Positions 1-64,000 of a stretch of 64,000 nt of DNA are shown piece by piece (positions within the stretch are counted from its first letter, which is position 1; the number at the start of each line of letters is the position of its first letter). Both the position numbers and the translations under genes were made by a program. Below the pieces are notes generated by a model, which ran no database searches, was not told the DNA's origin, and was given only the letters and a program-made list of their open reading frames with translations. The stretch is taken from contig CAZGQR010000001.1 of the NCBI GenBank assembly GCA_964527765.1, forward strand, positions 25,961 through 89,960. The letters run 5' to 3'. Source of the DNA: an uncultured Planctomycetia bacterium. GTDB lineage: Bacteria > Omnitrophota > Gorgyraeia > Tantalellales > Tantalellaceae.

Positions 1-1203
1 GACTGGACAACAGCGTTCCGGACCCTGGATATCGTTGGGAGCATCTCATCCACTATGCCGCCTATGTCCCGCACGCCCAACTTGTCGATCAAAAGATCCA
101 GCTTATAATCAAACAACCCCTTGGCCTTATCAACAATATCCTCAAACTTCTCTTTTCCGCTTTTTCTCACAAAACTGTCCGGGTCCTCACCCTTGGGTAA
201 AGCTGCTATCTTCACGTTCATCCCGTGCGCGACAAGGACATCAAGGCCCCTCAGGCTGGCGGCTTCCCCCGCCTGATCCGCGTCAAAGACCATGACAGAC
301 GTATCCGTATATTTCCTGAGCATGGTCGCCTGTCCCGGGGTAAGAGCGGTTCCTGAAGTGGCCACGACGTTCGTAACCCCGTGCTGGAACGGGATGATCA
401 CATCCATATACCCCTCGACAAGGACCGCGTAACCCTTTTCCCGAATGCTTTTCTTGGCAAAATTCAGTCCATAAAGAACATTACTTTTGGTATATATCAG
501 TGTTTCCGGTGAATTTATGTACTTGGGCAGAGAATCATCCATGACCCTCCCCCCGAAAGCAACAATGTGCCCTCTTTCATTGAAGATAGGGAAAAGTATC
601 CTGTTCCTGAACCTGTCATAATCCCCTTTTCCCTTTTCGCTTGGGATGGTGAGCCCTGCTTTCTTCATGAGATCCGCGGGTATCTTCTTGCTTTCGCAGT
701 ATCGCCTGAACGATTCCCACTCTCTGGGCGCATAACCGATCCTAAACTCGCTTAATACCTCGGTATCGATGCCGCGTTTTTTCAGGTATTCGAACGCCTT
801 TTCCCCTCTATCGCTTCTAAGAAAATTCTGGTAAAACGTAGCGGCGGTCTTATTGATTTCATAGAGGCGGTTGGCCAGCGAAGCGGCGGGTCCGGTATCT
901 TTTTCGTATTTCGGAAGTTCCACGCCGGCTTTGGCGGCCAACATCCTAACGGCCTCAGGAAAATCCATGTTCTCGTATTGCATCACGAAGCCGATGGCAT
1001 TTCCGCCCGCGCCGCATCCGAAACAATGATATATCTGCTTGTCCGGACTGACCATGAAAGACGGGGTCTTTTCATTATGAAAAGGACAATTTGCCTTGAA
1101 ATTTCTTCCCGCTTTTTTCAACTGTATGTAGCCTGAGACGACTTCTACTATGTCAAGCCTGTCCAGCAAACGGTCAATGATTTCCTGTGGTATTCTGCCC
1201 ATA
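1..1203 (-). CDS. dnaG: DNA primase DnaG, N-terminal portion (gene continues beyond window start)
   Basis: Minus-strand translation from ATG at 1201-1203: MGRIPQEIIDRLLDRLDIVEVVSGYIQLKKAGRNFKANCPFHNEKTPSFMVSPDKQIYHCFGCGAGGNAIGFV = CHC2 zinc finger of primase. Absent from the ORF track because it runs off the window edge. Confidence 0.85.
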
Positions 1204-1210
1204 TCAGGTT

Positions 1211-2167
1211 CTATCGCCTTCTGATCCTCTTAAAGCCCGCGCATTCGATAAAATTCAGCTTTCCCCTCTTTTCCACCGCGTCCAGCAGAAGGTTCAATCC
1301 CAGCGTGTCGCTCGCAATATGTCCGGCTATCACGAAATTTATGAATTCCGTCTTTGCCTCCTTGTAGCCGGACTCCCTGCAGTGCATCCCGATTATGGTC
1401 TTGATCCCCGACTGGGACAGGCGAGCGAACATCTTGTCCGGCCCTGAGGTTCCTCCTGTCATGTCCACAAATACCTTGCCGGCGGCGGCGTTCTCCTCGC
1501 CGATCAATATGAACGGCCCCGTGCCTTCTCTTGTAGCCTCCCTGTATTCGGGGATCGCTTTCAGGATGTTCAGGACATTCTTCAGCTTTTTCGGTTTTTT
1601 GGTGTCGAAGGTCTTCTGCAGAAAACTTGCCACGCAGTTATCCGCCGCGGTATGGATACACATAAAGGGAATGCCGAGAAGCCTCGCCGCGTCCACGGCC
1701 CTGGTATGATTGCCCGGGGCTATTCCGCGGAAAACCTGCTCTATGCGGTCCTTCATGATACCCTCCGCGATCTCCCTGGTAAGACCATACTTTTCCCATA
1801 TGCGGGGCTGCACATCCATGACCCTGTGAAGCTGCGCAAGGGCTCTTCCGGACGGATGATGCGAAATGACCAGGTCTATGTTCGCGCCCTTTTCGTTTAA
1901 CCGATCGGCCAATAATAATTCGGAAACATGTATATCTATCCCTACCAGTATATTTTTTATATCCTCTTCCCCCGAACCGTTCAATATACGGGTGTCGTAA
2001 TACGGGTTCTTGAAACTTTCCCGGTCAAAACCGGCCCTGTCTATACCCTTGCTTTTCCTGTAATCCTTCCTGGCCTTTTTAAGAATGTCTTCAATGGCCC
2101 GCCTGGGGCGCTGATCCTCTCTGAGGCCCTTTTTAACGGCCAGCTCATAGATCGTTTTGAGTTTCAT
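1211..2167 (-). CDS. Nif3-like dinuclear metal center protein (YqfO/DUF34 family)
   Basis: 318-aa ORF with a VISHHP metal-binding motif, the length and His/Asp pattern typical of the Nif3 family. Confidence 0.7.
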   Translation of the reverse strand: MKLKTIYELAVKKGLREDQRPRRAIEDILKKARKDYRKSKGIDRAGFDRESFKNPYYDTRILNGSGEEDIKNILVGIDIHVSELLLADRLNEKGANIDLVISHHPSGRALAQLHRVMDVQPRIWEKYGLTREIAEGIMKDRIEQVFRGIAPGNHTRAVDAARLLGIPFMCIHTAADNCVASFLQKTFDTKKPKKLKNVLNILKAIPEYREATREGTGPFILIGEENAAAGKVFVDMTGGTSGPDKMFARLSQSGIKTIIGMHCRESGYKEAKTEFINFVIAGHIASDTLGLNLLLDAVEKRGKLNFIECAGFKRIRRR

Positions 2168-2168
2168 T

Positions 2169-2735
2169 TTACTCCTTTACTGATTGTTCCGTAGCGACCA
2201 GGATCCCCTCCACTACTTCATCTTTTGTTTTTTGCTCCGATATCCCGACAATGCCTGTCATCCAGCTGTAGATCTGCGCGTCCAGCCCCACGAAAAACAT
2301 GCACGTCCTGGATCCTTCAACGGCGGACTGGCGTACATAATCGAGCGGGACAAGCAGCAGCATTATCCCTATTATCCCGAAAAATATGAATGCCCGCAAA
2401 GAAGCTACCAGCGCCCCGCCTATTCGCTCAATAAGAGCAAGTTCCTCACCTACGATGATATTGAAAACCCTTTCCAAAATCTTAATAACTGTGAATAAAG
2501 CCGCGGAAATAACAAAGAACGACACCGGTTTTGCCCATTTCTGCAGCAAAAAACCAAATATCGCTTCAGATAGAAAACTATAATATCCTATTGAAACGAA
2601 TATTAAGATAAACCAGCCCACAAGAGAAAGGAGTTGACCGCCGACACCGGTCCTTAATCCTTTATAAACCATTCCCAATAAAAGGATTATGAAAAGTATA
2701 TCCAGCCAGTTAATGTTTGTTAATGTTATGGGCAA
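2169..2735 (-). CDS. cvpA: CvpA-family membrane protein
   Basis: 188-aa ORF with four predicted TM helices and the N-terminal pattern of the colicin V production protein family. Confidence 0.55.
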   Translation of the reverse strand: MPITLTNINWLDILFIILLLGMVYKGLRTGVGGQLLSLVGWFILIFVSIGYYSFLSEAIFGFLLQKWAKPVSFFVISAALFTVIKILERVFNIIVGEELALIERIGGALVASLRAFIFFGIIGIMLLLVPLDYVRQSAVEGSRTCMFFVGLDAQIYSWMTGIVGISEQKTKDEVVEGILVATEQSVKE

Positions 2736-2837
2736 AAATAGTACCTTCTAATGGAAAACAAAGTATATCATATAACAATATTAAAGTCAAATCGGCGGGC
2801 TGGAGGGGTAAAACTTTTATTCTTAGTTTTTGTTTGT

Positions 2838-4136
2838 CTAACAAAAGGCCTTTATTTTTTCCTTTTTTATGTTCCCGGCTATCAAGCAAGGCGCCTCTTC
2901 ATCAACGCTATCAACTTTTACTCTTACTATGTTCCCCTCAAATCCCGCAAAACCATCCAATTTCATCCTAACATATTCACCGGTATAACCTTCGGAAAAT
3001 GCTCCTCCGGATCTTCGCTCCACCAGAACATCCACTTCCCTGCCGACAAATCTGCTGCAAAATTCCGCCTGAAGTTCATTTCCGACCTTTATTAACCGTT
3101 CCGCCCTGCTTTTTGCCGTTTCCGAAGGCACTTTGCCGCTGCTTCGAAAAGAACGCGTCCCCTTCCGGTCGCTGTACCTGAAGACATGCAGCCGCGAGGG
3201 CTTTATCTTCCGGATAAATCCCAAGGTCCGCTCAAAATCTTTTTCACCTTCACCGGGAAATCCCACAATGACATCCATGGTCAAACCTATAAAGGGTATC
3301 CGTTCTCGGATCCGCCCGACAAGCCGGCTGAACTGTCCCGTGGTATACTTCCTGTTCATCGCATTCAGCACTCTGTCTGATCCGCTTTGAAGAGAAATGT
3401 GCAAATGCCGGCAGATCTTACGCGAACCGGCTATTTCTCCTATTAAAGAGTCATCTATATGATTGGGTTCGACGGAACTGAGCCTTGCCCGAAAATTCCC
3501 CGGGAGTTTATCTATCTTTTTCAGAAGATCCGAGACGCTTTGCCCATTGCTCCCCCTCCAGGCCCCGAGACAGATACCGGTCAAGACGATCTCCCTGTAG
3601 TCCGCTTCAATGAGTCGGGATGCCTCGGTCAGGATGTCCCGTTCGTCCCTGCTTCTCGAAGGGCCCCTGACAAGACTCACCTTGCAATAAGAACAATCCT
3701 GATCGCACCCATCCTGTATTTTTATAAAAGCCCTGGTATGAGAGCTAAAGCCCGAAATCTGTTCTTTCGCGCGCTCATCGCTTCTGTCCACGCCAAAAAG
3801 AGAGCCAAGGATGCGGGGCAATTTGAGCTTATCCCTGCCCGGCACCACCATGTGCACTTCAGGCAACGACTGTAACCTCTCCATGTCTTCCTTAAAGACC
3901 GCATAACATCCCGTAACGAACACTTTCGCGCCGGGATTCTCCCTTTTCACTCTTCGTATCGACTTTACCGTCTTTATGTCAGCCTGTTCTGTGACAGTGC
4001 AGGAATTCACAATGACCAGATCAGCGTCCTGTATCCCGGATTCCCGGAAACCGAAGTGTAGAAGATTTTCTCTCAGAACCTGCCCTTCATACTGATTGAC
4101 CTTACAGCCCAGTGTTTTTATAGCAAATTTTGGCAT
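2838..4136 (-). CDS. mtaB: MiaB-family radical SAM methylthiotransferase, MtaB-like (tRNA t6A37 methylthiotransferase)
   Basis: ORF track 2838..4154. The likely start is M7 (MPKFAIKTLGCKVNQYE), which matches the MtaB/YqeV N-terminus. It has the radical SAM CxxxCxxC motif (CDQDCSYC) and a C-terminal TRAM domain, and it sits next to rsmE, the conserved yqeU-yqeV synteny. Confidence 0.8.
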   Translation of the reverse strand: MPKFAIKTLGCKVNQYEGQVLRENLLHFGFRESGIQDADLVIVNSCTVTEQADIKTVKSIRRVKRENPGAKVFVTGCYAVFKEDMERLQSLPEVHMVVPGRDKLKLPRILGSLFGVDRSDERAKEQISGFSSHTRAFIKIQDGCDQDCSYCKVSLVRGPSRSRDERDILTEASRLIEADYREIVLTGICLGAWRGSNGQSVSDLLKKIDKLPGNFRARLSSVEPNHIDDSLIGEIAGSRKICRHLHISLQSGSDRVLNAMNRKYTTGQFSRLVGRIRERIPFIGLTMDVIVGFPGEGEKDFERTLGFIRKIKPSRLHVFRYSDRKGTRSFRSSGKVPSETAKSRAERLIKVGNELQAEFCSRFVGREVDVLVERRSGGAFSEGYTGEYVRMKLDGFAGFEGNIVRVKVDSVDEEAPCLIAGNIKKEKIKAFC

Positions 4137-4194
4137 TTTTATTGGCCCGACCATGCTCTAACCTGACAGATCTAACCACTTTAGATGTATGACG

Positions 4195-4935
4195 TTACAG
4201 AGAAAACTCGTAACCGAGCGCGGACAATACGAACAGTCCCGCGGTATCGCTTCTTAAGGTCCTTTTTCCCAAGGATATGAATTTGCAGTTGCCGCTGTCC
4301 GCCATCTCTGTTTCTTCCGGCGTAAAATCTCCTTCCGGCCCGATGAATACCAGGATCTTGCCCGACTTGAAGCCGGCCAGGGACTCCTTGATGGAAACGG
4401 TTTCACCGGCTAAACAGGCAAGCAGGGTCAGGTCATACAGGTCTATTTGTCCGGCTATTCCCCTGTACTCCGTGATCCCGTCGATCGCCGGAACATTTAC
4501 CCTACCGCACTGTTTTGAGGCCTCAATGGCTATTCTTTTCCATCTCTTGACCTTCCTTTTGCAGACCGCGGGATCCCTGGGCCTTGCGATCGTCCTTTCA
4601 CTGACCAGGGGGATCATCCGGGAAACGCCAAGTTCGGTCGCCTTTTCCACTATATAATCCATCCTGCCCTTCCTGGGAATGGCCTGGGCAAGAATGACCT
4701 CCGGGGCGCTTTCCGCGGGAGGTTTTTCCGTGCGCACGATCTCGACGATCATCTTCTTATCTTTCCTGTCCGCCTCTTTTATGAACCCTACATATTCCTT
4801 GCCTGTTCCGTCAAATACGACGATCTGGTCGCCGTCCTGCATCCTCATGACATCCAGGATGTGATGAGCTTCCCTTCCGTCGACCATGATCCTGTCTTTT
4901 CTTACATTTTCTTTCGGAACATAGAACCTTCTCAT
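4195..4935 (-). CDS. rsmE: 16S rRNA (uracil1498-N3)-methyltransferase RsmE
   Basis: 246-aa ORF with an RsmE-like N-terminal PUA-like region and a SPOUT C-terminal domain, adjacent to mtaB. Confidence 0.75.
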   Translation of the reverse strand: MRRFYVPKENVRKDRIMVDGREAHHILDVMRMQDGDQIVVFDGTGKEYVGFIKEADRKDKKMIVEIVRTEKPPAESAPEVILAQAIPRKGRMDYIVEKATELGVSRMIPLVSERTIARPRDPAVCKRKVKRWKRIAIEASKQCGRVNVPAIDGITEYRGIAGQIDLYDLTLLACLAGETVSIKESLAGFKSGKILVFIGPEGDFTPEETEMADSGNCKFISLGKRTLRSDTAGLFVLSALGYEFSL

Positions 4936-4943
4936 TCGTCCCT

Positions 4944-6482
4944 CTATTCCTTTATTTCTTTCTCACCGAATACTTCCGCGGTGAATACATAGATCTCACA
5001 GTCCCCGGTCTTCCATGCATCCGGAGAGATGCCGGCTTTATGCGCGCAGAGGCTGCTCATGAAGTGTTCCCTGTCCCACCCGGTCTCGTCGGCAACCTGC
5101 GGCAGATATACTCCGCTCCTCCATCCGCTTTTCACCATGACTCCGTGTTTCCCCATCTCGATCTCGTTGTAGTCGTCTATTTTTTTCATCGGCGATAAAG
5201 CCGATATTTCTACATCGATATCGTTCAGCTCCTCGAGCGTCACGGGCGGAAATCTGGGATCCTCGGTAGCGGCCGATATAGCCATGTCCCGCACGGTTAG
5301 ATAAAGGGGTCCCGTGGCGGCCATGTGTCCGATACATCCTCTCAGCTGCCCGCGCTCGTGCAGCGTCACGAACGCCCCCATGTCCTGCTCAAGCGCTTTA
5401 TCGCCCGCTTTCACGTCCAGACGCTTTCCCGTTTCAAGATAATGCCGTATGGTGTCCCGCGCTATCTTTAAGAGTTCTTCTTTTTGCTCACGACTGAACA
5501 TATCCCCTTCCTCCTCTTTCTCTGTTACCGCTTTCTCTTTTTTTCCGCTTTTTATGAATGCCGCGCTCAGATACCCCACAACCTTGTCTTTCGAGCCGGC
5601 GGTATCCCCGGAGTTCGCATATTTTAATATTTCAACTTTATCCGCCCCCAGTCTTTTGCAAGCCGACATGACCGAATAAACGGCACCATACCCGCACATA
5701 AGCTCGTGCCGTTTCTTCAGGCTGTAAAAGTACAGCGAATCCGGATCAAACGCCTTTATTATCCCGATCGTTTCCGCGTCTCTTTTGTTTGTAATATCAT
5801 AGGGCAAATAATGGCACATGTCCGTCGAGGCTATTAACACAAAATCTTTTTCATCGCGCAAAATGTCATAAAGCGCATTTGCCAAAAGCCGGCAATTTTC
5901 CAGTCTCTGGTCGCAAAGTGCGATCATCACCAGGCGCGCATCCTTTAATACCGTCTGGATAAACGGTATTTCCATCTCCACGGAATTTTCCGCAGTAAAG
6001 GCCTGGGGTATATCCTGTATATTCTCACTATAAGCGATGAGTTTATTCGTGATATCCGTGTCGATCACGGCTTCTCCCAGCGGTGTGACAAAAGTCTTAT
6101 CGGTAAAGACAGCAATGCGGTTGGGAAAATATTTCCTGTGAGTAAAACCTACCACTATGACCTTGTCGGGATTTCCGGCCATTATCGCTTTGTACGTGTA
6201 TGCAGCCACGGGCCCGGAGAACCTGAGCCCGGCATGGGGGGCTATGGCGCCCACGATCTCCCCTTCGATCCTGCCTACGCGTGCGTTGTGCAGATATCCC
6301 TCGAGCTCTGCCCTCAACTGAACAGGCGAGGCATTATACCAGGAACCTGCCAGATCGGCCTGCTTGGCATCAGCGCAGGCCCCGGCCATAACAAAAACAA
6401 TAACAAGAACTGCGAATAGAAAACGTCTGGCCATAAGATACTCCCTTACCCTGGATTTATGCTGAGCTTTGAGATGCTCCAT
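4944..6482 (-). CDS. Fusion of a Memo-like domain (AmmeMemoRadiSam protein B family) and an AMMECR1 domain (protein A family), with an N-terminal signal peptide or TM anchor
   Basis: 512-aa ORF. Residues about 40-305 are Memo-like (GSWY, IAPHAGLRFSG). Residues about 330-512 are AMMECR1 (GAFVTLHERGQLRGCIGH, VYLPQVADETGW). A hydrophobic N-terminus (FLFAVLVIVFVMAGACA-DA) makes M17, at coordinate 6434, an alternative start. Confidence 0.75.
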   Translation of the reverse strand: MEHLKAQHKSRVREYLMARRFLFAVLVIVFVMAGACADAKQADLAGSWYNASPVQLRAELEGYLHNARVGRIEGEIVGAIAPHAGLRFSGPVAAYTYKAIMAGNPDKVIVVGFTHRKYFPNRIAVFTDKTFVTPLGEAVIDTDITNKLIAYSENIQDIPQAFTAENSVEMEIPFIQTVLKDARLVMIALCDQRLENCRLLANALYDILRDEKDFVLIASTDMCHYLPYDITNKRDAETIGIIKAFDPDSLYFYSLKKRHELMCGYGAVYSVMSACKRLGADKVEILKYANSGDTAGSKDKVVGYLSAAFIKSGKKEKAVTEKEEEGDMFSREQKEELLKIARDTIRHYLETGKRLDVKAGDKALEQDMGAFVTLHERGQLRGCIGHMAATGPLYLTVRDMAISAATEDPRFPPVTLEELNDIDVEISALSPMKKIDDYNEIEMGKHGVMVKSGWRSGVYLPQVADETGWDREHFMSSLCAHKAGISPDAWKTGDCEIYVFTAEVFGEKEIKE

Positions 6483-6548
6483 TGTCTAAGATCTATCGTC
6501 GTACCTGAAGCGGGTACTTAGCCCGTCAGAGAATTTTCTTTAACGGGG

Positions 6549-6576
6549 TTTACGCAACAGATTTTTATGCTATAAT
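6549..6576 (+). promoter_or_regulatory. Sigma-70-type promoter for tRNA-Ala (TTTACG-N16-TATAAT)
   Basis: The -35 TTTACG is at 6549-6554, followed by a 16-nt spacer and the -10 TATAAT at 6571-6576, about 20 nt upstream of the tRNA 5' end. Confidence 0.45.
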
Positions 6577-6596
6577 AAAACCGCAATTTCCGCGGT

Positions 6597-6672
6597 GGGG
6601 CAGTAGCTCAGTTGGGAGAGCATCACGTTCGCAACGTGGGGGTCGTGGGTTCGAATCCCATCTGCTCCACCA
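6597..6672 (+). tRNA. tRNA-Ala (anticodon CGC)
   Basis: 76-nt cloverleaf GGGGCAG..CTGCTCCACCA with a G3:U70 identity pair, anticodon loop TTCGCAA, a TTCGAAT T-loop and an encoded CCA. Confidence 0.9.
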
Positions 6673-6715
6673 CTATAAAAATCCGAGACTCCGGCCGGCA
6701 CTGTTTTCGTCCCCT

Positions 6716-7666
6716 TCAACCCACAAAAACTTTGATGCATTCTTCCACCGTGGCGAAATGTATATCCACCGTATCTTCGCGGTTAACCGCATATCCCCCG
6801 GCCAAGGTTATTGCTATCGGCACGCCGAAATTGCGCGCCTGGGCACACACAAAATTGTCTCTTTCTCTCAGGCCTTCCTTCGACACCGCAAGGGCGCCCA
6901 GCTGATCCCCCTCATACGGATCGGCCCCGGCGAGGTATAGAATGATCTCCGGTTTAAATGTATTTATGATCTTCGGCACGCTATCATAAAGATGATGAAG
7001 GTACACCTTGTCACGGGTGTAATCCCTCAGGCCGATATCAATATCGCTTTTCGGTTTATGAAAAGGATAGTTATTTTCCTGGTGTATTGAAAAAGTGAAT
7101 ACGGAAGGATCTTCCTGAAAAATAAAAGCGGTCCCGTTGCCCTGATGAAGGTCGCAATCTATGACAAGGGCTTTTTTCACGGCGCCGCTCGCCTGCAGCG
7201 CCTTTATGCTGACCGCGATGTCGTTCAGCATGCAGAAACCCTCGCCATGATCGGGAAAGGCATGATGAAATCCGCCCCCCAGATGCACTGCCGCTTTTGT
7301 TTCAAGCGCGCGGCGCGCCGTGGTCAACGTCCCCCCGCAACATGTAAATGAAGCTTCCACTAGTTTATGCGAAAACGGAACTTCAAGCACGGCCACCTCT
7401 TCCGCGCTCAGGGCCCCGGCCTGAAGCTTGTTAAGATATTCGGCCGTATGCACGGTCCGGATCTCCGCTCCTGTTATCGGCTCGGGTAACACGGTTTCGA
7501 ACTTGCCCTTCAGGGAATCATTCGAATCCACGCGTTTTTTCAGAATTCTGTACTTGGAGGTCGGAAAGACATGGTCCCCTATATCAATATAATAGGATTC
7601 CGAATAAATGATCGGTATTTTGAGTGGCGCGTCCGCTAACATATTATCAAGCCAGTTCTTCGACAA
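6716..7666 (-). CDS. Histone deacetylase-family protein (AcuC / acetylpolyamine amidohydrolase-like)
   Basis: 316-aa ORF with the HDAC signatures HHGDG-like (GGGFHHAFPDHGEGFC), DIDxHHGNG (DCDLHQGNG) and a Gly-rich loop. Confidence 0.8.
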   Translation of the reverse strand: MSKNWLDNMLADAPLKIPIIYSESYYIDIGDHVFPTSKYRILKKRVDSNDSLKGKFETVLPEPITGAEIRTVHTAEYLNKLQAGALSAEEVAVLEVPFSHKLVEASFTCCGGTLTTARRALETKAAVHLGGGFHHAFPDHGEGFCMLNDIAVSIKALQASGAVKKALVIDCDLHQGNGTAFIFQEDPSVFTFSIHQENNYPFHKPKSDIDIGLRDYTRDKVYLHHLYDSVPKIINTFKPEIILYLAGADPYEGDQLGALAVSKEGLRERDNFVCAQARNFGVPIAITLAGGYAVNREDTVDIHFATVEECIKVFVG

Positions 7667-7976
7667 AATTCTCGACAGCTTTTTTCATGTGCTGCCAGTC
7701 TTCCTTCGAGTGTATGCCGAACTTCTGTTTGCGCTTCCAGCCATCGTCTGATTTTTGCCACAGATAGAAGCAAATCTGTTTTTTCGCGTAGCTTTCCAAC
7801 AGAACCACAGCTGCCCACCAGCCGAATTTTTTGTTTATGGTGTGGTATTTCAGCACCTTCAGAGGCGCTTTTATCGGCACTCTTTCCTCTCCGCCTTCCG
7901 CCCCCTCAACGACAGGCAGCACCTGCTCCTTTTCCTTTCCGCGCACATTGGATTCTTTTGAAACATCTTCGATCAT
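7647..7976 (-). CDS. Hypothetical protein (109 aa)
   Basis: Its stop overlaps the start of the upstream wHTH gene by 4 nt (ATGA coupling). No family was recognised. Confidence 0.35.
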   Translation of the reverse strand: MIEDVSKESNVRGKEKEQVLPVVEGAEGGEERVPIKAPLKVLKYHTINKKFGWWAAVVLLESYAKKQICFYLWQKSDDGWKRKQKFGIHSKEDWQHMKKAVENFVEELA

Positions 7977-8191
7977 TCTTTCCCCCTTACGTTAGTAAGC
8001 CGAACCGTATAATCCGGGCTGTCTCCTTCCAGAACGATATGCCCTTCCCTGGCAAGCCAGCCCGTGCTCATCAACACAATATCCCTGTCTTTCTGCAGAT
8101 CCTTGATGATGTCCTCCATCTGAGCTGTCTTATCATGGTTGTCGAGATAATCCCATATTTCACCGGCCACAAGTCCTATCCTTGTAATCAT
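7973..8191 (-). CDS. Small winged-helix protein (resembles the DUF2582 family)
   Basis: 72 aa. GEIWDYL and GWLAREGHIVL resemble the short DUF2582 wHTH proteins, by recollection only. Confidence 0.45.
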   Translation of the reverse strand: MITRIGLVAGEIWDYLDNHDKTAQMEDIIKDLQKDRDIVLMSTGWLAREGHIVLEGDSPDYTVRLTNVRGKE

Positions 8192-8233
8192 TTCCTCACC
8201 TCCTCTCTTGAAATTCGGGACTTCGTCCGGCGC

Positions 8234-8509
8234 TTATAAGTGCGCACCGCCTCCGTCCCCCTTTTTCAGCCTCTGGTTATAAGTCCCGCATCTCGGACAC
8301 CTTGAGATGTCTTCATGCCTACTGTCAATATACGTTAACGAACAGATCGAGCAGTGCCATATATGCTCCTCATCCGAGCTGAAGGTCTTCAGTTTGGTGC
8401 CAAAGTCAAAAAAAGCCCATATGACCAGGATGAGCACCGCCGTGAAAAGCAGGTACAGAAAAAGCACCATGGAAATATCCAGTTTTATCATGCGATCAAT
8501 CCCTGGCAT
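8234..8509 (-). CDS. Small membrane protein with a C-terminal CxxC..CxxC zinc ribbon
   Basis: 91-aa ORF with one TM helix (VLFLYLLFTAVLILVIWAFF) followed by HCSICS...CPRCG. Confidence 0.4.
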   Translation of the reverse strand: MPGIDRMIKLDISMVLFLYLLFTAVLILVIWAFFDFGTKLKTFSSDEEHIWHCSICSLTYIDSRHEDISRCPRCGTYNQRLKKGDGGGAHL

Positions 8510-9188
8510 TCAAGATGACATCCACTTCCTGCCATTCATCTGCTGCCGCGGCTTCTTTTCTCGGCTCAAAAATCCATCCCCTGACAAACTTCGAAGCTGC
8601 GATATCAAGCCGGGGATACCCGGTCGTAGTCAACGGTTCCACCTTCTTGACGTTCCCGCCGGCGTCTATCAATACCTTGACCCTGATCTTGAACGTCTCC
8701 TCGCCTCCGTAAAGAGCGCGCATTACAGAAGGGGCTTCGGGCCTGTAAATGACTTTTCTTTCTTTCGCCTGTCCGGTGTAATCAGTCCCCCATTTCCCCA
8801 ACACAAAATCATCCACATCCAGATCCAGGGTAAAATCGGGCACGGCCTTGGAGCCGGTCAAAAAACTCATTACAAGGGTGTCCATGTTGTTTTCCAGGTA
8901 ATCCGGGAATTCCTGAACGGTCGACCTTCTTTTCGGGGCCGCCACTTCCAGTTCCCTGCTCTGCGACGGCAAGAATATGTACCTGTAAGTAGTCATCACG
9001 ACCGGGTTCACGTTCTCCAGCATGATATCGAACGCTGTCTTTTTCAGGATCGGCCCGAGAAAATCGATACGGGTATAAGGATGCGCTCTCTTTATGTCAT
9101 CCGGGGCTATTATTGTCACCGCGGACATCCCCACAATATGCACACCCAGCGATATCAGCAGTGCTATCCTTAAATTCCTGCCTATCAT
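8496..9188 (-). CDS. tonB: TonB-family energy transducer (TonB C-terminal domain)
   Basis: ORF track 8496..9269. The probable start is the internal MIGRNLRIALLISLGVHIV TM anchor. The C-terminus (RVKVLIDAGGNVKKVEPLTTTGYPRLDIAASKFVRGWIFEP) is a TonB_C fold. Confidence 0.6.
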   Translation of the reverse strand: MIGRNLRIALLISLGVHIVGMSAVTIIAPDDIKRAHPYTRIDFLGPILKKTAFDIMLENVNPVVMTTYRYIFLPSQSRELEVAAPKRRSTVQEFPDYLENNMDTLVMSFLTGSKAVPDFTLDLDVDDFVLGKWGTDYTGQAKERKVIYRPEAPSVMRALYGGEETFKIRVKVLIDAGGNVKKVEPLTTTGYPRLDIAASKFVRGWIFEPRKEAAAADEWQEVDVILNARD

Positions 9189-9204
9189 GATTTCCCTTGT
9201 CGGT

Positions 9205-9597
9205 TTACTGCGTCGTGGCAATGTTGATCTGCCTGACATCAACCTGCCGGCAAATATCCCAGACCTCAATGACCTTACCCAGGTCCGATTTCTTATCCGC
9301 TCTTATCAGAAGCGGCTGGTCTTCCCGTGCCGCAACAGTTATGCGGGAGACGAGTTCATCTCCGCTAACGGGCCTTTCATTTATGAAAACCCCGTTATCC
9401 TCCGTGATCGTCACTATAAGCAATTCCTTGTGCAGGACCTCGCTGGTAACGGCCCTGGGCAGATTGACCCTTATCCCCGGCTGGAAGACAAAACTCGAGG
9501 TCAGCATAAAGAATATGAGCAGCAGGAATACCACGTCTATCAGCGGCGCGATATCCAGGCGCCCTTTTTCCAGAAATACTTTTCTTTTAAACTTCAT
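9205..9597 (-). CDS. exbD: ExbD/TolR biopolymer transport protein
   Basis: 130 aa with a single N-terminal TM (IDVVFLLLIFFM) and an ExbD periplasmic domain. Confidence 0.8.
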   Translation of the reverse strand: MKFKRKVFLEKGRLDIAPLIDVVFLLLIFFMLTSSFVFQPGIRVNLPRAVTSEVLHKELLIVTITEDNGVFINERPVSGDELVSRITVAAREDQPLLIRADKKSDLGKVIEVWDICRQVDVRQINIATTQ

Positions 9598-10219
9598 TTT
9601 CCTCTCTTTTTGTCCCGAGTATGTTTATGATGTCCGTCGCGCTTTTTTCCATCTCCAGCACGAAGCCGTCGACCTTGCTGACAAGAAAATTATATGCGAC
9701 GTATGTGGGTATCGCGACCGAAAGGCCCGCCACCGTAGTGATAAGAGCCTCCCAAATACCGCCTGCCAGGTCTCCGGGATTGATCGGCATCAGCACGATC
9801 GCCTTCTGCTCGATGACCTGGAACGCCCGCACCATCCCGGTCACGGTCCCCAGAAGCCCGAGAAGCGGAGATATGTGCGCTATAGTCGCCAGCGCGCCAA
9901 GGTTCTTCTCCAGGCGAGGTACTTCATGCAGGCCTGCATCTTCTATGGCTTCCTTTATTTCTATCCTGGGCCGATCATGTTTAAGGATGCCCGCTTTGAG
10001 TATGTGAGCTATGGGGCCGGGCATCGCATTGCACTTATCTATGGCCTCCATGATCTTGTTCCTTCTCAGCGTCTCGGCTATGTCCTCCATGAATTCTTCG
10101 GTGTTGATCTTGGCCCGCCTAAGATGCCATAACCTTTCCAGTACCACCGCAAGCGCTATGACGGAGCACAAAAGTATAAGAAACATCAACGGTCCGCCTT
10201 TAATTATCAGTCCCCACAT
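9587..10219 (-). CDS. exbB: MotA/TolQ/ExbB proton channel
   Basis: 210 aa with three TM helices and the ExbB/TolQ C-terminal region (LGLLGTVTGM). Confidence 0.8.
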   Translation of the reverse strand: MWGLIIKGGPLMFLILLCSVIALAVVLERLWHLRRAKINTEEFMEDIAETLRRNKIMEAIDKCNAMPGPIAHILKAGILKHDRPRIEIKEAIEDAGLHEVPRLEKNLGALATIAHISPLLGLLGTVTGMVRAFQVIEQKAIVLMPINPGDLAGGIWEALITTVAGLSVAIPTYVAYNFLVSKVDGFVLEMEKSATDIINILGTKREENEV

Positions 10220-10252
10220 ATCTTCCTCCTTTGATCGCTTCCGCGGTATGCC

Positions 10253-12700
10253 CTATCTGGCATAACGCTTCAGCAGTTTTATCTTTTCCTTAGCGTAATC
10301 CGCCTCCTGACCCTCGCCTTCACTCAGTTTCCGATATATATTGAACGCTCTCTCGTTCTTGCCGTGTTTTTCAAGAAGTTCCGCGCATTTGAGACGGGCA
10401 CGCGTGACCCAGAATCTTCCTTGAGGATATTTGTATTCCACCTTAAGATATTCCTCGATCGCCTCATCCTCCATGCCTGTCTTCTCATAACATTCCGCAA
10501 CATCGAACTGTATCTGGGCGTTCGACTCGGAATTTTCTTCCGTAAGAGCGACCTTGAAATACTCTATGGCCAGGACATATTTGCCCTGGATCTTCAATAT
10601 TGTCCCTATCCTGTTATTCGCGATGTTCGTTATGCTGCTCTCGGGATATTTTTTAATGAGGGTCTCATACCTGGGTACCGCCTTATCATAATCGCCCTCC
10701 TTTTTATATATGTCCCCGAGCGCCAGTATCGCCTGCGGTGTCCACTTGCTGAACGGACGCTGCTTTTCTATGCTTTCAAACTGAGCCAGACTTTGATCCG
10801 CCATGTTATTGTCATACAGCACCCACCCCAACCAGTAAGACGCATTGTCCGCAAACGGGCTGTCCGGATATTCTTCTATTACCTCAGAAAAATATTTCTG
10901 TGCGTTATTAAAATCCCCTTTGCCGTAAAAGTATTCACCGAACCAGAGTTTTATCCCGGGAACGAAATGGCTCTCTCCGCTTTCCTTAAGCATCCTCTTG
11001 AATATCCCCAGCGCTTTCTTCTCCTTCCCCATCTTGTAATAAGCCCAGCCGGAATGATACTGCGCCCTGAGAAGGAGATCCTTATCCTTCGTGGAGCTGA
11101 TGATCTTTTCATAGATCTCCGCGGCAGCTTCATAGTCGCCGCCGTTATACATGGAATTGGCTTTCTGCAGAGCGGCTTCATTCCGAAGATTACTGCCCGG
11201 GAATTCTCTGAGTATGTGTTCAAACTGCCCTGCGGAGGTCCTGTAATCTCCCTTCTGCACGTAAAGCAGGCCAAGCTGATAATGGGCCTTGTCGAGAAGG
11301 GTTGACTCGGGAAAGTTCACCACCAGCGACTGAAAAGCAAGTATAGCAGCATCTTCCCTGTTTAACTTTTTCAATATGGACCCCACCTCATACTGCGCAT
11401 GATCCGCCAGCATGCTGTGCGGGAAGTTCCTGAGCACCCTGTCATAAACGTCAACGGCGCGTCCGTTCTCGCCGCGACCCTGAAGAATGTCCCCGATACT
11501 GCATAAAGCACTTACCACCAGGTCCTCATTGTCGGACAATTCCACCGTCTTATCATATTCTTCCAGCGCTTTTGCCTCATCTCCCGCACCAAGATACGCC
11601 CATCCCAGATTGTAATGCATTTCGGATGAAAACTCCCCGTTGGGAAACTTTTCAAGAGCTTCACGGTATATCCTGATGGTATCGGGTATGTTCCCGCTTT
11701 TGTACAAGGCCTCACCCAGCCAGAAATACGCGTCATCGGTCCATTCGTTTTGCGGTATCTCGTAGATGACCTCCTGATATGCCTTCAGGGCTTTTCCGTC
11801 ATTGCCTTTCTTGAGATTGATGCGGGCGATCCCCATCAGCGCCGCGCTCCTGATCCGAGGATCGGTACTGTCATCTACGACTTGCCTGAACCATTCCTCG
11901 CTGCTATCCAGGTCCCCGCTCTGCAGGTAGGCCCTGGCCAGTTTATATTCAGCGATCACTTTTGGCGGTTTATTTTCACTACCGCGCAATGAATCTTTCA
12001 AGCTCGCGGCGGCTTCGGAAAAATTACCCAGCTTATAGTAACTGTCTCCCAGCATGTAATAAGCATCAAAAATATGCTCGCTCACCGGGTACTTTTCGGT
12101 AAATGCCTTTAATTCCGGAACCACGTCGGCATACCTGCCCGTCTTGTACAGAATCTCCGCGATCTTATACCGGGCTTTCACTGCCAGCTCTCTTTCCGGA
12201 TACAGCTGAATAACTTCGCGGAACGCCTCTATGGCCATGGGGTGTTCGCCAAGCTTTTCGTAACACCACGCCTGGGAATAACGGGAATACGGCACGTATT
12301 CACTCGTCGGATACGATTCGATCACCATTTGGTAATAGGCCAGGGCCTGTTCAAAGTCGCCCTCCTTGAAATAGACTTCGGCTATCCAATAAGTGGCGCG
12401 CGCGGCGAAATCGCCGTCCTTGAACCTTTCAAGCACAATATTGAATTCCGTAAGTGCCTTGGCGGGGGAAGATTTTTCATAATACACTCTTCCCAGAAGC
12501 GAACGCGCCTCACCCTCGACGTCTTTTGAGATGTCCAGCGCAAGCAGGGAGTTCAACTTGCTCTCCGCCAGATCATAAAAACCGTCCTTGACGGCTTTCC
12601 TGGCAAAATCGAGTTCGGGTTGAAACGTCTTTTCACCCGCTTCTGAAGGTAAACACCACAAGAACACAGCTATCGACACCAGATATATGATTTTCTTCAT
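10253..12700 (-). CDS. Secreted tetratricopeptide-repeat protein (815 aa)
   Basis: Signal peptide (MKKIIYLVSIAVFLWCLPSEA) followed by many TPR-like repeats (AxxYxxxG, W-LG-Y motifs). Confidence 0.75.
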   Translation of the reverse strand: MKKIIYLVSIAVFLWCLPSEAGEKTFQPELDFARKAVKDGFYDLAESKLNSLLALDISKDVEGEARSLLGRVYYEKSSPAKALTEFNIVLERFKDGDFAARATYWIAEVYFKEGDFEQALAYYQMVIESYPTSEYVPYSRYSQAWCYEKLGEHPMAIEAFREVIQLYPERELAVKARYKIAEILYKTGRYADVVPELKAFTEKYPVSEHIFDAYYMLGDSYYKLGNFSEAAASLKDSLRGSENKPPKVIAEYKLARAYLQSGDLDSSEEWFRQVVDDSTDPRIRSAALMGIARINLKKGNDGKALKAYQEVIYEIPQNEWTDDAYFWLGEALYKSGNIPDTIRIYREALEKFPNGEFSSEMHYNLGWAYLGAGDEAKALEEYDKTVELSDNEDLVVSALCSIGDILQGRGENGRAVDVYDRVLRNFPHSMLADHAQYEVGSILKKLNREDAAILAFQSLVVNFPESTLLDKAHYQLGLLYVQKGDYRTSAGQFEHILREFPGSNLRNEAALQKANSMYNGGDYEAAAEIYEKIISSTKDKDLLLRAQYHSGWAYYKMGKEKKALGIFKRMLKESGESHFVPGIKLWFGEYFYGKGDFNNAQKYFSEVIEEYPDSPFADNASYWLGWVLYDNNMADQSLAQFESIEKQRPFSKWTPQAILALGDIYKKEGDYDKAVPRYETLIKKYPESSITNIANNRIGTILKIQGKYVLAIEYFKVALTEENSESNAQIQFDVAECYEKTGMEDEAIEEYLKVEYKYPQGRFWVTRARLKCAELLEKHGKNERAFNIYRKLSEGEGQEADYAKEKIKLLKRYAR

Positions 12701-12760
12701 TTTGCTTATGGGCTAATTATAACTTAATTACAGGGTAAATCATATGCTAACAAAATATAG

Positions 12761-15556
12761 CTATCTCATCAAGAGCTTTTTGAGATATGCTCCGGTATGG
12801 GACTTCTTGCCGGAAGCCACTTCTTCGGGGGTGCCGCAAGCGACCAGCTCGCCGCCGGTATCTCCGCCTTCCGGCCCGAGATCTATGATATAATCCGCGG
12901 ACTTGATGACATCCAGGTTATGCTCGATCACCAGTACCGTATTTCCGGCGGATACCAGGGCATGCAGCACATCCAGCAGTTTGTGTATATCCGCAAAATG
13001 TAACCCCGTAGTAGGCTCGTCCAGTATATACAGCGTCTTGCCGGTAGCCGTCTTGGACAATTCTGTCGCAAGTTTCACCCTCTGCGCTTCTCCGCCGGAT
13101 AATGTCGTCGCCGGCTGCCCAAGCCTTATATACCCCAGCCCGACATCGTACAGGGTCCGCATCTTGTTCTTGATCGCGGGGATGTTCTCGAACAGCTTCA
13201 GCGCATCCTCCACGCTCAGATCAAGGACCTCAGAAATATTGTACCCCTTGTATCTTATCTCAAGCGTCTGGTCATTGAATCGCTTGCCGTTGCAGACCTG
13301 GCACTGCACATAAACGTCCGGCAGGAAATGCATCTCGATCTTTTTCATCCCGTCGCCCTGGCACGCTTCACAGCGGCCTCCCTTGACATTGAAACTGAAC
13401 CTGCCGGGTTTATAGCCCCGCATGCGCGATTCGGGAAGAGAGCTGAAAAGCTTTCGTATGGGGTCAAATGCTCCCGTGTATGTCGTGGGATTGGACCTAG
13501 GGGTCCTCCCTATGGGGGACTGGTCTATCACTATCACTTTGTCTATGTGTTTAACGCCGTTTATCCTTTTATGCTTACCGGGTTTTACCTTGGACCTGTA
13601 AAGTTTTTTAGCCAGCGCCCTGTATAGAACCTCGTCGATGAGCGTGCTTTTCCCCGATCCCGAAACACCCGTCACGCAGTTAAACACGCCCAACGGGATA
13701 CTCACATCTATGCGTTTGAGATTATGCTCGGCGGCGCCTATCACTTCCAGGCGTTTATCCGGGTCGTATTCCCGCCTTTTCTTCGGCACCTCGATCTTCA
13801 GATCTCCGCGCAGATACTTGCCGGTAAGCGACTGCTTGTTCTTGAGAATATCAGCCAATCCTCCTACTACGACCACTTCCCCTCCATGTTCACCCGCCCC
13901 GGGACCCAGGTCAATAATATAGTCCGCCTTTCGTATAGTCGTTTCGTCATGCTCGACCACCACAAGCGTATTCCCGAGCTCTTTAAGCGCGACCAGGGTG
14001 TCAAGAAGCTTGCGGTTGTCTTTCTGGTGAAGCCCGATACTCGGTTCGTCCAGGACATAGAGCACGCCGACCAGGCCGGCCCCGATCTGCGTGGCGAGCC
14101 GGATCCTCTGGTCCTCGCCTCCTGAAAGCGTGTTGCTTCTCCTGTCCAGGGTGAGATACCCAAGCCCCACATTTATCATGAATTCCAGCCGTGACTTGAT
14201 CTCCTTGAGGGCTTCCTCGGCGATCTTCTTCTGCATCGCGTCAAGCTTAAGGCGGGAAAAATACTCTTTCGCCCCGGTTATGGACATCTCGCACGCGTCG
14301 GCAATGTTCTTGCCCCCGATAAACACATTACGCGATTCCTTGCGCAGGCGCTGCCCCTTACACTCCGGACAGGGCTGAACCGACATGAAACCGCTTATCA
14401 TCTCCTTGATAAAATCGCTTTCGGAGTGGCGGAAACGCCTCTCCAGATTGGGAATAACGCCTTCAAAACCCGATTCATCATCCCCGTAAAGGACCATCTT
14501 CTTCTGGGCGGAAGTCAGCTTCTCGAACGGCATCTCATGATCAAAGCCATGATACCTGGCCATCCTTCGGATATGCCGGCGGTAGTGAAGCACGATCCCT
14601 TTGCCGCCTCTTTTCCAGGGAACAACCGCCCTTATAAGAGATTCGGTCTTGTCCGGGACTATCAGTTCCGGATCTATCTCCATTTTGTTCCCCAGGCCGT
14701 TGCAGGCGGGACACGCGCCGTAAGGGCTGTTAAAGGAAAAATTTCTCGGTGCCAGCTTTTCAAAACTTATCCCGCACCTGAGGCAAGCGTTCTTCTCGCT
14801 GAAAAGTATATCCTCGGTAAGGTTCCCTTTTTCATCCAGCAGAACCACAACAGTAGTACCGGAACCGAGCTTGAGCGCCGTCTCGACCGAATCGGACAGG
14901 CGCGACCGGATACCCTTTTTCATGACAAGCCTGTCCACCACCGCCTCAATAGTATGCTTGACCTTTTTATTCAGTCTCGGGATGCGGTCGCCTATATCCA
15001 CGATCTTTCCGTCAAGCCTTATCCTGATAAGCCCTTCTTTTCTCGCGCCCTTCATCACCTCAACATGCTCACCTTTTCTTCCCTGGATCAAGGGAGCGAG
15101 TATCATCAGCTTTTTGCCTTCCTTAAAGGACATGATACGATCGACGATCTGCTGCGAGCTCTGTCCGGATATTTCCCTGCCGCACCTGGGACAACGCTGG
15201 ATGCCGATCCTCGCGAAAAGCACTCTCAGGTAATCGTAGATCTCGGTCTGCGTGCCTACGGTCGATCGGGGATTCCTTCCAGCCGTCCTCTGCTCGATGC
15301 TTATGGTCGGCGATAATCCCTCGATGTAGTCCACGTGGGGCTTCTGGAGCTGTTCGATAAACTGTCTCGCGTAGCTGGATAAGGACTCCACGTAACGCCT
15401 TTGGCCTTCAGCATATATGGTATCAAACGCGAGAGACGACTTGCCGGAACCGGAAAGGCCGGTAACCACGCACAGCGTGTTCCGTGGAATGCGGACATCG
15501 ATGCTTTTGAGGTTATGCTCCCTGGCGCCTTTTACGAAAATATGATCCTTGCTCAT
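12761..15556 (-). CDS. uvrA: Excinuclease ABC subunit A
   Basis: ORF track 12761..15613. Two ABC ATPase modules ([20 protein letters not shown]) and zinc fingers. The likely start is [17 protein letters not shown]. Confidence 0.95.
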
Positions 15557-15627
15557 AGGGTATGATTGTAACATAAATATATTTACGTCACAACAAGTTA
15601 GTGATTTTCGCATTTGTGAAAATATAT

Positions 15628-15656
15628 TTGATTATTTTTAAAAAATGTAGTATATT
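15628..15656 (+). promoter_or_regulatory. Sigma-70-type promoter (TTGATT-N17-TATATT) for the XRE-cupin regulator gene
   Basis: The -35 is at 15628-15633, followed by a 17-nt spacer and the -10 at 15651-15656. An imperfect inverted repeat ATTTTCGCA-tt-TGTGAAAAT lies at 15604-15624, just upstream. Confidence 0.4.
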
Positions 15657-15708
15657 GTCAATATCGGAAAACAGCAAATACTTTTTGAGTTATCTCAAAG
15701 GAGGAAGT

Positions 15709-16260
15709 ATGAAAATAGGAAAAAGGATGCGTTTGTTGAGAAAAGAAAAGGATATCACGCTTGAAGAGCTTTCCGAGAAAAGCGGCGTGGCCCTGGCCAC
15801 CCTCAGCCGCATGGAAAACAACAAGATGGCGGGCACCCTGGCCTCCCATAACAAGATATGCAAGGCCCTCGGCGTCTCGATCTCCGAACTCTACCGCGAG
15901 CTCGAGGACGAAACCAAAACAGTCGAAGCGGTCCCGAAATACAAAAGAACGGAACACTTTATCCATGCCCGCAAGGCAAAATACGAACTCCTTGTCACGA
16001 AAACGCTCGACAAAAAGATAATGCCGCTAATGATGAAACTCGCAAGCGGAGGCAAAACACAAAAAGAACAAAATAAACCCGGCGTGGAAAAATTCATATA
16101 CATGATAGCCGGAACCCTTGAAGCGATTGTCGGCAACGAAACGCACACTCTAAAACGCGGTGACAGTCTCTATTTCGACGCTTCCCTCCCCCATGTATTC
16201 AAAAACAACGCCAAAACGGAAGCGGAGGCAATGTGCATTATTTCACCGCCGGCATTATGA
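15709..16260 (+). CDS. XRE-family HTH transcriptional regulator with a C-terminal cupin domain
   Basis: ORF track 15601..16260. The RBS AAGGAGGA precedes ATG at 15709 (MKIGKRMRLLRKEKDITLEELSEKSGV). The N-terminus is an HTH_3 domain and the C-terminus is a cupin (GDSLYFDASLPH). Confidence 0.75.
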   Translation: MKIGKRMRLLRKEKDITLEELSEKSGVALATLSRMENNKMAGTLASHNKICKALGVSISELYRELEDETKTVEAVPKYKRTEHFIHARKAKYELLVTKTLDKKIMPLMMKLASGGKTQKEQNKPGVEKFIYMIAGTLEAIVGNETHTLKRGDSLYFDASLPHVFKNNAKTEAEAMCIISPPAL

Positions 16261-16327
16261 TCGGTATGTCGTCATCCTGTAAGACTGGAAATCTATAACA
16301 TTGCTAATAAGCTTGAGGAGGAAAAAA

Positions 16328-16684
16328 ATGAATAAACAAAAAAAGATCCTGATCTGTGACGACGAAGAAGGAGTCCGGGAATCACTTAATCTGATACTCG
16401 AAGACATGTATAATCTTGATTTTGCTTCTTCGGGAGACGAAGCTATACAAAAAGCTAAAAATCAAAAGTACGATGGAGTATTGCTGGATATCAAAATGCC
16501 CGCAAAAGACGGCCTTGAAACCCTGGAAGAGCTCCGGCAAATATCTCCCGACGTGAAAGTCATCATAGTCACCGGATATCAAAGCGTAGAAACCGCCGCA
16601 AAAGCCGTCCAACTGGGCGCAATGGACTACATCACCAAACCTTTTGAGAGCGATGAGGTAAAGGAAAAGATTGGGAGAATTTAA
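16328..16684 (+). CDS. Response regulator, receiver domain only (CheY-like)
   Basis: RBS GAGGAGG precedes MNKQKKILICDDEEGVRESL. The phospho-acceptor pattern DD...D(LLDIKMP)...T...K is present and there is no output domain. Confidence 0.8.
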   Translation: MNKQKKILICDDEEGVRESLNLILEDMYNLDFASSGDEAIQKAKNQKYDGVLLDIKMPAKDGLETLEELRQISPDVKVIIVTGYQSVETAAKAVQLGAMDYITKPFESDEVKEKIGRI

Positions 16685-16757
16685 AGTATTGCAAAAGAAA
16701 TAAATTTGGGATAGCACTAAAAAACTCAATTAAGTATCCATTAGAGTATTGTTTATA

Positions 16758-18383
16758 ATGATTAACTTATATGGCATATCTAACATACTTACTACAATAA
16801 CTAGCATGGCTATGGCCCTATTCGTCTATACAAAAGGCTATAGAAGCAAATTATGCAAAACATGGTCAATTTTTGCCATTTGTGTCGCTATTTATGGATT
16901 TGGCGCGTATATGGCATCTGGTTCTAGAAACTCATTATCAGCATTTTTTTGGTGGCAAATTTCCTATATAGGCGTTATCATGCTACCTGCCTTATTTATA
17001 CATTTTGTTTATGTTTTTTTAAATATCAAACGAGCTTACATTATTAGAATTGTATACATTTTAAGTTTAATAGTGTTAGCTGCGGATATTTTTAGTAAAA
17101 ATTTGTTTGTTGGAAATGTTAGTTTATTATTCACAAATTCGAAATGGTTTACCCCAGCTTGGTGGATTTATCCCCCCGGCCCCCTGCACATCTTCTACAC
17201 TCTTTTCTTGTATATTGGATTACTAATATATGCTCATGTTGAATTGATTAAAGCATATAAAAATTCTGGGCACCTTAAACAACAACAAATCAAGTACTTT
17301 TTCTTTGCTACAACATTGGGCTTTGTCGGAGGTGGAACTTCCTATTTGCCATGCTTTGGCATAAATGTATATCCTGTTTTGAATATAACTGTACCTTTAT
17401 ATCCGCTAATTATGACTTATGCTATTATCCGCCATCAACTTATGGATATAGAAGTTATAATCAAAAAAACTCTTATTTATTCAGTGCTAATATCTGTTAT
17501 AACAATTCTTTATTTCATTATTGTTTATACCTTGGAAAAGATCTTTAGCATCATTGTAGGATATTATTCTATGCCATTAGCCATAACTATCATTACCTTC
17601 TTTTCAATAATATTTATCCCCTTAAAAAACAAAATTCAAAAATTTATTGATAAATATTTCTTCCATGGCTCCATAGATCAGATAGATGAGGAAAACATCA
17701 AGCTTCGCGAAGAACTTCAGAAAGCCGAAAAGCTAAAGGCGGTAGCTACCCTTGCCGCAGGTATGGCGCATGAGATAAAAAACCCTCTTACATCGATCAA
17801 AACCTTTACAGAATACATTTCTAAAAAGAAAACTGACCCGGAATTTCTTGAAAAGTTCCAAAAAATCGTCAGCGGTGAAGTTAACAGGATAAATTATATC
17901 GTCAAACAACTGCTGGAGTTTTCTAAACCCAGCGATCTCCAGCTTAAAGAAACCGGCATCGATAGTCTGCTGGATGAAACGTTGGATCTATTGAATAATG
18001 ATTTTCTGAAACATAACATAAAAATCGAAAAATGTTACTCTCCTCTGCCCTCGATCAAAGTTGACCCTTCACAAATGAAACAAGTCTTTCTCAATCTCTT
18101 ACTGAATGCCATAGACTCGATGGAAACTGGCGGGATTATCACGGCAACCATTAAACCAGGCAAAAACGATAATATAATAATAAAAATCAAAGATTCAGGT
18201 AAGGGCATAGAAAAAGAAGATCTCAAGCATATTTTCGACCCGTTTTTCAGCAAGAAAAACGGTGGAACAGGCCTCGGCCTCAGCGTAGTTCATGGAATTA
18301 TCGAAAAACACGGCGGAAAGATAAGCGTCGAAGGCGTCCCAGGCCATGGAACATCTTTCCAGATCAATCTACCAATCGATTAA
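16758..18383 (+). CDS. Sensor histidine kinase with an N-terminal polytopic (7-9 TM) membrane domain, HisKA_7TM-type
   Basis: ORF track 16749..18383 (TTG); the first ATG is at 16758. It has 8-9 hydrophobic helices, then the HisKA H-box (MAHEIKNPLTSIK) and an HATPase_c domain (GGTGLGLS). The loop YAIIRHQLMDIEVIIKKTLIY is shared with the second kinase. Confidence 0.8.
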   Translation: MINLYGISNILTTITSMAMALFVYTKGYRSKLCKTWSIFAICVAIYGFGAYMASGSRNSLSAFFWWQISYIGVIMLPALFIHFVYVFLNIKRAYIIRIVYILSLIVLAADIFSKNLFVGNVSLLFTNSKWFTPAWWIYPPGPLHIFYTLFLYIGLLIYAHVELIKAYKNSGHLKQQQIKYFFFATTLGFVGGGTSYLPCFGINVYPVLNITVPLYPLIMTYAIIRHQLMDIEVIIKKTLIYSVLISVITILYFIIVYTLEKIFSIIVGYYSMPLAITIITFFSIIFIPLKNKIQKFIDKYFFHGSIDQIDEENIKLREELQKAEKLKAVATLAAGMAHEIKNPLTSIKTFTEYISKKKTDPEFLEKFQKIVSGEVNRINYIVKQLLEFSKPSDLQLKETGIDSLLDETLDLLNNDFLKHNIKIEKCYSPLPSIKVDPSQMKQVFLNLLLNAIDSMETGGIITATIKPGKNDNIIIKIKDSGKGIEKEDLKHIFDPFFSKKNGGTGLGLSVVHGIIEKHGGKISVEGVPGHGTSFQINLPID

Positions 18384-18391
18384 TCCGGCTA

Positions 18392-19714
18392 TTACACTGT
18401 ATTGCGTAATTTCCCCTTTTTGTATGCCAGCAGGAAAGCGCTTACGATTATAGGATCGAACTGCGTCCCTGAATTGTCCTTGATTATCTGAACAGCAATT
18501 TCTGCCATTTTTTTCTGGCGGTAAGGTCTGTCGCTGGTTATTGCATCAAAAGTATCTGCAACAGAGATTATGCGGGAAATAAACGGTATCTCTTCGCCCT
18601 TTAGACCATCCGGATATCCGGCACCGTCAAACCTTTCATGATGGGCACGCACTTCCTTGGCGATATCCCCCAATTCCTTTATGGGATTAAGTATTGCCGA
18701 CCCTGTGATTGAGTGCTCTTTCACTTTTTCGTATTCTTCCTTAGTCAATTGACTGCTCTTGTTCAAAACACTGTCCGGAACGCCGATCTTTCCAACATCA
18801 TGAAGCAACGCCGCTAGATGAAGTGTCTCTTTGAAGTTTTTATATGCCTTTGCTTCAGGGACATCCTCAAGTTCCCCTCCAATGGCCAATGCATATTGCG
18901 TAACACGCTCGGTATGGCCGTGCGTGTAAAGATCTCTTGCGTCTATAGCGGCTGCCAGGGAAATAGCTGTATGAATGAATATGCGATGTTCCCTTTCATA
19001 AAGACTGTGGACCTCGTAGATCTTATCCTGAAGGTCTTGTATAAGCTGCGCATTTGCAAGTGCCATGGCCACATCATTGGCAAGCGTTGTGAAAAACCCT
19101 ATTTCCTGTCTGGAAAATTTCATATTAGACAGTTTCTTTCCCAGGACAAAGACACCTATAAGATCTTTTTTATAATAGATCGGTATACAGATATTGGCCT
19201 TTAAAAGTTCCATCTGTCTGATAGTCAGCTCGATCAATTCAGCGAGTTCCTCATCCTTTTTAAGGTTCTCATCTCTCTGCAGAATATCAAGAAGTCCTTT
19301 ATACTCGATATCTCCTGTTTCTGATATCTTGTAATTGTACCGTTCATTAAACATCCGGATGAGGGGATTCTCAAACGTAAGCCGTATAAATCCTACCGGT
19401 ATCTTAACGCCTTCCGCACCCTTGCTATCGATAAGTATAAAAGAATCCTTGTCTTTGCGGTACAGGAGCATAGCCGTATGTGTAACTTTTACCTGTTCGT
19501 CTATGATCCTGACTATCATACGTATAAGGCGCTCGGGCTTTTTGAACCGTATCATGGTGCGAGAAGCGTTCTCCAGAAAGAATTGGTAATCCAATTCCGG
19601 TTCTTGTCTCTTCTGGACACTTTCCGAATCAATGGGGATCAGAGCACCGTCACAATTCTTCATTTTTTCGACGATCCAATCCTGTAGCTTTAACCAGTTA
19701 TCTTCGTATGACAT
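18392..19714 (-). CDS. GAF domain - HD-GYP phosphodiesterase (c-di-GMP hydrolase family)
   Basis: 440 aa with a GAF-like N-terminal half. The HD-GYP motifs are HGHTERV...HDVGK...HHERFDGAGYP. Confidence 0.8.
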   Translation of the reverse strand: MSYEDNWLKLQDWIVEKMKNCDGALIPIDSESVQKRQEPELDYQFFLENASRTMIRFKKPERLIRMIVRIIDEQVKVTHTAMLLYRKDKDSFILIDSKGAEGVKIPVGFIRLTFENPLIRMFNERYNYKISETGDIEYKGLLDILQRDENLKKDEELAELIELTIRQMELLKANICIPIYYKKDLIGVFVLGKKLSNMKFSRQEIGFFTTLANDVAMALANAQLIQDLQDKIYEVHSLYEREHRIFIHTAISLAAAIDARDLYTHGHTERVTQYALAIGGELEDVPEAKAYKNFKETLHLAALLHDVGKIGVPDSVLNKSSQLTKEEYEKVKEHSITGSAILNPIKELGDIAKEVRAHHERFDGAGYPDGLKGEEIPFISRIISVADTFDAITSDRPYRQKKMAEIAVQIIKDNSGTQFDPIIVSAFLLAYKKGKLRNTV

Positions 19715-19726
19715 CTTTTCTCCTAA

Positions 19727-20101
19727 CTACTTTTCCATTTTAATCTGCTCTGCAACCGTAAGAACAGTCCTCTCAAGCTGTTCAAGCAAAAGCGGCTTGG
19801 TGATGTACTCTGTTACCCCATGATGTTTTGCCTCCTCGGCTTTTTCCACATCTTCAACCGCCGTGATTATTATTACTTTTTTGGTGCTATCTTTTTTGCG
19901 GATCGCTTTAAGCGCCTCTATGCCATCCATGACCGGCATTTTTATATCCAGGAGGATTATATCCGGATTTATGGACTTTACTATGCTAAGAGCCTCTTTC
20001 CCGTCATAAGCGACAGATACTTCAAAATTCCTTTCTTTAAAGAAATTCTTCACAAAATCACACACATCCACTTCATCATCAACAACTAGTAGCTTCAGCA
20101 T
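19727..20101 (-). CDS. Response regulator, receiver domain only
   Basis: 124 aa: MLKLLVVDDEVDV...LLDIKMPVMDG...T...K, with no output domain. Confidence 0.8.
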   Translation of the reverse strand: MLKLLVVDDEVDVCDFVKNFFKERNFEVSVAYDGKEALSIVKSINPDIILLDIKMPVMDGIEALKAIRKKDSTKKVIIITAVEDVEKAEEAKHHGVTEYITKPLLLEQLERTVLTVAEQIKMEK

Positions 20102-20114
20102 GATATTTCTCCTC

Positions 20115-20492
20115 CTATTTATTCACCTTTGCGGCTCTATTAACAAGTTCCTCAAGAGATTTCAGGCTAGTTATGGGTTTTTCGACAAACGCATAAGCGC
20201 CTTTTTTCAATAAACGTTCTTTAGTCTTCCCGGGATCCCTGTACGCTGTTATAAAAATAACCTCAATATCTGCATTCAACTTTTTTATTTCTTCCATCAC
20301 TTTCTCGCCGTTAAGACCGGCCATCCTCAAATCAAGTAGAACAATATCGTATTTTTTCTGCCGCAAAAGCCCTAGCCCTCTATCGCCTCCCGATGTTGCA
20401 TCTATCTCATAACCCCTTGGTTCAAAATATTGTTTCAGCAAATCCGTAAAGCTTATTTCATCATCAATCGACAAAATTCTCGGCTTTTTCAT
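20115..20492 (-). CDS. Response regulator, receiver domain only
   Basis: 125 aa: RILSIDDEISF...LLDLRMAGLNG, with no output domain. Confidence 0.8.
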   Translation of the reverse strand: MKKPRILSIDDEISFTDLLKQYFEPRGYEIDATSGGDRGLGLLRQKKYDIVLLDLRMAGLNGEKVMEEIKKLNADIEVIFITAYRDPGKTKERLLKKGAYAFVEKPITSLKSLEELVNRAAKVNK

Positions 20493-20525
20493 CTTATTCT
20501 TTCTGCTTCAAGCACTAATTCTGCC

Positions 20526-22643
20526 TTAACTAGGCTGCACGGCATTAAAACTGAGACTAAAACGGGTTCCATTCCCAAGCTCACTTTGAACGCTTATATG
20601 CCCATTATTTCTTTCAACGATCTGCTTTACAATAAAAAGTCCGAGTCCGGCACCTCTACCCGGTTCTTTGGTAGTAAAAAACGGATTAAATATCTGACCC
20701 AAATGGTGCTTGCTTATTCCGACACCCGAATCTTCAATATCAATATAGACCCTTTTATTATTGCCTGATGCTCGTATGACGATTTTCCCATTTCCTTTGA
20801 TGGACTGGGCAGCATTTCTTACAATGTTGAAGAATATTTCCTGCAGCTGCTTCCGGTCCGCTGAAATGCATGGGAGGTCTTTTTTGATCTCTTTAGTAAT
20901 AATAATGTTTTCCATTTTTAAATCATGCTCTACAAGAGATATAACTTCATCCAATTCTTTTTCCACCTGAACATTACCCGCCATTTCTCCCTTTGCAGGC
21001 TTTGCAAAAGAAGAAAGTTTTTTAGTTATAACTGTAGCTCTGTCTGTCTCGTTCATAACTTTTTTCATTATTTCCTGCGCCTTTTCAAGTAATTCCTCCG
21101 GACTCTTGCCCTTGTAAACCCCGTCCTTCAGATTTAAAAGAAACATCTCGCATTGCCCGCGCGCTATCCCCAGGGGATTACAGATCTCGTGGTTTATGCC
21201 GGCGGAAAGAGTGCCTATGACTGCCATCTTCTCTCTCTGCGCCGCCTGGGCTTGGGCTTCCGAAAGTTTCTCGAAAAGCTGGGCATTGGTTATGGCTATG
21301 GAAAGCGTCCTTGCGAGAGGCAAAAGTATATCAATATCGTCCTGCGTGTATTCCTCGTCAGATTTCTTTTGCCCCAAAGACAATATTCCAACCATATTTT
21401 TATGGTGCATTAGCGGAATAACCAGAGCCGCGTTTAATTCGTGCATTTTCTTTTCTATATCGGTACCTACAAACTTTTTGCGTGCAGGGTCTTCCAAAAG
21501 AATATGTTTACCACTTCTTCGCATATAGGAAATGAGGTCTTCTTTATCGCTTAATTTATATGTAGTATTTTCTGGTTTACCAGACACCGATGCAGCTGTT
21601 CTGAATCCTTCTTTTCCTTCATCATAAAGCATTATAGAAGCATTATCTAATTTCACTATCTCCGCCAGCTTATTTACCGTAAGATTAACCAGCATGTTAA
21701 GATCAAGAACCATAAGTACCTCGTCAGAAAATGTTCTCAAAAGCTGCCTATAATCATATTTTTTCTGGAATAAGTACTTATCGGTAGTATTTCTTAAGAA
21801 ACTTTCAAGCGGACGAAGCATGAGAACCACTATCAATATAGAAGGTACCATTGCAATCCAGCGATTTCGAACCACATTTTCGAATACGGCAGATCCCAAA
21901 TAAGCAAAGCTCGCAAAAACCGCATAAGCAGCTACAAAAAGACCGGCAAAAATGAGGGTCTTTTTGACAATGACCTCGATGTCCATGAGCTGGTGCTTAA
22001 CAATTGCATATGCTACAATCCCTATATACACGCTTATCAAAATATTTGCATATGGCGGGAACTTTAGTCCATACCACAAAGGCCAATTATTTGCCCCTCC
22101 GAAAAAACCCACTATAGCTGCTAAAGTAAAATATCTTATTTGCATTTTGCGTCTAGAAGATCCAATATTTGCATTTTTCACCAAAAAAAAGAATCCGTAA
22201 AAACATTGAAAAAACCAAAACAATAAATAGAAATTAAAAAGAGTGGTTGGCTCTGGCCAATATCCAAAATTATATTTAGTGACAATATTGTGATATAAGT
22301 CCCCATGTATATTCGCCGCTATAAAGTAAATATTTAATAAGGCACATATTGCTAAAGATCGCTTTTGTTGCTCAAATATATTTAAAAAAACAAAAACAAA
22401 AAACAAATAAGCTAAACTTATTAGGATAAAACCTGTTACCAATATTTTAAACCAGAAAACAGCCATGTTTTTAGGTTCAGCAATTTGCCAAAAAAAATAA
22501 CCCAGGCTATAAAGAGCTACGCTTGCGTTTAACCAAAAATAAACAATATTTTGTATATTTCTTTTATTTTTTAAAAAAACAAAAATACCTAAACTAATAC
22601 AAGCTAAAAAATTTAGCATCCCTGTTAATGCCAAATAAGTCAT
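20526..22643 (-). CDS. Sensor histidine kinase: polytopic N-terminal membrane domain (HisKA_7TM-type) + GAF + HisKA + HATPase_c
   Basis: 705 aa with at least 7 TM helices and a GAF-like region. The H-box is INHEICNPLG and the ATPase motif is GAGLGLFIVKQIV. It is a paralog of the 16758..18383 kinase. Confidence 0.8.
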   Translation of the reverse strand: MTYLALTGMLNFLACISLGIFVFLKNKRNIQNIVYFWLNASVALYSLGYFFWQIAEPKNMAVFWFKILVTGFILISLAYLFFVFVFLNIFEQQKRSLAICALLNIYFIAANIHGDLYHNIVTKYNFGYWPEPTTLFNFYLLFWFFQCFYGFFFLVKNANIGSSRRKMQIRYFTLAAIVGFFGGANNWPLWYGLKFPPYANILISVYIGIVAYAIVKHQLMDIEVIVKKTLIFAGLFVAAYAVFASFAYLGSAVFENVVRNRWIAMVPSILIVVLMLRPLESFLRNTTDKYLFQKKYDYRQLLRTFSDEVLMVLDLNMLVNLTVNKLAEIVKLDNASIMLYDEGKEGFRTAASVSGKPENTTYKLSDKEDLISYMRRSGKHILLEDPARKKFVGTDIEKKMHELNAALVIPLMHHKNMVGILSLGQKKSDEEYTQDDIDILLPLARTLSIAITNAQLFEKLSEAQAQAAQREKMAVIGTLSAGINHEICNPLGIARGQCEMFLLNLKDGVYKGKSPEELLEKAQEIMKKVMNETDRATVITKKLSSFAKPAKGEMAGNVQVEKELDEVISLVEHDLKMENIIITKEIKKDLPCISADRKQLQEIFFNIVRNAAQSIKGNGKIVIRASGNNKRVYIDIEDSGVGISKHHLGQIFNPFFTTKEPGRGAGLGLFIVKQIVERNNGHISVQSELGNGTRFSLSFNAVQPS

Positions 22644-24016
22644 ATTATTTCTTTCCTAATAATGAAAAATAAAATAATGCCTGATTTATCTCTATGAACA
22701 TCAACATTTATTTTCCTTGCCTGTAAACTTTTTTTTATTAAGTCATCTAAATTTTTTCTAGCTCTAAAATAAAAATTCCAATCACAGAACCAATTTGGAG
22801 GTAATGGCTTGTATTTTAACGTATCTTTATGCGCGATAATTAAACGTCCCGCTTCAGCCACATATTTATCAAACCATATATTTAATAACTTTCCTGATAT
22901 TCTATCGGGCAGATAATCCATTAAACCTGTAGTATAAACCAAATCATTTTCCCCTATAATTTTAGAAAAATTTGCTCCATTAGTTATAAATTCCAAAACA
23001 TCATTTTTAAAATAATTAAAGGATGCATAGCTACTGAACTTTTCTACTGCTCCCCTTGTAAATAAAACAGCTTCACTATCTTGATCGAGCAAATTTATAA
23101 TAATTTCTTTTCCATTATCTTTGATTTTCTGTAAAAAATGGGCATCATGAAATAACTCTCTGATTTCTTTGCCGGAACCACACGCAATATTTAAAATTCT
23201 TACTTTTTTAAGAGGTGTATTTAAAATAAAGGTTTTTAAATAGTCTCTCATCCAATCCTTCCTCGATCTAACCGCCACTGCATATTTATTATTTTGAAAA
23301 TATACATCAAAACAGCGCCCAATTCCCTTTGACAGAACTTTAGTATCATATATATGTTCCATAATTCTATAATCACCAGGATATCCCCTAGGCTTATCAT
23401 AAGATCTCTTAACGATGTAACTTTTATAAGCCCAACAGCTCACTAATTCTCGAAATTCTTTCTTAATCCTTCGCACAACTATTTTGTTACTAACAGAATT
23501 TTCAAATTCATTAGCCTTTTCCATAATGTCTTCTGTTAAACTATGCAATAATCTTTCGGCTTCTGTTTCTTCAATCATATTGTGTGCAATTTTATTCATT
23601 AACTCAAATAAATCGAAAAAATACTGTAATACATATTTCGAAAAAATTTTTACTTGTCTTCGCTCATTTTTATTTTTGACTTCCCTTATTACATCCTTGA
23701 ATTTTCTAAATATTAAACTTTTTCGAATTAAATTAAGTATTTCAATATCAATATCCTCATATTTAGCCCCATAAACATATTTCCATTCTTTTGAAATTTC
23801 GCGCTCCCATATGATGTTAAACTTTATGTGCACTTTGCCATACGGCAACTTTAAGTCCCCAGATAATCTTGATGATTTTAATTGCTGCATTGTCACAAAA
23901 CACAATCCATCATCATTCAAATTAATACTTCTCGCACATTGCTTTCCCAACTTTAAAGGAAATTCTGATTTAATTCTTGGGGTCATTCTGTTATCAATAG
24001 TCGCAATCTCAAACAT
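22640..24016 (-). CDS. Putative PilZ-like N-terminal domain fused to a class I SAM-dependent methyltransferase
   Basis: ORF track 22640..24136, but the first 120 nt overlap the upstream HTH gene in another frame. The likely start is MFEIATIDNR at 24016, whose ATG overlaps the HTH stop (ATGTTTGA). The N-terminus has RMTPR (RxxxR) and INLNDDGLCF, a degenerate D/NxSxxG. The C-terminus has methyltransferase motif I (VRILNIACGSGKEIREL) and a post-I acidic residue (LLDQD). About 29% GC. Confidence 0.5.
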   Translation of the reverse strand: MFEIATIDNRMTPRIKSEFPLKLGKQCARSINLNDDGLCFVTMQQLKSSRLSGDLKLPYGKVHIKFNIIWEREISKEWKYVYGAKYEDIDIEILNLIRKSLIFRKFKDVIREVKNKNERRQVKIFSKYVLQYFFDLFELMNKIAHNMIEETEAERLLHSLTEDIMEKANEFENSVSNKIVVRRIKKEFRELVSCWAYKSYIVKRSYDKPRGYPGDYRIMEHIYDTKVLSKGIGRCFDVYFQNNKYAVAVRSRKDWMRDYLKTFILNTPLKKVRILNIACGSGKEIRELFHDAHFLQKIKDNGKEIIINLLDQDSEAVLFTRGAVEKFSSYASFNYFKNDVLEFITNGANFSKIIGENDLVYTTGLMDYLPDRISGKLLNIWFDKYVAEAGRLIIAHKDTLKYKPLPPNWFCDWNFYFRARKNLDDLIKKSLQARKINVDVHRDKSGIILFFIIRKEII

Positions 24017-24209
24017 CTTTTCCTCTGCTACTTTTTTGACTTTTTTCCTGTTTTTCAATCCACTCATCGATCGTTTCTTTTTTGAAGCGCCATTTGGAGC
24101 CAACTTTGAACCCGGGGATCTTGCCCTCCTGGGCATGCTTGTAAATTGTGACGACTTTCATCTTGAGATAGTCGGCCAATTCGTTAATTGTCATTACTGA
24201 ACTCGCCAT
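24009..24209 (-). CDS. Excisionase-family (MerR-like) helix-turn-helix DNA-binding protein
   Basis: 66 aa: MTINELADYLKMKVVTIYKHAQEGKIPGFKVGSKWRFKKETIDEWI, the typical excisionase/Xis-type HTH. Confidence 0.65.
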   Translation of the reverse strand: MASSVMTINELADYLKMKVVTIYKHAQEGKIPGFKVGSKWRFKKETIDEWIEKQEKSQKSSRGKDV

Positions 24210-24580
24210 ATTTCCCCCTATGATAAATTGATTTAATTTACTATATTGTGCTTTTTACTGCTGTTTATTGATATAGAATGGTTTAATTTAATATGGTTTA
24301 ACATAGATTGTAAAATCGCGAAATAATATATAATCATAAAACCACTATAAACTGTGGACTTTTCAACAAAAAAACTATTACGATTTGCTACCTTTTGGTG
24401 TATTTTCCGACAATTTACCCTAATCTTTTATAGATTGGTACAAATTGGTCGGCGTTGTTAAAGTATAATGGGGAAAAGACAAAAGTCAAGAGCATGAAAA
24501 AAGTTTTTGAGTATATACCCATTTGATGTGGACCACTTTTTACGGTACACAATATATGGTGTTAAAAATGGCCTTAAAAA

Positions 24581-25030
24581 TTAGAATATTTTGAGGTATA
24601 GCAGAATTTGCAGAATCAGATTGGTGTATATAGCAGCTACAAGATCATCCAGCATTATCCCCCATCCCCCGCCCATTTTTTCCACGGATCTCATGGGAGG
24701 AACCTTTATAATGTCTATAATTCGGTACAGGATAAAGCCAGTAAGAATGGTGGAAGTCCTAATAGGAACGAAGAGAAACACAAGAAATATAGAGGCGAAT
24801 TCATCAATAACAACGATCGAGGGGTCTTTGTAGCCAATTTCCGCTTCCACCTTGCCCGAGGATACTGTGCCGGCGATAAAAAAGACGGCAAAAGCAATCA
24901 AATATATGACCAGATTTCCGTGCAGGGCCAGGCAAAGGACCAGACCGGCCAGGCTTCCCAGCGTACCCGGGACAATACTGATACGGCCTATCCCCAATAC
25001 AGTTGCGATAAGATCATGTGCCTTTTTCAT
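24581..25030 (-). CDS. pgpA: Phosphatidylglycerophosphatase A
   Basis: 149-aa membrane protein with a GIGRISIVPGTLGSLAGL motif. Confidence 0.75.
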   Translation of the reverse strand: MKKAHDLIATVLGIGRISIVPGTLGSLAGLVLCLALHGNLVIYLIAFAVFFIAGTVSSGKVEAEIGYKDPSIVVIDEFASIFLVFLFVPIRTSTILTGFILYRIIDIIKVPPMRSVEKMGGGWGIMLDDLVAAIYTNLILQILLYLKIF

Positions 25031-25604
25031 TGAACAGATATTTTCTGCTCCCTATCAGATAAGAAACACCGCTTACTATGGTCAACGTGACAGTTATGAG
25101 CATGAGTATAAAAATAAGCTGTCTGTACCAATATTCGAAGGAGGGATTCCAAAAGCCAAATGTCCGCACGCCCGATTCCTTGATCACGATGAATATCAAT
25201 ATCACGAGTATGGACAGCATCTGCGAGACAGTTTTTTGCTTGCCTCCTGCTCCCGCGGGGAGAACTTTATTGTATTTCAAGGCCACAACGCGGATGCTGG
25301 TGATCACAAATTCCCTCATGATGATGATAACCACCATCCATGCCGGTATAAGTTTCATCTCCACGAACGCAAGAAAAGCGGCAAGGACCAGTATTTTGTC
25401 CGCCACGGGATCCATGATCTTGCCGAAATCGGAAATGGTATTATATCTTTTAGCAAGAAACCCGTCCAGATAATCGGTAAGAGCGGCAATGATAAAAATA
25501 CCCAGCGCGGCGACCTTACAGAACACCCCCTTCGAGAAAAGAAAGATCATGAACGCAAAGGTCAATATTATCCTGGTCAGCGTGATCTTATTGGGTAAAT
25601 TCAT
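25014..25604 (-). CDS. pgsA: CDP-diacylglycerol--glycerol-3-phosphate 3-phosphatidyltransferase
   Basis: 196 aa with the CDP-alcohol phosphatidyltransferase motif DYLDGFLAKR...DPVADK. Confidence 0.8.
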   Translation of the reverse strand: MNLPNKITLTRIILTFAFMIFLFSKGVFCKVAALGIFIIAALTDYLDGFLAKRYNTISDFGKIMDPVADKILVLAAFLAFVEMKLIPAWMVVIIIMREFVITSIRVVALKYNKVLPAGAGGKQKTVSQMLSILVILIFIVIKESGVRTFGFWNPSFEYWYRQLIFILMLITVTLTIVSGVSYLIGSRKYLFNEKGT

Positions 25605-26932
25605 ACAGCTTCTCCGATAAGGTCATATTCCATGGTCCCGGTTATGCGGACATCCGCGAATTCGCCGGTTTTCACGTTGCTTCCCCTGACGTATATCACC
25701 CCGTCTACCTCAGGGGCGTCCATCTGGGCCCTTCCCACGAACTGCTCCGGATCAGCGGGGTCTTCTTCATCTATCAGCGTCTTCAGTTTTTTATCAAGAA
25801 ATTTCAGGTTGTTCCCGGCGGATATCTTTTGCTGGAGCCGCATAACCTCGTCAAACCTTTCCTTCTTTATTTCATCCGGGACCTGCCCCTCAAAGGTAGC
25901 CGCCGCAGTACCTTCTTCCCGCGAATAGATGAACGCTCCGAGACGATCGAAGCTGCTATCTTCCAGAAAATCCAGAAGTTCCCTGAACTCATCTTCGGTC
26001 TCGCCCGGGAACCCCACGATCACGGAGGTCCGTATCGTAACTCCCTCGATCTGCTTTCGGAGGCGTTCGACCAGCATTGCGATATCGGTCTTTCCCGTAC
26101 GCCGGTTCATGCTCCGTAATATCCTATCATTTACATGCTGTATCGGCAGGTCCACATATTTGCATATATTTGCCGTATCTGCAAGAACTCCTATTAGTTC
26201 GTCCGTGAAATGCGCGGGGTGAGTATATAAAAGCCGTACCCAGCCGTCTTGCATGGTCGGGCTTATTTCCTGCAGGAGTTCTGCAAGTTCCGTTCTTCCT
26301 GTCCTGTCGATACCAAAAGAGGTAGTATCCTGCCCTATCAGTATAAGTTCCTTTATGTCGTGCACGGCCTTCAGCTTTTCTATTTCCGTCATGACGGATC
26401 CTATTGTCCGGCTGCGGCACGGTCCTTTCAGCTGCGGTATTATGCAGTACGAGCACCTATTGGAACATCCTTCCTGTATCTTGACATACGCCTGGTGCGG
26501 TGGGGTCAGGATCTTTCTTTCATAGAGATGGCCGTAAAGAAAATCGGGCTTTGGATCCACTTCTTTTATCTTCCCGCCGGAAAGAAGTGAATCCATCATG
26601 CCGGGTATTTTCGTAAAATCGGCGGTCCCGAACACCCCGTCTATTTCCTTTATCTCATCCATGAGCTCGTCCGGATGTCTCTGGGACAGGCAGCCGGCTA
26701 TAACAAGCTTTTTTATCTTCCCGTTTTTCCTCAGATCGGCCAGCTGAAGGATCAGGTCGATCGATTCCTGCTTGGCATCCTGGATAAAACCACAGGTATT
26801 GATTATAGCTATGTCCGCGCCTGCGGGAACCTCGACGATGCTGAAACCTGCCTGCTCAAGAAGCGCGAGCAGAACTTCACTGTCAACTAAATTGCGGGGG
26901 CAACCGAGACTTAAAAGATAGGCGGTTTTCAT
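25601..26932 (-). CDS. rimO: Ribosomal protein S12 methylthiotransferase RimO
   Basis: 443 aa with the RimO N-terminus LSLGCPRNLVDSE, a radical SAM motif CSNRCSYC and a TRAM domain. Confidence 0.9.
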   Translation of the reverse strand: MKTAYLLSLGCPRNLVDSEVLLALLEQAGFSIVEVPAGADIAIINTCGFIQDAKQESIDLILQLADLRKNGKIKKLVIAGCLSQRHPDELMDEIKEIDGVFGTADFTKIPGMMDSLLSGGKIKEVDPKPDFLYGHLYERKILTPPHQAYVKIQEGCSNRCSYCIIPQLKGPCRSRTIGSVMTEIEKLKAVHDIKELILIGQDTTSFGIDRTGRTELAELLQEISPTMQDGWVRLLYTHPAHFTDELIGVLADTANICKYVDLPIQHVNDRILRSMNRRTGKTDIAMLVERLRKQIEGVTIRTSVIVGFPGETEDEFRELLDFLEDSSFDRLGAFIYSREEGTAAATFEGQVPDEIKKERFDEVMRLQQKISAGNNLKFLDKKLKTLIDEEDPADPEQFVGRAQMDAPEVDGVIYVRGSNVKTGEFADVRITGTMEYDLIGEAV

Positions 26933-26940
26933 GTGCAGAC

Positions 26941-27738
26941 CTATTTGAGACGAGTGACCCAGGTGTCACCGATCCTGATCCCGCCTGAGGAAATTTTTAT
27001 ATTCTTCACAACCCCGGCGGCGATTTTGCCGATCCTGCGGTTATTAACAGTAAAATCCAATTTATCCGCTTTACCGGTCCACACGGTAAGGGTCCCGTCC
27101 GATTTCCAGGTCTTTGAATCTCCCTTTTCAAGGACTCCTTCGAAGATTTTGTCCTTTTCACTGGTAACTTGCAGCCATGCATCTTCGCGGGCTTTCAGGG
27201 TAAGCGTAACAGAAGCGCTTGTCCGTGCGGCCGGAGCAATACGCTTTGAGACTTTTTCTTGTGTTTTGGCAGGCGCGGCCGTTATCTTTTTCGCCGTAAC
27301 TGCCGTTTCTTTCGTCTGCCGCGAGAGCATCATTTTTGATTTCATCATACCTATGAGCACAAAGATCAAAAACACGAGAATAACTGAGAGTATAGCCGCG
27401 AGCGCCATCTGCAGCCTTTTCTCCGTGAGCGCGCCAAGGACCTCATCCTTTTCCTCTTTCTCTTTTGCTCCCAGATCAAATTCCCGCCCCGATATGGTGG
27501 GAGCGATCGATTCGTATTCTTTCATCACGTTGTCGGGGTCCAGCCCGAGAACTATGGAATACTTTTTCAGAAAGCTTTTCACGTACAGTTTTCCGATCCT
27601 GTCGAACACGCCGTTTTCAATATCCTTGATCACGGCCGGGTGTATGCGGCTTTTCCTATAGGCGTCTTCCACGCTCAGGTTAAGCTTTTCCCTTGCTTCT
27701 TTAAAAATATTTCCGATCTCTTTGGATGTCGTTGCCAT
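26941..27738 (-). CDS. rodZ: Cytoskeleton protein RodZ
   Basis: 265 aa with an N-terminal XRE HTH, a single TM helix and a C-terminal beta domain (DUF4115-like). Confidence 0.7.
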   Translation of the reverse strand: MATTSKEIGNIFKEAREKLNLSVEDAYRKSRIHPAVIKDIENGVFDRIGKLYVKSFLKKYSIVLGLDPDNVMKEYESIAPTISGREFDLGAKEKEEKDEVLGALTEKRLQMALAAILSVILVFLIFVLIGMMKSKMMLSRQTKETAVTAKKITAAPAKTQEKVSKRIAPAARTSASVTLTLKAREDAWLQVTSEKDKIFEGVLEKGDSKTWKSDGTLTVWTGKADKLDFTVNNRRIGKIAAGVVKNIKISSGGIRIGDTWVTRLK

Positions 27739-27743
27739 CTTTC

Positions 27744-30005
27744 CTATTCTTCGCTTTTCTCTACTTCTTGCATTTCCTCGATCTCACTCATGTCGTTTAC
27801 CAGGATCTCCCTAGGTTTTGAGCCGTTATAAGGCCCGACTATGCCCTCTTCCTCCATTATATCTACCATCCTGGCCGCCCTGGTGTAACCCACTCTGAGT
27901 TTTCTCTGGATCATGGAAACCGATGCCTGTTTGGTCTCTACAACTATCCTTACCGCCTGCATGTAAAGCTCGTCCTTTTCCTGCTCGACGCCGGTTGCTT
28001 TCTTTTCCTGTTTTACTACGGCTTCCTCAATATACTGCGGGCCTGCCTGGGCTTTAATGAACTTCACTATGTTCCTGAGCTCGCTGTCCTCCACCAGACT
28101 GCACTGGCCTCGGATAAGCGCGGTCTCTCCGGGTTCCATGAGCAGCATGTCCCCTCTTCCCAGTAGTTTTTCCGCTCCGTTGGTGTCCAAAACGGTCCTT
28201 GAATCGACTTTTGACGCCACTTTAAATGATATCCTCGCCGGGAAATTCGCCTTAACCACACCGGTTACGACATTTACCGACGGCCTTTGAGTGGCAAGTA
28301 TCATGTGTATGCCTGCCGCGCGGGAGAGCTGTGCAATCCTCATTATCGCGCCTTCCACATCCTGCTGGGCAATTATCATAAGATCCGCAAGTTCATCCAC
28401 TATAACTATAATGTAAGGCAGATTTTCATCCCCTTCTTTCATCTTCTCCTTGTAGGCGGCGATGTTCCTGACGCCTTTTTCCGCGAATATCTCGTAGCGC
28501 CTTTCCATTTCACTGACTACCCAGCTCAAAGCCGCGGCCGCTTTTTTCGGATTGGTCACTATCGGAGAGACTAAATGCGGTATCCCCTCGAACATCATCA
28601 GTTCCACCCGCTTTGGATCTATCATCAGGAATTTCAGTTCATCCGGAGAAGCATTGAACAGAAAACTGCTGATGATGCCGTTGAGGCACACGGTCTTTCC
28701 CGAACCGGTAGCTCCGGCTATTAACAGATGGGGCATCTTCGAAAGATCCGTGATCATAGGAGCGCCCGAAATGTCTTTCCCCAGAGCGAACTTAAGCGAA
28801 GAGTCCTCTTCATTATATTCTGTTGTCTCCAATATATCCCTGAGCAGAACAAGCTCACTTTTCGCGTTCGGCACTTCAATGCCAACGGTTCCCTTCCCAG
28901 GAAGCGGAGCAATGATCCTTATGTTCGCGGATTTCAGGGCAAGGGAAATGTTGTCGCTCAAGGAAGTGATCCTGTTGACTTTTGTGCCCACGGCAGGTTC
29001 CAGCTCGTACATAGTTATAACGGGTCCCCTGTTGATCTCGACCACCCTGGCTTCTACACCGAACTCAAGAAGCGTATTCTCAAGAATAGCGGCTCTTTTT
29101 TTCAGGTCCTCTTCCCGTTCTTTTGCTCCGCTCGCAGACGGCCTTTTCAAGAGATCCAGGTTCGGCAGTTTGTATTCTACCTTTTCCCCGGTCGAGGTAT
29201 CTGAGACGGGAGCAACACGAACCGGTTCTGCTGACACTTTTTGCGTACTGGCGGGAGCGACTATTTTAGGTCCGGCGCCGGCCGGTTTGGATCCCGGCTT
29301 TCTTTCGGTCCTGCGCGCCAGGGACGTTTTCCGAACCTCTTCTACCTGGCTTTTCATGGTTTCAAGCTTTCTCGCGATCTCTTCCTTGGCGGCTTTGAGC
29401 TTACTCCTCGGCGGCCTCGTATCGCCGACGGATACGGACGATCTTTCCGGAAACCATGACCCGATCCGTGAAGGTATCCTCGCGGCAAACTTGAACGCGG
29501 CCATCAGGATGGGCAGAATGAGAAACTCGGTCGCTATCAACACGGACAGGACTATCAAGGCGACAATGAAAACCGTCGCTCCGACCTTGCCCAGATATTC
29601 GAAAAGAAAGTTTGAGACAAGAGTTCCAACCAATCCGCCCTGCGAGAATGACATCGTCCGGCTCAGGTCAGCCAGCATGCTCAGACTCGCGCTGACAGCC
29701 ATGACAAGAACGATCGTCCCGAAAAGTTTGAAATAAAACTTCCGCGCTTCCAGCTGAAGCAAGCGGGATATGCCCCATACCAGAATAAGCAAGGGAATGA
29801 CATACGCCGCTTTGCCCACGAAAAACAATAGGACTCCGCCGACATACGAACCGACGATCCCCGTAACGTTCTGCGAGGCAAGATTGGGACTGCTGGTATA
29901 GAAAGAAAGGTCCTGTTCGCTGAAAGTAAATATGCTCAAAAAGAGAAAAAGACTCGCCGCGAACAATATTACCGCTATGATCTCGTTTTTCCTTACCTGA
30001 TCCAT
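27744..30005 (-). CDS. ftsK: DNA translocase FtsK/SpoIIIE
   Basis: 753 aa with an N-terminal 4-TM domain, a Pro/Ala-rich linker, a motor domain (P-loop GATGSGKT, Walker B VIVDELADLM) and a C-terminal gamma wHTH. Confidence 0.9.
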   Translation of the reverse strand: MDQVRKNEIIAVILFAASLFLFLSIFTFSEQDLSFYTSSPNLASQNVTGIVGSYVGGVLLFFVGKAAYVIPLLILVWGISRLLQLEARKFYFKLFGTIVLVMAVSASLSMLADLSRTMSFSQGGLVGTLVSNFLFEYLGKVGATVFIVALIVLSVLIATEFLILPILMAAFKFAARIPSRIGSWFPERSSVSVGDTRPPRSKLKAAKEEIARKLETMKSQVEEVRKTSLARRTERKPGSKPAGAGPKIVAPASTQKVSAEPVRVAPVSDTSTGEKVEYKLPNLDLLKRPSASGAKEREEDLKKRAAILENTLLEFGVEARVVEINRGPVITMYELEPAVGTKVNRITSLSDNISLALKSANIRIIAPLPGKGTVGIEVPNAKSELVLLRDILETTEYNEEDSSLKFALGKDISGAPMITDLSKMPHLLIAGATGSGKTVCLNGIISSFLFNASPDELKFLMIDPKRVELMMFEGIPHLVSPIVTNPKKAAAALSWVVSEMERRYEIFAEKGVRNIAAYKEKMKEGDENLPYIIVIVDELADLMIIAQQDVEGAIMRIAQLSRAAGIHMILATQRPSVNVVTGVVKANFPARISFKVASKVDSRTVLDTNGAEKLLGRGDMLLMEPGETALIRGQCSLVEDSELRNIVKFIKAQAGPQYIEEAVVKQEKKATGVEQEKDELYMQAVRIVVETKQASVSMIQRKLRVGYTRAARMVDIMEEEGIVGPYNGSKPREILVNDMSEIEEMQEVEKSEE

Positions 30006-30016
30006 ATCCGTCCTTA

Positions 30017-30787
30017 TTATTTCCAGAAAAATATCCCGGTCATCCCGAGCAAAAGACAGTATATGCCGAAAATAAATAACCGTTTCTCTTTAATGACCCA
30101 CCACAAAAGGCGCAAGCTCAGGAGCCCGATAATGAACGCAACCCCCATACCGGCCGCATAGTTCACAAGATTACCCGAAACGATACTGGTTATATCCAGT
30201 GTAAGTGCCTTGTATATCGCGGCTCCTATAATAACGGGCACCGACAGCAAAAACGAAAATCTGAAAGCCTCTTCAGCCTTTATACCGCTAACGAGTCCGG
30301 TGGAAATCGTCACCCCGCTTCGTGATATCCCCGGGAGGAGGGCGAACGCCTGCGCTATCCCCACCAAAAGCGAAGTAAGAAGCGTCGGCCCCTTGCCGGG
30401 ACGTCTTTCTCTCCACAGGGCGAACTGCCCGGCAAAAAGCGCCAGCCCTGTCAGAATGAGCATGAGCGCCACTTTTCCGGGATCCACGAAAAATGTCGAT
30501 ATTTTTTTATCAAAAAACAGAGCCGCCAGGACCGCCGGTACGGTTCCTATGGCTATGTAAAAAAGCCATCCCAAATTCTTCTCTCGTATCAACGTGACAA
30601 TATCCCTGCCGAAATATAGTATAACCGCTGTCAGCGTCGCTACATGAAGGCATATGTCAAAAAAAATGCTTGGCTCGGTAAAGCCAAAAAACCTGTGAAC
30701 CAGAACGAGGTGGCCGGAACTGGAAACCGGCAAAAATTCCGTCAGGCCCTGCACGACACCAGATATCAAAGCTTCCGTTATCGTCAT
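30017..30787 (-). CDS. uppP: Undecaprenyl-diphosphatase
   Basis: 256-aa polytopic protein with the motifs GLTEFLPVSSSGHL and SRSG. Confidence 0.85.
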   Translation of the reverse strand: MTITEALISGVVQGLTEFLPVSSSGHLVLVHRFFGFTEPSIFFDICLHVATLTAVILYFGRDIVTLIREKNLGWLFYIAIGTVPAVLAALFFDKKISTFFVDPGKVALMLILTGLALFAGQFALWRERRPGKGPTLLTSLLVGIAQAFALLPGISRSGVTISTGLVSGIKAEEAFRFSFLLSVPVIIGAAIYKALTLDITSIVSGNLVNYAAGMGVAFIIGLLSLRLLWWVIKEKRLFIFGIYCLLLGMTGIFFWK

Positions 30788-30821
30788 CGCTATATTTAAG
30801 TCACAGAACTAAGGCCGTATC

Positions 30822-31271
30822 CTAAACACCGGTGTGCCCGAACCCGCCGTGCGCCCGCTCGGTCTCGCCGAGTTCTTCCTCTTCCTGGAATTCCGCACGG
30901 GTCACCTCGCGGATCACCATCTGAGCCAGTCTGTGCCCCCGTTTTACGACAAAATCATCTTTTCCGAGGTTGGTAACGATCAGGTTGACCAGCCCCCGGT
31001 AATCGCTGTCGATGGTCCCCGGGGTATTGACCAGCGTGATACCATGCTTTAGCGCCAACCCGCTCCTGGGCCTGGTCTGCGCCTCATATCCCTCCGGCAG
31101 CTCTATGTATATGCCGCATGATATCAGCTTTATTTCACCGGGGGAGATGACTACCTCATCATCCACGTCAGCATACAGATCCACGCCGCTGGAACCCGAT
31201 GTGGCATAAGCCGGAACCGGCAGGTCCCTGGCGCTCTCTTTACGTTTTATCTTTACCTTGATCTTTTTCAA
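30822..31271 (-). CDS. dut: dUTP diphosphatase
   Basis: 149 aa. The N-terminus MKKIKVKIK...[18 protein letters not shown] aligns with E. coli Dut. The start overlaps the pnp 3' end by about 32 nt. Confidence 0.85.
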
Positions 31272-33351
31272 CTTGTTTCATGCTGAGTTTAACGCGGTTC
31301 TGCTCGTCCACGCCTATGACCTTGACCTTAACCTTCTGTCCTTCCTTGACCACGCTGGAAACATCTTTCACGTACTGGTCTGCAAGTTCGGAAACATGGA
31401 TAAGACCTTCCTGGCCAGGCAGGAATTCGCAGAAAGCGCCGAAATTCATGATCTTTGTTATGCGCGCGTCATATACTTTGCCGACTTCGGGTTCGGCAAT
31501 GATCCCCTCGATCATTTCAACAGCTTTATCAAGGGAAGTTTTATCCGCCGAGGCGACCTGACAGGACCCGTCATCTTCTATGTTTATATCGGCTCCGGTC
31601 TCGGCTATTATCTTGCGTATTACCTTGCCGCCGGGGCCTATAACGTCTCTGATCTTATCCGGCTTAACCATCAATGTGACGATCCGCGGGGCGTTCGGAG
31701 CCACTTCTTTCAGGGGCTCGGCAATCGTCTTGCTCATATGGTCCAGGATTTCCAGCCGTGCTTTCTTGGCTCTTCCAAAAGCCTCCTCAAGGATATCATA
31801 ACCGATCCCCTTGACCTTCAAGTCCATTTGTACGGCTGTTATGCCATTTTTTGTTCCCGCGACCTTGAAATCCATATCCCCATGGTGGTCTTCCGCCCCT
31901 GCAATGTCGGTAAGGATCACGTGTTCAGCTCCCTCTTTCACCAGCCCTATCGCTATACCACTGATGGCATCCGTTATCGGCACACCGCTGCACATAAGAG
32001 ATAACGAGCTTGCGCAAACTGTTGCCATCGAACTGGAACCGTTGGACTCCAGGATCTCCGAAACGATCCTCACTGTATAAGGGAACTTTTCCCTCAAGGG
32101 AAGGACCGGTTTAAGCGCCTTCTCGGCAAGAGCTCCGTGCCCTATTTCCCTTCTGCCGGGCCCGCGCATAGGCTTAGTCTCACCAACGCTGAACGGCGGG
32201 AAATTGTAGTGAAGCATGAAAGTCTTAAAACCTTCTCCCGCGAGCGTCTCTATTCTCTGTTCATCCGCACTGGTCCCCAAAGTGGTCACGGCAAGAGCTT
32301 GTGTTTCCCCGCGCGTGAAAAGCGCTGATCCGTGCGTGCGAGGAAGCACGTTGATATCAGAATTTAGGGATCTTATCTCGTCAAATTTTCTTCCATCAAG
32401 ACGTTTTTTGCTTTTCAGGATAAAATCTCTGGCCAGTTCTTTTTCAAGCTTCGCCAACGCAAGTGTAACGTCCTGCTCCAGAGTCTCGCTGCTCTCAGGG
32501 CCTTCCTCCTCGATCAGCTGCTTTTTCAGATTCTCAAGACTCTCAGCGCGTTCATGTTTTCCGGAGAGCTGAAGGATCTTCAAGAGCTTATCTGACGCTT
32601 TCTCGCTGACCTTCCGGCGCATCTCCTCATTTACCTCGATAAATGTTATGTCCTCTCTCTTTGGCTTACCTGCCTTTTCGTGAAGCTGTTTCTGTATATC
32701 GATCAGCGCCTTAAGTGATCCGTGGGCAACTTTTATTCCTTCCATTACTTTTTCCTCACCGATCATATTGGCTCCGGCTTCCAGCATTACGACACTTTCT
32801 TCATTTGCCACAACAACAAGATCCAGTTTGCTTTCCTCCAACTCCTTGAATGTCGGGTTGACTACAAACTCGTCATTGACCAGTCCCACCCTCACGCCTC
32901 CGATAGGACCATTAAAGGGTATATCTGATATGGTGAGAGCCGCTGAAGCGCCGATAAGCGCTAAAATATCAGAATCATTTTTCCCGTCCGAAGACAAAAC
33001 CGTAGCCACGACCTGTACTTCATTCAACATCCCTTCCGGGAAAAGCGGCCTGATGGGCCTGTCTATCATTCTTGCGGTCAATATTTCCTTTTCAGTAGGA
33101 CGACCTTCCCTCTTAAAAAACCCGCCGGGGATCTTGCCCGCGGCGAAAGTCTTTTCCTGATACTCGACCGTCAAAGGGAAAAACCCCTGTTGCTCCCTGG
33201 GTTCCCGCGCGCACACACACGTCACCAGAACCATGGTTCCACCGCACTGGACCGTCACGGATCCGTCGGCCTGTTTTGCCAGTTTCCCGGTCTGGACTAT
33301 TAATTCTTCCTTACCAAGTTTAGCCTTGATCTCCTGCATTTCCATCATCAC
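31240..33351 (-). CDS. pnp: Polyribonucleotide nucleotidyltransferase (PNPase)
   Basis: 703 aa with two RNase PH domains plus KH and S1 domains. Confidence 0.95.
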
Positions 33352-33391
33352 CTTATCCTTCTAAAGTTGATTTATTGCTATAAACTGTTCA

Positions 33392-33661
33392 TTACTTTCT
33401 GAGCCCCAATTTCTTGATAAGCTCCGTATATTTGGCATTATCTGCCGATCTCAGATAACGAAGAAGCTTCCTCCTCTTGTTGACCAACATGAGGAGTCCT
33501 CTCCGGGAGTGATAATCCTTTTTGTGCTTTTTAAAGTGTTCCGTCAGACTGTTTATTCGCTCACTCAAAAGGGCTATTTGAACCTCCGGAGACCCCGTAT
33601 CCGAATCATGTTTCTTGAAATCCTTTATGACTTCCTGTTTTTTCTCTTTTACCGTAGACAT
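33392..33661 (-). CDS. rpsO: 30S ribosomal protein S15
   Basis: ORF track 33392..33691. The start is [57 protein letters not shown], the canonical S15 sequence. Confidence 0.9.
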
Positions 33662-33797
33662 CGTTTTCACCCCCTTTCCAAGAGGACACAACCCGCTAAT
33701 ATTTAATATCTTTACGGTTTATAATATTAGCACATAAATATATACTTGTAAACAGTATTAAGCAGCATGGGGTAAACCGGGCACGCTCTAAAATTGA

Positions 33798-33886
33798 GGG
33801 ACAGGTCTGAGATTGGTTTTGGGGACAGGTCTGAGATTGGTTTTGGGGACAGGTCTGAGATTGGTTTTGGGGACAGGTCTGGATTC
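33798..33886. repeat. Tandem direct repeat of the 24-bp unit GGGACAGGTCTGAGATTGGTTTTG, about 3.7 copies, between ribF and rpsO
   Basis: Three perfect head-to-tail copies plus a truncated, diverged fourth copy (GGGACAGGTCTGGATTC), read directly from the sequence. Confidence 0.9.
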
Positions 33887-33929
33887 AAAATTTTTTACGG
33901 TCTGGGTTCAATTTGAAAAACGTCCCTGA

Positions 33930-34904
33930 CTATATGTACTTGTATTTGCGGATCTTATGGAGGACCTTTTTACTGGCCAGGATTTTCTTCGCGTGTTCGG
34001 CATCCCTTCTTATCTGCTTCTTGAGCATCTCTTCGTTCCTGAATCTTTTTTCGTGTCTTAACCTTTTTATAAAAAATATTTCTACGGACCGGCCATATAA
34101 ATCACCCTTAAAACCGATCACGTGCGCCTCTATCTGAGGTTCCCTCCTCTTCTTCAGCCTTCTCCCATAAAAGGTCGGCTTGAAACCGATATTCAGTATT
34201 CCGTCGAACAGCTGCCCATCAATGTCAACCTTTACGGCGTAGACTCCGGGCGGGGGGATCACTTCCTGGTGCGGGTCGATGTTGGCGGTCGGAACGCCGA
34301 GGCCTTTCCCCCTGCTGTCACCGCCCACTACCGTGCCCAGAACCGACACCGGACGGCGCAACAGTTTCTCTGCCTTTTCGATCTTGCCGGACGATATAAG
34401 CTTGCGCAGCCATGTGCTGCTTATAACCCTGCCTCTCTTTTTGACGGCTTTGACCGTCCTGACGTCTATTCCGCAGTCCCTGCCTATTCTCTCAAACGTT
34501 TCCACGTTCCCGCTTTTTCCCCGTCCGAAATGAAAATTGCTGCCGACATAGACCTTCCTGGCGCCTATCCCTCCCAGGACCCGCCTGATAAAATCTTCCG
34601 GCGTCATTGCGGCGACGAAATCAGTAAACCGTATTATGACCGCCGCGTCCAATCCCATTTTTCTTAAGATATACAGGCGGTGTTCCAGCGACATGATCCT
34701 GGGAGATGTTTTTTGGGGCCGCAGAACAGTTCGAGGGTGGGGGTCAAAAGTCACAACTACTTTGTCCCTGCCGGGTTCCTGCAGATTCAGGATCTTCTTA
34801 ATAACGCGTTTGTGCCCGATATGTATACCGTCAAATATGCCGATAGCGACTATCGGGTCCCTGAGTTTTTCACTCAGGTTCCTATACCCGTATAATATTT
34901 TCAT
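33930..34904 (-). CDS. ribF: Bifunctional riboflavin kinase / FMN adenylyltransferase
   Basis: 324 aa with the N-terminal FAD synthetase motifs (GIFDGIHIGHKRVI) and a C-terminal flavokinase domain. Confidence 0.9.
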   Translation of the reverse strand: MKILYGYRNLSEKLRDPIVAIGIFDGIHIGHKRVIKKILNLQEPGRDKVVVTFDPHPRTVLRPQKTSPRIMSLEHRLYILRKMGLDAAVIIRFTDFVAAMTPEDFIRRVLGGIGARKVYVGSNFHFGRGKSGNVETFERIGRDCGIDVRTVKAVKKRGRVISSTWLRKLISSGKIEKAEKLLRRPVSVLGTVVGGDSRGKGLGVPTANIDPHQEVIPPPGVYAVKVDIDGQLFDGILNIGFKPTFYGRRLKKRREPQIEAHVIGFKGDLYGRSVEIFFIKRLRHEKRFRNEEMLKKQIRRDAEHAKKILASKKVLHKIRKYKYI

Positions 34905-35568
34905 CCAGCATCTTCCTGTCCATATCCAACAGAGCCGGAAAAGAGACCGCGCGTTCCAGCGAAAAAGAGCCTGACCTTGTGCGCCTCAATTCCGTCAGGT
35001 GGGCGCCGCATCCTAACCTTTCACCGATATCCTCCGCCAGCCGCCTGATATATGCTCCCTTGCTGCAAACCGTCCGGAACGTGACAAAAGGCAGATCTAT
35101 CTTCATCACGTCTATCTCTTTTATAACGATCGTCTGCGGCTTTCTTTCTATCTCTATCCCCTTCCGCGCGAGTTCGTACAAGCGCTTTCCACCCACCCGC
35201 TTAGCCGAGACCATCGGCGGAAGCTGTTCCATCTCGCCGACAAATCCGGCCATGGTGTCTTTTATTTCACGTTCCGAAGAACGCACCTTCCTGGTCAAGA
35301 TCAGATTCCCGTCACGATCAGCACTATCGGTCTTCTCTCCGAGTTTCATGGTAGCTATGTATTCCTTGTCTTCGTTCGAAAAAGTGCCGGAAAGTTTCGT
35401 GGCTTTTCCCAGCAAAAGAACAAGCACCCCGGTGGCGTTGGGGTCAAGCGTTCCGGCATGCCCTACTTTTCTAATGCCGAACTTTCTCCGGACCAGATCG
35501 ACAACATCGTGGCTGGTCATGTTTTTTTTCTTGTCAACGACCAGTATCCCCAAGGGGTCTTCTTTCAC
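34882..35568 (-). CDS. truB: tRNA pseudouridine(55) synthase
   Basis: 228 aa with the motifs GILVVDKKKNMTSHDVV and GHAGTLDPNATGVLVLLLGKATK. Confidence 0.9.
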   Translation of the reverse strand: MKEDPLGILVVDKKKNMTSHDVVDLVRRKFGIRKVGHAGTLDPNATGVLVLLLGKATKLSGTFSNEDKEYIATMKLGEKTDSADRDGNLILTRKVRSSEREIKDTMAGFVGEMEQLPPMVSAKRVGGKRLYELARKGIEIERKPQTIVIKEIDVMKIDLPFVTFRTVCSKGAYIRRLAEDIGERLGCGAHLTELRRTRSGSFSLERAVSFPALLDMDRKMLDENIIRV

Positions 35569-36554
35569 GACTGTTCGGCCTCCCTGATGGCCTTTCTTGC
35601 CTCGGCCAGCACCTTATCCTGCGCTTCCGCAAGCCCGCAATTAAGGACACAACCGGCAGCCTGCTCGTGCCCACCGCCGCCGAAACGAGACGCCACGCCA
35701 TTCACGTCCACCTTTCCCGCGGAACGAAAATTAACATTGACCTTATCTTGGACATCGGCGTCCTCCTTAAAGAACACGGCCACCTCAACACCTCTAATGG
35801 AACGGGGGAAGTTTATGAACTCGTCCGTAGAAATGTCCTCGACTCCTTCTTCCCTGCGCATCTCCCTGGTAAGGACCATATACGCCAAGGCACCGTTCTC
35901 TTCGACCTTAAGCGTGGTCAATGTTTTACCAAGCAGCCTTATTTCGGAAACGGACTTCTTTTCGAATATCTCGCGGCGTACCACCTTCGGTTTTACGCCC
36001 GCGGATATAAGCTTCCCCGCGATCCTGTGCGTTTCCGGAGAAGTGTTATCATAGTTGAACATGCCGGTATCGGTCACGATGGCCGTATAAATGGCTGTCG
36101 CCAGGTCTTTTTTCATTCCAAGCCCCAGCTTTTCAATCAGATGAAAGACCATCTCCCCCACCGAACTGGCTTCGGGTTCGACCCAGTTGACATCCCCGAA
36201 AGACTCATTGCTTACATGATGGTCGATGTTCACTATGAACTGTTCCTTGTCCATACTTTCAAAGATCTTCCCGGCCCTTTCCGCGACCGGGCAATCCAGG
36301 ATCACGACGGCGTCCGGCCGAAATCCTTCAGGAACCCCGGGCTTGATCAGCCCGGCACCCGGCAGGAACTTCAGATTATCCGGCACATCGTCATGGTTCG
36401 CTATGACGGCATCCTTCCCCATCCCTTTGAGTATATGATGAACGGCGATCTGGCTGCCGATCGAATCGCCTTCGGGATCGACATGAGCGGTTATCAAAAA
36501 ATTATCTCGCTTTTTAAATACCTCTATTACCTTTTCCATGTTTTTGCTGTCCAT
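35565..36554 (-). CDS. nrnA: DHH-family phosphoesterase (NrnA-like bifunctional oligoribonuclease/pAp phosphatase)
   Basis: 329 aa with DHH (HVDPEGDSIGS, DHH) and DHHA1 (GGGH) motifs. Confidence 0.75.
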   Translation of the reverse strand: MDSKNMEKVIEVFKKRDNFLITAHVDPEGDSIGSQIAVHHILKGMGKDAVIANHDDVPDNLKFLPGAGLIKPGVPEGFRPDAVVILDCPVAERAGKIFESMDKEQFIVNIDHHVSNESFGDVNWVEPEASSVGEMVFHLIEKLGLGMKKDLATAIYTAIVTDTGMFNYDNTSPETHRIAGKLISAGVKPKVVRREIFEKKSVSEIRLLGKTLTTLKVEENGALAYMVLTREMRREEGVEDISTDEFINFPRSIRGVEVAVFFKEDADVQDKVNVNFRSAGKVDVNGVASRFGGGGHEQAAGCVLNCGLAEAQDKVLAEARKAIREAEQS

Positions 36555-36575
36555 CGCACATGTCCTTTCCCGTTA

Positions 36576-36935
36576 TCACTCTGTCGTTTCCCGATGTTCT
36601 TTCTTTATTTTCTCAAAAATGTTATCAATGGACTCTTCCCTTTTTTTAACCACATCTTCCCTGAATGATATCCGCGGAGTGAATTTCATGGAGATCCTCC
36701 CGGCAAGCTCGCTCCTGATGAAACTGCTGGCGCTCTTTAATCCTTTCATGATGTCTTTTTTTTCGTTTTCGTCGGCGGACACCAGACAAAAAACCTTGGC
36801 CAGCCTGAGATCCCTGGTCACTTCCACTCGAGTAATGGTCACATGCCTGACCCTGGGGTCGTTGATCTCATCCTGGATGATAACAGAGATCTCTCTTTTT
36901 ATCATCTCCGCTACTCTGTCTATCCTATCGATCAT
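36576..36935 (-). CDS. rbfA: Ribosome-binding factor A
   Basis: 119 aa with RbfA signatures (RVAEMIKREIS...VTITRVEVTRDLRLAKVF). Confidence 0.9.
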   Translation of the reverse strand: MIDRIDRVAEMIKREISVIIQDEINDPRVRHVTITRVEVTRDLRLAKVFCLVSADENEKKDIMKGLKSASSFIRSELAGRISMKFTPRISFREDVVKKREESIDNIFEKIKKEHRETTE

Positions 36936-36972
36936 ATTCTAATCCTTAATGCGTGATGTCCGGACCCTTTCG

Positions 36973-37254
36973 CTACAATATCTCAGTCGCATGGTCCAGC
37001 ACCATGATCTTGCTCTCTTTCTCGATAAAGTCCACTATATTGTCAAGGTATCCGGAAAGATGCTTTTTGTCATTCGAGACGGCGGCTATGGCCAGCGTCG
37101 CCTTCTGCCATTTATCCATATCATCGACCTCGGCGATCGAGACATTGAATCGATTTTTTATGCGGTCCTTCAGCCTCCTGAGAACTCTTCTCTTGTCCTT
37201 GAGCGAACCGCTGTCATTAAGAAGAAGGTCGATGCTCAACACGCCCACGTTCAT
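36973..37254 (-). CDS. DUF503-family protein (YlxP-like)
   Basis: 93-aa small protein upstream of rbfA, in the usual nusA/infB-operon position of YlxP. Confidence 0.55.
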   Translation of the reverse strand: MNVGVLSIDLLLNDSGSLKDKRRVLRRLKDRIKNRFNVSIAEVDDMDKWQKATLAIAAVSNDKKHLSGYLDNIVDFIEKESKIMVLDHATEIL

Positions 37255-37255
37255 A

Positions 37256-39907
37256 TTATTTCCTCTTGGCGATCAGTTCCCTCATATACCGGATCTCGTC
37301 CTTTTTCGTGAGAAGTTTTCCGTCGAGCTTTCCGTAAAGGACCTGGCGGAGGATCTCTTTGTATCCCGGACCGGGGACGATCCCCTCTTTCTTTATGTCA
37401 TGTCCCCTGATCCTGAGCTTGACCCCGTTATAATCCGTGAAGAACTTCTTTATGCGCCTGCGCGCTACAACGGATCTTGCCTTCGTCATGACATAGAGCG
37501 TAACTTCATGGGAAAGGGGCTCCAGAAGATCGTATACCCCGCTTGGCAGTATCTTCTTCCTGGAGGAAAGCTTTCTGATCGCCTTTTCTGCCCATTTCTT
37601 GCACGACAGGAGCCGCATGCTCGCGTTCCTGGTAAAGACGAACTTTTCAAGGACCTCCTCAACCTGTTCTGCCGTAAGTTTCTCCAGTATCACCATAAAA
37701 TTCATCAGCCATACATCCAGGTGTCTTTTCCCGACAGCCGCCGATTCATACCACCGGATACACTTTCTTAATTCCGCGAACGTACTTTTTATCGATCTCT
37801 TTAATGAAAGATCGGGGTGTATGAACCGCAGCTCATGAAGTTCTCTCATCCTGAAAACGGCGTTTTCAGGATTCTTCTCCTTCAATATCAGTATAAGTTC
37901 GTCCCGTATCCTCTGGTTTTCCGTTCTACGGAACATTTCCTGTTTTACCGCGTGTTTAATAAGATATTCCGTGTGCTTTTCGATCCCGAAACCGAACCTT
38001 TGTTCGAATCTTACCGCCCTGAAAATGCGCGTCGGGTCGTCAATGAAACTGTTGTCGTGCAGTATCCTTATGGTCTTCTTTTCCAGGTCTTTTGTCCCGC
38101 CGAAAAAATCTATGAACAGACCGAAATTTTTCTTATTGACGCTTACCGCCATCGCGTTTATTGTAAAATCCCGGCGATAAAGGTCCTCTTTCAGTGAGCT
38201 GAACTTCACCCTGGGCAATGCCGCGGGAGCTTCGTACGCTTCCTTTCTGGCGCTGGCCACGTCTATCTTGAACTTATTGTCCGGATGGAGGGACGGACCG
38301 AGCCACCGGGGCCATTCTTTTACCAGCGTCGCAGTGCCGAATTTTCGATGCACGACAAGCGAGGCTTTCATCTTATCCGCGAGTATCTTCCCGAACCGCA
38401 TGGCGTCGCCTTCGACCACGATGTCCAGGTCATAATTCTTCTCGCCGAGCATGAGATCCCGCACAAAACCTCCGACAAGAAACACATTCACTTCCAGCGC
38501 GTCCCCTTCGGCGCCGATAGATCTTATCAGCTCGATAAGTTTTTTCGGCAACACCTCATTCATCTTCGCGGAAACATTCGACAGTTTGACAAGTTTTCCC
38601 GGCCCCCCCGAAAAAAACGAACTGTGGACTTTTTTCAGCACATCGGTCCTGGTGACTATGCCGACCAGTTTGCCGCCGGAGATCACGGGTATGCGGCCTT
38701 TGCCTTTTTCCAAAAGTATCCTTTTCATGCTATACAGCGGCGCTTCGGGAGTAACCGTTATCAGCGGAGTCGACATATACCCTTTCACCCGGGAATGCCC
38801 CATATCGTGTCTCATCGCCTTCTTAAGATCTCCCATCGTTACCATGCCGACCGGTTCGGCCGCTTCATTGAGAACCGGGACGCCTTTATAACCGAGGCGT
38901 TCGAGTTTTTCCAGTACCTCGCTTACCTTTTCCTCCTGTGAAACGGTCCTTACCGGAAATGACATTATATCCTTCGCGTACACCTCCGGCCGGACTATCT
39001 CCTCCAGTAGCCGCAGTATCTCGGACTTGATATGTTCCGGCGACTCACCCTGTATCTTGGCGCTGGCCGCACTGGAATGCCCGGCTCCGTTAAAATGGCC
39101 GAGCAGCTTGTTGACGTCAATGAGTTCCAGCCGGCTCCTGGCCAGGATCTTCACCTTTCCCTTGGCCTCGAACATGGCAAAAAGGACGGGAAAATTTTCC
39201 ACGTCCTGCAGCTTGTGCACGACCGTCCCCATCTCCCCGTCGAGACGGCTGGCATCGATATGTGAAAACGCGATATCTATGCCGTTCACATTGATGACCT
39301 TTATCGATTCCAGGAGATTTATCAGCGCCGAGAGTTCGCTCTCGGAAAGTTCCCGGTTCAGGTACGATGAAACGGCGTTCAGGCTGGCTCCCTGTTCCAG
39401 GAGCAAGCTGACCATGTCAACATCAAGTTTGGTGGTGGCTGAATACGAAAGAAAGCCGGTCTCTTCATATATCCCCAAAAGCATCAGAGTGGCTTCCAGC
39501 GGCGTCAAGGGCAATTTGCCCCTCTTCGACAGTATCTCCAGGATAATGGAGACCGTAGCCCCTACTTCCTTGAACACGTCCTTGTCCGCTTTTATGTCAA
39601 ACCTGGTCCTCGGATGATGATCATATATGTGGACCTTCAGACCCCTTTTCGTCAAGAGGTTCGCCGCATCCCCTATGCGGGACCTGTGGCGGTTATCCAC
39701 AATGATGAGCCGTGTCACGTCATCCATGCGGCATGTCTTTTCGTCCTCTATCTTTATCTCATCCTTGATAAGTGAAAGAAAGTTCCGCACGGCTTTCTCC
39801 TGAGACCCGGGAAGCAAAAGACGCGCTTTGGGATAAAGCTTACTGGCCGCCACCAGGGAGCCCAGCGCGTCAAAATCGGCGTTCTTGTGGGTGGTTATCA
39901 GATCCAT
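37256..39907 (-). CDS. cca: Multidomain tRNA nucleotidyltransferase (CCA-adding / poly(A) polymerase family) with N-terminal DHH-DHHA1 and tandem CBS domains
   Basis: ORF track 37256..40060. The likely start is MDLITTHKNADFDALGS (the DHH motif) at 39907, 4 nt after the xerD stop. The order is DHH/DHHA1, a CBS pair, then the nucleotidyltransferase head (GGFVRDLMLG...DLDIVV...RDFTINAM) and an HD-like C-terminal tail. Confidence 0.8.
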   Translation of the reverse strand: MDLITTHKNADFDALGSLVAASKLYPKARLLLPGSQEKAVRNFLSLIKDEIKIEDEKTCRMDDVTRLIIVDNRHRSRIGDAANLLTKRGLKVHIYDHHPRTRFDIKADKDVFKEVGATVSIILEILSKRGKLPLTPLEATLMLLGIYEETGFLSYSATTKLDVDMVSLLLEQGASLNAVSSYLNRELSESELSALINLLESIKVINVNGIDIAFSHIDASRLDGEMGTVVHKLQDVENFPVLFAMFEAKGKVKILARSRLELIDVNKLLGHFNGAGHSSAASAKIQGESPEHIKSEILRLLEEIVRPEVYAKDIMSFPVRTVSQEEKVSEVLEKLERLGYKGVPVLNEAAEPVGMVTMGDLKKAMRHDMGHSRVKGYMSTPLITVTPEAPLYSMKRILLEKGKGRIPVISGGKLVGIVTRTDVLKKVHSSFFSGGPGKLVKLSNVSAKMNEVLPKKLIELIRSIGAEGDALEVNVFLVGGFVRDLMLGEKNYDLDIVVEGDAMRFGKILADKMKASLVVHRKFGTATLVKEWPRWLGPSLHPDNKFKIDVASARKEAYEAPAALPRVKFSSLKEDLYRRDFTINAMAVSVNKKNFGLFIDFFGGTKDLEKKTIRILHDNSFIDDPTRIFRAVRFEQRFGFGIEKHTEYLIKHAVKQEMFRRTENQRIRDELILILKEKNPENAVFRMRELHELRFIHPDLSLKRSIKSTFAELRKCIRWYESAAVGKRHLDVWLMNFMVILEKLTAEQVEEVLEKFVFTRNASMRLLSCKKWAEKAIRKLSSRKKILPSGVYDLLEPLSHEVTLYVMTKARSVVARRRIKKFFTDYNGVKLRIRGHDIKKEGIVPGPGYKEILRQVLYGKLDGKLLTKKDEIRYMRELIAKRK

Positions 39908-39911
39908 GTCT

Positions 39912-40796
39912 TTATGCTCTCGGGTGGAATCGTTCGTGAACCTTTTTAAGCTTATCCTTATCGACATGCGTGTAAATCTGGGTGGTCGAAATGTCGGCAT
40001 GGCCGAGCATTTCCTGGACCCCTCTGAGCTCCGCTCCTCCTTCCAGAAGATGCGTGGCAAAGGAATGTCTGAGGGTGTGAGGAGTAATGTGCTTTTTAAT
40101 GCCGCTTTTCCTTGCGTACTTCTGCATCATCTTCCATAAACTCTGGCGGGAAAGTTTCTTGCCCAATCTGGACAGAAAAAGATGGTCATCCTGGCTCTTT
40201 TTGCACAATTTATGCCTGACATCCTCCAGATATTTTAGAATGGCCTGTTCCGCGACCTTCCCCAGCGGCACTATCCTTTCCTTTCCGCCCTTGCCGGAAC
40301 ACTTCACGAAATCCGCTTCCAGGTTTACGCTTGTCTTCTTCAGATCCTTTACTTCCGATACGCGCAGGCCCGTGGCATACATCAGTTCCAATATGGCCCT
40401 GTCCCGTATGCCCATCCACCCTTTCTTCGGGGGCGCGTCAAGGAGCTTCTCGACTTCTTTTTTATTCAGCACGTCCGGTATGGTCTTCCATGTCTTCGGT
40501 GTTTCAATGATACCGGCGGCATTCTCGCGGATGATCTGTTCCGACGCCAGAAACTTCCAAAAAGTCTTTATCGCCGCTAGATTCCTGGCGATCGTGGAAG
40601 CGGAAAGTTCCCGGTCCTTGAGCTGCATAAGAAAACCGACTATATCTTCCCTTGTCACGGCCGGAACATCCTTACCCTTTTTACGGATATAGCCTGCGAA
40701 TTTTTCCAGGTCCCCCCTGTAGGACTGTATGGTGTTGTGGCTGACGCCGCGTTCGACTTCCAGAAAATATATAAAATTATCGATGTGCTCTTTCAT
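39912..40796 (-). CDS. xerD: Tyrosine site-specific recombinase XerD/XerC
   Basis: 294 aa with an N-terminal SAM-like domain (YRGDLEKF) and the catalytic R..K..HxxR..Y residues (RHSFATHLL...GHADISTTQIYTHV). Confidence 0.85.
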   Translation of the reverse strand: MKEHIDNFIYFLEVERGVSHNTIQSYRGDLEKFAGYIRKKGKDVPAVTREDIVGFLMQLKDRELSASTIARNLAAIKTFWKFLASEQIIRENAAGIIETPKTWKTIPDVLNKKEVEKLLDAPPKKGWMGIRDRAILELMYATGLRVSEVKDLKKTSVNLEADFVKCSGKGGKERIVPLGKVAEQAILKYLEDVRHKLCKKSQDDHLFLSRLGKKLSRQSLWKMMQKYARKSGIKKHITPHTLRHSFATHLLEGGAELRGVQEMLGHADISTTQIYTHVDKDKLKKVHERFHPRA

Positions 40797-41422
40797 AAGA
40801 ATGGATTGTTCCGTCTTTCATGCCCTATTGTCGTTTCCGGGCCGTGGCCGGGGAATACCCTTACTGAATCCGGAAGTACCAACAGTTTCTCCCTGATGGT
40901 CCTTATAAGGGTCTGGTGGTCGCCCCCCGGTAGGTCCGTCCGGCCGATCCCCTCGAGGAAAAGAACGTCCCCGCTGAAAAGCATATTCCCGCATCTTGCC
41001 GAGATACTGCCCGGGGTGTGTCCCGGCGTATGGATGATCTCCAGCTCAAGATCGCCCAGACGGAGAATATCCCCGTCAGCCAAAAATTTCTCTGCCCGGG
41101 TCGGCTCCATGTCCCCGCCGCCAAGGAAAAACAAGCCTTTAGCCGGGTCCTGCAGGCAGGGGCCGTCAAGTTCATGGATCAATATCGGGAAGCCGAAAGC
41201 GGCATCGCCCATCACATGATCACCGTGTCCGTGCGTGTTCAATGTACAGATCACGTCAATGCCGTTATCCTGCGTGTGCTCTGTTATCCGGGGATCATAC
41301 GCGCCGGGATCGATCAGTATCCCTTTCCGCGAACGTTCTTCGTAAATAAGATAGCAGTTCGTGTCGAGCGGGCCCATCACAAATTTTCTGACGGTAAGCT
41401 CGTTAGTCATTTCTAAAATCAC
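40793..41422 (-). CDS. MBL-fold metallo-hydrolase (glyoxalase II-like)
   Basis: 209 aa with the motifs HGHGDH and HTPGHTPGS. Confidence 0.75.
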   Translation of the reverse strand: MILEMTNELTVRKFVMGPLDTNCYLIYEERSRKGILIDPGAYDPRITEHTQDNGIDVICTLNTHGHGDHVMGDAAFGFPILIHELDGPCLQDPAKGLFFLGGGDMEPTRAEKFLADGDILRLGDLELEIIHTPGHTPGSISARCGNMLFSGDVLFLEGIGRTDLPGGDHQTLIRTIREKLLVLPDSVRVFPGHGPETTIGHERRNNPFL

Positions 41423-41909
41423 TTCTTATAGATCCCCGCACCTTGTTATATGAGAACTTGCTCTTGACCTCTCGCCCCAAGGATTCCAGTTTCCTTCTTA
41501 TCCTGACTTCATTACCCGAAGTGATCTTCTCTTCCTTCAGGGTCGTCTTGATCTCCGTCATCTCGTCCACGCATTTTTGCATCTCATCGGCCTTGTCATC
41601 CACAAGCATCCTCTGCATGTCCATCAGATTCGAAAGTTCCTGTTCAGCCGCAGTGACCTTCTTTTTATTATTATCGTCCCGGAGCACGTCCAGGAGTTCC
41701 CTGTGCCAGCTCTTCCAGAAAACATACCTTTTGGTATAAAGCTCCAGGCTGGGATGCACGTCATATCCCCTTACCGGCTGATAGCGTTTCGCCGGTATCT
41801 TTTCCTCCTTGGATTTTCTGACAAATTTATCCTTCAGCTGCGCGCAACCGGAAATTGCGAACACCAGGACCGAAATAATGATCAAAATACGAATATTGCT
41901 GTTCTTCAT
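41403..41909 (-). CDS. Hypothetical lipoprotein
   Basis: 168 aa with a signal peptide and lipobox (LVFAISGCAQ), followed by a coiled-coil-like charged region. Confidence 0.45.
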   Translation of the reverse strand: MKNSNIRILIIISVLVFAISGCAQLKDKFVRKSKEEKIPAKRYQPVRGYDVHPSLELYTKRYVFWKSWHRELLDVLRDDNNKKKVTAAEQELSNLMDMQRMLVDDKADEMQKCVDEMTEIKTTLKEEKITSGNEVRIRRKLESLGREVKSKFSYNKVRGSIRSDFRND

Positions 41910-41968
41910 ACTTCCTCTCTTCTTCAGTTATAAACCGTAAGACATGCGGTTTTGTTTTCCGTTTCCTG

Positions 41969-42694
41969 TCATCTGCCTACCAATATCCTTTCCGCCAGCA
42001 TCACGGGAAGGCCCGCTTCGATAATGCTGTCATGCGCAGACCTTACGTCATACTCCACCCTGTGAAACTCCACTTCCTTTTTTTCGGAATCATAAACGCA
42101 ATAACACGCGCGGCTATCATTGTCCCGCGGCTGACCTATGCTTCCCACGTTTATTATGTACCTGGAACCGTCTTCGATCTTCACTTTTTTTTCGTGCGAC
42201 CGGAACAATTTGCCGCCGGCGGATATGAACACATCCGGAACATGGGAATGCCCCACAAAACATATATTTGTCTTCAAAATTTCAAGGGTGCGCATGGCAT
42301 CCGTCCAGTCCATCATGTAATTGAACTCTTCCGGGTCATGCAATGTCCCGTGAACTACGGTAAAAAGTTTTTCCTCAAGCACAAGAGGCAACCCTTGCAG
42401 ATAATCCAGGGCCGATTGACCGATGTTCTCCTTTGTCCACAAAACCGCATCCCTGGCATGTGCGTTAAAATAAGAGATATCGGTCCTGTCGATCACGGCG
42501 GCATCGTGATTGCCAAGGATATTCACCGCTTTGAGGGACTGGACCATCTCTATGCACTCGTTGGGGTTAGCCCCGTAGCCCACGACATCTCCGGCGCTTA
42601 TTATGGGAATACCCTTTTCTTTCGGGAAAGACTTGATTGCGGCTTCAAAGGCTTGGAGATTGCTGTGAATATCCGAAAGTATTATATATTTCAT
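41969..42694 (-). CDS. Metallophosphoesterase (calcineurin-like)
   Basis: ORF track 41969..42778, but its N-terminal extension overlaps tRNA-Pro. The real start is MKYIILSDIHSN at 42694, and the GDVVGYG...GNHD motifs are present. Confidence 0.7.
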   Translation of the reverse strand: MKYIILSDIHSNLQAFEAAIKSFPKEKGIPIISAGDVVGYGANPNECIEMVQSLKAVNILGNHDAAVIDRTDISYFNAHARDAVLWTKENIGQSALDYLQGLPLVLEEKLFTVVHGTLHDPEEFNYMMDWTDAMRTLEILKTNICFVGHSHVPDVFISAGGKLFRSHEKKVKIEDGSRYIINVGSIGQPRDNDSRACYCVYDSEKKEVEFHRVEYDVRSAHDSIIEAGLPVMLAERILVGR

Positions 42695-42741
42695 GTCGGG
42701 ACTTCTGCGTGATGAGACATCGTTTTTTGCACAGAAAGATC

Positions 42742-42819
42742 TGGTCGGGGCGCTGGGATTTGAACCCAGGACCTCCACGTCCCGAACGTGGCGCGCTAGC
42801 CAGACTGCGCTACGCCCCG
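42742..42819 (-). tRNA. tRNA-Pro (anticodon CGG)
   Basis: Minus-strand 78-nt cloverleaf CGGGGCG-TA-GCGC-AGTCTGGCTA-GCGC-G-CCACG-TTCGGGA-CGTGG-AGGTC-CTGGG-TTCAAAT-CCCAG-CGCCCCG-A-CCA. Confidence 0.85.
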
Positions 42820-42878
42820 ATGCGCTATATTATCATCATAGTAACAGAGCGTCAATATTAAACATGTACGCATCGGCG

Positions 42879-43223
42879 TTATTTTATCCTCTCAAGCCGA
42901 TCCTTTTGCAAAAAGAATTCAGGGTCTTCCAATATCGGTTCATAATCCTTAGGCAGCGGTATGGGAAATGTCGCGATCTCATAAACCCCCACTACGGCCC
43001 TTTTCACGATGTTTACCGCCCCCTTCAGAACGCCCCAGGTCAGGCCGGCAAATACCCCCTTTTCAGCCTTCGTGTCCCCCATGCACTTGGTAAGCTCGAA
43101 CGGAGAAGTTACCACGTTCGCCGCGCCTCTGCCAAGCTTTTTTACGGGCCCGTTCGCATGAACCGCCAACGTAAAGGAAAAAAATAGTCCCATAACGAGA
43201 AGAACAACGACAAGATTTTTCAT
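42879..43223 (-). CDS. Small secreted protein resembling the exosortase-system-associated TIGR04073 family
   Basis: 114 aa with a signal peptide. KKLGRGAANV...GLTWGVLKGAVNIVKRAVVGVYEIATFPIPLPKDYEPIL matches my recollection of that family's motifs. Confidence 0.45.
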   Translation of the reverse strand: MKNLVVVLLVMGLFFSFTLAVHANGPVKKLGRGAANVVTSPFELTKCMGDTKAEKGVFAGLTWGVLKGAVNIVKRAVVGVYEIATFPIPLPKDYEPILEDPEFFLQKDRLERIK

Positions 43224-43258
43224 GCTCCCCCTTTCATTGAACCCGAAGCCCGTACCTC

Positions 43259-43885
43259 TTACATAAACCCCTTTTCAGCAAGCATATCCATGGTAACGGA
43301 CCCCTTTTGGCCGTTTTTACCGGCGTATTTCGCCATCATATCGAATTCCACGTTCACATGATCTCCGGGCCTTTTTGATTTCAGCGTGGTATTGTCAAGG
43401 GTGTGCGGTATCAAAAATATCCTGAAAAAACCGCGGTACAATTCTCCCACGGTAAGACTCACTCCGTCCACGGCTACCGAACATCTGGCAACAAGGTATT
43501 TCTCGTCGCCGGGAAGAATGCCGACATCGAGGACCCATCCTCCGGATGCTTCCCTGCTGCCCTTCACGACACGTTCGCCGTCAACATGGCCCGATACCAT
43601 ATGCCCGCTTAAAGTATCGCCGAGCTTCAACGGACTTTCAAGGTTCACTGCATCCCCGGCTTTCAGTCTCTTTAGAACGGTCTTATCCAGGGTATTCCCT
43701 ACCACATCAAAAAAGAGGTTTTCCTTCCTATCCACAATGCTCAGGCACACACCGTTAACCGCAACGCTGTCACCCGGATCAAGGCCTTCGCCGGTCTTCA
43801 CGCACGTTATCTCCAGACGCGCGGAATACCCCTTCCGGATAACACTCTTAACTTTTCCGACTTCGGTGATTATTCCCGTGAACAT
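43259..43885 (-). CDS. ribE: Riboflavin synthase (alpha subunit)
   Basis: 208 aa starting MFTGIITEVGKV, with two lumazine-binding repeats. Confidence 0.9.
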   Translation of the reverse strand: MFTGIITEVGKVKSVIRKGYSARLEITCVKTGEGLDPGDSVAVNGVCLSIVDRKENLFFDVVGNTLDKTVLKRLKAGDAVNLESPLKLGDTLSGHMVSGHVDGERVVKGSREASGGWVLDVGILPGDEKYLVARCSVAVDGVSLTVGELYRGFFRIFLIPHTLDNTTLKSKRPGDHVNVEFDMMAKYAGKNGQKGSVTMDMLAEKGFM

Positions 43886-44973
43886 GCCAATCCCCTTATG
43901 TATATATCCCCGCCGAATTCCTTTACTTCCACATCTCGCAATTCCAGCGCTTCCGCTATGCTTTTCGCTCCGCTGCCTTTAACGGAAGAACGGCTGCCCC
44001 CTATTATTTTTGGAGAAATAAAGAACATGGCCTCATCCACCAGGGACTCATCTATCAGGCTCCCGACCAGTTCACCGCCGCCTTCGACCAGGACATTCAC
44101 CATGCCTTTTCGGGCCAGCTCGCGCAAAAAAGGCTTCATGGAGACTCTTCCTTTTTTGCTCCTGGTGACCGTCACTTCCACGCCCCTGAGGCGCCTGAAT
44201 CTTTCCACTCTGGACTTCGGGGCGAGTTCCGTGGTCCCGATGAGAACCGGGGCCTTGTCCGCGGTCTTGATGATATTTGAAACAGCCGGCGTCCTTAGGC
44301 GGGTGTCCACTATTACGCGGACCACATCATACCCCCGTTTCTTCTCGTCAAGAAGGAACGGATCGTCCATACGGGCGGTATTGCTTCCCACGATAATGGC
44401 GTCAAAATCAGAACGGATCCCCCTGGTATATTTGCGCGAAACATCGGAAGATATCCATTTTGATGTTCCGTCCCGCGCGGCGATCTTTCCGTCGACCGAT
44501 TGAGCCAGCTTCACGGTCACGTACGGAAGTCCCGTAGTGATGAATTTTATATATTTCCTGTTCAGCGCAGCCGCTTCTTCAGCGCACAAACCCAGATTTA
44601 CCGTAATTCCGGCATTTTTTAATTTCCTGATACCGCGGCCGCTGTTGATCGGATTGGGGTCTTCGATCGCGACATTGACCGTTTTTATACCGCTATCAAT
44701 GATCGCCTGCGTGCAGGGCGGGGTCTTTCCGTGATGATCGCACGGTTCAAGCGTCACGAACATCGTCCCGCCGGAACACGCGCCGCGGGCACTGTTGATC
44801 GCCCTGACCTCGGCGTGGTCTTCACCGGCCTTCCGGTGATATCCGCTCCCGGTGACCCTGCCGCCAGTGACTATAACGGCGCCCACCATCGGATTGGGAT
44901 AGGTCTTATCCCTTGCCTTTGCAGCCAGTTCCAGCGCCAGTTCCATGTATTTTCTTTCGGCCGACTTATTCAT
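43870..44973 (-). CDS. ribD: Bifunctional diaminohydroxyphosphoribosylaminopyrimidine deaminase / 5-amino-6-(5-phosphoribosylamino)uracil reductase
   Basis: 367 aa with an N-terminal CMP/dCMP deaminase zinc motif (HAEV...PCDHHGKTPPC) and a C-terminal RibD reductase domain. Confidence 0.9.
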   Translation of the reverse strand: MNKSAERKYMELALELAAKARDKTYPNPMVGAVIVTGGRVTGSGYHRKAGEDHAEVRAINSARGACSGGTMFVTLEPCDHHGKTPPCTQAIIDSGIKTVNVAIEDPNPINSGRGIRKLKNAGITVNLGLCAEEAAALNRKYIKFITTGLPYVTVKLAQSVDGKIAARDGTSKWISSDVSRKYTRGIRSDFDAIIVGSNTARMDDPFLLDEKKRGYDVVRVIVDTRLRTPAVSNIIKTADKAPVLIGTTELAPKSRVERFRRLRGVEVTVTRSKKGRVSMKPFLRELARKGMVNVLVEGGGELVGSLIDESLVDEAMFFISPKIIGGSRSSVKGSGAKSIAEALELRDVEVKEFGGDIYIRGLACSRE

Positions 44974-44976
44974 GAT

Positions 44977-45837
44977 CTATGTCTTCCGGTTACTTCTTTG
45001 GATCTTTTCCGCTTCCGCGCGCAAATTCTCCACAACCTCGTAGCCGACCTTGACCTTGCCGATCAAGACCCTTCCCTTCTTCATGCCATGACAATCCGAT
45101 CCGCCGGTCACAAGTAAATTATATTTCCTCGCAATGGCAAGATATTTGTCGTTCGTCGACGTGTGGTGTTCGGAATGATAGACCTCAATGCCCCTCAATC
45201 CCGCCTGCACGTAAAAAGGGATGTACTCGTCCTTGCCCATGGTCCCGGGGTGCGCCAGAACCGGTACGCCTCCGGCCTTTTTGATTATGTCTATGGCCTT
45301 TCCGTAATCCAGGCGTTTATGCGCCACGTGGCAGGGCTTTCCATTTCCTATATACCTGTCAAATGCTTCCTGTTCATCCCTTGTTATGTTTTCTTCTGCC
45401 ATCACACGGGCAAGGTGAAGACGCCCGGCCGTACCTTCGGAAACTACCGCAAAGACCCTGTCCGCGTCCAGGTCTATCCCCTGGCGATGCAGCAGGTGTA
45501 TCATCTTTTTCATCCTCTCGGTCCTGTTTTCCCGCATTTTCCTGAATATCTCCAGAAGAAAGGGATCCTGCCAGCCGATAAAATATCCCAGGATATGTAT
45601 TTCGGTCTCGTCTTTTGCGGCTGAGATCTCGACTCCCGGGATGACCTCCAGCCCGGTCCCCCTGGCAGCCTCCATGGTCGGACCAATGCCGTCCACACAG
45701 TCGTGGTCCGTTACCGCGATAGCTTTCAGCCCCATTTCGACGGCTTTCTCCACCACCTTCTCGGGGGTAAACGTCCCGTCCGAATAAGTGGTGTGTACAT
45801 GCAAATCGACAAAACCGTTATCCCTGCTATTCTTCAT
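44977..45837 (-). CDS. PHP-domain phosphoesterase (histidinol-phosphatase-like)
   Basis: ORF track 44977..45903. The likely start is [21 protein letters not shown], and the DHD / His-rich motifs are present. Confidence 0.7.
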
Positions 45838-46282
45838 GTTGGATCTCTCGCTGGCCGGCCGGGGGATCCGAGCCGCCTTTTTCGGATTTGTTGATCTTGT
45901 CAAGTACCCCGTTCACGAACTTCCCCGAATCCTTATCCCCGTATTTTTTTGCCAGCTCTATTGCCTCGTTGATGGCAACTTTGGGCGGAATATCCTCGAC
46001 AAATAAAAGCTCGAACGAGGCTATCCTCAGGATATTCCTGTCTATCGTGGCCATTCGTTCAAGTTCCCAGTTCGCGGTGTATTTACCGATCACCCTGTCC
46101 ACTTCGTCGCGGTTGGCGCTAACGCCGGAAACAAGGAAATCCGAAAATTCCTTGACGGCCTCATCAGCGATCTCGCTGTTTTCCCAGAATTTTCGGTAAC
46201 ATTCCCTGGCGGGTTCCTTGGTAATATCGTTGGCGTAAAGGATCTTCAGCGCCACTTCGCGCGAAAGAGTGCGTTTCCTCAT
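45827..46282 (-). CDS. nusB: Transcription antitermination factor NusB
   Basis: 151 aa: [13 protein letters not shown]...[11 protein letters not shown], embedded in the rib operon as in many bacteria. Confidence 0.85.
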
Positions 46283-46298
46283 CCTGTCTCGCCTTTCT

Positions 46299-46772
46299 TT
46301 ATTTTATTGCCGAATACAGATTGCTCATCTCGATGGCGGTCATCGCGGCTTCTCTTCCCTTATTGCCGCTTTTCGTACCGGCCCTGTCCACCGCCTGCTC
46401 AAGATTATCCGTGGTTATTATGCCGAACACGCAGGGGATGTCGCTCTCCATCGCGACTTTCGCTACCCCTTTGGCCGCCTCAGACGCGATGAACTCAAAG
46501 TGGGGAGTCTCTCCCCTTATGATCGCCCCCAGACAGATCACGGCATCGTACTTCCCGGATCCCGCCATTCTTTTGGCGACAATGGGTGTCTCGAACGAAC
46601 CGGGCACCCACGCAACGGAGATATCCTTTTCTTTTACACCGTGCTTCGAGAGAGTGTCGAGTGCTCCTTCAAGAAGTTTCGACGAGATGAACTCGTTGAA
46701 CCGAGATACCACTATCCCGAACTTCTTGTCCTTTGCTATCATGCTGCCCTTGATGATCTTTGAATTTGTCAT
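46299..46772 (-). CDS. ribH: 6,7-dimethyl-8-ribityllumazine synthase
   Basis: ORF track 46299..46796. The likely start is [29 protein letters not shown]. Confidence 0.9.
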
Positions 46773-46784
46773 TTCTACCTCCTT

Positions 46785-47030
46785 AAATGAGCACATGACT
46801 TACGCGACTGAAAAGAGCGTAAGTTATAGGTGCGAATTTATCCCGAGCTCGCTACAAGCGAGCGAGGGGTCCAAATGAGCACATGACTTACGCGACTGAA
46901 AAGAGCGTAAGTTATAGGTGCGAATTTATCCCGAGCTCGCTACAAGCGAGCGAGGGGTCCAAATGAGCACATGACTTACGTGACTGTACGAAGCGTAAGT
47001 CATACGTGCGAATTTACATCTTACCCGTAA
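46785..47030. repeat. Tandem 88-bp palindromic repeat units (two perfect copies plus a diverged partial third) between ribBA and ribH
   Basis: The unit is AAATGAGCACATGACTTACGCGACTGAAAAGAGCGTAAGTTATAGGTGCGAATTTATCCCGAGCTCGCTACAAGCGAGCGAGGGGTCC, at 46785-46872 and 46873-46960. Each contains two hairpins (ACTTACGC/GCGTAAGT and CTCGCT/AGCGAG). Confidence 0.9.
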
Positions 47031-47062
47031 CCGCGAAGGTTTAAGGGCAAGATGCCAAAATT

Positions 47063-48262
47063 TTAAACATTCCGCAATTTATGGCCTAAACGGCGCTTCT
47101 TTACCTGTAAATAATCTTTATTTCTGGCTCCCGGCTTTATCTCCAGCGGCACTCTTTCCACAACCTGCAGGCCGTAGCCTTTCAACCCTATTATTTTCCT
47201 TGGATTATTGGTCAAAAGCCTGATCTTTTCAAGGCCGAGATCAGCCAGTATCTGGGCACCTATACCGTAATCTCTCAGATCCGGCTTAAAACCGAGCCTT
47301 TCATTGGCTTCCACCGTATCACACCCTTCGTCCTGCAATTGATACGCTCTTATCTTGTTAAAGATCCCTATCCCGCGACCTTCCTGGGAAAGATACAAGA
47401 GTACCCCTTTCCCCTCATCGGAGATTATCCGCATCGCTTTTTCAAGCTGTCCTCCGCAATCACATCTGAGCGAATGGAACACATCTCCGGTCAGGCATTG
47501 CGAATGGACCCTGACCAGCGCCTCTCCTTTCGTGATGTCCCCTTTGACCAGAGCGAGATGCTGATAATTATCCACCATCGACTTGTAGGCATGCAGACGG
47601 AATTCTCCAAAAGGTGTGGGAAGATCCGTTTCCGCGATCTTCTCTATGAGCTTTTCTTTCTCTCTGCGGTATTTTATGAGACTCTCAATGGTGCATATCT
47701 TCAGTTTATGGTTGCTTGCAAAGTTCAACAGGTCCGGCATCCTCGCCATCGTGCCGTCTTCGTTCATGATCTCGCATATCACTCCTACCGGCTCCTCCCC
47801 CGCAAGCTTCATAAGATCGACACTCGCTTCGGTATGTCCGGCCCGGACAAGAACGCCGCCCTTCTTGGATCTGAGCGGAAAAACATGTCCGGGTCTCGTG
47901 AAATCTTCCGCAACCGATTTCGGGTCCGCGAGAAGTTTTATGGTGCGGGCGCGGTCATGCGCGGATATCCCTGTGGTTACGCCTCCGGCGGCATCAACAG
48001 ACACCGCCCAGGCCGTCTTATAAGGATCCTGCGGCTCTTCCGACATAAGATGAAGCCCCAGCCTCTCGGCTATATCATCCTCCATGGGGACACAGATAAG
48101 CCCTCTACCGTACTTCGCCATGAAATTGATATTTTCTGCCGTGATACGCGGCGCGGAAGCTATAAGGTCGCCTTCATTCTCTCTCGAGGGATCGTCAACA
48201 ACCACGACCATCCGGCCTTTTTGGATGTCCCCGATCACTTCTTCTATAGTGTTCAGCTTCAC
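47063..48262 (-). CDS. ribBA: Bifunctional 3,4-dihydroxy-2-butanone-4-phosphate synthase / GTP cyclohydrolase II
   Basis: 399 aa with GTG start. It has an N-terminal DHBP synthase region (ENEGDLI) and a C-terminal GTP cyclohydrolase II (CDCG...EGRGIG). Confidence 0.9.
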
Positions 48263-48289
48263 GCCTGCCTCTCTTGCGGTTCCAGCATA

Positions 48290-48326
48290 TACAAAAAAAG
48301 CCCTGAAATAACTTCAGGGCTTTTTA
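48290..48326 (-). terminator. Intrinsic terminator / attenuator hairpin (GCCCTGAAG-TTATT-TCAGGGC + U-run), the expression platform of the FMN riboswitch
   Basis: A perfect 9-bp stem followed by TTTTTTT on the minus strand, between the riboswitch aptamer and the ribBA RBS. Confidence 0.65.
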
Positions 48327-48334
48327 CTGTATAA

Positions 48335-48511
48335 AACCAGTTTTCCCGACTTCTTTCATCCCGGCTTTACGGTCGGTATTCGATTCTCACGAATTCGGAC
48401 CCCGTCTATCGGGGTTTCGCGGACTTTTCCTCGCTTGCGCGGAGAAATCACCGCCGACTAAGGAATTTCCTGCCGCATCCCTGCGGGGGCAGGATCACCT
48501 TACCCTGAAGT
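48335..48511 (-). promoter_or_regulatory. FMN riboswitch (RFN element) in the ribBA leader
   Basis: The minus-strand RNA contains conserved RFN blocks: GCGGCAGGAAATTCC, GTCGGCGGTGA, CCGCGCAAGCGAGG and ACCGACCGTAAAGCCGGGATGAAAGAAG. These match the GGGGCAGGGTGAAATTCCC / CCGGCGGTA / CCGACAGTGAAAGTCTGGATGGGAGAAG consensus. Confidence 0.75.
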
Positions 48512-48518
48512 TAGAATA

Positions 48519-48546
48519 ATTCTAACACACTTGACCTTTAAGTCAA
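48519..48546 (-). promoter_or_regulatory. Sigma-70-type promoter for the riboswitch/rib operon (TTGACT-N16-TAGAAT on minus strand)
   Basis: The -35 is at plus 48541-48546 and the -10 at 48519-48524, immediately upstream of the riboswitch aptamer. Confidence 0.45.
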
Positions 48547-48554
48547 GGTCTCAT

Positions 48555-50207
<1,653 letters not shown>

Positions 50208-50251
50208 TTATCTTATATCGATCTTTTCTTTTCCGTGTTTTGTCAAAAGGT

Positions 50252-50539
50252 TTACCCGACAATACCCAGGATATCCTCTTCTTTCAGCATTAGCAGATTT
50301 CTGTCATCCACCTTTAACTCTGTCCCGGAATATTTGCCGAAAAGCACTATGTCCCCTTCCTTTACTTCCAGGGGAACCTTTTTGCCTTCATCGGTGACCT
50401 TACCCTTACCGACAGCGACTATTTTAGCCTGCTGCGGCTTCTCTTTCGCGGTATCCGGTAATACTATCCCGCCTTTTGTCTTTTCTTCCGCCTCAAGAAC
50501 TTCGACAAGAACTCTGTCACCAAGTGGTCTTACTTTCAT
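50252..50539 (-). CDS. groES: Co-chaperonin GroES
   Basis: ORF track 50252..50554. The likely start is [13 protein letters not shown]. Confidence 0.95.
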
Positions 50540-50585
50540 AACTCTCTCCTCCATTTTAGGTTACTGCTTTCCCTCTTTTGCAAAA

Positions 50586-50612
50586 TTAGCACTCACCGCA
50601 TTAGAGTGCTAA
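50586..50612. promoter_or_regulatory. CIRCE element (HrcA operator) TTAGCACTC-N9-GAGTGCTAA
   Basis: A perfect match to the CIRCE consensus, about 47 nt upstream of the groES start. Confidence 0.85.
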
Positions 50613-50622
50613 CGGGTAAACC

Positions 50623-50650
50623 ATTATAGAAAATTTTCCCGTATTGTCAA
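50623..50650 (-). promoter_or_regulatory. Consensus sigma-70 promoter for groESL (TTGACA-N16-TATAAT on minus strand)
   Basis: The -35 TTGACA is at plus 50645-50650 and the -10 TATAAT at 50623-50628, with the CIRCE element directly downstream. Confidence 0.6.
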
Positions 50651-50698
50651 GAATTTTTTAAAAAAATACGGGTCCGGGGCAAATACGCCTTTTACCGC

Positions 50699-51442
50699 TT
50701 ATCTGTCCGAAAGGCAGCACAACCCGGTAAACACCAGGTCGGGGTGAACTGTTTTTATGCGGCGGGAATATCTCGCGACAAGCCCGGCATCACCGCCGGT
50801 CGCCACGACTTTGAATTTTTTTCCGTATTTTTCCCTGAACATCCGGATAAGGCCATCGCACATGGCGGCATAACCAAAAAGTATCCCTTTATTCATGCTG
50901 CCCCTCGTGTCCCGGCCTATAAGGCCCTTTGTGGTTTTGATCCTGACCTTCGGAAGTAACGCGGTATTTCGGACAAGCGACTCTAATCCCAGCCGGAGAC
51001 CGGGAAATATCAATCCTCCCTCATATTCCCCTTTGCTATTAACAAAATCAAACGTGACCGCTGTCCCGAAATCCACGACGAGCACGGGCGCGCCGTATGT
51101 CCGCAACGCGCCGAAAGAGGTCACCAGACGGTCCTGTCCTACTTCGCGCGGCTTTTTATATCTTACCTTCATGGGGACCCTGACCCCTTCACCGATGACA
51201 AGAAGCGGGACCCCACGGGCAACTGACCTCAGGCTTTTTTTCATCATGGAACAGAATTTCGGGACAACGCTGACCATGATGATCCTGTCGATCCCGCGCA
51301 GATCCGGCCCGAGAAGCCGTCTGAGCGACCCCGGCTTGACCCGGTCCTTATCGGTATGAATAAAATACTTCTTCCGGACTTTATCCCCCCGGGCGACCGC
51401 AATAGAAGTATTAGTATTTCCTATATCGACCAGTAGTTTCAT
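50699..51442 (-). CDS. coaX: Type III pantothenate kinase
   Basis: ORF track 50699..51472. The likely start is MKLLVDIGNTNTSIAV, the CoaX N-terminal motif. Confidence 0.85.
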   Translation of the reverse strand: MKLLVDIGNTNTSIAVARGDKVRKKYFIHTDKDRVKPGSLRRLLGPDLRGIDRIIMVSVVPKFCSMMKKSLRSVARGVPLLVIGEGVRVPMKVRYKKPREVGQDRLVTSFGALRTYGAPVLVVDFGTAVTFDFVNSKGEYEGGLIFPGLRLGLESLVRNTALLPKVRIKTTKGLIGRDTRGSMNKGILFGYAAMCDGLIRMFREKYGKKFKVVATGGDAGLVARYSRRIKTVHPDLVFTGLCCLSDR

Positions 51443-51462
51443 GTCCAAATCGATCCCTCGGC

Positions 51463-52440
51463 TTAACGGCACAGTATGACATCTCCGCTGAAGACCCTTT
51501 GAAATATCCCGCTATCCGTCCTGATGATGAGGGCCCCTTTTTCGTCTATATCAACCGCCAGCCCTTCGATCGGACGATGATGCTCCGACACCTTCACCCT
51601 CTCCCCCAGGACCAGCGACAGGGCCTTGCACTCCTCCCGCAACGAGGCGAACCCGTCTTTTTTAAATCTCAAATAGTTATCCTCAAGTTCCTCCAGCATG
51701 CATTTCATAAATCCCGTCCGGCTTACATCGCGGGAACATTCGATCTTCAGGCTCGTCCCTTCGGGCGGAAGCTTCTCAGCAGGCGTATTAACGTTTATCC
51801 CGATACCGAGGACCAAGAAATCCACAATGTCCGGCTGGGCCTTGATCTCTGTCAATATCCCGCACACCTTTCCGCCCCTGATCAATATATCATTAGGCCA
51901 TTTCATCTTTGCTTCCAGCCCGCAGATTTTCCTGATAGCCCTGATAATGGCCGTCGCTGCAATAAGAGTGACCGCGGGCACTTCATCCGCCTCCGCGTCG
52001 GGACGCAGGATGACCGAGAGATATATGCCTCCTCCTTTAGGCGAAGCCCATTTCCTGCCCATCCTTCCTTTGCCGCGTGCCTGCGCCTCCGCTATGACAA
52101 GCGTTCCTTCCGGCTCGCCGCCTTCGGCCAGCTCGTAAGCCCTGTCATTCGTCGAATCTATGCCTTCATAATAATGTATGGACCCTTTTCCGATCGTCCT
52201 AGTCCGCAGGCCGCTTGAAATATCGTACCCGTACATCTTATCCGGCGCGGACTTGAGCCTGTACCCCAGATGAGGGACAGCTTCTATTACATAACCGTCA
52301 GAGCGCAGTTTGCTTATATATTTCCATACGCCGGCACGTGAAAATCCCAACGCGCTCGAGATCTCCTCTCCGGAGATAAAATCCCCCTCGTTCCCGCGAA
52401 AAAAACCTATTATCTTTTTCTTGACCTCAAACTCTTTCAT
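51463..52440 (-). CDS. birA: Biotin--[acetyl-CoA-carboxylase] ligase with an N-terminal HTH (BirA)
   Basis: 325 aa with an HTH, a BPL catalytic core (GRGKGRMGRKWASPKGGGIYLS) and a C-terminal domain. Confidence 0.85.
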   Translation of the reverse strand: MKEFEVKKKIIGFFRGNEGDFISGEEISSALGFSRAGVWKYISKLRSDGYVIEAVPHLGYRLKSAPDKMYGYDISSGLRTRTIGKGSIHYYEGIDSTNDRAYELAEGGEPEGTLVIAEAQARGKGRMGRKWASPKGGGIYLSVILRPDAEADEVPAVTLIAATAIIRAIRKICGLEAKMKWPNDILIRGGKVCGILTEIKAQPDIVDFLVLGIGINVNTPAEKLPPEGTSLKIECSRDVSRTGFMKCMLEELEDNYLRFKKDGFASLREECKALSLVLGERVKVSEHHRPIEGLAVDIDEKGALIIRTDSGIFQRVFSGDVILCR

Positions 52441-52442
52441 GT

Positions 52443-53051
52443 TTACCCTACAAGCACGCGCATCAATATTCTCACAAGCGGAATGATAACTTTATCGAAA
52501 AGCCCCAGATACAAAAACGCTATAAGTATGATAAACCCGTATGGTTCAATGCGCATGAAACGTCGTGCCAGTTCGAACGGCAATATCGAAGAAACGATAT
52601 TTGCGCCGTCAAGCGGAGGTATCGGTATCATATTGAATATGCCGAGAACAAGGCTGATCAGGATCCCGTAAAGCAAAAACGTCCACAGCGCGGAATATGG
52701 CGGGAACAGGCCCGTCTTAAAAAGGATCGCGAACAGGACGGCAAGACCAAAATTCGCCGCCGGGCCGGCGAGGCTCGTAAGCAGCATCCCCTTCCTGGGG
52801 TCGGCGAAATTGTAAGGGTTCACCGGGACCGGCTTGGCCCATCCGAATATCACAGGTGAACGCATCATGATCAAAAACGCCGGCAGTATGATAGTCCCTA
52901 CCGGGTCCGCATGAGCAAGAGGATTAAGCGTAAGCCGACCGGCGTCCCGGGCGGTCGTATCCCCCAGCCTGTAAGCGACATATCCGTGCGCAAGCTCATG
53001 CGCCACGATCACTATAATGAAAACCGTAACGGAAATAATCGCGTTGAGCAT
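52443..53051 (-). CDS. Site-2 protease-family (peptidase M50) membrane metalloprotease
   Basis: 202 aa with the motifs HELAHG and NMIPIPPLDG. Confidence 0.8.
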   Translation of the reverse strand: MLNAIISVTVFIIVIVAHELAHGYVAYRLGDTTARDAGRLTLNPLAHADPVGTIILPAFLIMMRSPVIFGWAKPVPVNPYNFADPRKGMLLTSLAGPAANFGLAVLFAILFKTGLFPPYSALWTFLLYGILISLVLGIFNMIPIPPLDGANIVSSILPFELARRFMRIEPYGFIILIAFLYLGLFDKVIIPLVRILMRVLVG

Positions 53052-53054
53052 GAT

Positions 53055-53234
53055 CTATCTGATGGTATATCCGGTGCGCTTGAGCGCCTTGTCCAGCCTG
53101 CCCAGCGCCTGGCTCACCGTCCTTCCCTCGGTAAGATTGCTCTTGCAGATAACGGCGTATCCTTTGCGATTCTTGATCTTGAACTTTTTTACCTGAGACA
53201 TCGGAATCTTCTTGAGCTTTTTCTGTTTCCCCAT
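53055..53234 (-). CDS. Unannotated small basic protein (59 aa), not in ORF track
   Basis: The RBS GGAGGAAAA precedes ATG at 53232-53234. The translation is MGKQKKLKKIPMSQVKKFKIKNRKGYAVICKSNLTEGRTVSQALGRLDKALKRTGYTIR, ending at a TAG stop at 53055-53057. It is tightly packed between the S2P and HD-GYP genes. Confidence 0.4.
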   Translation of the reverse strand: MGKQKKLKKIPMSQVKKFKIKNRKGYAVICKSNLTEGRTVSQALGRLDKALKRTGYTIR

Positions 53235-53245
53235 TTTTCCTCCTT

Positions 53246-53962
53246 TTATCGCCTCCCCTTTATCCCCATATCCTCCAGGAAGATCTCTATATCCCGATTG
53301 GCCTCCCAGATCCTCCTGATCTTCTCTCTCTTTCGGATAAACGCTCTGACAACAGCAGGATCAAAATGCCCTCCGGATCTTTCCCTTACCATGGAAACCG
53401 ATCTTTCGAAATTATACGCCCTTTTATAGGAGCGCTGTGACGCGAACGCGTCGAAACAATCCGCAAGGGCGACGATCCTTCCGTAAAGAGGTATGTTCTC
53501 CCCTTTAAGTCCGCGCGGATATCCGGATCCGTCAAATCGTTCGTGGTGCGTCAGCGCGATGGTCCTGCAGGCGCGCATCATAGGGGACTTCGCGTTCTTG
53601 AATATCTGGGCGCCGACCTCGGGATGCCTTCTCATGAGCTTCTTCTCCACGGGGGTCAGCTTGCCCTTCTTCTTGAGGATCTTATCGGGAAGCATGACCT
53701 TGCCGACATCGTGCATGGGGCTTGCATATCTTATGACCGCCACCTCCTCCTTCGGCAGGCCAAGACCTTCAGCTATCGTGGCGCTGTAGTCGGCTATCCG
53801 GACAAGATGGGCCCCGGTGGCCGGGTCACGAAATTCCGCCATCAGCGCCAGACGGAACACCATTTCCAGGTGGGAATTCTTGAGCTTATTGTAGGCCTTT
53901 CTCAGCTCCTTATGGGTCCTCTGGAGCTTATCGCAAGTATCCCTCTTTGTTTTTCTGGCCAT
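53246..53962 (-). CDS. Stand-alone HD-GYP domain phosphodiesterase
   Basis: 238 aa with the motifs HDVGK...HHERFDGSGYP. Confidence 0.8.
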   Translation of the reverse strand: MARKTKRDTCDKLQRTHKELRKAYNKLKNSHLEMVFRLALMAEFRDPATGAHLVRIADYSATIAEGLGLPKEEVAVIRYASPMHDVGKVMLPDKILKKKGKLTPVEKKLMRRHPEVGAQIFKNAKSPMMRACRTIALTHHERFDGSGYPRGLKGENIPLYGRIVALADCFDAFASQRSYKRAYNFERSVSMVRERSGGHFDPAVVRAFIRKREKIRRIWEANRDIEIFLEDMGIKGRR

Positions 53963-53981
53963 ATTCCGTTTCTAATTGCCG

Positions 53982-54923
53982 TCAATCGAGCTTTTTCAGG
54001 TATTTATAATAATCGCCGTCAGTAGTAAGGATCACCGTGGTATTCTCATCCACCGTACTGCTGTAAGTCTCCAGCGTCTTTAAAAAGGAATAAAACTCGG
54101 GGTCCTTGCTGTATGACTCCGCGTATATGGTGACCGCCTCTGCATCCGCCTTTCCGCGTATGCCCTGCGCTGTTCTATACGCTTCCGACGTGATAAGCTT
54201 CAGTTCCTTTTCCTTCTGCCCCTGGATCTCGGCGCTTTTACCGCGCCCTTCGGAACGGTACATTTCAGCGGCGCGCTTTCTCTCGGATATCATCCTCTCA
54301 TATACTTTTTTCCTTACCTCTTCGACATAGTTGATACGTTTAATGCGCACATCGACCAGTTCTATACCGTACTGCGGCGCGATCTCCTCGGCACGGTCAA
54401 GTATCTCTTTTTCCAGTTCGTGCCGTCCGACCTTTATCCTTTCCAGTGCCTCCTCGGCGATCGCGACGATCTGATCCGCGTCCTGCAAGTCGAGAATACG
54501 GTTCGAATCCCTTATCGTCTCAACAAGCAGATGGCTTGTTATCACGTCCCTTGTCGCGGAATTGACGATGTCATCCAGCCGGGCGTGCGCGCCTCTTTCG
54601 CTGCCAACGGACTGCAGAAACTTCAGCGCGTCGACTATTCTCCATCGCGCGGTCGTATCGACCCAGATATACTTCTTATCCCTCGTGGGTATCTGGTTGG
54701 GGTCGCCGTCCCACTCAAGAAGCCTCTTGTCAAAATAATGGGCCTGTTGAATGAACGGCAGCTTGAAATGCAATCCCGCTTTTGTCACGGGGTCTCCGAC
54801 AGGCTTTCCGAACTGTGTAATGACCACCTGCTGTATCTCGGAAACGACATATACCGCTCCGGTCAAAAAAGCTATCCCCAGTATGACGGCTAAAGCTATG
54901 ATCATTCTCAGGAATCTTTTCAT
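53982..54923 (-). CDS. hflC: SPFH/band-7 protein, HflC-like
   Basis: 313 aa with an N-terminal TM helix and an SPFH domain, downstream of the hflK-like gene. Confidence 0.75.
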   Translation of the reverse strand: MKRFLRMIIALAVILGIAFLTGAVYVVSEIQQVVITQFGKPVGDPVTKAGLHFKLPFIQQAHYFDKRLLEWDGDPNQIPTRDKKYIWVDTTARWRIVDALKFLQSVGSERGAHARLDDIVNSATRDVITSHLLVETIRDSNRILDLQDADQIVAIAEEALERIKVGRHELEKEILDRAEEIAPQYGIELVDVRIKRINYVEEVRKKVYERMISERKRAAEMYRSEGRGKSAEIQGQKEKELKLITSEAYRTAQGIRGKADAEAVTIYAESYSKDPEFYSFLKTLETYSSTVDENTTVILTTDGDYYKYLKKLD

Positions 54924-55927
54924 CTCGCTTCTCCTCCTCCTTCGTCAAGTTTCAAGAGCGGCAATATCGAGGTCTGCTTCGGGTCTATGACAAACTTTCT
55001 CTTCACCCTGGGAAGAACATCTGACATCGTTTCCAGATAAAGCCTTTTTTGCGTTATATCAGGCGCTTTTTTATACTCCTGCCACGTTACCATAAACCTT
55101 TCCGCTTCCCCCTTCGCGCGGTTGACCCTATCCAGACGGTATCCTTCAGACTGTCTTATGGTCCTCTCGGCCTCGCCTTTAGCTCTGGGTATCGCCTTAT
55201 TGTAAGCTTCCCAAGCTTCGTTTATCATGCGTTCCCGTTCCTGCTTGGCCTCGTTTACCTCGTTAAAGGCCGGCTTTACTTCATCCGGAGGATTCACGTC
55301 AAGCAACTTCACCGTTACGACAGTTATCCCCGTCTGATATTTATTCAACAGCTTTTGAAGCTCCAACTGTGCCTGGTGGGCTACCTCCTGCCTCTTGGTG
55401 GTAAGCACCTCGTCCACGGTATAATCTCCGCAAAGACGCCGCATGACCACCTCCGACATGGCCCTGACATTGTTGACCGGATTTCTGGTCTTGAACATGA
55501 GTTTGACGGGGTCGTCTACCCTGAACTGGACTATCCATCGCACATCCAGGATATTCAGGTCACCCGTGAGCATCAGGGATTCGTCGGTAAACTGTTTTAC
55601 GGCATATACGCTTCTTACCCCCGGATGCGCGGTCCTGAACCCGAACTCTTCCTTGAATATCTTTTTTACCTTGATGGGTGTCACCTTTTCGATGCCGAAC
55701 GGTAACTTGACGTGAAGCCCGGGCTCCGTCGTCCGGACAAACCTGCCGAAACGCTGGATAACGCCTACCTCGTCCGGCCCTATGGAATATATGGTCCCCT
55801 GCAGGGCGAAAATAATAAGAAACACGGCGATCACGACCGGGATATACTTGCCGTAATCCTTCCCCATCTGTTTTACTTTCCTTGCCTCATCCTTGAAAAG
55901 ATCCTCCGGTGAACGAAAATCATCCAT
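54920..55927 (-). CDS. hflK: SPFH/band-7 protein, HflK-like
   Basis: 335 aa with a TM helix and an SPFH domain (GVIQRFGRFVRTTEPGLHVKLPFGIEKV). It has a 4-nt overlap with hflC. Confidence 0.75.
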   Translation of the reverse strand: MDDFRSPEDLFKDEARKVKQMGKDYGKYIPVVIAVFLIIFALQGTIYSIGPDEVGVIQRFGRFVRTTEPGLHVKLPFGIEKVTPIKVKKIFKEEFGFRTAHPGVRSVYAVKQFTDESLMLTGDLNILDVRWIVQFRVDDPVKLMFKTRNPVNNVRAMSEVVMRRLCGDYTVDEVLTTKRQEVAHQAQLELQKLLNKYQTGITVVTVKLLDVNPPDEVKPAFNEVNEAKQERERMINEAWEAYNKAIPRAKGEAERTIRQSEGYRLDRVNRAKGEAERFMVTWQEYKKAPDITQKRLYLETMSDVLPRVKRKFVIDPKQTSILPLLKLDEGGGEAR

Positions 55928-55977
55928 ACCTCAACCTCCTCTATTAAAATTTGGTCCTCTGGTTAATAAACCGTCCG

Positions 55978-56397
55978 CTATTTTACGACCCTGAACGAAT
56001 GAAAACTTCTCCAGCTCTTATTCCCGCCGCGGTACACCTGTCTCAGGGACCATGTATAAACACTGCCGCTTTCGAACATATCCGACGGCACATCTATCCC
56101 GTAAGTGCCCGCGTAGACTTTCTGCTTGTACATCAAGGTCGACTGGATCATGTTGAACCCCCTGTACAGCCTGAAATCGTAATATTTCCTTTCAAAACGG
56201 CTGCCTTCATGGGGGCTCCACTTAAACTCCAGAACGCTTTTTCCTGTCAGATCCACCGTTTCCGCAATGGGTGAAAGCAGCCTGGGCTCCGGCGCATAGT
56301 CGCGCGTTCCTCCCACCCTCACTTCAAAGCTTTGCGCAAACGCACAGAAAGCGATCAAAAGCCCTGTAACAAGAACTGCCGGACCGAACTTTTTCAT
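55978..56397 (-). CDS. Hypothetical secreted protein
   Basis: ORF track 55978..56454. The likely start is MKKFGPAVLVTGLLIAFCAFAQS, a signal peptide. Confidence 0.4.
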   Translation of the reverse strand: MKKFGPAVLVTGLLIAFCAFAQSFEVRVGGTRDYAPEPRLLSPIAETVDLTGKSVLEFKWSPHEGSRFERKYYDFRLYRGFNMIQSTLMYKQKVYAGTYGIDVPSDMFESGSVYTWSLRQVYRGGNKSWRSFHSFRVVK

Positions 56398-56459
56398 ATG
56401 ATAAGAAAGAGAACAAGGGCGATACTGACCTATAAGTGCCGGCCGAAGGACCAAATTTT

Positions 56460-56536
56460 TGGTAGCGGGGGACGGACTCGAACCGTCGACAACACGGGTA
56501 TGAGCCGTGCGCTCTAACCAGCTGAGCTACCCCGCC
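56460..56536 (-). tRNA. tRNA with CAU anticodon (elongator tRNA-Met, or tRNA-Ile2 if lysidine-modified)
   Basis: Minus-strand 77-nt cloverleaf GGCGGGG-TA-GCTC-AGCTGGTTA-GAGC-G-CACGG-CTCATAC-CCGTG-TTGTC-GACGG-TTCGAGT-CCGTC-CCCCGCT-A-CCA. It lacks the three G-C pairs of initiator tRNA. Confidence 0.8.
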
Positions 56537-56603
56537 ACTGTAAACAAATCCTGAACAAGAGTTTTAATTATATTTCAAAGATACCGGTTTGTCAATTAAA
56601 GCG

Positions 56604-57680
56604 CTATTCAAGAACTTCTTCTATCCACCCGCCTCCCGCGACTGTCTCGCCATTATAAAAAACAGCCGCCTGGCCGGGTGTCGGCGCGAACTGCGGCTTT
56701 TCAAATTGCACTATCACATCATCGTCACCGCAGGGCGTGACGACCGCTCCCGCTTTCTTGCTGTTATACCGTATCTTCGCCTCGAAACTCTTCGGCCCGT
56801 TGAGTTTCTCTTCCGTCAGCCAGTTGAGCCCGGTTATCCGTATTTTTCTGTTCATCGCCTCAAGTTTGCCGCCGACCGTTATGGCATTGTTCTCGGGATC
56901 TATTTTCAGCACGTACACGGGTTCCGGCATGCCCAACCCGATGCCCCGACGCTGCCCGACAGTATATGAAGCTATGCCCTTATGTCTTCCGATCACTTTG
57001 CCTGACGCGTTCAGTATGTCCCCGGACAGGAACGCGCCTGCGCCGAGTCTATTCAGATATTCGCGGTACCCGCCTTCAGCCGTCGCGAAACACACATCCT
57101 GGCTTGACCGGCGCCCGGCCGACATGAAGTTCCGGTCCTCAGCGATCTCCTTCACCTTCTTCCCGTCGAATTCCCCCAACGGGAATTCGATAAAGGGCAG
57201 CGTTTCCTTCGGAATATCATAAAGAAAATACGATTGGTCGCGCCACTTGTCCCTGGCTTCGGCCAGACAACAGTTCCCGCCAGCCTCCACAATACGGGCA
57301 TAGTGCCCCGTAGCTATTTTTTCAGCGCCCAGCTCCTGCGCCTTCCTGAAAAGGTAACCGAACTTTATCTTGCTGTTACAATAAATGCAGGGGTTCGGGG
57401 TCCTGCCCCGGGCATATTCCTCTACAAAATAACTTTTGACCTCCCTGGAAAATTCCTCGGACAGGTCGATAACATAAAACGGTATTTCCAGTTCCTCGGC
57501 CACGCTGCGCGCGTATTGGACCGCCTCAAGAGAACAGCACAGTTTATCCCATCCGATGCCGCATTCTTCCTTCGGCCACGTTTTTATGGTGACCCCTATG
57601 GGGTCATGCCCTTTTCTTTTAAGCTCAAACGCCGCAACGCTTGAATCCACTCCTCCGGACATCGCCACAACAACGCGCAT
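56604..57680 (-). CDS. mnmA: tRNA-specific 2-thiouridylase
   Basis: ORF track 56604..57752. The likely start is MRVVVAMSGGVDSSVAA, the PP-loop motif. Confidence 0.9.
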   Translation of the reverse strand: MRVVVAMSGGVDSSVAAFELKRKGHDPIGVTIKTWPKEECGIGWDKLCCSLEAVQYARSVAEELEIPFYVIDLSEEFSREVKSYFVEEYARGRTPNPCIYCNSKIKFGYLFRKAQELGAEKIATGHYARIVEAGGNCCLAEARDKWRDQSYFLYDIPKETLPFIEFPLGEFDGKKVKEIAEDRNFMSAGRRSSQDVCFATAEGGYREYLNRLGAGAFLSGDILNASGKVIGRHKGIASYTVGQRRGIGLGMPEPVYVLKIDPENNAITVGGKLEAMNRKIRITGLNWLTEEKLNGPKSFEAKIRYNSKKAGAVVTPCGDDDVIVQFEKPQFAPTPGQAAVFYNGETVAGGGWIEEVLE

Positions 57681-57685
57681 AAAAG

Positions 57686-58687
57686 TCACCTTTCTGCCAG
57701 GTATTCTGCCGCGCCCCCGGAAAAACTCACCTTTTCCTGTCCGCCGGGACACTCTATCGCAATGATCGAGACACCATCCATAGTATCGGCAAGCGCTATG
57801 GCCTTTTCCCTGCCCATGGCCATCATCCCGGTTGCGAGGGCATCCGCTTCAGTGCAGGTAGAAGCTATAACGGTAACGCTGGAGGGGATCTCCCTTCTGG
57901 CTTCATCAACGGACGGGTCAATGATGTGCGATACGATCTTGCCTGTATTTCCGTCAACGATCACGTTCTCATAATCCCCGCTTGTCGCAACAGCCATGTT
58001 CCTGATGCTGAGCGTGACCGCGATGTTCAGCGCCCCGGGCCTTCTCACGCCGATCTTCCAGTCCCCGCTCTTCTTCCCGGTCCCGCAATAAATATCTCCC
58101 CCGGCGTTGATCAAAAATACCTCTATCCCTTCATTCCTTAAAAAGGCGGACATCTGATCAACGATATATCCCTTGGCGATACCTGAAAGGTCTATCCACG
58201 CTCCATTATGCAGTGTGATGCTCCTCCCGGCGGGATCCAGCGTAACGTTTTTCCATCCTACCCCGCTAAAGCCCTCAGGTATCCTGTCGCGGATCTCCGC
58301 CGGCATATTCCCGTAAAAACCGTCCGCCTTAAGCACGGGCGCCACTGTTATATCGAACTCGCCGTCGGTTATGCGACCCGCTTTACTGGCCTTCATGACC
58401 AGGTCGAATAGTTCCGGTGATGTTGTCCGCACCCCCGCGATATTGAGCGCGTTCACTTCGCTCTCCGGGTCAAAGATGCTGAATTTTTTCTCGAGCTCTC
58501 GCGCCCTGCCCAGGGCCCTGTCCGCGGCCTTGGCAAGTTCCGCCCGGTCACGCCCCGGCGCGGCGACCTTGACCTGCACGAACGTGTCCATGAGCGCCGC
58601 AGTGCGGGAATAGGCGTCTTCTTTTCCGGTCCGCGAACAACCGGATAATAAAATGACGCCGAAAAATATGCAGATGACGCGCTTCAT
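57686..58687 (-). CDS. apbE: FAD:protein FMN transferase (ApbE family) lipoprotein
   Basis: 333 aa with a lipobox (LLSGCS) and ApbE motifs. Confidence 0.8.
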   Translation of the reverse strand: MKRVICIFFGVILLSGCSRTGKEDAYSRTAALMDTFVQVKVAAPGRDRAELAKAADRALGRARELEKKFSIFDPESEVNALNIAGVRTTSPELFDLVMKASKAGRITDGEFDITVAPVLKADGFYGNMPAEIRDRIPEGFSGVGWKNVTLDPAGRSITLHNGAWIDLSGIAKGYIVDQMSAFLRNEGIEVFLINAGGDIYCGTGKKSGDWKIGVRRPGALNIAVTLSIRNMAVATSGDYENVIVDGNTGKIVSHIIDPSVDEARREIPSSVTVIASTCTEADALATGMMAMGREKAIALADTMDGVSIIAIECPGGQEKVSFSGGAAEYLAER

Positions 58688-58697
58688 GCCGCTTTTT

Positions 58698-59885
58698 CTA
58701 CCCGATATCCCTGATTATCCTCTCTACATCCACATATTTTTCGATCATGTCTATGACCATTTTCACCTTATTCTCGTCCCTGGATTTTATCTTGACCGTG
58801 AGGTCGTGTACCCGGGAAGCTACATCGTACGTATTGAACCGCGACATGAGCGTCGGGATATCCGTCTTCTTGAGGGTGTTGTAGATCCGCCTTTTGGGGG
58901 TATGTCCTCCCGAAAGTATCAGGCCGGCTATTCTCTTGGGCCCCTTGAGGCGCCCCGTGTGGACCTTTATCAAAAGGTTTATGAGATCCCCCCTGTTACC
59001 CGGGGTTATGACCAGGCAATCATCCTCGATATACTGCGAGGCTTCCCGCACGTCCATGGCCCCCACCAGCACTTTTCTCATCTGCTTGTACAGATATTTT
59101 TCACCGCACAGCACGTGCATATCCAGTTCTTCGCGGAGATCGCGCATGGTCGGTATGTCCAAAAGCTCCACATACGGCATGACCCCGAGCACCGGGATCC
59201 CCAGCCTGTTCAAGCCCTTCCTGACATACTTGTTGACCTTATCATATTTATGAGGCATCACCTTGTTCACGACAACGCCGGCGAGCTTGACCCCTTTGCT
59301 GTCAAACAGGGATTTGTTGAGCATCACTTCATCTATGGGGTTGCCTATCCCTCCGGGCGCCACAAGGATCACTTTTGAGTTGAGCATTTTCGCTACCGCG
59401 GCATTGGACAGGTCAAATACGGACCCGACACCCGCATGGCCGGTACCCTCTATGATGACAAAATCCTTATCTTCCGCCACGCGGCTGAACGATTCCCTGA
59501 TGCTGGTGACGGCATTCAATGTACCTTTTCCGTCGAGGAACCTCTCGGTGTATCCTCTTTCGACCGCAACGGGCGACATGTCGTGAAGGGGGAACTTAAA
59601 CTTGAATATGCGTTCTATCAGGACCGAATCTTCATCGACCTTATATCCCTTCTCCAGCATATAACGCTGTCCGACCGGTTTTATAAAACCCATCTTCTTG
59701 AAACGGTTCCTGAGCGTGGCAATAAGCCCGAGGGATACGGTGGTCTTGCCTACATTCTGCCTGGTAGCAGCTATAAATATGCGCCTGGTCCTTCTTATAC
59801 CGAAGATCTTTTCCCAGGTTTCCGCGTAGGACTTCATAGGGGCTGACCTTTCAGAAATGTATTTGTTGACCCGAAAACCGACCAT
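58698..59885 (-). CDS. P-loop ATPase + DRTGG domain protein (resembles the N-terminal two domains of phosphotransacetylase)
   Basis: 395 aa with a P-loop (ATRQNVGKTTVSLGL) and a DRTGG-like region (LVITPGNRGDL). There is no PTA_PTB catalytic domain. The start overlaps the panB stop (TAATG). Confidence 0.6.
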   Translation of the reverse strand: MVGFRVNKYISERSAPMKSYAETWEKIFGIRRTRRIFIAATRQNVGKTTVSLGLIATLRNRFKKMGFIKPVGQRYMLEKGYKVDEDSVLIERIFKFKFPLHDMSPVAVERGYTERFLDGKGTLNAVTSIRESFSRVAEDKDFVIIEGTGHAGVGSVFDLSNAAVAKMLNSKVILVAPGGIGNPIDEVMLNKSLFDSKGVKLAGVVVNKVMPHKYDKVNKYVRKGLNRLGIPVLGVMPYVELLDIPTMRDLREELDMHVLCGEKYLYKQMRKVLVGAMDVREASQYIEDDCLVITPGNRGDLINLLIKVHTGRLKGPKRIAGLILSGGHTPKRRIYNTLKKTDIPTLMSRFNTYDVASRVHDLTVKIKSRDENKVKMVIDMIEKYVDVERIIRDIG

Positions 59886-60691
59886 TAAGAAAACGAGTGC
59901 TCATCGTCAGGAAAAACACCCGATTCGGTCTCTTTTTTAAACTCCTCGATCGCTTCTTTTATTACAGTGTTGATATTTGCGTATTGTTTTGCGAACTTCG
60001 GGACGAACTTGTCAAAATAGCCTACCACATCGTGCGTGACCAGCACCTGCCCGTCGCAATGTTTCCCCGCGCCTATACCGATGGTCGGGATCCCAAGCTT
60101 GCCCGTGATCCTCTTTGCCAGTTTTCCGGGAACGCATTCCAGGACAATAGCAAAACATCCCGCCTTTTCCAAGCGGATCGCGTCATCAATAAGTTTTTTC
60201 GCGGTCGCGGGCCGCCTGCCCTGAACCCTGTATCCTCCAAGCTTATTGACGCTTTGCGGGGTGAGGCCTATGTGACCGAGAACGGGTATCCCGGCATCTA
60301 CTATGGCCTTTGCGCGCGGACAGACCTCCCTGCCTCCCTCGACTTTCACCGCCTCACACCCGGCTTCTTTCACGAATCTTCCGGCATTCCGCACCGCATC
60401 TTCATCGCTGGCCTGATATGACATGAACGGCATGTCACCGATCAAAAAAGCGCGCTTTATCCCCCTGCGCACGGCGCTCGAGTGATGGATCATCTCATCC
60501 ATCGTCACGCTGATGGTCGAATCATATCCAAGCACGACCATGCCCGCGGAATCACCTACCAGCACCGCGTCGATACCGGCCGAATCCACAAGCCGCGCCA
60601 TGGGATAATCATAGGCGGTAAGCATGGTGATCTTCTCGCTGTTCCGCTTCTTCCTCTTAAAATCCAACACGGTCACTTTATCTTTGGCCAT
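59885..60691 (-). CDS. panB: 3-methyl-2-oxobutanoate hydroxymethyltransferase
   Basis: 268 aa with the motif MLTAYDYPMARLVDSAGIDAVLVGDS. Confidence 0.9.
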   Translation of the reverse strand: MAKDKVTVLDFKRKKRNSEKITMLTAYDYPMARLVDSAGIDAVLVGDSAGMVVLGYDSTISVTMDEMIHHSSAVRRGIKRAFLIGDMPFMSYQASDEDAVRNAGRFVKEAGCEAVKVEGGREVCPRAKAIVDAGIPVLGHIGLTPQSVNKLGGYRVQGRRPATAKKLIDDAIRLEKAGCFAIVLECVPGKLAKRITGKLGIPTIGIGAGKHCDGQVLVTHDVVGYFDKFVPKFAKQYANINTVIKEAIEEFKKETESGVFPDDEHSFS

Positions 60692-60703
60692 GGGCCTCTC
60701 CGG

Positions 60704-61444
60704 CTAAACGATCCCCGTCAGGTATTCCACAAAATCCACTGTTATGGGGCAAAAATAAACATGGAAATTCTCTGCTGTTGTGTGCTGAAGCATCTTCCTG
60801 GCAAAGTCCTTGTTCCAATCCATCGTACATTCGAAATCACGGGGAAACCTGATATTGTTCTTTGTCTCCCAATAATGTTTCGACGATTCCCTGATGACCG
60901 GAGCTACCCCCCAGAAAACCTGGGTATCCCCCAGCTTTTTCGCGTAATCTTCCATCAGTTCAAAATCAAAGAAAGGCTGAGTAAAAAATCCGTCCGCGCC
61001 GGCCGCCCTCTTCCGGCTGACATATTCCATCTCTTCTTCGAAACTCGACCTCCACTGATCGATCGCAGCGTAGACCGTGAGCTCCGGCGCTTCGCGTTTT
61101 ATCTTCTCTATAAGTTCGATCGAGGTGCAGGGGAAATCGCTTTTGGAGACTATTTCGGGATTGTCTCCCAGCACGACCAGCACTTCCCTGATACCGTTTT
61201 TGGCGAAAAAATCCCTGTAAGAAAAAGGTTCTTCCTTGTTGATCGAGACCGCGCGTATATGAGGGACGATCCTGGAAAAATAAGAAACGGCCACCCCGCA
61301 TGCTTCCGGGATACGCACGTCAAATTTAAGTATGTCCGGTATGTTCAGGGTATCGATACTGGAAAATCTTTCCCTCACCATTTCCAGTTCCCCGGCGAAA
61401 GACTCCTTGCTCCGCGGGACCAATTCCAGCGATATTCTGCCCAT
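60704..61444 (-). CDS. Methylenetetrahydrofolate reductase-family protein (short MetF-like)
   Basis: 246 aa. An N-terminus ISLELVPR (versus SFEFFPP in MetF) and a TIM-barrel-like pattern. It sits next to folD, fchA and fhs. Confidence 0.5.
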   Translation of the reverse strand: MGRISLELVPRSKESFAGELEMVRERFSSIDTLNIPDILKFDVRIPEACGVAVSYFSRIVPHIRAVSINKEEPFSYRDFFAKNGIREVLVVLGDNPEIVSKSDFPCTSIELIEKIKREAPELTVYAAIDQWRSSFEEEMEYVSRKRAAGADGFFTQPFFDFELMEDYAKKLGDTQVFWGVAPVIRESSKHYWETKNNIRFPRDFECTMDWNKDFARKMLQHTTAENFHVYFCPITVDFVEYLTGIV

Positions 61445-61459
61445 CTTCTCCTCTCAATA

Positions 61460-62323
61460 TCATGATCCGGGATTCTGATCCACGTATGCCCTCAAGACAT
61501 TCCGCATAAGTATAGACACGGTAACCGGCCCGACACCCCCGGGAACCGGAGTTATGGCCGAAGCCCGCTCGGCAACCTCCGAGAAATTTACATCCCCGAC
61601 TATCCCGCCGTTCACCTTGTTGATGCCGACATCTATCACCACCGCGCCTTCGGCGACCCAGTCGCTCCTGACCATCTCGGCTTTGCCCACTGCGACAACC
61701 AGGATATCCGCCCTCCTGGCGTGTTCCTGAAGGTTTCCGCTTTCCGCTGTCCCTATGTGGCACACTGTCGTCGTGGCCATCTCGTTCAGCATCATCAGGC
61801 TCAGCGGCTTTCCCACGATAGCCGAGTGACCTACGATCACGACTTCCTTTCCGTCCAGGTCTATGTCGTGAACGCGCAATATTTTCATTACGGCCCCCGG
61901 TGTGCACGGAACGATATCCGCCTCCCTCCTGAATATCTTTCCGAGGTTACACGGGTGTACGCCTTCGGCATCCTTTTCCGGCGCTATGCTTGAGGCGACC
62001 TTTCCGTGATCCATGCCTTCAGGAAGAGGTTTTTGCACGATGATCGCCGTTACCGTATCATCCGCGTTCAGTTCTTTGATCTTCCCGATAAAAGCTCCCT
62101 GCGAAATATTCTCATCCAGCTCGTGGGGGCTGAACTCTATACCGACGGACTCAGCCGCTTTTTTCTGCATGTTGAGAAAAATCTGCGCATCCTCACTGCG
62201 GCCTATCATAAGGGATGCGAGTTTAAGGGGAGCGCCGGAGGAGGGGCAAAGTTTCCGGATCTCATTTTTTACCGCGGCATTGATCTCCTGCGCTATCTTC
62301 CTGCCGTCAATTAATTTCGCCAT
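61460..62323 (-). CDS. folD: Bifunctional methylene-THF dehydrogenase / methenyl-THF cyclohydrolase
   Basis: 287 aa starting MAKLIDGRKIAQEI, with GHSAIVGKPL and PGGVGPVT motifs. Confidence 0.9.
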   Translation of the reverse strand: MAKLIDGRKIAQEINAAVKNEIRKLCPSSGAPLKLASLMIGRSEDAQIFLNMQKKAAESVGIEFSPHELDENISQGAFIGKIKELNADDTVTAIIVQKPLPEGMDHGKVASSIAPEKDAEGVHPCNLGKIFRREADIVPCTPGAVMKILRVHDIDLDGKEVVIVGHSAIVGKPLSLMMLNEMATTTVCHIGTAESGNLQEHARRADILVVAVGKAEMVRSDWVAEGAVVIDVGINKVNGGIVGDVNFSEVAERASAITPVPGGVGPVTVSILMRNVLRAYVDQNPGS

Positions 62324-62337
62324 GTCAATCCTCTGGG

Positions 62338-62934
62338 TTACTTGCGTTTTTTTAAGGCCGTGTTCACCTTATGGTCCGCGATATCCATTTCCTTCCCCAT
62401 GGCCTTAAGCTCTTTCCCGGCCTTTTCGACGAACGAACGGTCCTTGATATGCTCAAGGTTAACTTCCGCGTTAAGCCGCGCGGAATAAAAAGCTGCTTTC
62501 AGGATATGCGCCGCGCATCCTACGTCCGTCATCAGTTTCTCATTGGCTTTCCCGGCAAGATAAGCCGTTATATCCATGGATATCCCGCATTCACGGCATG
62601 TTTCCATCGGCACGGCGGCCGCGATAATGTATTCTTTCTCTGTGTCATGCCCGGCTTGCAGCGCTTCCATAAGCTCCCGAAACGCCTTGCAGTCTTCGTC
62701 CACCAGCAACGAAAGACGGTCCATGCTCTTCTGCTGCCGCTCCCTGGCAGACAGGAGCCCCTGCGCCGCCTCTCGGGAAGCGCCGGGTCTTATGCTGTAG
62801 CTTATGACCATCAGATTAAGTCCGGCACCCAGTGCCGCGGTGAGCGCTGAAGCGCTCCCTCCCCCCGGAACTATGCTTCGCTCCGACAATCCCTTAAGGT
62901 ACTTTTCGACCGTGCCCTGTAAATAATCCTGCAT
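62338..62934 (-). CDS. fchA: Methenyl-THF cyclohydrolase / formimino-THF cyclodeaminase (FTCD_C family)
   Basis: 198-aa all-alpha protein with SIVPGGGSASALTAALGAGL, typical of the cyclodeaminase domain. Confidence 0.65.
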   Translation of the reverse strand: MQDYLQGTVEKYLKGLSERSIVPGGGSASALTAALGAGLNLMVISYSIRPGASREAAQGLLSARERQQKSMDRLSLLVDEDCKAFRELMEALQAGHDTEKEYIIAAAVPMETCRECGISMDITAYLAGKANEKLMTDVGCAAHILKAAFYSARLNAEVNLEHIKDRSFVEKAGKELKAMGKEMDIADHKVNTALKKRK

Positions 62935-62939
62935 GTCCC

Positions 62940-64000
62940 TTAAAATAGTCCTTTTATACTGCCGGTTTTAACGTCCACATCGATACCGGTCCCCCTCGGG
63001 GTTTTCGGCAGGCCCGGCATCGTGTTGACCCCCTCGCACCTCACCACTACGTAACCGGCTCCCGCCGCTATCTCGATATCTTCAACAGCGAGCTTAAACC
63101 CCCTGGGGCGGCCTTTTTTATTCGGGTTATTGGAAAGCGAAAGATGCGACTTCGCCATGCATATCGGTAGCTGATCAAGCTTGGCCTTCTCCAGCCTTTT
63201 AATGCTTGCCTCGGCCTGTTCGGAATATTTGACCTCGCTTGCTCCGTACATCGATTTGGCGACCCGCTCGATCTTGCTTTTTAAGTTCATGTCTACCGGA
63301 TAAAGATATCTCATTTTGGGTTTCTCGTGCGCAGCTTTGATCACAGCGCGGGCCAGTTCCACTCCCCCTTTACTTCCGAGTTTATAGATCTCGCTGACGG
63401 CCACGCCCTGGACGTCAAGCGCTTCGGCGCGCCTGATGACCACATCAAGTTCTTTCCTGGTATCGGAATCAAACCTGTTGATGCAGACCACCACCGGGAC
63501 CCCGAACATCTTCAGGTTTTCCACCTGCTTCTCCAGGTTCGAACATCCTCTGTCAACCGCGGAAAGATTCTCTTTCTTGAGCTCAGACGGCATCGAAGTT
63601 CCCTTAAACGCAAAATCGCCGCTGTGCACTTTAAGCGCCCTGACGGAACAGTTGATCACGACCACGTCCGGCTTGAGCTTCGATTGCCGGCACTTTATGT
63701 CGATGAATTTTTCGGCTCCCAGATCGGCGCCAAACCCGCTCTCGGTCACGGTATAATCCGCCAGTTTCAGGGCTATCTTATCAGCGATGACCGAACTCGA
63801 ACCGTGCGAAACATTAGCAAAAGATCCCGTATGGACAAAACACGGCGTATGTTCGGTGGTCTGCATAAGATTAGGGTTCAGGGCTTCCTTCATCAGGACC
63901 GTCATGGCACCCGCGACCTTAACGCCCTCTGCCGTAACGGGGTTCTTATCCTTGTTAAACCCGACAACAACCCTTCCGAGGCGCGCCCGTAGATCCTTCA
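62940..64000 (-). CDS. fhs: Formate--tetrahydrofolate ligase, C-terminal ~350 aa (gene continues past window end)
   Basis: ORF track 62940..63905 (321 aa), but the frame stays open to the window end. FTHFS signatures are present (DIKCRQSKLKPDVVVI, MPGLPKTP). Confidence 0.85.
   Translation of the reverse strand, partial: KDLRARLGRVVVGFNKDKNPVTAEGVKVAGAMTVLMKEALNPNLMQTTEHTPCFVHTGSFANVSHGSSSVIADKIALKLADYTVTESGFGADLGAEKFIDIKCRQSKLKPDVVVINCSVRALKVHSGDFAFKGTSMPSELKKENLSAVDRGCSNLEKQVENLKMFGVPVVVCINRFDSDTRKELDVVIRRAEALDVQGVAVSEIYKLGSKGGVELARAVIKAAHEKPKMRYLYPVDMNLKSKIERVAKSMYGASEVKYSEQAEASIKRLEKAKLDQLPICMAKSHLSLSNNPNKKGRPRGFKLAVEDIEIAAGAGYVVVRCEGVNTMPGLPKTPRGTGIDVDVKTGSIKGLF

Follow-up and report, generated by a model that had tools for sequence, protein, structure and literature searches.

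Introduction

Memo and AMMECR1, two proteins of ancient origin and nearly universal distribution, have been linked to human disease. In the AmmeMemoRadiSam system, they correspond to protein B (TIGR04336) and protein A (TIGR04335), respectively, two separate proteins devoid of a signal peptide, which are co-encoded with a radical SAM (rSAM) enzyme (TIGR04337). Eukaryotes have no rSAM partner for Memo or AMMECR1, human MEMO1 being a stand-alone, cytosolic protein. Burroughs and co-workers reportedly proposed, in 2019, a nucleotide-base modification context for Memo–AMMECR1–rSAM systems. The name AmmeMemoRadiSam is mentioned merely in passing in the literature that we found, and the archaeal AMMECR1 proteins, which are stand-alone and cytoplasmic, are still listed as uncharacterised; a 2019 list placed AMMECR1 with the uncharacterised archaeal families of top priority (PMC6393860).

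Here we analyse a 64-kb stretch of DNA (hereafter the window) from a member of Candidatus Omnitrophota, which encodes Memo and AMMECR1 fused in the B–A order behind a predicted secretion signal. The protein belongs to a known family, and JGI annotation already calls such genes 'protein B/protein A', but the variant is without description in the literature searched: our search found no account of a signal-bearing Memo or AMMECR1.

Results

Gene boundaries and domain architecture

The fusion gene lies on the minus strand, and its stop codon occupies positions 4944–4946. The mechanical ORF of the ORF listing (4944..6482) encodes 512 aa, the length adopted in an earlier note on this DNA. This ORF most likely begins 16 codons too early, the probable start being the ATG at 6434, which gives 496 aa (Table 1): (i) a Shine-Dalgarno sequence lies 6 nt 5' of this ATG, whereas the ATG at 6482 lacks one; (ii) a database protein that is 99% identical to the fusion (P0001) is 496 aa long; (iii) homologues begin with M-[KR]-[KR] at the matching position. 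A start at Met16 (ATG 6389), which would delete the hydrophobic N-terminal segment, was ruled out, as homologues have no Met there and retain the hydrophobic character. No riboswitch or leader RNA was found 5' of the gene, and the 64-kb window contains no further Memo or AMMECR1 paralogue.

Table 1. Features of the fusion locus (positions in the window)
Feature	Position	Strand	Evidence
Complete fusion gene (predicted signal peptide, Memo, linker, AMMECR1; 496-aa pre-protein)	4944..6434	-	ORF, Shine-Dalgarno, homologue starts, domains, structure
Shine-Dalgarno-like AAGGGAG	6441..6447	-	direct sequence reading
In-frame 16-codon upstream extension of the mechanical ORF, probably untranslated	6435..6482	-	ATG 6482 without Shine-Dalgarno; P0001 and homologues start downstream
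Predicted Sec/SPase I signal peptide, residues 1-23 (MARRFLFAVLVIVFVMAGACADA), putative cleavage A21-D22-A23 before K24	6366..6434	-	hydropathy, -3/-1 Ala rule, helix in model
Memo / AmmeMemoRadiSam protein B domain, residues 26-291 (496-aa numbering)	5562..6359	-	PF01875 1.3e-58, TIGR04336 3.3e-71
Lys/Glu-rich interdomain linker, about residues 292-321	5472..5561	-	low pLDDT, no domain match
AMMECR1 / AmmeMemoRadiSam protein A domain, residues 322-489, LRGCIG motif (C367)	4968..5471	-	PF01871 3.5e-58, TIGR04335 2.8e-55, PDB 1zq7 and 1vaj
rsmE (16S rRNA U1498 N3-methyltransferase), 8 nt 3' of fusion, presumed same operon	4195..4935	-	TIGR00046 8e-50
mtaB (ms2t6A methylthiotransferase), non-cognate radical SAM neighbour	2838..4154	-	TIGR01579 405.6 bits vs cut-off 357
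Terminator-like hairpin and T-run closing the upstream HDAC-family unit	6580..6596	-	consensus scan only
tRNA-Ala	6597-6672	opposite to hairpin	

The Memo–AMMECR1 fusion claimed in the earlier note is borne out by an HMM check, in which both domains score as bona fide proteins B and A, far above the curated cut-offs: 198.7 bits for Memo (PF01875, cut-off 27), 196.3 bits for AMMECR1 (PF01871, cut-off 25), 239.7 bits for TIGR04336 (cut-off 26) and 186.4 bits for TIGR04335 (cut-off 99). The AlphaFold model of the fusion has a mean pLDDT of 93.7, with a disordered linker (pLDDT <50 at residues 299–309). Its Memo half, whose first conserved strand directly follows the 23-residue predicted signal peptide, shares the fold of human MEMO1 (TM 0.81, about 25% identity; PDB 3BCZ, 7KQ8 for the iron-bound form and 7L5C for the copper-bound form). 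The five MEMO1 metal ligands align with H67, H99, D205, H208 and C247, which are invariant in 46 sequences, and the surrounding PHAG, THR, TDMCH and MCG motifs align with the matching MEMO1 motifs. The AMMECR1 half resembles the archaeal proteins PH0010 (1VAJ), MM0484 (1ZQ7) and ST0229 (1WSC), with about 41% identity, TM values of 0.74–0.77 and a common LRGCIG motif (L364-R365-G366-C367-I368-G369); this motif is invariant in a 15-sequence alignment, and all its residues except I368 (≥90%) are invariant in the 46 sequences. Altogether, the catalytic-type residues are all intact, and every residue invariant among the 46 sequences is kept. The window protein differs from MEMO1 and from the archaeal proteins in its fused architecture and its predicted signal peptide.

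A signal-like N-terminus conserved across Omnitrophota

The N-terminus of the fusion, MARRFLFAVLVIVFVMAGACADA followed by KQADLAG, is laid out in n-, h- and c-regions like a Sec signal, consistent with the secretion-signal-like segment noticed earlier. By sequence rules, it combines the features of Sec/SPase I substrates, namely a positive n-region, an h-region of 7–15 residues and small residues at -3 and -1, all kept in homologues. The presequences of 112 Omnitrophota homologues are 23 aa long at the median and carry an n-region charge of +2; 78 of them have Ala at -3 and 70 have Ala at -1, immediately before an invariant Lys. Family conservation thus favours a putative cleavage at ADA/K over the ACA/DA site first suggested. 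Note that the invariant Lys would then occupy position +1 of the mature protein, which is less than ideal for Sec export. The segment is a helix in the AlphaFold model and its hydropathy, 3.42, is the top value on the contig. The cytoplasmic proteins encoded by the same contig (UvrA, RsmE, MtaB, DnaG, RpoD, PFK), used as a specificity control, have no such hydrophobic segment, whereas the envelope proteins (YbgF-like TPR, ExbB/D, TonB, CvpA) do. From these features, we infer that the fusion is a Sec/SPase I secretory pre-protein, which would be exported and cleaved.

Two other export routes were rejected for the window protein. Its A-G-A-C sequence does not match the lipobox used here ([LVI][ASTVI][GAS]C ending the h-region, with a conserved Cys), and the Cys varies among close homologues, which rules out a lipoprotein. 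Likewise, Tat export through 'RRFLF' was ruled out, since homologues mostly display KR, KK or K at this place; a Tat-like pattern (tested against S/T-R-R-x-F-L-K) occurs in 4 of 117 close homologues.

The earlier note regarded a signal-bearing fusion as unusual. On the contrary, it is the rule in Omnitrophota (120 of the 120 best matches, 77 of 80 loci), every close homologue being the same fusion, and it is also common in other uncultured phyla. The window gene is an ordinary member of its family, the signal-bearing fused form being standard throughout Omnitrophota. Of the 142 nearest cluster representatives, ~85% bear a signal of the Sec type, a lipoprotein signal followed by a tether, or a Zn-ribbon plus a transmembrane segment (TM); a lipobox followed by a tether of 11–48 aa occurs in 47 of these 142, all distant homologues. 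In P0032, P0040 and P0053, which are 58–64% identical to the query, an N-terminal CxxC..CxxC Zn-ribbon and one TM replace the signal. One seemingly signal-less sequence (P0487/L086) is a truncated gene call.

Synteny with RNA-modification genes

A terminator-like hairpin, identified by a consensus scan, would end the upstream HDAC-family unit and make the fusion the first gene of its transcription unit. The best reading of the downstream sequence is that, in the clade of the window, the fusion heads a putative housekeeping operon, fusion–rsmE–mtaB–cvpA–orf318–dnaG–rpoD. The first three genes are tightly packed (gaps of 8 and 40 nt) and the fusion–rsmE order is kept in 53 of 81 loci. As the earlier note had recognized, the adjacent radical SAM gene is mtaB and not the cognate activase: its product scores well above the MtaB cut-off (Table 1) and gives no TIGR04337 match (2838–4154).

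This synteny with cytoplasmic RNA-modification genes would fit an RNA-related role and speaks against an envelope function. Taken at face value, it would make the fusion a partner of RsmE and MtaB in RNA modification, located in the cytoplasm, in line with the context attributed above to Burroughs and co-workers, and its signal would be an annotation or start-codon artefact. However, the physicochemical character of the hydrophobic presequence is kept over hundreds of homologues, most of which have no internal start codon after it, and the seeming signal-less exception is the truncated call mentioned above. Furthermore, as described below, the association of the fusion with its rSAM and membrane partners persists without rsmE–mtaB, so that the rsmE–mtaB link looks like phylum-specific operon history. 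We consider an RNA-modification factor very improbable, and the least probable of all the readings discussed here.

rSAM and DsbD_2 partners in related loci

The earlier claim that the fusion comes without its radical SAM partner holds for the window but not for the architecture, as it reflects the locus of one clade. The 64-kb window and ~9 kb of additional contig (up to contig position 90,342) yielded no TIGR04337 gene, and tblastn with a bona fide TIGR04337 enzyme retrieved nothing from the window. A cognate rSAM hidden in the window was ruled out by this search and by the fact that CxxxCxxC ORFs are limited to MtaB and RimO. In 25 related Omnitrophota loci, by contrast, a TIGR04337 rSAM gene (374 bits) lies directly 5' of the fusion, with which it appears to be co-transcribed, and all 25 fusions are signal-bearing.

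These relatives have a fourth conserved partner, encoded directly 3' of the fusion in about 22 loci. It is a CcdA-like DsbD_2 membrane protein (PF13386, 4e-24), which also matches DsbD_TM and contains the conserved motifs GPCxxxCGP and LPCxPL; it thereby resembles the CcdA/DsbD thiol-disulfide transporters (PF02683, PF13386), with their conserved membrane-embedded Cys motifs, a family that also includes non-redox transporters. Unlike in the CcdA/DsbD systems, a periplasmic thioredoxin-like acceptor was not seen, and no DsbD_2 homologue is present in the 64-kb window or in the contig up to position 90,342. The rSAM–fusion–DsbD_2 triad remains clustered despite rearrangements: it occurs without rsmE–mtaB in L087/L088, and also in the sister clade of the window (L018/L089/L090), where the partners form transcription units of their own at a distance of a few kb.

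According to a neighbour-joining tree, at least three clades show a joint loss of rSAM and DsbD_2 from the locus, and the clade of the window has lost both from its locus; neither TIGR04337 nor DsbD_2 was detected within +/-10 kb in any locus of this clade. It is conceivable that this lineage lacks both partners genome-wide, the exported Memo–AMMECR1 working alone as do eukaryotic Memo and AMMECR1. Accession blocks of fusion and rSAM proteins in NCBI, compared in a search for an rSAM in the same organism or clade, do not overlap. On the other hand, the window and its flank span only about 73 kb of one genome, the window protein retains all the family-invariant residues, and rSAM context look-ups recovered only the sister-clade arrangement, in which the partners are merely uncoupled, so relocation is as likely as loss. 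We give genome-wide loss somewhat less than even credence.

Topology of the module

The Omnitrophota rSAM partner itself bears a signal-peptide-like N-terminus in 104 of 113 cases, and also in L087/L088, which argues against the targeting of Memo–AMMECR1 to the envelope. Moreover, L026, the sole triple fusion noted, strings a single signal-like segment, rSAM, Memo and AMMECR1 on one polypeptide. This architecture puts the three domains on one side of the membrane and, an rSAM enzyme outside the cytoplasm being hard to imagine, favours a cytoplasmic, membrane-anchored topology. The N-terminal segment would then be an uncleaved anchor holding Memo–AMMECR1 on the cytoplasmic face, beside an anchored rSAM and DsbD_2, where they would act on a substrate embedded in the membrane, for instance a lipid or an isoprenoid. 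Such a topology would suit rSAM chemistry, which requires SAM, an Fe-S cluster and a low-potential reductant, and a cytoplasmic DUF362/ferredoxin-like gene precedes the rSAM gene in L087/L088. Several observations are at odds with it: the fusions carry a charge of +1.95 on the N-terminal flank of the hydrophobic core vs -0.94 over the 30 residues past it, so that the positive-inside rule predicts an N-in, C-out orientation, as it does for the rSAMs; the cores are short (median 14–16 residues) and followed by the AxA site; the lipobox-plus-tether and Zn-ribbon-plus-TM variants are hard to square with a cytoplasmic domain; and in L084/L085 a signal-bearing fusion is paired with an rSAM devoid of any N-terminal segment. 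Overall, we regard the uncleaved anchor as unlikely, yet as deserving more weight than the other topology considered below.

That topology places the whole Omnitrophota module, rSAM included, outside the cytoplasm, with the CcdA-like DsbD_2 maintaining the cysteines of the module in the reduced state or passing electrons or a cofactor across the membrane. The sequence rules would indeed orient the rSAMs N-in/C-out, with N-flank charges of up to +6 (e.g. P0288), and in the loci examined DsbD_2 tracks the signal-bearing rSAMs, being present in clade B, L087/L088 and L026 and absent from L084/L085. Also in its favour, a 2026 preprint describes many usually cytoplasmic domains, including rSAM, within giant Omnitrophota proteins that are mostly predicted to be signal-bearing or membrane-anchored. 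To our knowledge, however, Sec export is without precedent for Fe-S or rSAM enzymes, and the periplasm has neither a SAM pool nor a machinery for Fe-S assembly. A twin-arginine motif is lacking (1 of 112), and thiol/disulfide potentials are too high for the reduction of an rSAM cluster. On balance, export of the whole module seems very improbable.

Discussion

We lean towards the view that the gene product is an envelope-targeted AmmeMemoRadiSam B–A pair, presumably a metalloenzyme, heading a housekeeping operon. That the signal-bearing form is standard in Omnitrophota suggests that the system may act at the cell envelope and not on cytoplasmic RNA. Starting from the domain identity, the intact active-site residues, the conserved signal features and the synteny, we propose the following model. 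The pre-protein would be exported via Sec and cut by signal peptidase I at ADA/K, yielding a mature two-domain metalloenzyme that operates either in the periplasm or at the inner membrane, on its outer face. The enzyme would rely on the His/His/Asp/His/Cys metal site of Memo and on the invariant Cys of the AMMECR1 LRGCIG motif, and its substrate would be envelope- or membrane-associated rather than RNA. In the relatives, the first step may fall to the rSAM, whose target on the cytoplasmic side would be either the substrate or the not yet exported pre-protein, and DsbD_2 may be the membrane conduit, for thiols/electrons or for a small molecule.

The rSAM-first order is modelled on two systems. 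In one, anaerobic sulfatase-maturing enzymes are rSAM maturases acting on exported sulfatases. The other, HxsB/C–HxsA, provides a precedent for the rSAM maturation of an exported protein, with a cytoplasmic rSAM and a signal-peptide-bearing partner, the HxsA effector, that ends in the periplasm (PMC13128918). Neither is related in sequence to Memo–AMMECR1: the likeness is an analogy for how the system may work, not for membership.

What makes the locus of interest is not the window gene itself but the pattern across the family and the topology paradox posed by the signal-bearing rSAM partners. A broader proposal is that the AmmeMemoRadiSam machinery of Omnitrophota, and of some uncultured phyla close to it, works outside or across the cytoplasmic membrane, being made up of a secreted or lipid-anchored Memo–AMMECR1, a CcdA-like DsbD_2 conduit and an rSAM (itself exported in the extreme version) and directed at an envelope or membrane substrate. 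We hold this to be distinctly improbable as a whole. Export of the fused pair by a large bacterial radiation, sometimes as a lipoprotein and with clustering of its gene with those of the cognate rSAM and a CcdA-like protein, would, if real, constrain both the substrate and the mechanism; the lipoprotein forms and the clustering would together argue for membrane or envelope chemistry, with the CcdA-like membrane protein as a named candidate for the fourth component. An extracytoplasmic or transmembrane system would move the search for Memo and AMMECR1 function away from RNA and nucleotides, and its extreme version would represent the first extracytoplasmic radical SAM enzyme.

The fusion gene and its domains

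The interval reported for the Memo–AMMECR1 gene does contain an ORF on the minus strand, but its 512-aa length did not hold: the fusion probably starts at the ATG at 6434, giving 496 aa, because (i) an AAGGGAG Shine-Dalgarno sequence lies 6 nt 5' of this ATG, with none seen by inspection before the ATG at 6482, (ii) the 99%-identical database protein P0001 is called at 496 aa, and (iii) homologues begin with M-[KR]-[KR] and a hydrophobic stretch at exactly this position. Residues are numbered on the 496-aa protein. Both domains were confirmed by Pfam (Memo, 1.3e-58; AMMECR1, 3.5e-58) and NCBIfam (TIGR04336, protein B, 239.7 bits for a cut-off of 26; TIGR04335, protein A, 186.4 bits for a cut-off of 99). 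An AlphaFold2 model computed from 46 homologues (mean pLDDT 93.7) displays an N-terminal helix (residues 2–22) and two compact domains separated by a single disordered stretch (299–309). Foldseek matched the Memo half to human MEMO1 (TM 0.81) and the AMMECR1 half to archaeal AMMECR1 1VAJ and 1ZQ7 (TM 0.74–0.77), the same assignments as those of the sequence search. The MEMO1 metal-site motifs (PHAG, xxH, D..H and CG) align residue for residue with the window protein; H67, H99, D205, H208 and C247 in Memo and L364, R365, G366, C367 and G369 in AMMECR1 are invariant in 46 diverse sequences, and I368 is kept in at least 90% of them. Given this conservation, both domains look catalytically intact.

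A predicted signal peptide

The protein begins with MARRFLFAVLVIVFVMAGACADA|KQADLAG. In 112 Omnitrophota homologues, the presequence is 23 aa long in the median; its n-region charge is +2 and its uncharged run 17 residues. Counted from the invariant Lys at the start of the Memo domain, position -3 is Ala in 78 sequences and position -1 in 70, and position -2 varies. By sequence this is the classic AxA signal-peptidase-I pattern, so that cleavage is predicted at ADA|K in preference to ACA|DA, the site proposed earlier. The flanking charges (+1.95 on the N side, -0.94 over the 30 residues after the core) predict an N-in/C-out topology. Among proteins of the same contig, taken as a specificity control, an N-terminal hydrophobic segment is absent from UvrA, HDAC, RsmE, MtaB, DnaG, RpoD and PFK and present in the YbgF-like TPR protein, ExbB, ExbD, TonB and CvpA; the fusion scores highest. 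Altogether, these sequence rules bear out the resemblance to a secretion signal, and with it the observation as a whole, namely a signal-like N-terminus followed by Memo and AMMECR1. A lipoprotein reading is unsupported (the motif is AGAC and its Cys is not conserved); Tat export is unlikely because the RR is not conserved.

The earlier note was only partly right in its interpretation, since neither the fusion nor its signal is unusual in Candidatus Omnitrophota, the source of the window. The best 120 homologues are all protein B–protein A fusions of 480–560 aa, nearly all with a signal. Run without filters over 1.84 billion cluster representatives, a search returned 2,578 clusters at E<=1e-30, and nearly all of the best 150 are fusions of full length. 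The N-terminus of 142 full-length representatives is of the SPase-I/TM type in 75, a lipobox with an 11–48-aa tether after it in 47, and neither in 20. In P0032, P0040 and P0053 (58–64% identity to the query), the signal is replaced by an N-terminal CxxC...CxxC zinc ribbon (CPHC...CLYC) and one TM helix of ~22 residues, an architecture implying N-in/C-out insertion with the Memo domain predicted outside. Some "signal-less" database members are artefacts: the P0487 gene call begins at the cleavage region, and the in-frame sequence 5' of it in locus L086 (MMKKNLILAILFFFFLSGICLA) holds the signal cut off by the gene caller. Such genes are labelled "protein B/protein A" by JGI and "protein B" by NCBI. 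Databases thus already record the fusion, and in Omnitrophota the signal is the norm. We found no paper describing a signal-bearing Memo–AMMECR1 fusion in the literature searched. The window gene is unexceptional within a large family that databases annotate and this literature leaves undescribed.

The radical SAM partner and the gene neighborhood

The window contains two CxxxCxxC ORFs, MtaB and RimO; the neighboring radical SAM (rSAM) gene is indeed mtaB, not the cognate activase. With a genuine TIGR04337 enzyme (the cognate rSAM) as query, tblastn found no homologue in the window, and no TIGR04337 gene lies in ~9 kb of contig beyond it. The reported absence of a partner therefore stands for this locus, but not for its relatives: among 80 loci from a scan of GTDB species genomes, 25 have an rSAM ORF directly 5' of the fusion on the same strand, and all 25 fusions keep the signal. 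The one upstream ORF scanned, that of L031, scores 374.5 bits with TIGR04337 (cut-off 220). In ~22 of these 25 loci a gene for a DsbD_2 membrane protein (PF13386, 4e-24) with conserved GPCxxxCGP and LPCxPL motifs separates the fusion from rsmE, and in L031 the rSAM, fusion, DsbD_2, rsmE and mtaB genes all adjoin or overlap. This DsbD_2/CcdA-like protein recurs as a fourth component beside the fusion and its rSAM. The triad is spread over separate transcription units within 5 kb in L018, L089 and L090, which form the sister group to the clade of the window; in another lineage (L087, L088) it occurs without rsmE–mtaB, with a lipoprotein-type fusion. In a neighbor-joining tree of the fusions, the window's clade (L001–L015, L038) has rsmE at every locus, usually with mtaB, and rSAM and DsbD_2 at none; on at least three occasions the latter two disappeared from the locus together. 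The lack of a partner is thus a locus-level trait of this clade.

Two side observations concern related loci. Between the rSAM and DsbD_2 genes, the sister clade conserves a polytopic membrane protein of ~700 aa that includes a spermine/spermidine-synthase-like domain. In L083, the gene after a lipoprotein-type fusion encodes an rSAM protein of 309 aa without an NCBIfam match at E<=1e-8, and next comes a second Memo protein, which stands alone and has no signal (TIGR04336, 323 bits).

On the 3' side, the fusion is followed on the same strand by rsmE (8-nt gap), mtaB (40-nt gap), cvpA, a conserved 318-aa ORF (the exact protein is present on 12 contigs) and, beyond the window start, dnaG and rpoD, which suggests that the fusion is the first gene of a housekeeping operon of the macromolecular-synthesis type. 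Of 81 loci, 53 share the order fusion–rsmE–mtaB, down to ~40% identity; as this order is missing around the triad in other lineages, we take it to reflect a phylum-specific housekeeping operon and not functional coupling. The 5' side carries a terminator-like hairpin, an opposite-strand tRNA-Ala, an HDAC-family gene and an ExbB/ExbD/TonB/TPR cluster whose 815-aa TPR protein has nine YbgF/CpoB-like repeats; about a dozen related loci keep this block (TonB/ExbB/ExbD/TPR in 10–12, HDAC in 6). No riboswitch was found before the fusion gene.

Coordinates of the features in the window and in related loci (L numbers)
Feature	Position	Strand	Remark
318-aa ORF	1211-2167	-	only match NIF3, sub-threshold
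cvpA	2169-2735	-	downstream of mtaB
mtaB	2838-4154	-	TIGR01579, 405.6 bits, cut-off 357
Fusion, mechanical ORF	4944..6482	-	512 aa; sole ORF in reported interval
Block 5' of fusion	6716-12700	-	HDAC-family deacetylase, small ORFs (one DUF2582), TonB/ExbD/ExbB set, TPR protein
rimO	25604-26965	-	second MiaB-family radical SAM gene; TIGR01125, 482 bits
TIGR04337 rSAMs with signal-like N-terminus	L031:8878-9993; P0272-P0390 (database proteins); L087:5952-7004; L088:5910-7004	+ (L031)	
DsbD_2/CcdA-like genes	L031:11440-12084; L087:8470-9129; L088:8595-9245; L018:2236-2883; L089:13230-13862	+ (L031), - (L018)	
Spermine/spermidine-synthase-like membrane protein	L018:2913-5027; L089:11086-13194; L090:11089-13203	+ (L018), - (L089, L090)	
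Cluster 5' of signal-bearing fusion	L084:1058-5977; L085:927-5977		Peptidase_M54, PCMT-like methyltransferase, 249-aa rSAM, TIGR04337 rSAM, DUF72, TIGR04337-like paralogue
rSAM–Memo–AMMECR1 ORF	L026:8888-11437	+	849 aa
Start region of P0487 call	L086:6850-7060		
Fusion, 309-aa rSAM, second Memo gene	L083:6001-9338		

A model for the system and the topology of the rSAM enzyme

The best-supported model is that of an envelope-acting, Sec-exported metalloenzyme. The fusion would be a two-domain enzyme that is processed by SPase I and works at the envelope or on the outer face of the membrane. In many lineages its function would be linked to a CcdA-like conduit and to the cognate rSAM, and the rSAM would act first, on the cytoplasmic side. 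Anaerobic sulfatase maturases are one precedent for rSAM maturation of a signal-bearing protein. Another is the HXS system, where an rSAM enzyme matures a signal-bearing periplasmic protein (PMC13128918). Two loci fit such a split topology: in L084 and L085 the fusion bears a signal and the TIGR04337 enzyme (318 bits) none. Their TIGR04337-like paralogue is diverged (88 bits, below cut-off); one close homologue is labelled Elusimicrobiota.

Elsewhere the rSAM itself bears a signal-like segment, which is biochemically puzzling. In Omnitrophota, 104 of 113 full-length TIGR04337 homologues have a signal-like N-terminus (K/R residues, an uncharged run of 13–19 residues and sites such as FSLA|Q) ~40 aa ahead of the first Cys cluster, and the enzymes of L087 and L088 have one too. 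In L026, a single ORF joins a signal-like N-terminus, rSAM (TIGR04337, 371 bits), Memo (237 bits) and AMMECR1 (183 bits) with no second hydrophobic segment, and a DsbD_2 gene lies 2.3 kb downstream, beside rsmE. Sequence rules predict a C-out rSAM, in conflict with the needs of rSAM chemistry. Possibly, the segments are unusual anchors holding the whole system on the cytoplasmic face; that the system, rSAM included, is truly extracytoplasmic would be remarkable and is unlikely. According to a recent preprint, most giant proteins of Omnitrophota are predicted to bear a signal or a membrane anchor, and many domains in their catalogue are those of normally cytoplasmic enzymes, a further reason for caution.

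At the level of the family, the pattern comprises a predicted exported protein B–protein A fusion, DsbD_2 as a fourth component and rSAM partners that bear signals themselves, and from it follow testable constraints on the still unknown function of Memo and AMMECR1.

What the first reader, a model, noticed from the sequence alone, without database searches (positions are those of the whole stretch)
15601..24580. AT-rich island encoding a c-di-GMP-linked multi-kinase signalling module between uvrA and pgpA
Nine genes in two divergent blocks sit between the core genes uvrA and pgpA. Sampled 60-nt lines suggest about 30-40% GC for HK1, the REC genes, the HK2 5' half, the PilZ-MT gene and the 24.2-24.6 kb intergenic region, against about 50% in the flanks. 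The block ends in an excisionase-type HTH and a 370-bp AT-rich spacer with short GTTTAATTTA repeats. Composition, and the absence of any partner GGDEF cyclase, suggest a horizontally acquired accessory module. The co-located parts that are not a standard operon are:
- an XRE-cupin regulator;
- three orphan REC-only proteins;
- two paralogous polytopic kinases, one with a GAF domain;
- a GAF-HD-GYP phosphodiesterase;
- a PilZ-like-methyltransferase fusion.
Basis: partly seen in the sequence, partly recalled or inferred. Interest (0 to 1): 0.7.

Follow-up and report, generated by a model that had tools for sequence, protein, structure and literature searches.

The report
Signalling locus with swappable enzyme-sensor modules
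This AT-rich stretch is not a freshly inserted island but a signalling locus kept at the same place in related Omnitrophota bacteria, where a conserved kinase/c-di-GMP backbone carries exchangeable AT-rich parts: an enzyme gene (here a c-di-GMP-sensor fused to a quorum-sensing-type methyltransferase) and the membrane sensor halves of its kinases.

Summary
GC is 0.37 inside 15601-24580 and 0.51 outside.

The reading as a horizontally acquired nine-gene island is only partly right.
- The backbone sits next to pgpA in six other Omnitrophota genomes (uvrA follows in three). It comprises an HTH_17 regulator, a GAF-kinase core, receivers and an HD-GYP enzyme; XRE-cupin, REC1 and HK1 occur in some.
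- Backbone protein identities (HTH_17, HD-GYP) track the housekeeping flanks.
- There is no integrase, tRNA or att repeat.

What varies, and is AT-rich, is narrower.
- The enzyme slot between HTH_17 and the kinase holds different genes: PilZ-methyltransferase here, aldehyde dehydrogenase plus GMC oxidoreductase in two genomes, and an HMG-CoA-reductase-like gene in another.
- The 7TM sensor halves of both kinases also vary. GC3 drops inside the kinase genes near the 7TM/cytoplasmic boundary (sharpest in L007).
- One sensor type occurs on two different kinase backbones.

The methyltransferase is homologous to that of a phcBSRQ-like operon. In 48 of 72 family loci across several phyla it is followed directly by a 7TM kinase.

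Best reading: an enzyme makes a small molecule, the adjacent kinase senses it, and the pair is coupled to c-di-GMP. The chemistry is inferred, not shown.

The parts
15709..16260 (+). XRE-family HTH plus cupin regulator, 183 aa. It is transcribed divergently from uvrA, which starts at 15613 on the minus strand.
   Evidence: Pfam HTH_3 41 bits and Cupin_2 51 bits. The start follows the public gene calls. Orthologues are 67-77% identical in L007 and L095.
16328..16684 (+). REC1, a stand-alone receiver of 118 aa.
   Evidence: Response_reg 108.8 bits. The acidic pocket, phospho-acceptor Asp, Thr and Lys are all present.
16758..17657 (+). HK1 7TM sensor module ('sensor type B'), AT-rich.
   Evidence: HisKA_7TM 48 bits. 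GC3 is 0.22-0.38, against 0.40-0.48 in the kinase half. It is 68-73% identical to the 7TM of the L096 and L097 kinases that follow Aldedh+GMC oxidoreductase. It is only 30% identical to the 7TM of its positional orthologues in L007 and L097.
17658..18383 (+). HK1 kinase core (HisKA plus HATPase_c).
   Evidence: HisKA 49 bits and HATPase_c 96 bits. The H-box is AAGMAHEIKNPL. It is 62-68% identical to the HK1 cores of L007 and L097.
18392..19714 (-). GAF-HD-GYP c-di-GMP phosphodiesterase, 440 aa.
   Evidence: HD_5 135.9 bits, HD 74 bits and GAF 28 bits. The motifs HD (305) and HHERFDGAGYP (358-368) are present. Orthologues are 63-84% identical.
19727..20101 (-). REC3, a stand-alone receiver of 124 aa.
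   Evidence: Response_reg 102 bits. It is fused with REC2 into one 268-aa protein in L007.
20115..20492 (-). REC2, a stand-alone receiver of 125 aa.
   Evidence: Response_reg 82 bits.
20526..21743 (-). HK2 cytoplasmic part: GAF (21264-21743) plus HisKA-HATPase kinase core (20526-21263). This is part of the conserved backbone.
   Evidence: GAF_2 44.5 bits and HATPase_c 82 bits. The kinase core is 60-74% identical in L007, L008, L095, L096 and L097.
21744..22643 (-). HK2 7TM sensor module ('sensor type A'), AT-rich.
   Evidence: HisKA_7TM 33 bits. GC3 is 0.20-0.23 over aa 1-180. It is 55-63% identical in the genomes that carry PilZ-MT, and 31-43% in those that carry other enzymes.
22640..24016 (-). 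PilZ-methyltransferase fusion, 458 aa. PilZ barrel is aa 1-90 (23747-24016), helical domain aa 91-266 (23219-23746), and class I SAM methyltransferase aa 267-458 (22640-23218).
   Evidence: Family alignment: RxxxR and the motif Gly are invariant, as are the KPRGYPGDY, ACG and W..W.F..R motifs. PilZ hits 65 of 68 members and Methyltransf_20 hits 55 of 68. AF2 model has pLDDT 93.7. Foldseek finds small-molecule methyltransferases. hhalign to a phcB-like methyltransferase gives 99.6% probability. GC is 0.296 and GC3 0.25.
24009..24209 (-). HTH_17 (MerR/excisionase-type) DNA-binding protein, 66 aa, and first gene of the minus-strand operon. Its stop overlaps the PilZ-MT start.
   Evidence: NCBIfam 'excise' 57 bits. 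MAD1 scores 74 bits, below its cut-off of 80. It is 80-85% identical in L007, L095, L096 and L097 whatever enzyme follows.
24210..24580 (.). AT-rich spacer between pgpA and HTH_17, the presumed promoter/operator region. Two 22-nt direct repeats lie at 24223-24244 and 24273-24294.
   Evidence: GC 0.288. There is no Rfam match. Promoter-like sites are not enriched over shuffles. No motif is shared with the upstream regions of relatives.

Best explanation
This is a lineage-conserved, c-di-GMP-coupled two-component signalling locus of an Omnitrophota bacterium. It combines a conserved backbone with exchangeable AT-rich modules.

**Backbone**
- An HTH_17 regulator.
- The GAF-HisKA-HATPase core of HK2.
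- Two CheY-like receivers.
- A GAF-HD-GYP phosphodiesterase.
- A convergent second system: XRE-cupin, REC1 and the HK1 core.

**Exchangeable modules**
- The enzyme slot between HTH_17 and the kinase. Here it holds a PilZ-fused, PhcB-like SAM methyltransferase.
- The 7TM sensor halves of both kinases.

**Proposed working (inferred)**
1. The methyltransferase makes or modifies a small lipophilic metabolite.
2. The 7TM sensor of the adjacent HK2 detects that metabolite.
3. HK2 phosphorylates REC2 and REC3.
4. The receivers modulate the HD-GYP enzyme, and so the c-di-GMP level.
5. c-di-GMP binds the PilZ domain and feeds back on methyltransferase activity.
6. HK1 carries the sensor type that sits beside an aldehyde-dehydrogenase/GMC-oxidoreductase pair in sister genomes. 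It would listen for a second molecule.

**Shown:** domain content, conservation of the locus, module swapping, and compositional breakpoints.
**Inferred:** the chemistry, the phosphotransfer routes and the feedback.
For: **Conserved locus**
- pgsA-pgpA-HTH17-[enzyme]-HK-REC(s)-HDGYP is found in L007, L008, L095, L096, L097 and the P0003 contig (cut after its receiver gene). XREcupin-uvrA follows in L007, L008 and L095.
- Backbone identities are similar to the flanks.

**Variable slot**
- PilZ-MT in the window, L007, L008 and P0003.
- Aldedh plus GMC oxidoreductase in L096 and L097.
- An HMG-CoA-reductase-like gene in L095.

**Sensor shuffling**
- Kinase cores fall into two orthologous groups, 58-74% and 61-68% identical.
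- The window's HK1 7TM is 68-73% identical to the 7TM on the HK2-type core of L096 and L097. The HK1 cores of L007 and L097 carry sensors only 25-35% identical.

**Composition**
- GC3 breakpoints lie inside both kinase genes. In L007 the 7TM halves are 0.15-0.33 and the cytoplasmic parts 0.50-0.71.
- Family-wide, methyltransferase GC3 is below its neighbours in 47 of 55 loci (Wilcoxon 1e-7).
- The first 250 codons of the adjacent kinase sit a median 0.053 below the locus, and the last 250 codons +0.005.

**Enzyme-sensor coupling**
- The methyltransferase is followed directly by a HisKA_7TM kinase in 30 of 39 PilZ-MT loci and 18 of 33 MT-only loci. These include MAGs labelled Spirochaetota, Margulisiibacteriota and Endomicrobiales.
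- Mantel rho is 0.40 for MT versus 7TM (p 0.0005), 0.18 for MT versus kinase, and 0.20 for 7TM versus kinase.
- Sensor type B is never adjacent to a methyltransferase in the 80 loci.

**Methyltransferase identity**
- hhalign gives 99.6% probability (E 1.5e-23) to the 468-aa methyltransferase of an MT-HK-RR-RR operon in Paraburkholderia.
- JGI names sister proteins '3-hydroxypalmitic acid methyl ester biosynthesis protein'.
- PhcB and PhcS are reported to co-evolve with signal type (PMC7694676).
- Fold hits are small-molecule methyltransferases.

**Link to c-di-GMP**
- The PilZ RxxxR motif and the motif Gly are invariant in the family.
- The HD-GYP motifs are intact.
- REC-PilZ-MT and HTH_17-PilZ-MT fusions exist.
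Against: - No direct comparison with Ralstonia PhcB was possible. The link rests on a Paraburkholderia operon, and on a source's product names given to other family members and to the sister cNMP-MT family.
- The window protein itself gets no Pfam PilZ or methyltransferase hit.
- Its second PilZ motif reads NLNDDG, with Asn where Ser or Ala is expected. c-di-GMP binding is therefore uncertain in this clade.
- Nine of 39 PilZ-MT loci lack an adjacent 7TM kinase.
- The MT-7TM correlation is moderate.
- By tblastn, an HD-GYP-like gene lies beside the cassette only in a minority of family loci. The c-di-GMP output may therefore be clade-specific.
- PilZ-MT orthologues in the window and L007 are both GC3 0.24-0.25 at only 44% identity, and no close donor exists among 5.8 billion proteins. 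Part of the AT-richness may therefore be maintained in place rather than imported.
- No diguanylate cyclase is present in the window.
Confidence: 0.55

Rival explanations
1. The whole nine-gene block is a recently acquired genomic island inserted between uvrA and pgpA.
For: - GC is 0.37 inside against 0.51 outside.
- The nearest relative by flanks, L093, has no block after pgpA.
- An IS200-type transposase sits at the junction in L095.
Against: - The backbone sits next to pgpA in six other genomes, and identities of HTH_17 and HD-GYP track the flanks.
- No integrase, tRNA or flanking repeats are present.
- In L007 the HD-GYP and REC genes have native GC3 of 0.68-0.69.
- All public contigs of this strain carry the block.
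Confidence: 0.08
2. No exchange is needed. The AT-rich parts are fast-evolving segments that have decayed in place towards an AT-rich mutational equilibrium, for instance because divergent alleles escape recombination and GC-biased gene conversion.
For: - Orthologous PilZ-MT genes in the window and L007 both have GC3 of about 0.24 at 44% identity in syntenic positions.
- The deviation is negative in 47 of 55 loci and near zero in several low-GC hosts.
- No close donor exists in the protein database.
- The whole block is mildly AT-shifted in the window, yet HD-GYP is 75% identical to L007.
Against: - Non-homologous enzymes occupy the same slot.
- The same sensor type occurs on two kinase backbones, and unrelated sensors occur on orthologous cores.
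- pgpA and rodZ diverge as fast (43-47% identity) but keep normal GC3.
Confidence: 0.2
3. The methyltransferase is not a signal synthase. It either methylates the kinase or receivers, as in CheR-like adaptation gated by PilZ (compare MapZ-CheR1), or it modifies a membrane lipid whose state the 7TM kinase monitors.
For: - PilZ proteins are known to control a methyltransferase, as in MapZ-CheR1.
- In this clade the locus abuts pgsA and pgpA.
- There is tight MT-kinase adjacency.
Against: - The best fold matches are small-molecule O- and C-methyltransferases with an N-terminal helical domain.
- The enzyme is homologous to a phcB-like methyltransferase.
- The same kinase backbone accepts redox enzymes in the slot.
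- The pgpA neighbourhood is clade-specific.
Confidence: 0.15
4. The block is an anti-phage defence system of the MADS type, because the HTH resembles MAD1 and sits next to a methyltransferase.
For: NCBIfam MAD1 scores 74.4 bits for the 66-aa HTH. PADLOC mad1 scores 29 bits.
Against: - The MAD1 score is below its cut-off of 80, and the model covers only a generic HTH_17.
- No other MADS or defence component is found in any of the nine proteins.
- The methyltransferase fold matches small-molecule enzymes.
Confidence: 0.02

Closest known systems
Phc quorum-sensing operon phcBSRQ of Ralstonia (methyltransferase PhcB, sensor kinase PhcS, receivers PhcR and PhcQ)
   Same: - The gene order is the same: methyltransferase, polytopic sensor kinase, then two receiver proteins.
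- The methyltransferase domain is homologous to that of a phcBSRQ-like operon in Paraburkholderia (hhalign 99.6%; shared KPxGYxGDY, motif I and C-terminal motifs).
- Synthase and sensor co-vary, as reported for PhcB and PhcS (PMC7694676; here).
   Different: - The N-terminal domain here is a PilZ barrel with an RxxxR motif.
- The kinase sensor is HisKA_7TM plus GAF, whereas the Paraburkholderia kinase has a weak MASE8-like match.
- Both receivers are single-domain.
- The operon carries an HD-GYP phosphodiesterase and an HTH_17 regulator.
- The phylum is Omnitrophota.
- The product is unknown.
- Orthology to Ralstonia PhcB itself was not tested.
Pherotype cassettes agrBDC (staphylococci) and comQXP (Bacillus)
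   Same: - A variable segment spans the signal-making enzyme and only the sensor half of the kinase, with breakpoints inside the kinase gene.
- The phosphotransfer core stays conserved (the properties of agr and comQXP are from my own knowledge).
   Different: - The signals here would be small metabolites made by unrelated enzyme classes, not modified peptides.
- Variation is seen between genera, not yet within a species.
- Whole sensor modules move between two paralogous kinases.
MapZ-CheR1 (a PilZ adaptor controlling a methyltransferase in Pseudomonas aeruginosa)
   Same: A c-di-GMP-binding PilZ domain is coupled to a SAM methyltransferase.
   Different: - Here the two are fused in one polypeptide.
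- The methyltransferase is PhcB-like, not CheR.
- No chemotaxis genes are nearby.
cNMP-binding-Methyltransf_20 proteins (about 480 aa; JGI product name 'EF 3-hydroxypalmitic acid methyl ester biosynthesis protein')
   Same: They share the helical-plus-methyltransferase module and signature motifs, and they have a nucleotide second-messenger sensor domain at the N-terminus.
   Different: The sensor domain is cyclic-nucleotide-binding rather than PilZ. The one context examined (L085) lies next to a polyketide synthase, not a 7TM kinase.
PrsK/PrsR (XrtA/PEP-CTERM system kinase, TIGR02916)
   Same: HK2 shares the multi-TM-GAF-kinase layout and scores 148 bits to the model.
   Different: The score is below the 300-bit cut-off, and there are no PEP-CTERM or exosortase genes here.

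Membership tests
PilZ domain (c-di-GMP receptor, PF07238) | RxxxR motif at the N-terminus | tested here: met
   The window protein reads R10-M-T-P-R14. Both Arg are invariant in the 68 homologues.
PilZ domain (c-di-GMP receptor, PF07238) | (D/N)x(S/A)xxG motif | tested here: inconclusive
   The window reads N-L-N-D-D-G, with Asn at the Ser/Ala position. The same holds in L007 (DFNELG). The family consensus is DLSExG and the Gly is invariant.
PilZ domain (c-di-GMP receptor, PF07238) | Significant match to the family profile, and a beta-barrel fold | tested here: inconclusive
   The window protein has no Pfam hit, but 65 of 68 homologues hit PilZ. The family profile hits Alg44 PilZ with E 0.0013. 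The AF2 model shows six beta strands in residues 15-86.
PilZ domain (c-di-GMP receptor, PF07238) | Binds c-di-GMP | not testable with these tools
   Needs a binding assay.
PhcB-type autoinducer methyltransferase (Methyltransf_20) | Class I SAM methyltransferase fold with a nucleotide-binding motif I | tested here: met
   Motif ILNIACGSG with acidic D311. AF2 pLDDT is 93.7. Foldseek hits to SAM methyltransferases have E of 1e-9 to 1e-7.
PhcB-type autoinducer methyltransferase (Methyltransf_20) | Sequence homology to PhcB | tested here: inconclusive
   hhalign gives 99.6% to the methyltransferase of a phcBSRQ-like operon in Paraburkholderia graminis, which has Arg at position 22 as reported for PhcB (PMC6989110). 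Ralstonia PhcB itself could not be compared. The window protein has no PF12147 hit, but 55 of 68 relatives do.
PhcB-type autoinducer methyltransferase (Methyltransf_20) | Operon with a membrane sensor kinase and two receiver proteins | tested here: met
   PilZ-MT, HK2, REC2 and REC3 lie on one strand with overlaps or gaps of at most 33 nt.
PhcB-type autoinducer methyltransferase (Methyltransf_20) | Produces a diffusible 3-hydroxy fatty acid methyl ester sensed by the kinase | not testable with these tools
   Needs biochemistry.
HD-GYP c-di-GMP phosphodiesterase | HD and HHExxDGxGYP motifs, and an HD_5 profile match | tested here: met
   HD at 305 and HHERFDGAGYP at 358-368. HD_5 scores 135.9 bits against a cut-off of 27.2.
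Genomic island (recent horizontal acquisition) | Deviant composition | tested here: met
Genomic island (recent horizontal acquisition) | Mobility genes, a tRNA target, or flanking direct repeats | tested here: not met
   All nine genes are signalling genes. The nearest tRNAs are at 6597 and 42745. There are no flanking repeats.
Genomic island (recent horizontal acquisition) | Absent from the same junction in relatives | tested here: not met
   The backbone is present at the junction in six of seven relatives with a readable junction. It is absent only in L093.
Pherotype-type specificity cassette (agr/comQXP-like) | A variable region that covers the signal enzyme plus the sensor half of the kinase, with a conserved kinase core | tested here: met
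Pherotype-type specificity cassette (agr/comQXP-like) | Several specificity types segregating within one species, with cross-talk or inhibition | not tested
   Only one strain of this species is available, at 99.95% identity or more. Variation was seen only between genera.
MADS defence system | MAD1 above its cut-off, plus further MADS components | tested here: not met
   MAD1 scores 74.4, below 80. PADLOC finds no other MADS protein.

The most novel reading that the evidence does not exclude
Omnitrophota carry a plug-in communication system that has not been described. A fixed phosphorelay/HD-GYP chassis accepts interchangeable 'enzyme plus 7TM sensor' cassettes, and each cassette defines a different small-molecule signal. 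In the PilZ-methyltransferase version, c-di-GMP gates autoinducer synthesis directly. The window organism would 'speak' one signal (PilZ-MT with HK2 sensor A). Through HK1 (sensor B) it would 'listen' to the signal that sister genera make with an aldehyde dehydrogenase/GMC oxidoreductase pair.
Probability: 0.25. Interest if true: 0.85.

Novelty: new variant of a known kind. Interest (0 to 1): 0.62.

Why it matters
- **Biology of the phylum.** Omnitrophota are uncultivated, and I know of no cell-cell signalling chemistry described for them. None turned up in my literature searches. A conserved cassette that pairs a PhcB-like methyltransferase with a 7TM kinase gives a concrete candidate that can be tested heterologously.
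- **c-di-GMP signalling.** The PilZ fusion suggests a direct route from c-di-GMP to signal synthesis. I did not find such a route described.
- **Sensor evolution.** The locus is a clean natural example of sensor-module swapping between kinase cores. The compositional breakpoints sit at domain boundaries, which is useful for understanding and engineering sensor specificity.
- **Method.** A strong GC dip between core genes need not mean a mobile island. Here it marks the variable modules of an otherwise vertically inherited locus.

Tried and rejected
- **RNA elements.** Rfam on the window (gathering threshold) and on 15300-24800 (E up to 1) found no riboswitch or RNA in the block. In particular there is no c-di-GMP riboswitch in the 371-bp spacer.
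- **Promoters and terminators.** Consensus sites are not enriched over shuffles.
- **Shared operator.** Upstream regions of HTH_17 in ten loci share no 9-mer in three or more loci. The GTTTAATTTA repeats are not conserved.
- **Defence system.** PADLOC gave only generic domain matches.
- **att-like repeats.** None were found at the block ends. The best repeat is a 24-nt inverted pair at 17003/22378, which is paralogous coding sequence of the two 7TM domains.
- **Strain variation.** L001-L006 are the same strain at 99.95% identity or more, so they give no presence/absence information.
- **Direct PhcB comparison.**
  - NCBIfam has no matching PhcB model.
  - The plasmid collection yielded only a Paraburkholderia phcBSRQ-like operon.
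  - The AlphaFold-database fold library was unavailable.
- **Literature.** No paper was found that describes PilZ-PhcB-like fusions or ligands for HisKA_7TM.
- **Generic causes of low GC3.** I considered relaxed constraint and membrane-protein coding. I rejected both because pgpA, rodZ and the other membrane proteins keep normal GC3.

Full report
**1. The observation**

The dip in G+C is real and large. GC is 0.373 over 15601-24580 and 0.508 over the rest of the window. One-kb windows inside fall to 0.29-0.43, against about 0.50 outside. At third codon positions the 50 ORFs outside the block have median GC3 0.61, SD 0.055 and minimum 0.45. Inside the block:
- the PilZ-methyltransferase gene has GC3 0.25-0.27;
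- both kinases have 0.36;
- the receivers and the HD-GYP gene have 0.39-0.46.

Other membrane proteins in the window keep GC3 of 0.46-0.61. The effect is therefore not a by-product of membrane-protein coding.

The gene list is correct:

| Gene | Coordinates | Strand |
|---|---|---|
| XRE-cupin | 15709-16260 | + |
| REC1 | 16328-16684 | + |
| HK1 (HisKA_7TM-HisKA-HATPase) | 16758-18383 | + |
| GAF-HD-GYP (intact HD and HHERFDGAGYP) | 18392-19714 | - |
| REC3 | 19727-20101 | - |
| REC2 | 20115-20492 | - |
| HK2 (HisKA_7TM-GAF-HisKA-HATPase) | 20526-22643 | - |
| PilZ-methyltransferase | 22640-24016 | - |
| HTH_17 | 24009-24209 | - |
| AT-rich spacer, two 22-nt repeats | 24210-24580 |. |

Three corrections apply.
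- The two blocks are convergent, not divergent.
- The 498-aa ORF is an artefactual extension; the real gene encodes 458 aa.
- The PilZ and methyltransferase assignments are not significant for this protein alone. They hold at family level, with 65 of 68 homologues hitting PilZ and 55 of 68 hitting Methyltransf_20.

**2. Where it comes from, and whether it is an island**

The PilZ-methyltransferase has at least 188 database relatives at E<=0.001. Most named ones are labelled Candidatus Omnitrophota. The identical protein occurs on contigs from several metagenomes, all from one strain at 99.95% identity or more.

I could read that junction in seven other genomes. Six carry the block backbone next to pgpA.
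- **L007** (GCA_014728075.1) has the complete block in the same order.
- **L008** (GCA_015231405.1) has a rearranged subset.
- **The P0003 contig** has pgpA-HTH17-PilZMT-HK-REC.
- **L095, L096 and L097** have the backbone with other enzymes in the slot.

The backbone's HTH_17 and HD-GYP are as conserved as the housekeeping flanks.
- HTH_17 is 80-85% identical in L007, L095, L096 and L097 (52% in L008).
- HD-GYP is 63-84%.
- The HK2 kinase core is 60-74%.
- UvrA is 74-81% and FtsK 61-86%.

There is no integrase, no tRNA and no flanking repeat. The 'excisionase' is the most conserved protein of the cassette in four of the five relatives compared, and it is fused to the methyltransferase in one homologue.

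Only L093, the closest relative by flanks (FtsK 86%), lacks the block after pgpA. The simplest history is an ancestral locus with one loss or rearrangement. A recent nine-gene insertion does not fit.

**3. What actually varies**

The slot between HTH_17 and the kinase holds non-homologous genes.
- PilZ-methyltransferase: window, L007, L008 and P0003.
- Aldehyde dehydrogenase plus GMC oxidoreductase: L096 and L097.
- An HMG-CoA-reductase-like gene: L095.

The kinases are mosaics. Their kinase cores form two clean orthologous groups, an HK2 type (58-74% identical) and an HK1 type (61-68%). The 7TM sensors do not follow these groups.
- The window's HK1 sensor is 68-73% identical to the sensor on the HK2-type core in L096 and L097.
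- The HK1 cores of L007 and L097 carry sensors only 25-35% identical to anything else compared.
- The HK2-type sensor of the window is shared at 55-63% only by the genomes that also carry PilZ-MT.

Enzyme type and sensor type therefore go together.
- PilZ-MT goes with sensor A.
- Aldedh plus GMC oxidoreductase goes with sensor B.
- The HMG-CoA-reductase-like gene goes with a third sensor type.
- Sensor B is never found beside a methyltransferase in the 80 family loci.

**4. Composition follows the modules**

In L007 the GC3 changes sharply inside both kinase genes, at the junction between the 7TM and cytoplasmic parts. The 7TM halves are 0.15-0.33 and the rest 0.50-0.71. The window shows the same pattern more weakly.

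In L096 the two enzymes and the sensor have GC3 of 0.24-0.30, against about 0.6 in the flanks.

The pattern holds across 55 family loci from many genomes.
- The methyltransferase has lower GC3 than its neighbours in 47 loci (Wilcoxon p 1e-7).
- It is the lowest ORF in 26 loci.
- The first 250 codons of the adjacent kinase sit a median 0.053 below the locus. The last 250 codons do not (+0.005).

Two points are not explained by simple import.
- The syntenic PilZ-MT genes of the window and L007 share GC3 of about 0.24 at only 44% identity.
- No close donor exists in a database of 5.8 billion proteins.

Some process seems to keep these modules AT-rich in place. One possibility is escape from recombination and GC-biased conversion. 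I cannot distinguish this from repeated import out of an unsampled AT-rich pool.

**5. What the methyltransferase is**

The AlphaFold model is confident (pLDDT 93.7). It shows three parts:
- a beta barrel, residues 15-86;
- a helical domain, residues 91-266;
- a Rossmann-type methyltransferase.

The family profile hits the Alg44 PilZ domain (E 0.0013). RxxxR and the motif glycine are invariant. The window protein, however, has Asn at the Ser/Ala position of the second PilZ motif.

Foldseek finds small-molecule O- and C-methyltransferases and the uncharacterised structure 3ocj.

The methyltransferase part aligns with 99.6% probability (E 1.5e-23) to the 468-aa methyltransferase of an MT-kinase-RR-RR operon on a Paraburkholderia graminis replicon. 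The two share the KPxGYxGDY, motif I and C-terminal motifs. That operon has the layout and protein sizes described for phcBSRQ, and Arg at position 22 as reported for PhcB.

A sister family carries a cyclic-nucleotide-binding domain in place of PilZ. JGI names it after PhcB's function. I could not compare Ralstonia PhcB directly.

**6. Coupling of enzyme and kinase**

The methyltransferase is followed directly, on the same strand, by a HisKA_7TM kinase in 30 of 39 PilZ-MT loci and 18 of 33 MT-only loci. These include MAGs labelled Spirochaetota, Margulisiibacteriota and Endomicrobiales.

Pairwise identities of the methyltransferase correlate better with the adjacent 7TM sensor than with the kinase core.
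- MT versus 7TM: Mantel rho 0.40, p 0.0005.
- MT versus kinase core: rho 0.18.
- 7TM versus its own kinase core: rho 0.20.

REC-PilZ-MT fusions exist. PhcB and PhcS are reported to have co-evolved with signal type, independently of strain phylogeny (PMC7694676).

**7. Mechanism proposed**

*Shown:* a conserved phosphorelay/HD-GYP backbone with exchangeable enzyme and sensor modules.

*Inferred:*
1. The enzyme makes or modifies a small lipophilic molecule.
2. The neighbouring 7TM sensor detects it.
3. HK2 signals through REC2 and REC3 to the HD-GYP phosphodiesterase.
4. c-di-GMP acts back on the methyltransferase through PilZ.
5. HK1, with sensor B, listens for a second molecule.

The same backbone accepts redox enzymes in the slot. 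This argues against the methyltransferase acting on the kinase itself.

*Weak points:*
- the imperfect PilZ motif;
- no cyclase in the window;
- HD-GYP beside the cassette in only a minority of family loci by tblastn;
- no biochemical evidence.

**8. Verdict**

- The island interpretation is partly supported: modules are exchanged, the block is not.
- The system is a new variant of known kinds. It combines a Phc-type methyltransferase-kinase-receiver operon with pherotype-like modular exchange, and adds PilZ gating and an HD-GYP output.
- I found no description of it in the searchable literature.

Noticed in passing
window 15829-16239 (XRE-cupin gene) and 15564/15596: Contigs of the same strain from other metagenomes are identical to the window over about 21 kb, apart from 7-8 SNPs. 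Nearly all of these cluster in the XRE-cupin gene: seven within 15951-16083, all at third codon positions. This looks like a short recombination tract. One further recurrent SNP lies at 22286 in the HK2 7TM.
   Followed up: partly
window 48344-48516 (-): An FMN riboswitch at 70.6 bits, above its gathering score of 66.2.
   Followed up: no
window 53246-53962 (-): A second, short ORF of the HD-GYP type (about 240 aa) with the motif HHERFDGSGYP. No GGDEF motif occurs anywhere in the 64 kb.
   Followed up: no
L095:10582-11262: An IS200/IS605-type Y1 transposase (GC3 0.39) is inserted between pgpA and HTH_17, exactly at the junction where the window has its AT-rich spacer.
   Followed up: no
L093:8587-17443: In the closest relative, pgpA is followed by a CN_hydrolase gene and a giant ORF of more than 2474 aa that runs off the contig. 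The signalling block is not there.
   Followed up: partly
L085:1-4797: An Oxalobacteraceae MAG encodes a cNMP-binding-methyltransferase of the same family (488 aa, motif KPRGYAGDY) directly downstream of a polyketide-synthase gene. The large sister family (at least 464 proteins at E<=1e-5) is partly named after PhcB by JGI.
   Followed up: partly
L009:2531-12858: In a distant Omnitrophota genome the HTH17-PilZMT-7TM kinase cassette is preceded by a transposase-type integrase gene (HTH_38 plus rve Pfam hits). It is followed by a run of eight receiver genes and an acyl-carrier-like gene.
   Followed up: no
window 17003-17026 and 22378-22401: A 24-nt inverted repeat, 96% complementary. It is paralogous coding sequence of the HK1 and HK2 7TM domains, which lie on opposite strands. 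The two kinases also share a near-identical HQLMDIEVI(I/V)KKTLI junction motif, a possible recombination point.
   Followed up: partly
L094 (GCA_043816025.1 JBDRIH010000030.1), contig end: The contig of another relative ends about 200 bp after pgpA, where the AT-rich spacer would begin. This may be an assembly break at the variable region.
   Followed up: no
window 2169-2735 (-): A second, smaller GC dip (1-kb window 0.42) coincides with a very hydrophobic 188-aa ORF with GC3 0.48.
   Followed up: no

Follow-up and report, generated by a model that had tools for sequence, protein, structure and literature searches.

A conserved Omnitrophota gene cluster with two HisKA_7TM kinases, three stand-alone receivers and a distantly PhcB-like methyltransferase, apparently connected to c-di-GMP

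In the RpfC/RpfG system for DSF the response regulator RpfG is a REC-HD-GYP protein, and in the CqsA/CqsS, LqsA/LqsS and AgrBD/AgrC systems the synthase gene adjoins that of a multi-pass membrane kinase detecting, inside the membrane, a hydrophobic or peptide signal. The phcBSRQ operon of Ralstonia encodes the signal synthase PhcB together with a kinase and regulators which, like those described below, are devoid of DNA-binding domains (PMC11960443, PMC8578825). Signal synthesis in the Phc system is influenced by PhcQ, a REC-only regulator (PMC6989110).

The 64-kb stretch of Omnitrophota DNA analysed here (the window) was found to carry two HisKA_7TM histidine kinases, HK1 and HK2, three intact receivers (REC), a GAF-HD-GYP phosphodiesterase and a methyltransferase within positions 15706-24209 (Table 1); the range 16328-22643 given in an earlier reading of the bare sequence (the sequence-only reading) was too narrow for the full unit. 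The genes form two convergent operons, a right-hand one on the forward strand (XRE-cupin/REC1/HK1) and a left-hand one on the reverse strand (HTH_17/PilZ-methyltransferase/HK2/REC3/REC2/HD-GYP), and the HD-GYP gene meets HK1 across an 8-nt gap. Packing is tight in the left-hand operon, where the HTH_17 gene, called in both database copies, overlaps the methyltransferase start, the stop codon of the methyltransferase gene shares an ATGA with the start codon of HK2, and the remaining gaps are 12-33 nt. The leader preceding this operon is probably its promoter region; promoter-like sites are present there in a number not above chance, and the leader had no match in Rfam. As a tentative reading of homology and gene content, to which a probability of about 0.4 is given, the left-hand operon may be a Phc-like cassette of signal synthase and receptor with a link to c-di-GMP.

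Table 1 Features of the signalling cluster and its leader (positions in the window).
Feature	Position	Strand	Remarks
XRE-type HTH + cupin regulator, 184 aa	15706..16260	+	Pfam HTH_3 41.9 bits, Cupin_2 51.5 bits; first gene of right-hand operon
REC1, 118 aa	16328..16684	+	Response_reg 109 bits, sole domain match
HK1, 544 aa (541 aa from ATG at 16758)	16749..18383	+	Pfam HisKA_7TM, HisKA, HATPase_c; without GAF
HK1 juxtamembrane motif YAIIRHQLMDIEVIIKKTLI	17418..17477	+	End of TM7, cytoplasmic loop and start of TM8 (AlphaFold model)
GAF-HD-GYP phosphodiesterase, 440 aa	18392..19714	-	HD_5 135.9 bits; last gene of left-hand operon
REC2, 124 aa	19727..20101	-	Response_reg only; 12 nt upstream of HD-GYP gene
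REC3, 125 aa	20115..20492	-	Response_reg only; directly downstream of HK2
HK2, 705 aa	20526..22643	-	Pfam HisKA_7TM, GAF, HisKA, HATPase_c
HK2 juxtamembrane motif YAIVKHQLMDIEVIVKKTLI	21951..22010	-	Conserved motif
PilZ + helical bundle + class I SAM methyltransferase, 458 aa	22640..24016	-	Catalytic domain of PhcB family
HTH_17 (MerR/excisionase-type) DNA-binding protein, 66 aa	24009..24209	-	Pfam HTH_17 63.8 bits; first gene of left-hand operon
AT-rich non-coding leader, GC 0.29	24210..24580	.	Between pgpA and HTH_17

Other Omnitrophota MAGs, with methyltransferases 41-44% identical to that of the window, carry the entire cluster between the same two genes, pgpA and uvrA, and in the closest relatives it retains HTH_17 and XRE-cupin; it is a conserved Omnitrophota signalling cluster of two convergent operons. 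This synteny largely refutes the view that a mobile or defence-related island was recently acquired and has no integrated host function, a reading that deserves next to no credence. The drop in GC from about 0.51 in the flanks to 0.38 over the cluster and 0.30 in the methyltransferase gene, and the excisionase-type HTH_17 gene at one edge, would suit such an island, but neither an integrase nor a tRNA adjoins the cluster, its position is kept at only 41-44% identity, and the PADLOC matches were generic domains only.

HK1 and HK2 matched HisKA_7TM at 48.3 and 33.1 bits (Pfam gathering score 28.6), and their alignment gave 28% identity across the membrane domain (E 1e-28) and 36% across the kinase core (E 5e-37), which bears out the earlier description of two paralogous HisKA_7TM-type kinases and supplies the alignment of their N-terminal domains that it had called for. 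The HisKA histidines are residue 341 of HK1 (in HEIKNP) and residue 485 of HK2 (in HEICNP). The AlphaFold model of HK1 (pLDDT 86) has nine transmembrane helices, in agreement with the 7-9 foreseen, with a beta-hairpin on the periplasmic side separating TM4 from TM5. The shared 20-residue motif, spanning residues 224-243 of HK1 and 212-231 of HK2, occurs in both kinases exactly as first noted, and its assignment to a cytoplasmic loop agrees with the HK1 model. The consensus Y-A-I-x-[RK]-[YH]-[RQ]-L-M-D-I is present in 42 of 68 related kinases; the motif is a signature of the kinase family and not private to this pair. HK1 orthologues (P0122 and P0124) are 65% identical.

All three receivers (118-125 aa) keep D12, D13, D57, T87 and K109; at position 106 REC1, REC2 and REC3 have Tyr, Tyr and Phe. 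Among NCBIfam models they most resemble the receiver domains of AtoC, ZraR and NtrC. The next gene lies 12-73 nt away, so that a lost output domain has no room behind the receivers, and orthologues of the same size were found in other genomes. Together with the occurrence of the cluster at the same pgpA-uvrA site in other Omnitrophota, this rules out frameshift remnants, the outcome that the sequence-only reading had named as fatal to its view; its claim of three regulators without output domains holds for intact, single-domain proteins with a complete phospho-acceptor set. REC1-type orthologues adjoin HK1-type kinases and XRE-cupin in L006 and L009, REC2-type receivers stand directly 5' of HD-GYP genes in L006, L009, L011, L038, L072 and L078, and REC3-type receivers come after HK2-type kinases in L006, L007, L009, L011, L016 and L017, while REC3 and REC2 are fused into a single 268-aa protein in GCA_014728075.1. 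The kinase-receiver pairings used below are those suggested by gene order, and one of REC3 and REC2 possibly serves as a phosphate sink.

Complete, phosphorylatable and single-domain receivers do not make classical transcriptional two-component systems, as had been anticipated. The accompanying statement that DNA-binding output is lacking is correct for the three receivers but not for the block, which encodes XRE-cupin and HTH_17, and these two proteins are possible DNA-binding outputs. Regulation of transcription could accordingly be indirect, phospho-REC1 binding XRE-cupin and phospho-REC3 binding HTH_17, with the HD-GYP protein and the methyltransferase as side branches. Conservation of both HTH genes with the cluster in the closest relatives, a fusion of HTH_17 to the methyltransferase (P0008), the archaeal REC-only genes noted beside HTH genes (PMC5847659) and the Phc pathway, in which a DNA-binding protein of its own, PhcA, likewise comes last (PMC8578825), are consistent with this proposal. 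It is nevertheless improbable: HTH_17 precedes the methyltransferase in just 8 of 73 loci and XRE-cupin was found in 9 of 61 (accompanying the cluster in L006, L007, L009, L011, L015, L033, L028 and L013), and no REC-HTH fusion appeared in the domain scan of the related loci.

The sequence-only reading had proposed a phosphorelay or a chemotaxis-like sink, which would here mean a His-Asp-His-Asp relay, or a phosphate sink combined with adaptation by methylation. Several REC-only proteins per kinase and a methyltransferase gene adjoining that of a sensor kinase speak for it, as does the known regulation of the methyltransferase CheR1 by the PilZ protein MapZ (cited in bioRxiv 10.1101/814665). 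Neither kinase is a hybrid, however, and no Hpt protein or hybrid kinase was found in the cluster or among the window genes that were scanned or had Pfam hits on record; the related loci were screened solely with this cluster's own domains, and an Hpt protein would escape such a screen. CheR, CheA, CheW, CheB and MCP were likewise not found. Both variants are therefore unsupported and are regarded as very improbable.

The methyltransferase, whose reading frame was earlier given a length of 498 aa, has 458 aa. In 57 of 76 related loci, spanning Omnitrophota, Spirochaetota, Nitrospirota, Margulisiibacteriota and Endomicrobiales, such a gene is followed on the same strand by that of a HisKA_7TM kinase, and this adjacent pair is the conserved core of the cluster; the methyltransferase gene is a conserved partner of HK2 and is translationally coupled to it. 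Comparison of the methyltransferase family with the PhcB family by hhalign (probability 99.7%, E 2.8e-26, 245 columns) identified the catalytic domain as a distant homologue of PhcB; the alignment takes in the KPxGYxGDY segment and covers the catalytic half only, the N-terminal ~200 residues lying outside. The PhcB reference, whose family bears the PhcB product name, came from a Paraburkholderia operon ordered methyltransferase, kinase, REC, REC+X, and the lengths and His position of its proteins match those of the published Phc proteins (PMC8578825, PMC11960443). The kinase core of HK2 is 32% identical to that of the PhcS-like kinase, while the sensors of HK2 and PhcS are unrelated. The same methyltransferase domain was found within a type I PKS and beside a PKS, FadL-type channels are encoded upstream of the methyltransferase gene in four related loci (directly upstream in three) and acyl-AMP ligases near it in eight, contexts which support a small hydrophobic substrate.

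Variation within the family allows another interpretation, according to which HK2 would respond to a cue from outside or from the membrane that has no relation to the methyltransferase, with no autoinducer loop, and the enzyme would be an output under the control of phospho-REC and c-di-GMP, modifying a lipid, metabolite or macromolecule. The N-terminal regulatory domain may be PilZ, REC or cNMP-binding (L084), REC-PilZ-methyltransferase fusions (P0037) resemble response-regulator outputs, and the phospholipid genes pgsA and pgpA adjoin the cluster. An unrelated Rossmann enzyme filling the methyltransferase slot in L090 also agrees with a regulated effector, though it fits a signal synthase equally well. 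Yet the catalytic domain is homologous to a signal synthase, the enzyme is encoded upstream of the kinase with translational coupling, as in phcB-phcS, which is unusual for an output gene, and many Spirochaetota pairs possess neither REC nor PilZ to relay regulation to the enzyme. An output enzyme of this kind is thus possible though somewhat unlikely.

The cluster is apparently connected to c-di-GMP signalling. RxxxR of the PilZ domain is invariant in 59 of 59 methyltransferase-family members, as are the D/N and G of the second motif, the Ser of which is kept in 49 of the 59, and the family profile matches the PilZ domain of Alg44; in the window Asn replaces this Ser (NLNDDG), and the domain taken alone falls below the Pfam PilZ threshold. 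The HD-GYP protein has intact catalytic motifs (HDVGK and HHERFDGAGYP) and a GAF domain paralogous to that of HK2 (23% identity, E 1e-11). As the sequence-only reading held, it and the methyltransferase are the block's sole enzymes, and no diguanylate cyclase was found among those genes of the 64-kb window covered by the scan or by recorded Pfam hits. HD-GYP occurs in 7 of 61 loci, in two of which (L072, L078) the methyltransferase lacks PilZ; a c-di-GMP loop would therefore be lineage-specific and not family-wide.

For the Phc-like cassette, we infer the following course of events. The PhcB-family methyltransferase would methylate a small molecule to give a hydrophobic product, for which a methyl ester of fatty-acid type is the most plausible candidate, and the 9-TM HisKA_7TM domain of HK2 would detect this compound or a related membrane cue and so set autophosphorylation of His485. 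REC3 and REC2 would receive the phosphate, and phospho-REC2 may activate the adjacent phosphodiesterase, so that c-di-GMP falls; REC2 and the HD-GYP protein would together stand for an RpfG-type REC-HD-GYP protein in two pieces. The methyltransferase could in turn read c-di-GMP through its fused PilZ domain, closing a feedback loop, and REC3 may act by binding to the methyltransferase or to an HTH protein; the REC-PilZ-methyltransferase and HTH_17-methyltransferase fusions speak for such links. The lack of an adjacent REC in the Spirochaetota pairs speaks against this course of events. The right-hand operon would be a paralogous accessory input, found in the closest relatives only.

Compared with known systems, the cluster has the phcBSRQ order of SAM methyltransferase, membrane histidine kinase and regulators without DNA-binding domains, and homology extends to the catalytic domain of the methyltransferase and the kinase core. 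It differs in its methyltransferase, whose N-terminal half consists of PilZ plus a helical bundle and has no alignment to that end of PhcB, in its sensor, a 9-TM HisKA_7TM domain with GAF, in the additional HD-GYP phosphodiesterase and HTH_17, and in the host phylum, which is Omnitrophota, not Burkholderiales. Control of an HD-GYP phosphodiesterase by a kinase-driven receiver upon a fatty-acid-type signal, as proposed here, would resemble RpfC/RpfG (PMC6989110), and a fused REC-HD-GYP protein like RpfG occurs in the same context at the related locus L060; in the window, by contrast, REC2 and HD-GYP are separate, the phosphodiesterase has its own GAF, and the kinase is not a hybrid with an Hpt domain like RpfC. 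The proposed control of a SAM methyltransferase by PilZ-read c-di-GMP recalls MapZ-CheR1 of Pseudomonas aeruginosa (cited in bioRxiv 10.1101/814665), but PilZ is here fused in cis to the enzyme, which is not CheR, and a chemoreceptor is absent. With CqsA/CqsS, LqsA/LqsS and AgrBD/AgrC the likeness would be one of logic only: the chemistry of those synthases is unrelated, and their kinases come from different families. HK2 shares the order multi-TM, GAF, kinase with PrsK of the XrtA/PEP-CTERM system (TIGR02916), to which residues 228-697 align at 148 bits, below the 300-bit cut-off; its N-terminal domain is instead HisKA_7TM and its partner a REC-only protein, not the sigma-54 regulator PrsR. 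Last, the receivers resemble CheY, Spo0F and the archaeal REC-only regulators in consisting of one REC domain whose phospho-acceptor set is complete, and as stand-alone receivers they would be expected to act via protein-protein contacts (PMC5847659), although, unlike CheY and Spo0F, outside a chemotaxis or sporulation context.

The map of the window genes was built from the listing of open reading frames (ORFs) and from Pfam scans. The 498-aa ORF for the methyltransferase was over-extended, since both database copies of the contig call a 458-aa product, and its match to ABC-3C MC5 (E 5e-4, below the Pfam cut-off) was dismissed as noise. In both copies an HTH_17 gene overlaps the 458-aa gene at its 5' side, such that the cluster consists of two convergent operons, the right-hand one with the XRE-cupin regulator, REC1 and HK1, and the left-hand one running from HTH_17 to HD-GYP. 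The left-hand operon is close-packed, the methyltransferase stop and the HK2 start overlapping in ATGA and the remaining gaps being 12-33 nt.

Features of the cluster and its flanks in the window (HK1 and HK2, HisKA_7TM kinases; REC1 to REC3, receivers with no output domain)
Feature	Position	Strand
uvrA	12761-15613	-
XRE-HTH + cupin regulator	15706-16260	+
REC1, 118 aa	16328-16684	+
HK1 (HisKA_7TM, HisKA, HATPase_c)	16749-18383	+
GAF-HD-GYP, 440 aa	18392-19714	-
REC2, 124 aa	19727-20101	-
REC3, 125 aa	20115-20492	-
HK2 (HisKA_7TM, GAF, HisKA, HATPase_c)	20526-22643	-
PilZ-methyltransferase, 458 aa	22640-24016	-
HTH_17 protein, 66 aa	24009-24209	-
AT-rich spacer, 370 nt	24210-24580	no strand
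pgpA, pgsA, rimO, rodZ, ftsK	from 24581	-

HK1 and HD-GYP converge with 8 nt left between their ends, where a search for a terminator-like hairpin found none (18375-18400). Promoter- and terminator-like sites across 15400-24700 were no more frequent than in shuffled sequences and are therefore uninformative on the operon boundaries. An Rfam search of 15000-25200 gave no match, c-di-GMP riboswitches included, and none in the leader; neither a tRNA nor an integrase was found at the cluster edges. As PADLOC returned for the cluster only generic HTH, REC, HD and ATPase matches and no defence system, a defence island was rejected. NCBIfam gave no family-level assignment for the cluster, the best similarities, to AtoS/ZraS and AtoC/ZraR, being all far below cut-off. 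The JGI calls for the contig (L001:12278-15298, corresponding to window 17346-20366) cut HK1 to 345 aa, without its 7TM domain, and REC3 to 83 aa, while the ENA copy has 541 and 125 aa, respectively; gene calls across the AT-rich membrane part cannot be relied upon. The window encodes another HD_5 (HD-GYP-type) protein, 238 aa long and without a sensor domain, at 53246-53962 (minus strand), amid housekeeping genes and adjoining two Band_7 genes.

The window is part of a JGI metagenome contig of 151 kb, and its closest relatives are all Candidatus Omnitrophota MAGs. The entire cluster lies between pgpA and uvrA in GCA_014728075.1, and a reduced one between the same genes in GCA_015231405.1, with methyltransferases 44% and 41% identical to that of the window. 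A scan with one genome per species gave 80 loci with relatives of the 458-aa protein, whose ORFs were called and searched with the window's domains. In 57 of the 76 loci with enough downstream sequence, the methyltransferase is followed immediately by a HisKA_7TM kinase on the same strand, and these pairs span Omnitrophota, Spirochaetota/Leptospirales, Nitrospirota, Margulisiibacteriota and Endomicrobiales. Small REC genes occur within 6 kb in 26/61 loci, HD-GYP in 7/61 and XRE-cupin in 9/61, and HTH_17 is found upstream of the methyltransferase in 8/73. Receiver orthology is clean in the close clade, REC3-type genes following HK2-type kinases and REC1-type genes accompanying HK1-type kinases and XRE-cupin. 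The counts and the orthology single out the methyltransferase and the 7TM kinase as the conserved core, with the HK1 branch added in a lineage-specific manner. Clustering of neighbouring ORFs across the loci disclosed no further gene common to most of them.

One locus (L090:8026-13593) keeps the same frame of HTH_17, enzyme, 7TM-GAF kinase, REC, REC and GAF-HD-GYP, but its enzyme slot is taken by a NAD(P)-binding Rossmann protein of 401 aa (Shikimate_DH-like) that bears no relation to the methyltransferase. A locus from Omnitrophota (L005:7633-15374) has eight successive REC-containing genes after the kinase plus a PP-binding (ACP-like) gene, the array running into a giant gene of 6541 aa. The methyltransferase gene has a GC content of 0.296 in the window (22640-24016) against 0.51 in the flanks, and values of 0.294 (L006), 0.31 (L033), 0.305 (L015) and 0.359 (L078) were found elsewhere; in several genomes, including L009, it is much AT-richer than its own genome at syntenic positions. 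A recent transfer as the source of this AT-richness is at odds with synteny kept at just 41-44% protein identity.

Both kinases exceed the gathering score of PF16927 (HisKA_7TM; 28.6), with 48.3 bits for HK1 and 33.1 bits for HK2 N-terminal to the HisKA/HATPase_c core, and they are homologous to each other in the membrane domain (28% identity, E 1e-28) and in the core (36%), as the sequence-only reading had proposed. The AlphaFold model of HK1 (pLDDT 86) displays seven helices, a cytoplasmic loop and two more helices, nine TM in all, with a periplasmic beta-hairpin between TM4 and TM5, and HK2 aligns to HK1 across this entire region. The 20-residue motif that the same reading had placed in a cytoplasmic loop is shared exactly as reported, and in the HK1 model it runs from the end of TM7 through a cytoplasmic loop of ten residues into the start of TM8. 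A word-indexed protein search with both 7TM domains returned 61 kinases, mostly short or partial, and motif and adjacency counts were therefore taken from ORFs of the fetched loci, where the consensus YAIx[RK][YH][RQ]LMDI was present in 42/68 related kinases; the juxtamembrane motif is a family signature. The H-box is HEIKNP at residue 341 in HK1 and HEICNP at residue 485 in HK2, and HATPase_c scores 96 and 82 bits, respectively; the HisKA match of HK2 (21.7 bits) is under the Pfam cut-off of 26.9, its H-box being intact. HK2 does not belong to PrsK (TIGR02916), scoring 147.9 bits against an NCBIfam cut-off of 300. The literature searched, where HisKA_7TM is rarely named, gives no ligand for it. 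The GAF domains of HK2 and HD-GYP are paralogues and might therefore bind the same cytoplasmic ligand.

The 458-aa protein has no significant Pfam match of its own, and no PilZ at E<0.01. A total of 188 homologues was found, mostly from Omnitrophota, carrying PilZ and class I SAM methyltransferase domains, with a PF07238 (PilZ) match in most; some have an N-terminal REC (P0037 is REC, PilZ, methyltransferase) and one an N-terminal HTH_17 (P0008). In an alignment of 59 sequences RxxPR is invariant (59/59), and in the second PilZ motif, [DN]-x-S-x-x-G, D/N and G are each present in 59/59 and S in 49/59; the window protein reads NLNDDG, with Asn for Ser. The family profile matched the PilZ domain of Alg44 with E 1.4e-3. 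The AlphaFold model of the protein (pLDDT 93.8) comprises six beta-strands (20-86), a long helical bundle and a Rossmann methyltransferase fold, the predicted strands being consistent with a PilZ barrel. In an exhaustive profile search, 6826 representative clusters were found at E<=1e-3 and 1147 at E<=1e-30, some having the PilZ part and others lacking it. The N-terminal domain varies across the family between PilZ, REC and cNMP-binding; in an Oxalobacteraceae relative (L084:3331-4797), adjoining a PKS, a cyclic-nucleotide-binding domain replaces PilZ. A PilZ-methyltransferase fusion is described neither in a survey of PilZ domains nor in an Omnitrophota paper.

One homologue bears the JGI product name 'extracellular factor 3-hydroxypalmitic acid methyl ester biosynthesis protein', which is the name used for PhcB, the synthase of the Ralstonia phcBSRQ quorum-sensing system, whose product is methyl 3-hydroxymyristate or methyl 3-hydroxypalmitate. 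Among plasmids, tblastn picked out a Paraburkholderia graminis operon encoding a methyltransferase of 468 aa, a kinase of 445 aa (His233), a REC of 134 aa and a REC+X protein of 344 aa, the first belonging to a tight Burkholderiales family (65-92% identity) with the PhcB product name. These lengths and the His position agree with the published values of 464-468 aa for PhcB, 336-337 aa for PhcQ and His230 for PhcS (PMC8578825, PMC11960443). By BLASTP, the window protein is 25% identical to the P. graminis methyltransferase over 263 aa (E 1e-19), and hhalign of the methyltransferase-family alignment against the PhcB-family alignment gave a probability of 99.7% (E 2.8e-26, 245 columns), taking in the KPxGYxGDY segment and conserved Arg and Trp positions. 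This homology is confined to columns 206-458, the N-terminal ~200 residues (PilZ and helical bundle) having no detectable counterpart in PhcB. The profile-profile alignment did not support a degenerate PilZ domain at the N-terminus of PhcB (conserved R22, 'NLQRNS').

The methyltransferase domain is also found inside a type I PKS (35% identity) and, fused to the cNMP-binding domain of L084, beside a PKS. A FadL/TodX channel gene immediately precedes the methyltransferase gene in L021, L023 and L047 and lies 2.5 kb ahead of it in L078, and acyl-AMP ligases are encoded within 3.4-6.2 kb of it in eight loci. Such contexts would suit a hydrophobic acyl-type substrate, but only a minority of the loci have them and the window does not. 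In L022, L059, L065, L068, L070, L075 and L076, mainly from Leptospirales, the methyltransferase is repeatedly accompanied by acyl-AMP ligases and MFS transporters.

REC1, REC2 and REC3 match Response_reg alone, keep D12, D13, D57, T87 and K109 and have an aromatic residue at 106, in comparison with CheY and Spo0F as references. All three are thus single-domain (CheY-like) response regulators, as had been proposed, and frameshift truncation is refuted, because there is no space for a lost domain and equal-length orthologues are present in other genomes. The GAF-HD-GYP protein (HD_5, 135.9 bits) carries HDVGK at residue 305 and HHERFDGAGYP at residue 358 and is, from these motifs, a predicted c-di-GMP phosphodiesterase. 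In the window REC2 and HD-GYP are encoded separately, with 12 nt between the genes, and do not form an RpfG-type REC-HD-GYP fusion; a REC2-type gene stands immediately 5' of the HD-GYP gene in L006, L009, L011, L038, L072 and L078, and a fused REC-HD-GYP is present in L060. REC3 and REC2 are fused in GCA_014728075.1 into a 268-aa protein retaining both acceptor aspartates (L003:13527-14333, the same as L006:13521-14327), and tandem REC-REC ORFs occur also in L028 and L034.

The view that these are not classical transcriptional two-component systems is supported, and the absence of DNA-binding output holds for the receivers; it does not hold for the block, which contains two conserved HTH proteins. 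The further suggestions of a phosphorelay and of a chemotaxis-like architecture are not supported. Neither kinase contains a REC or Hpt domain, and no Hpt was present among the Pfam matches of the genes examined, namely those of the cluster and the window genes scanned or with Pfam hits on record, genes in 1-12.7 kb having been Pfam-scanned. The methyltransferase is not of the CheR type, which is defined by CheR_N and CheR SAM-binding domains, and CheA, CheW, MCP and CheB are missing from its context. A phosphate-sink role for one receiver is possible.

The arrangement could work as follows. The methyltransferase would make a hydrophobic methylated compound, for which the 9-TM domain of HK2 would be the sensor; HK2 would phosphorylate REC3 and REC2, and REC2 would activate HD-GYP in the manner of a split RpfG. 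The ensuing fall in c-di-GMP might be read by the PilZ domain of the methyltransferase, while the target of REC3 could be HTH_17 or, in view of the REC fusions, the methyltransferase itself. Signalling by c-di-GMP is present in Omnitrophota (bioRxiv 10.1101/2023.11.21.568195). The proposed mechanism is weakened by the lineage-specific occurrence of HD-GYP, by two HD-GYP loci whose methyltransferase has no PilZ, by the lack of a diguanylate cyclase in the 64 kb and by the Asn-for-Ser substitution in the window PilZ. The unrelated Rossmann enzyme that takes the place of the methyltransferase in L090 accords equally well with an effector enzyme.

Taken as a whole, we tentatively propose, with a probability of about 0.3, that Phc-type signalling extends beyond Burkholderiales: the methyltransferase, of a large PhcB-related family of 1147 representative clusters (E<=1e-30) paired with HisKA_7TM kinases in Omnitrophota, Spirochaetota, Nitrospirota and other phyla, would make a hydrophobic methyl-ester autoinducer sensed by the adjacent kinase, its synthesis in Omnitrophota being gated by c-di-GMP via the fused PilZ, with feedback via the split REC/HD-GYP. 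The sequence-only observation is confirmed, and the cluster has more structure than it described. Two kinases with REC-only regulators are by themselves fairly ordinary; what sets the cluster apart is that a 7TM kinase is conserved next to a PhcB-related methyltransferase, together with its connections to PilZ and HD-GYP. For HisKA_7TM, which is widespread as a sensor domain, this strict pairing names a testable ligand candidate, the product of the enzyme, which, if the proposal is true, would represent the first ligand class for this orphan domain. Should the analogy with Phc be right, quorum sensing by fatty-acid esters would no longer be limited to a few plant-associated Betaproteobacteria and would include several poorly known phyla, among them the ultra-small, possibly host-dependent Omnitrophota, in which signalling between cells or between cell and host is of particular interest. 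Through its fusion to PilZ, a small-molecule methyltransferase would come under c-di-GMP control in cis. Whether or not there is an autoinducer, the cluster offers a compact model of output-less receivers relaying a kinase signal to second-messenger enzymes.

Compared with the known system, the kinase core of HK2 is 32% identical to that of the PhcS-like kinase, whereas the sensor domains are unrelated. PhcR and PhcQ are regulators without DNA-binding domains, and PhcQ affects signal production (PMC11960443, PMC8578825, PMC6989110). The Phc operon consists of a methyltransferase, a sensor kinase and regulators devoid of DNA-binding domains, and the order of the genes in the window is alike (compared with L088 and PMC8578825).
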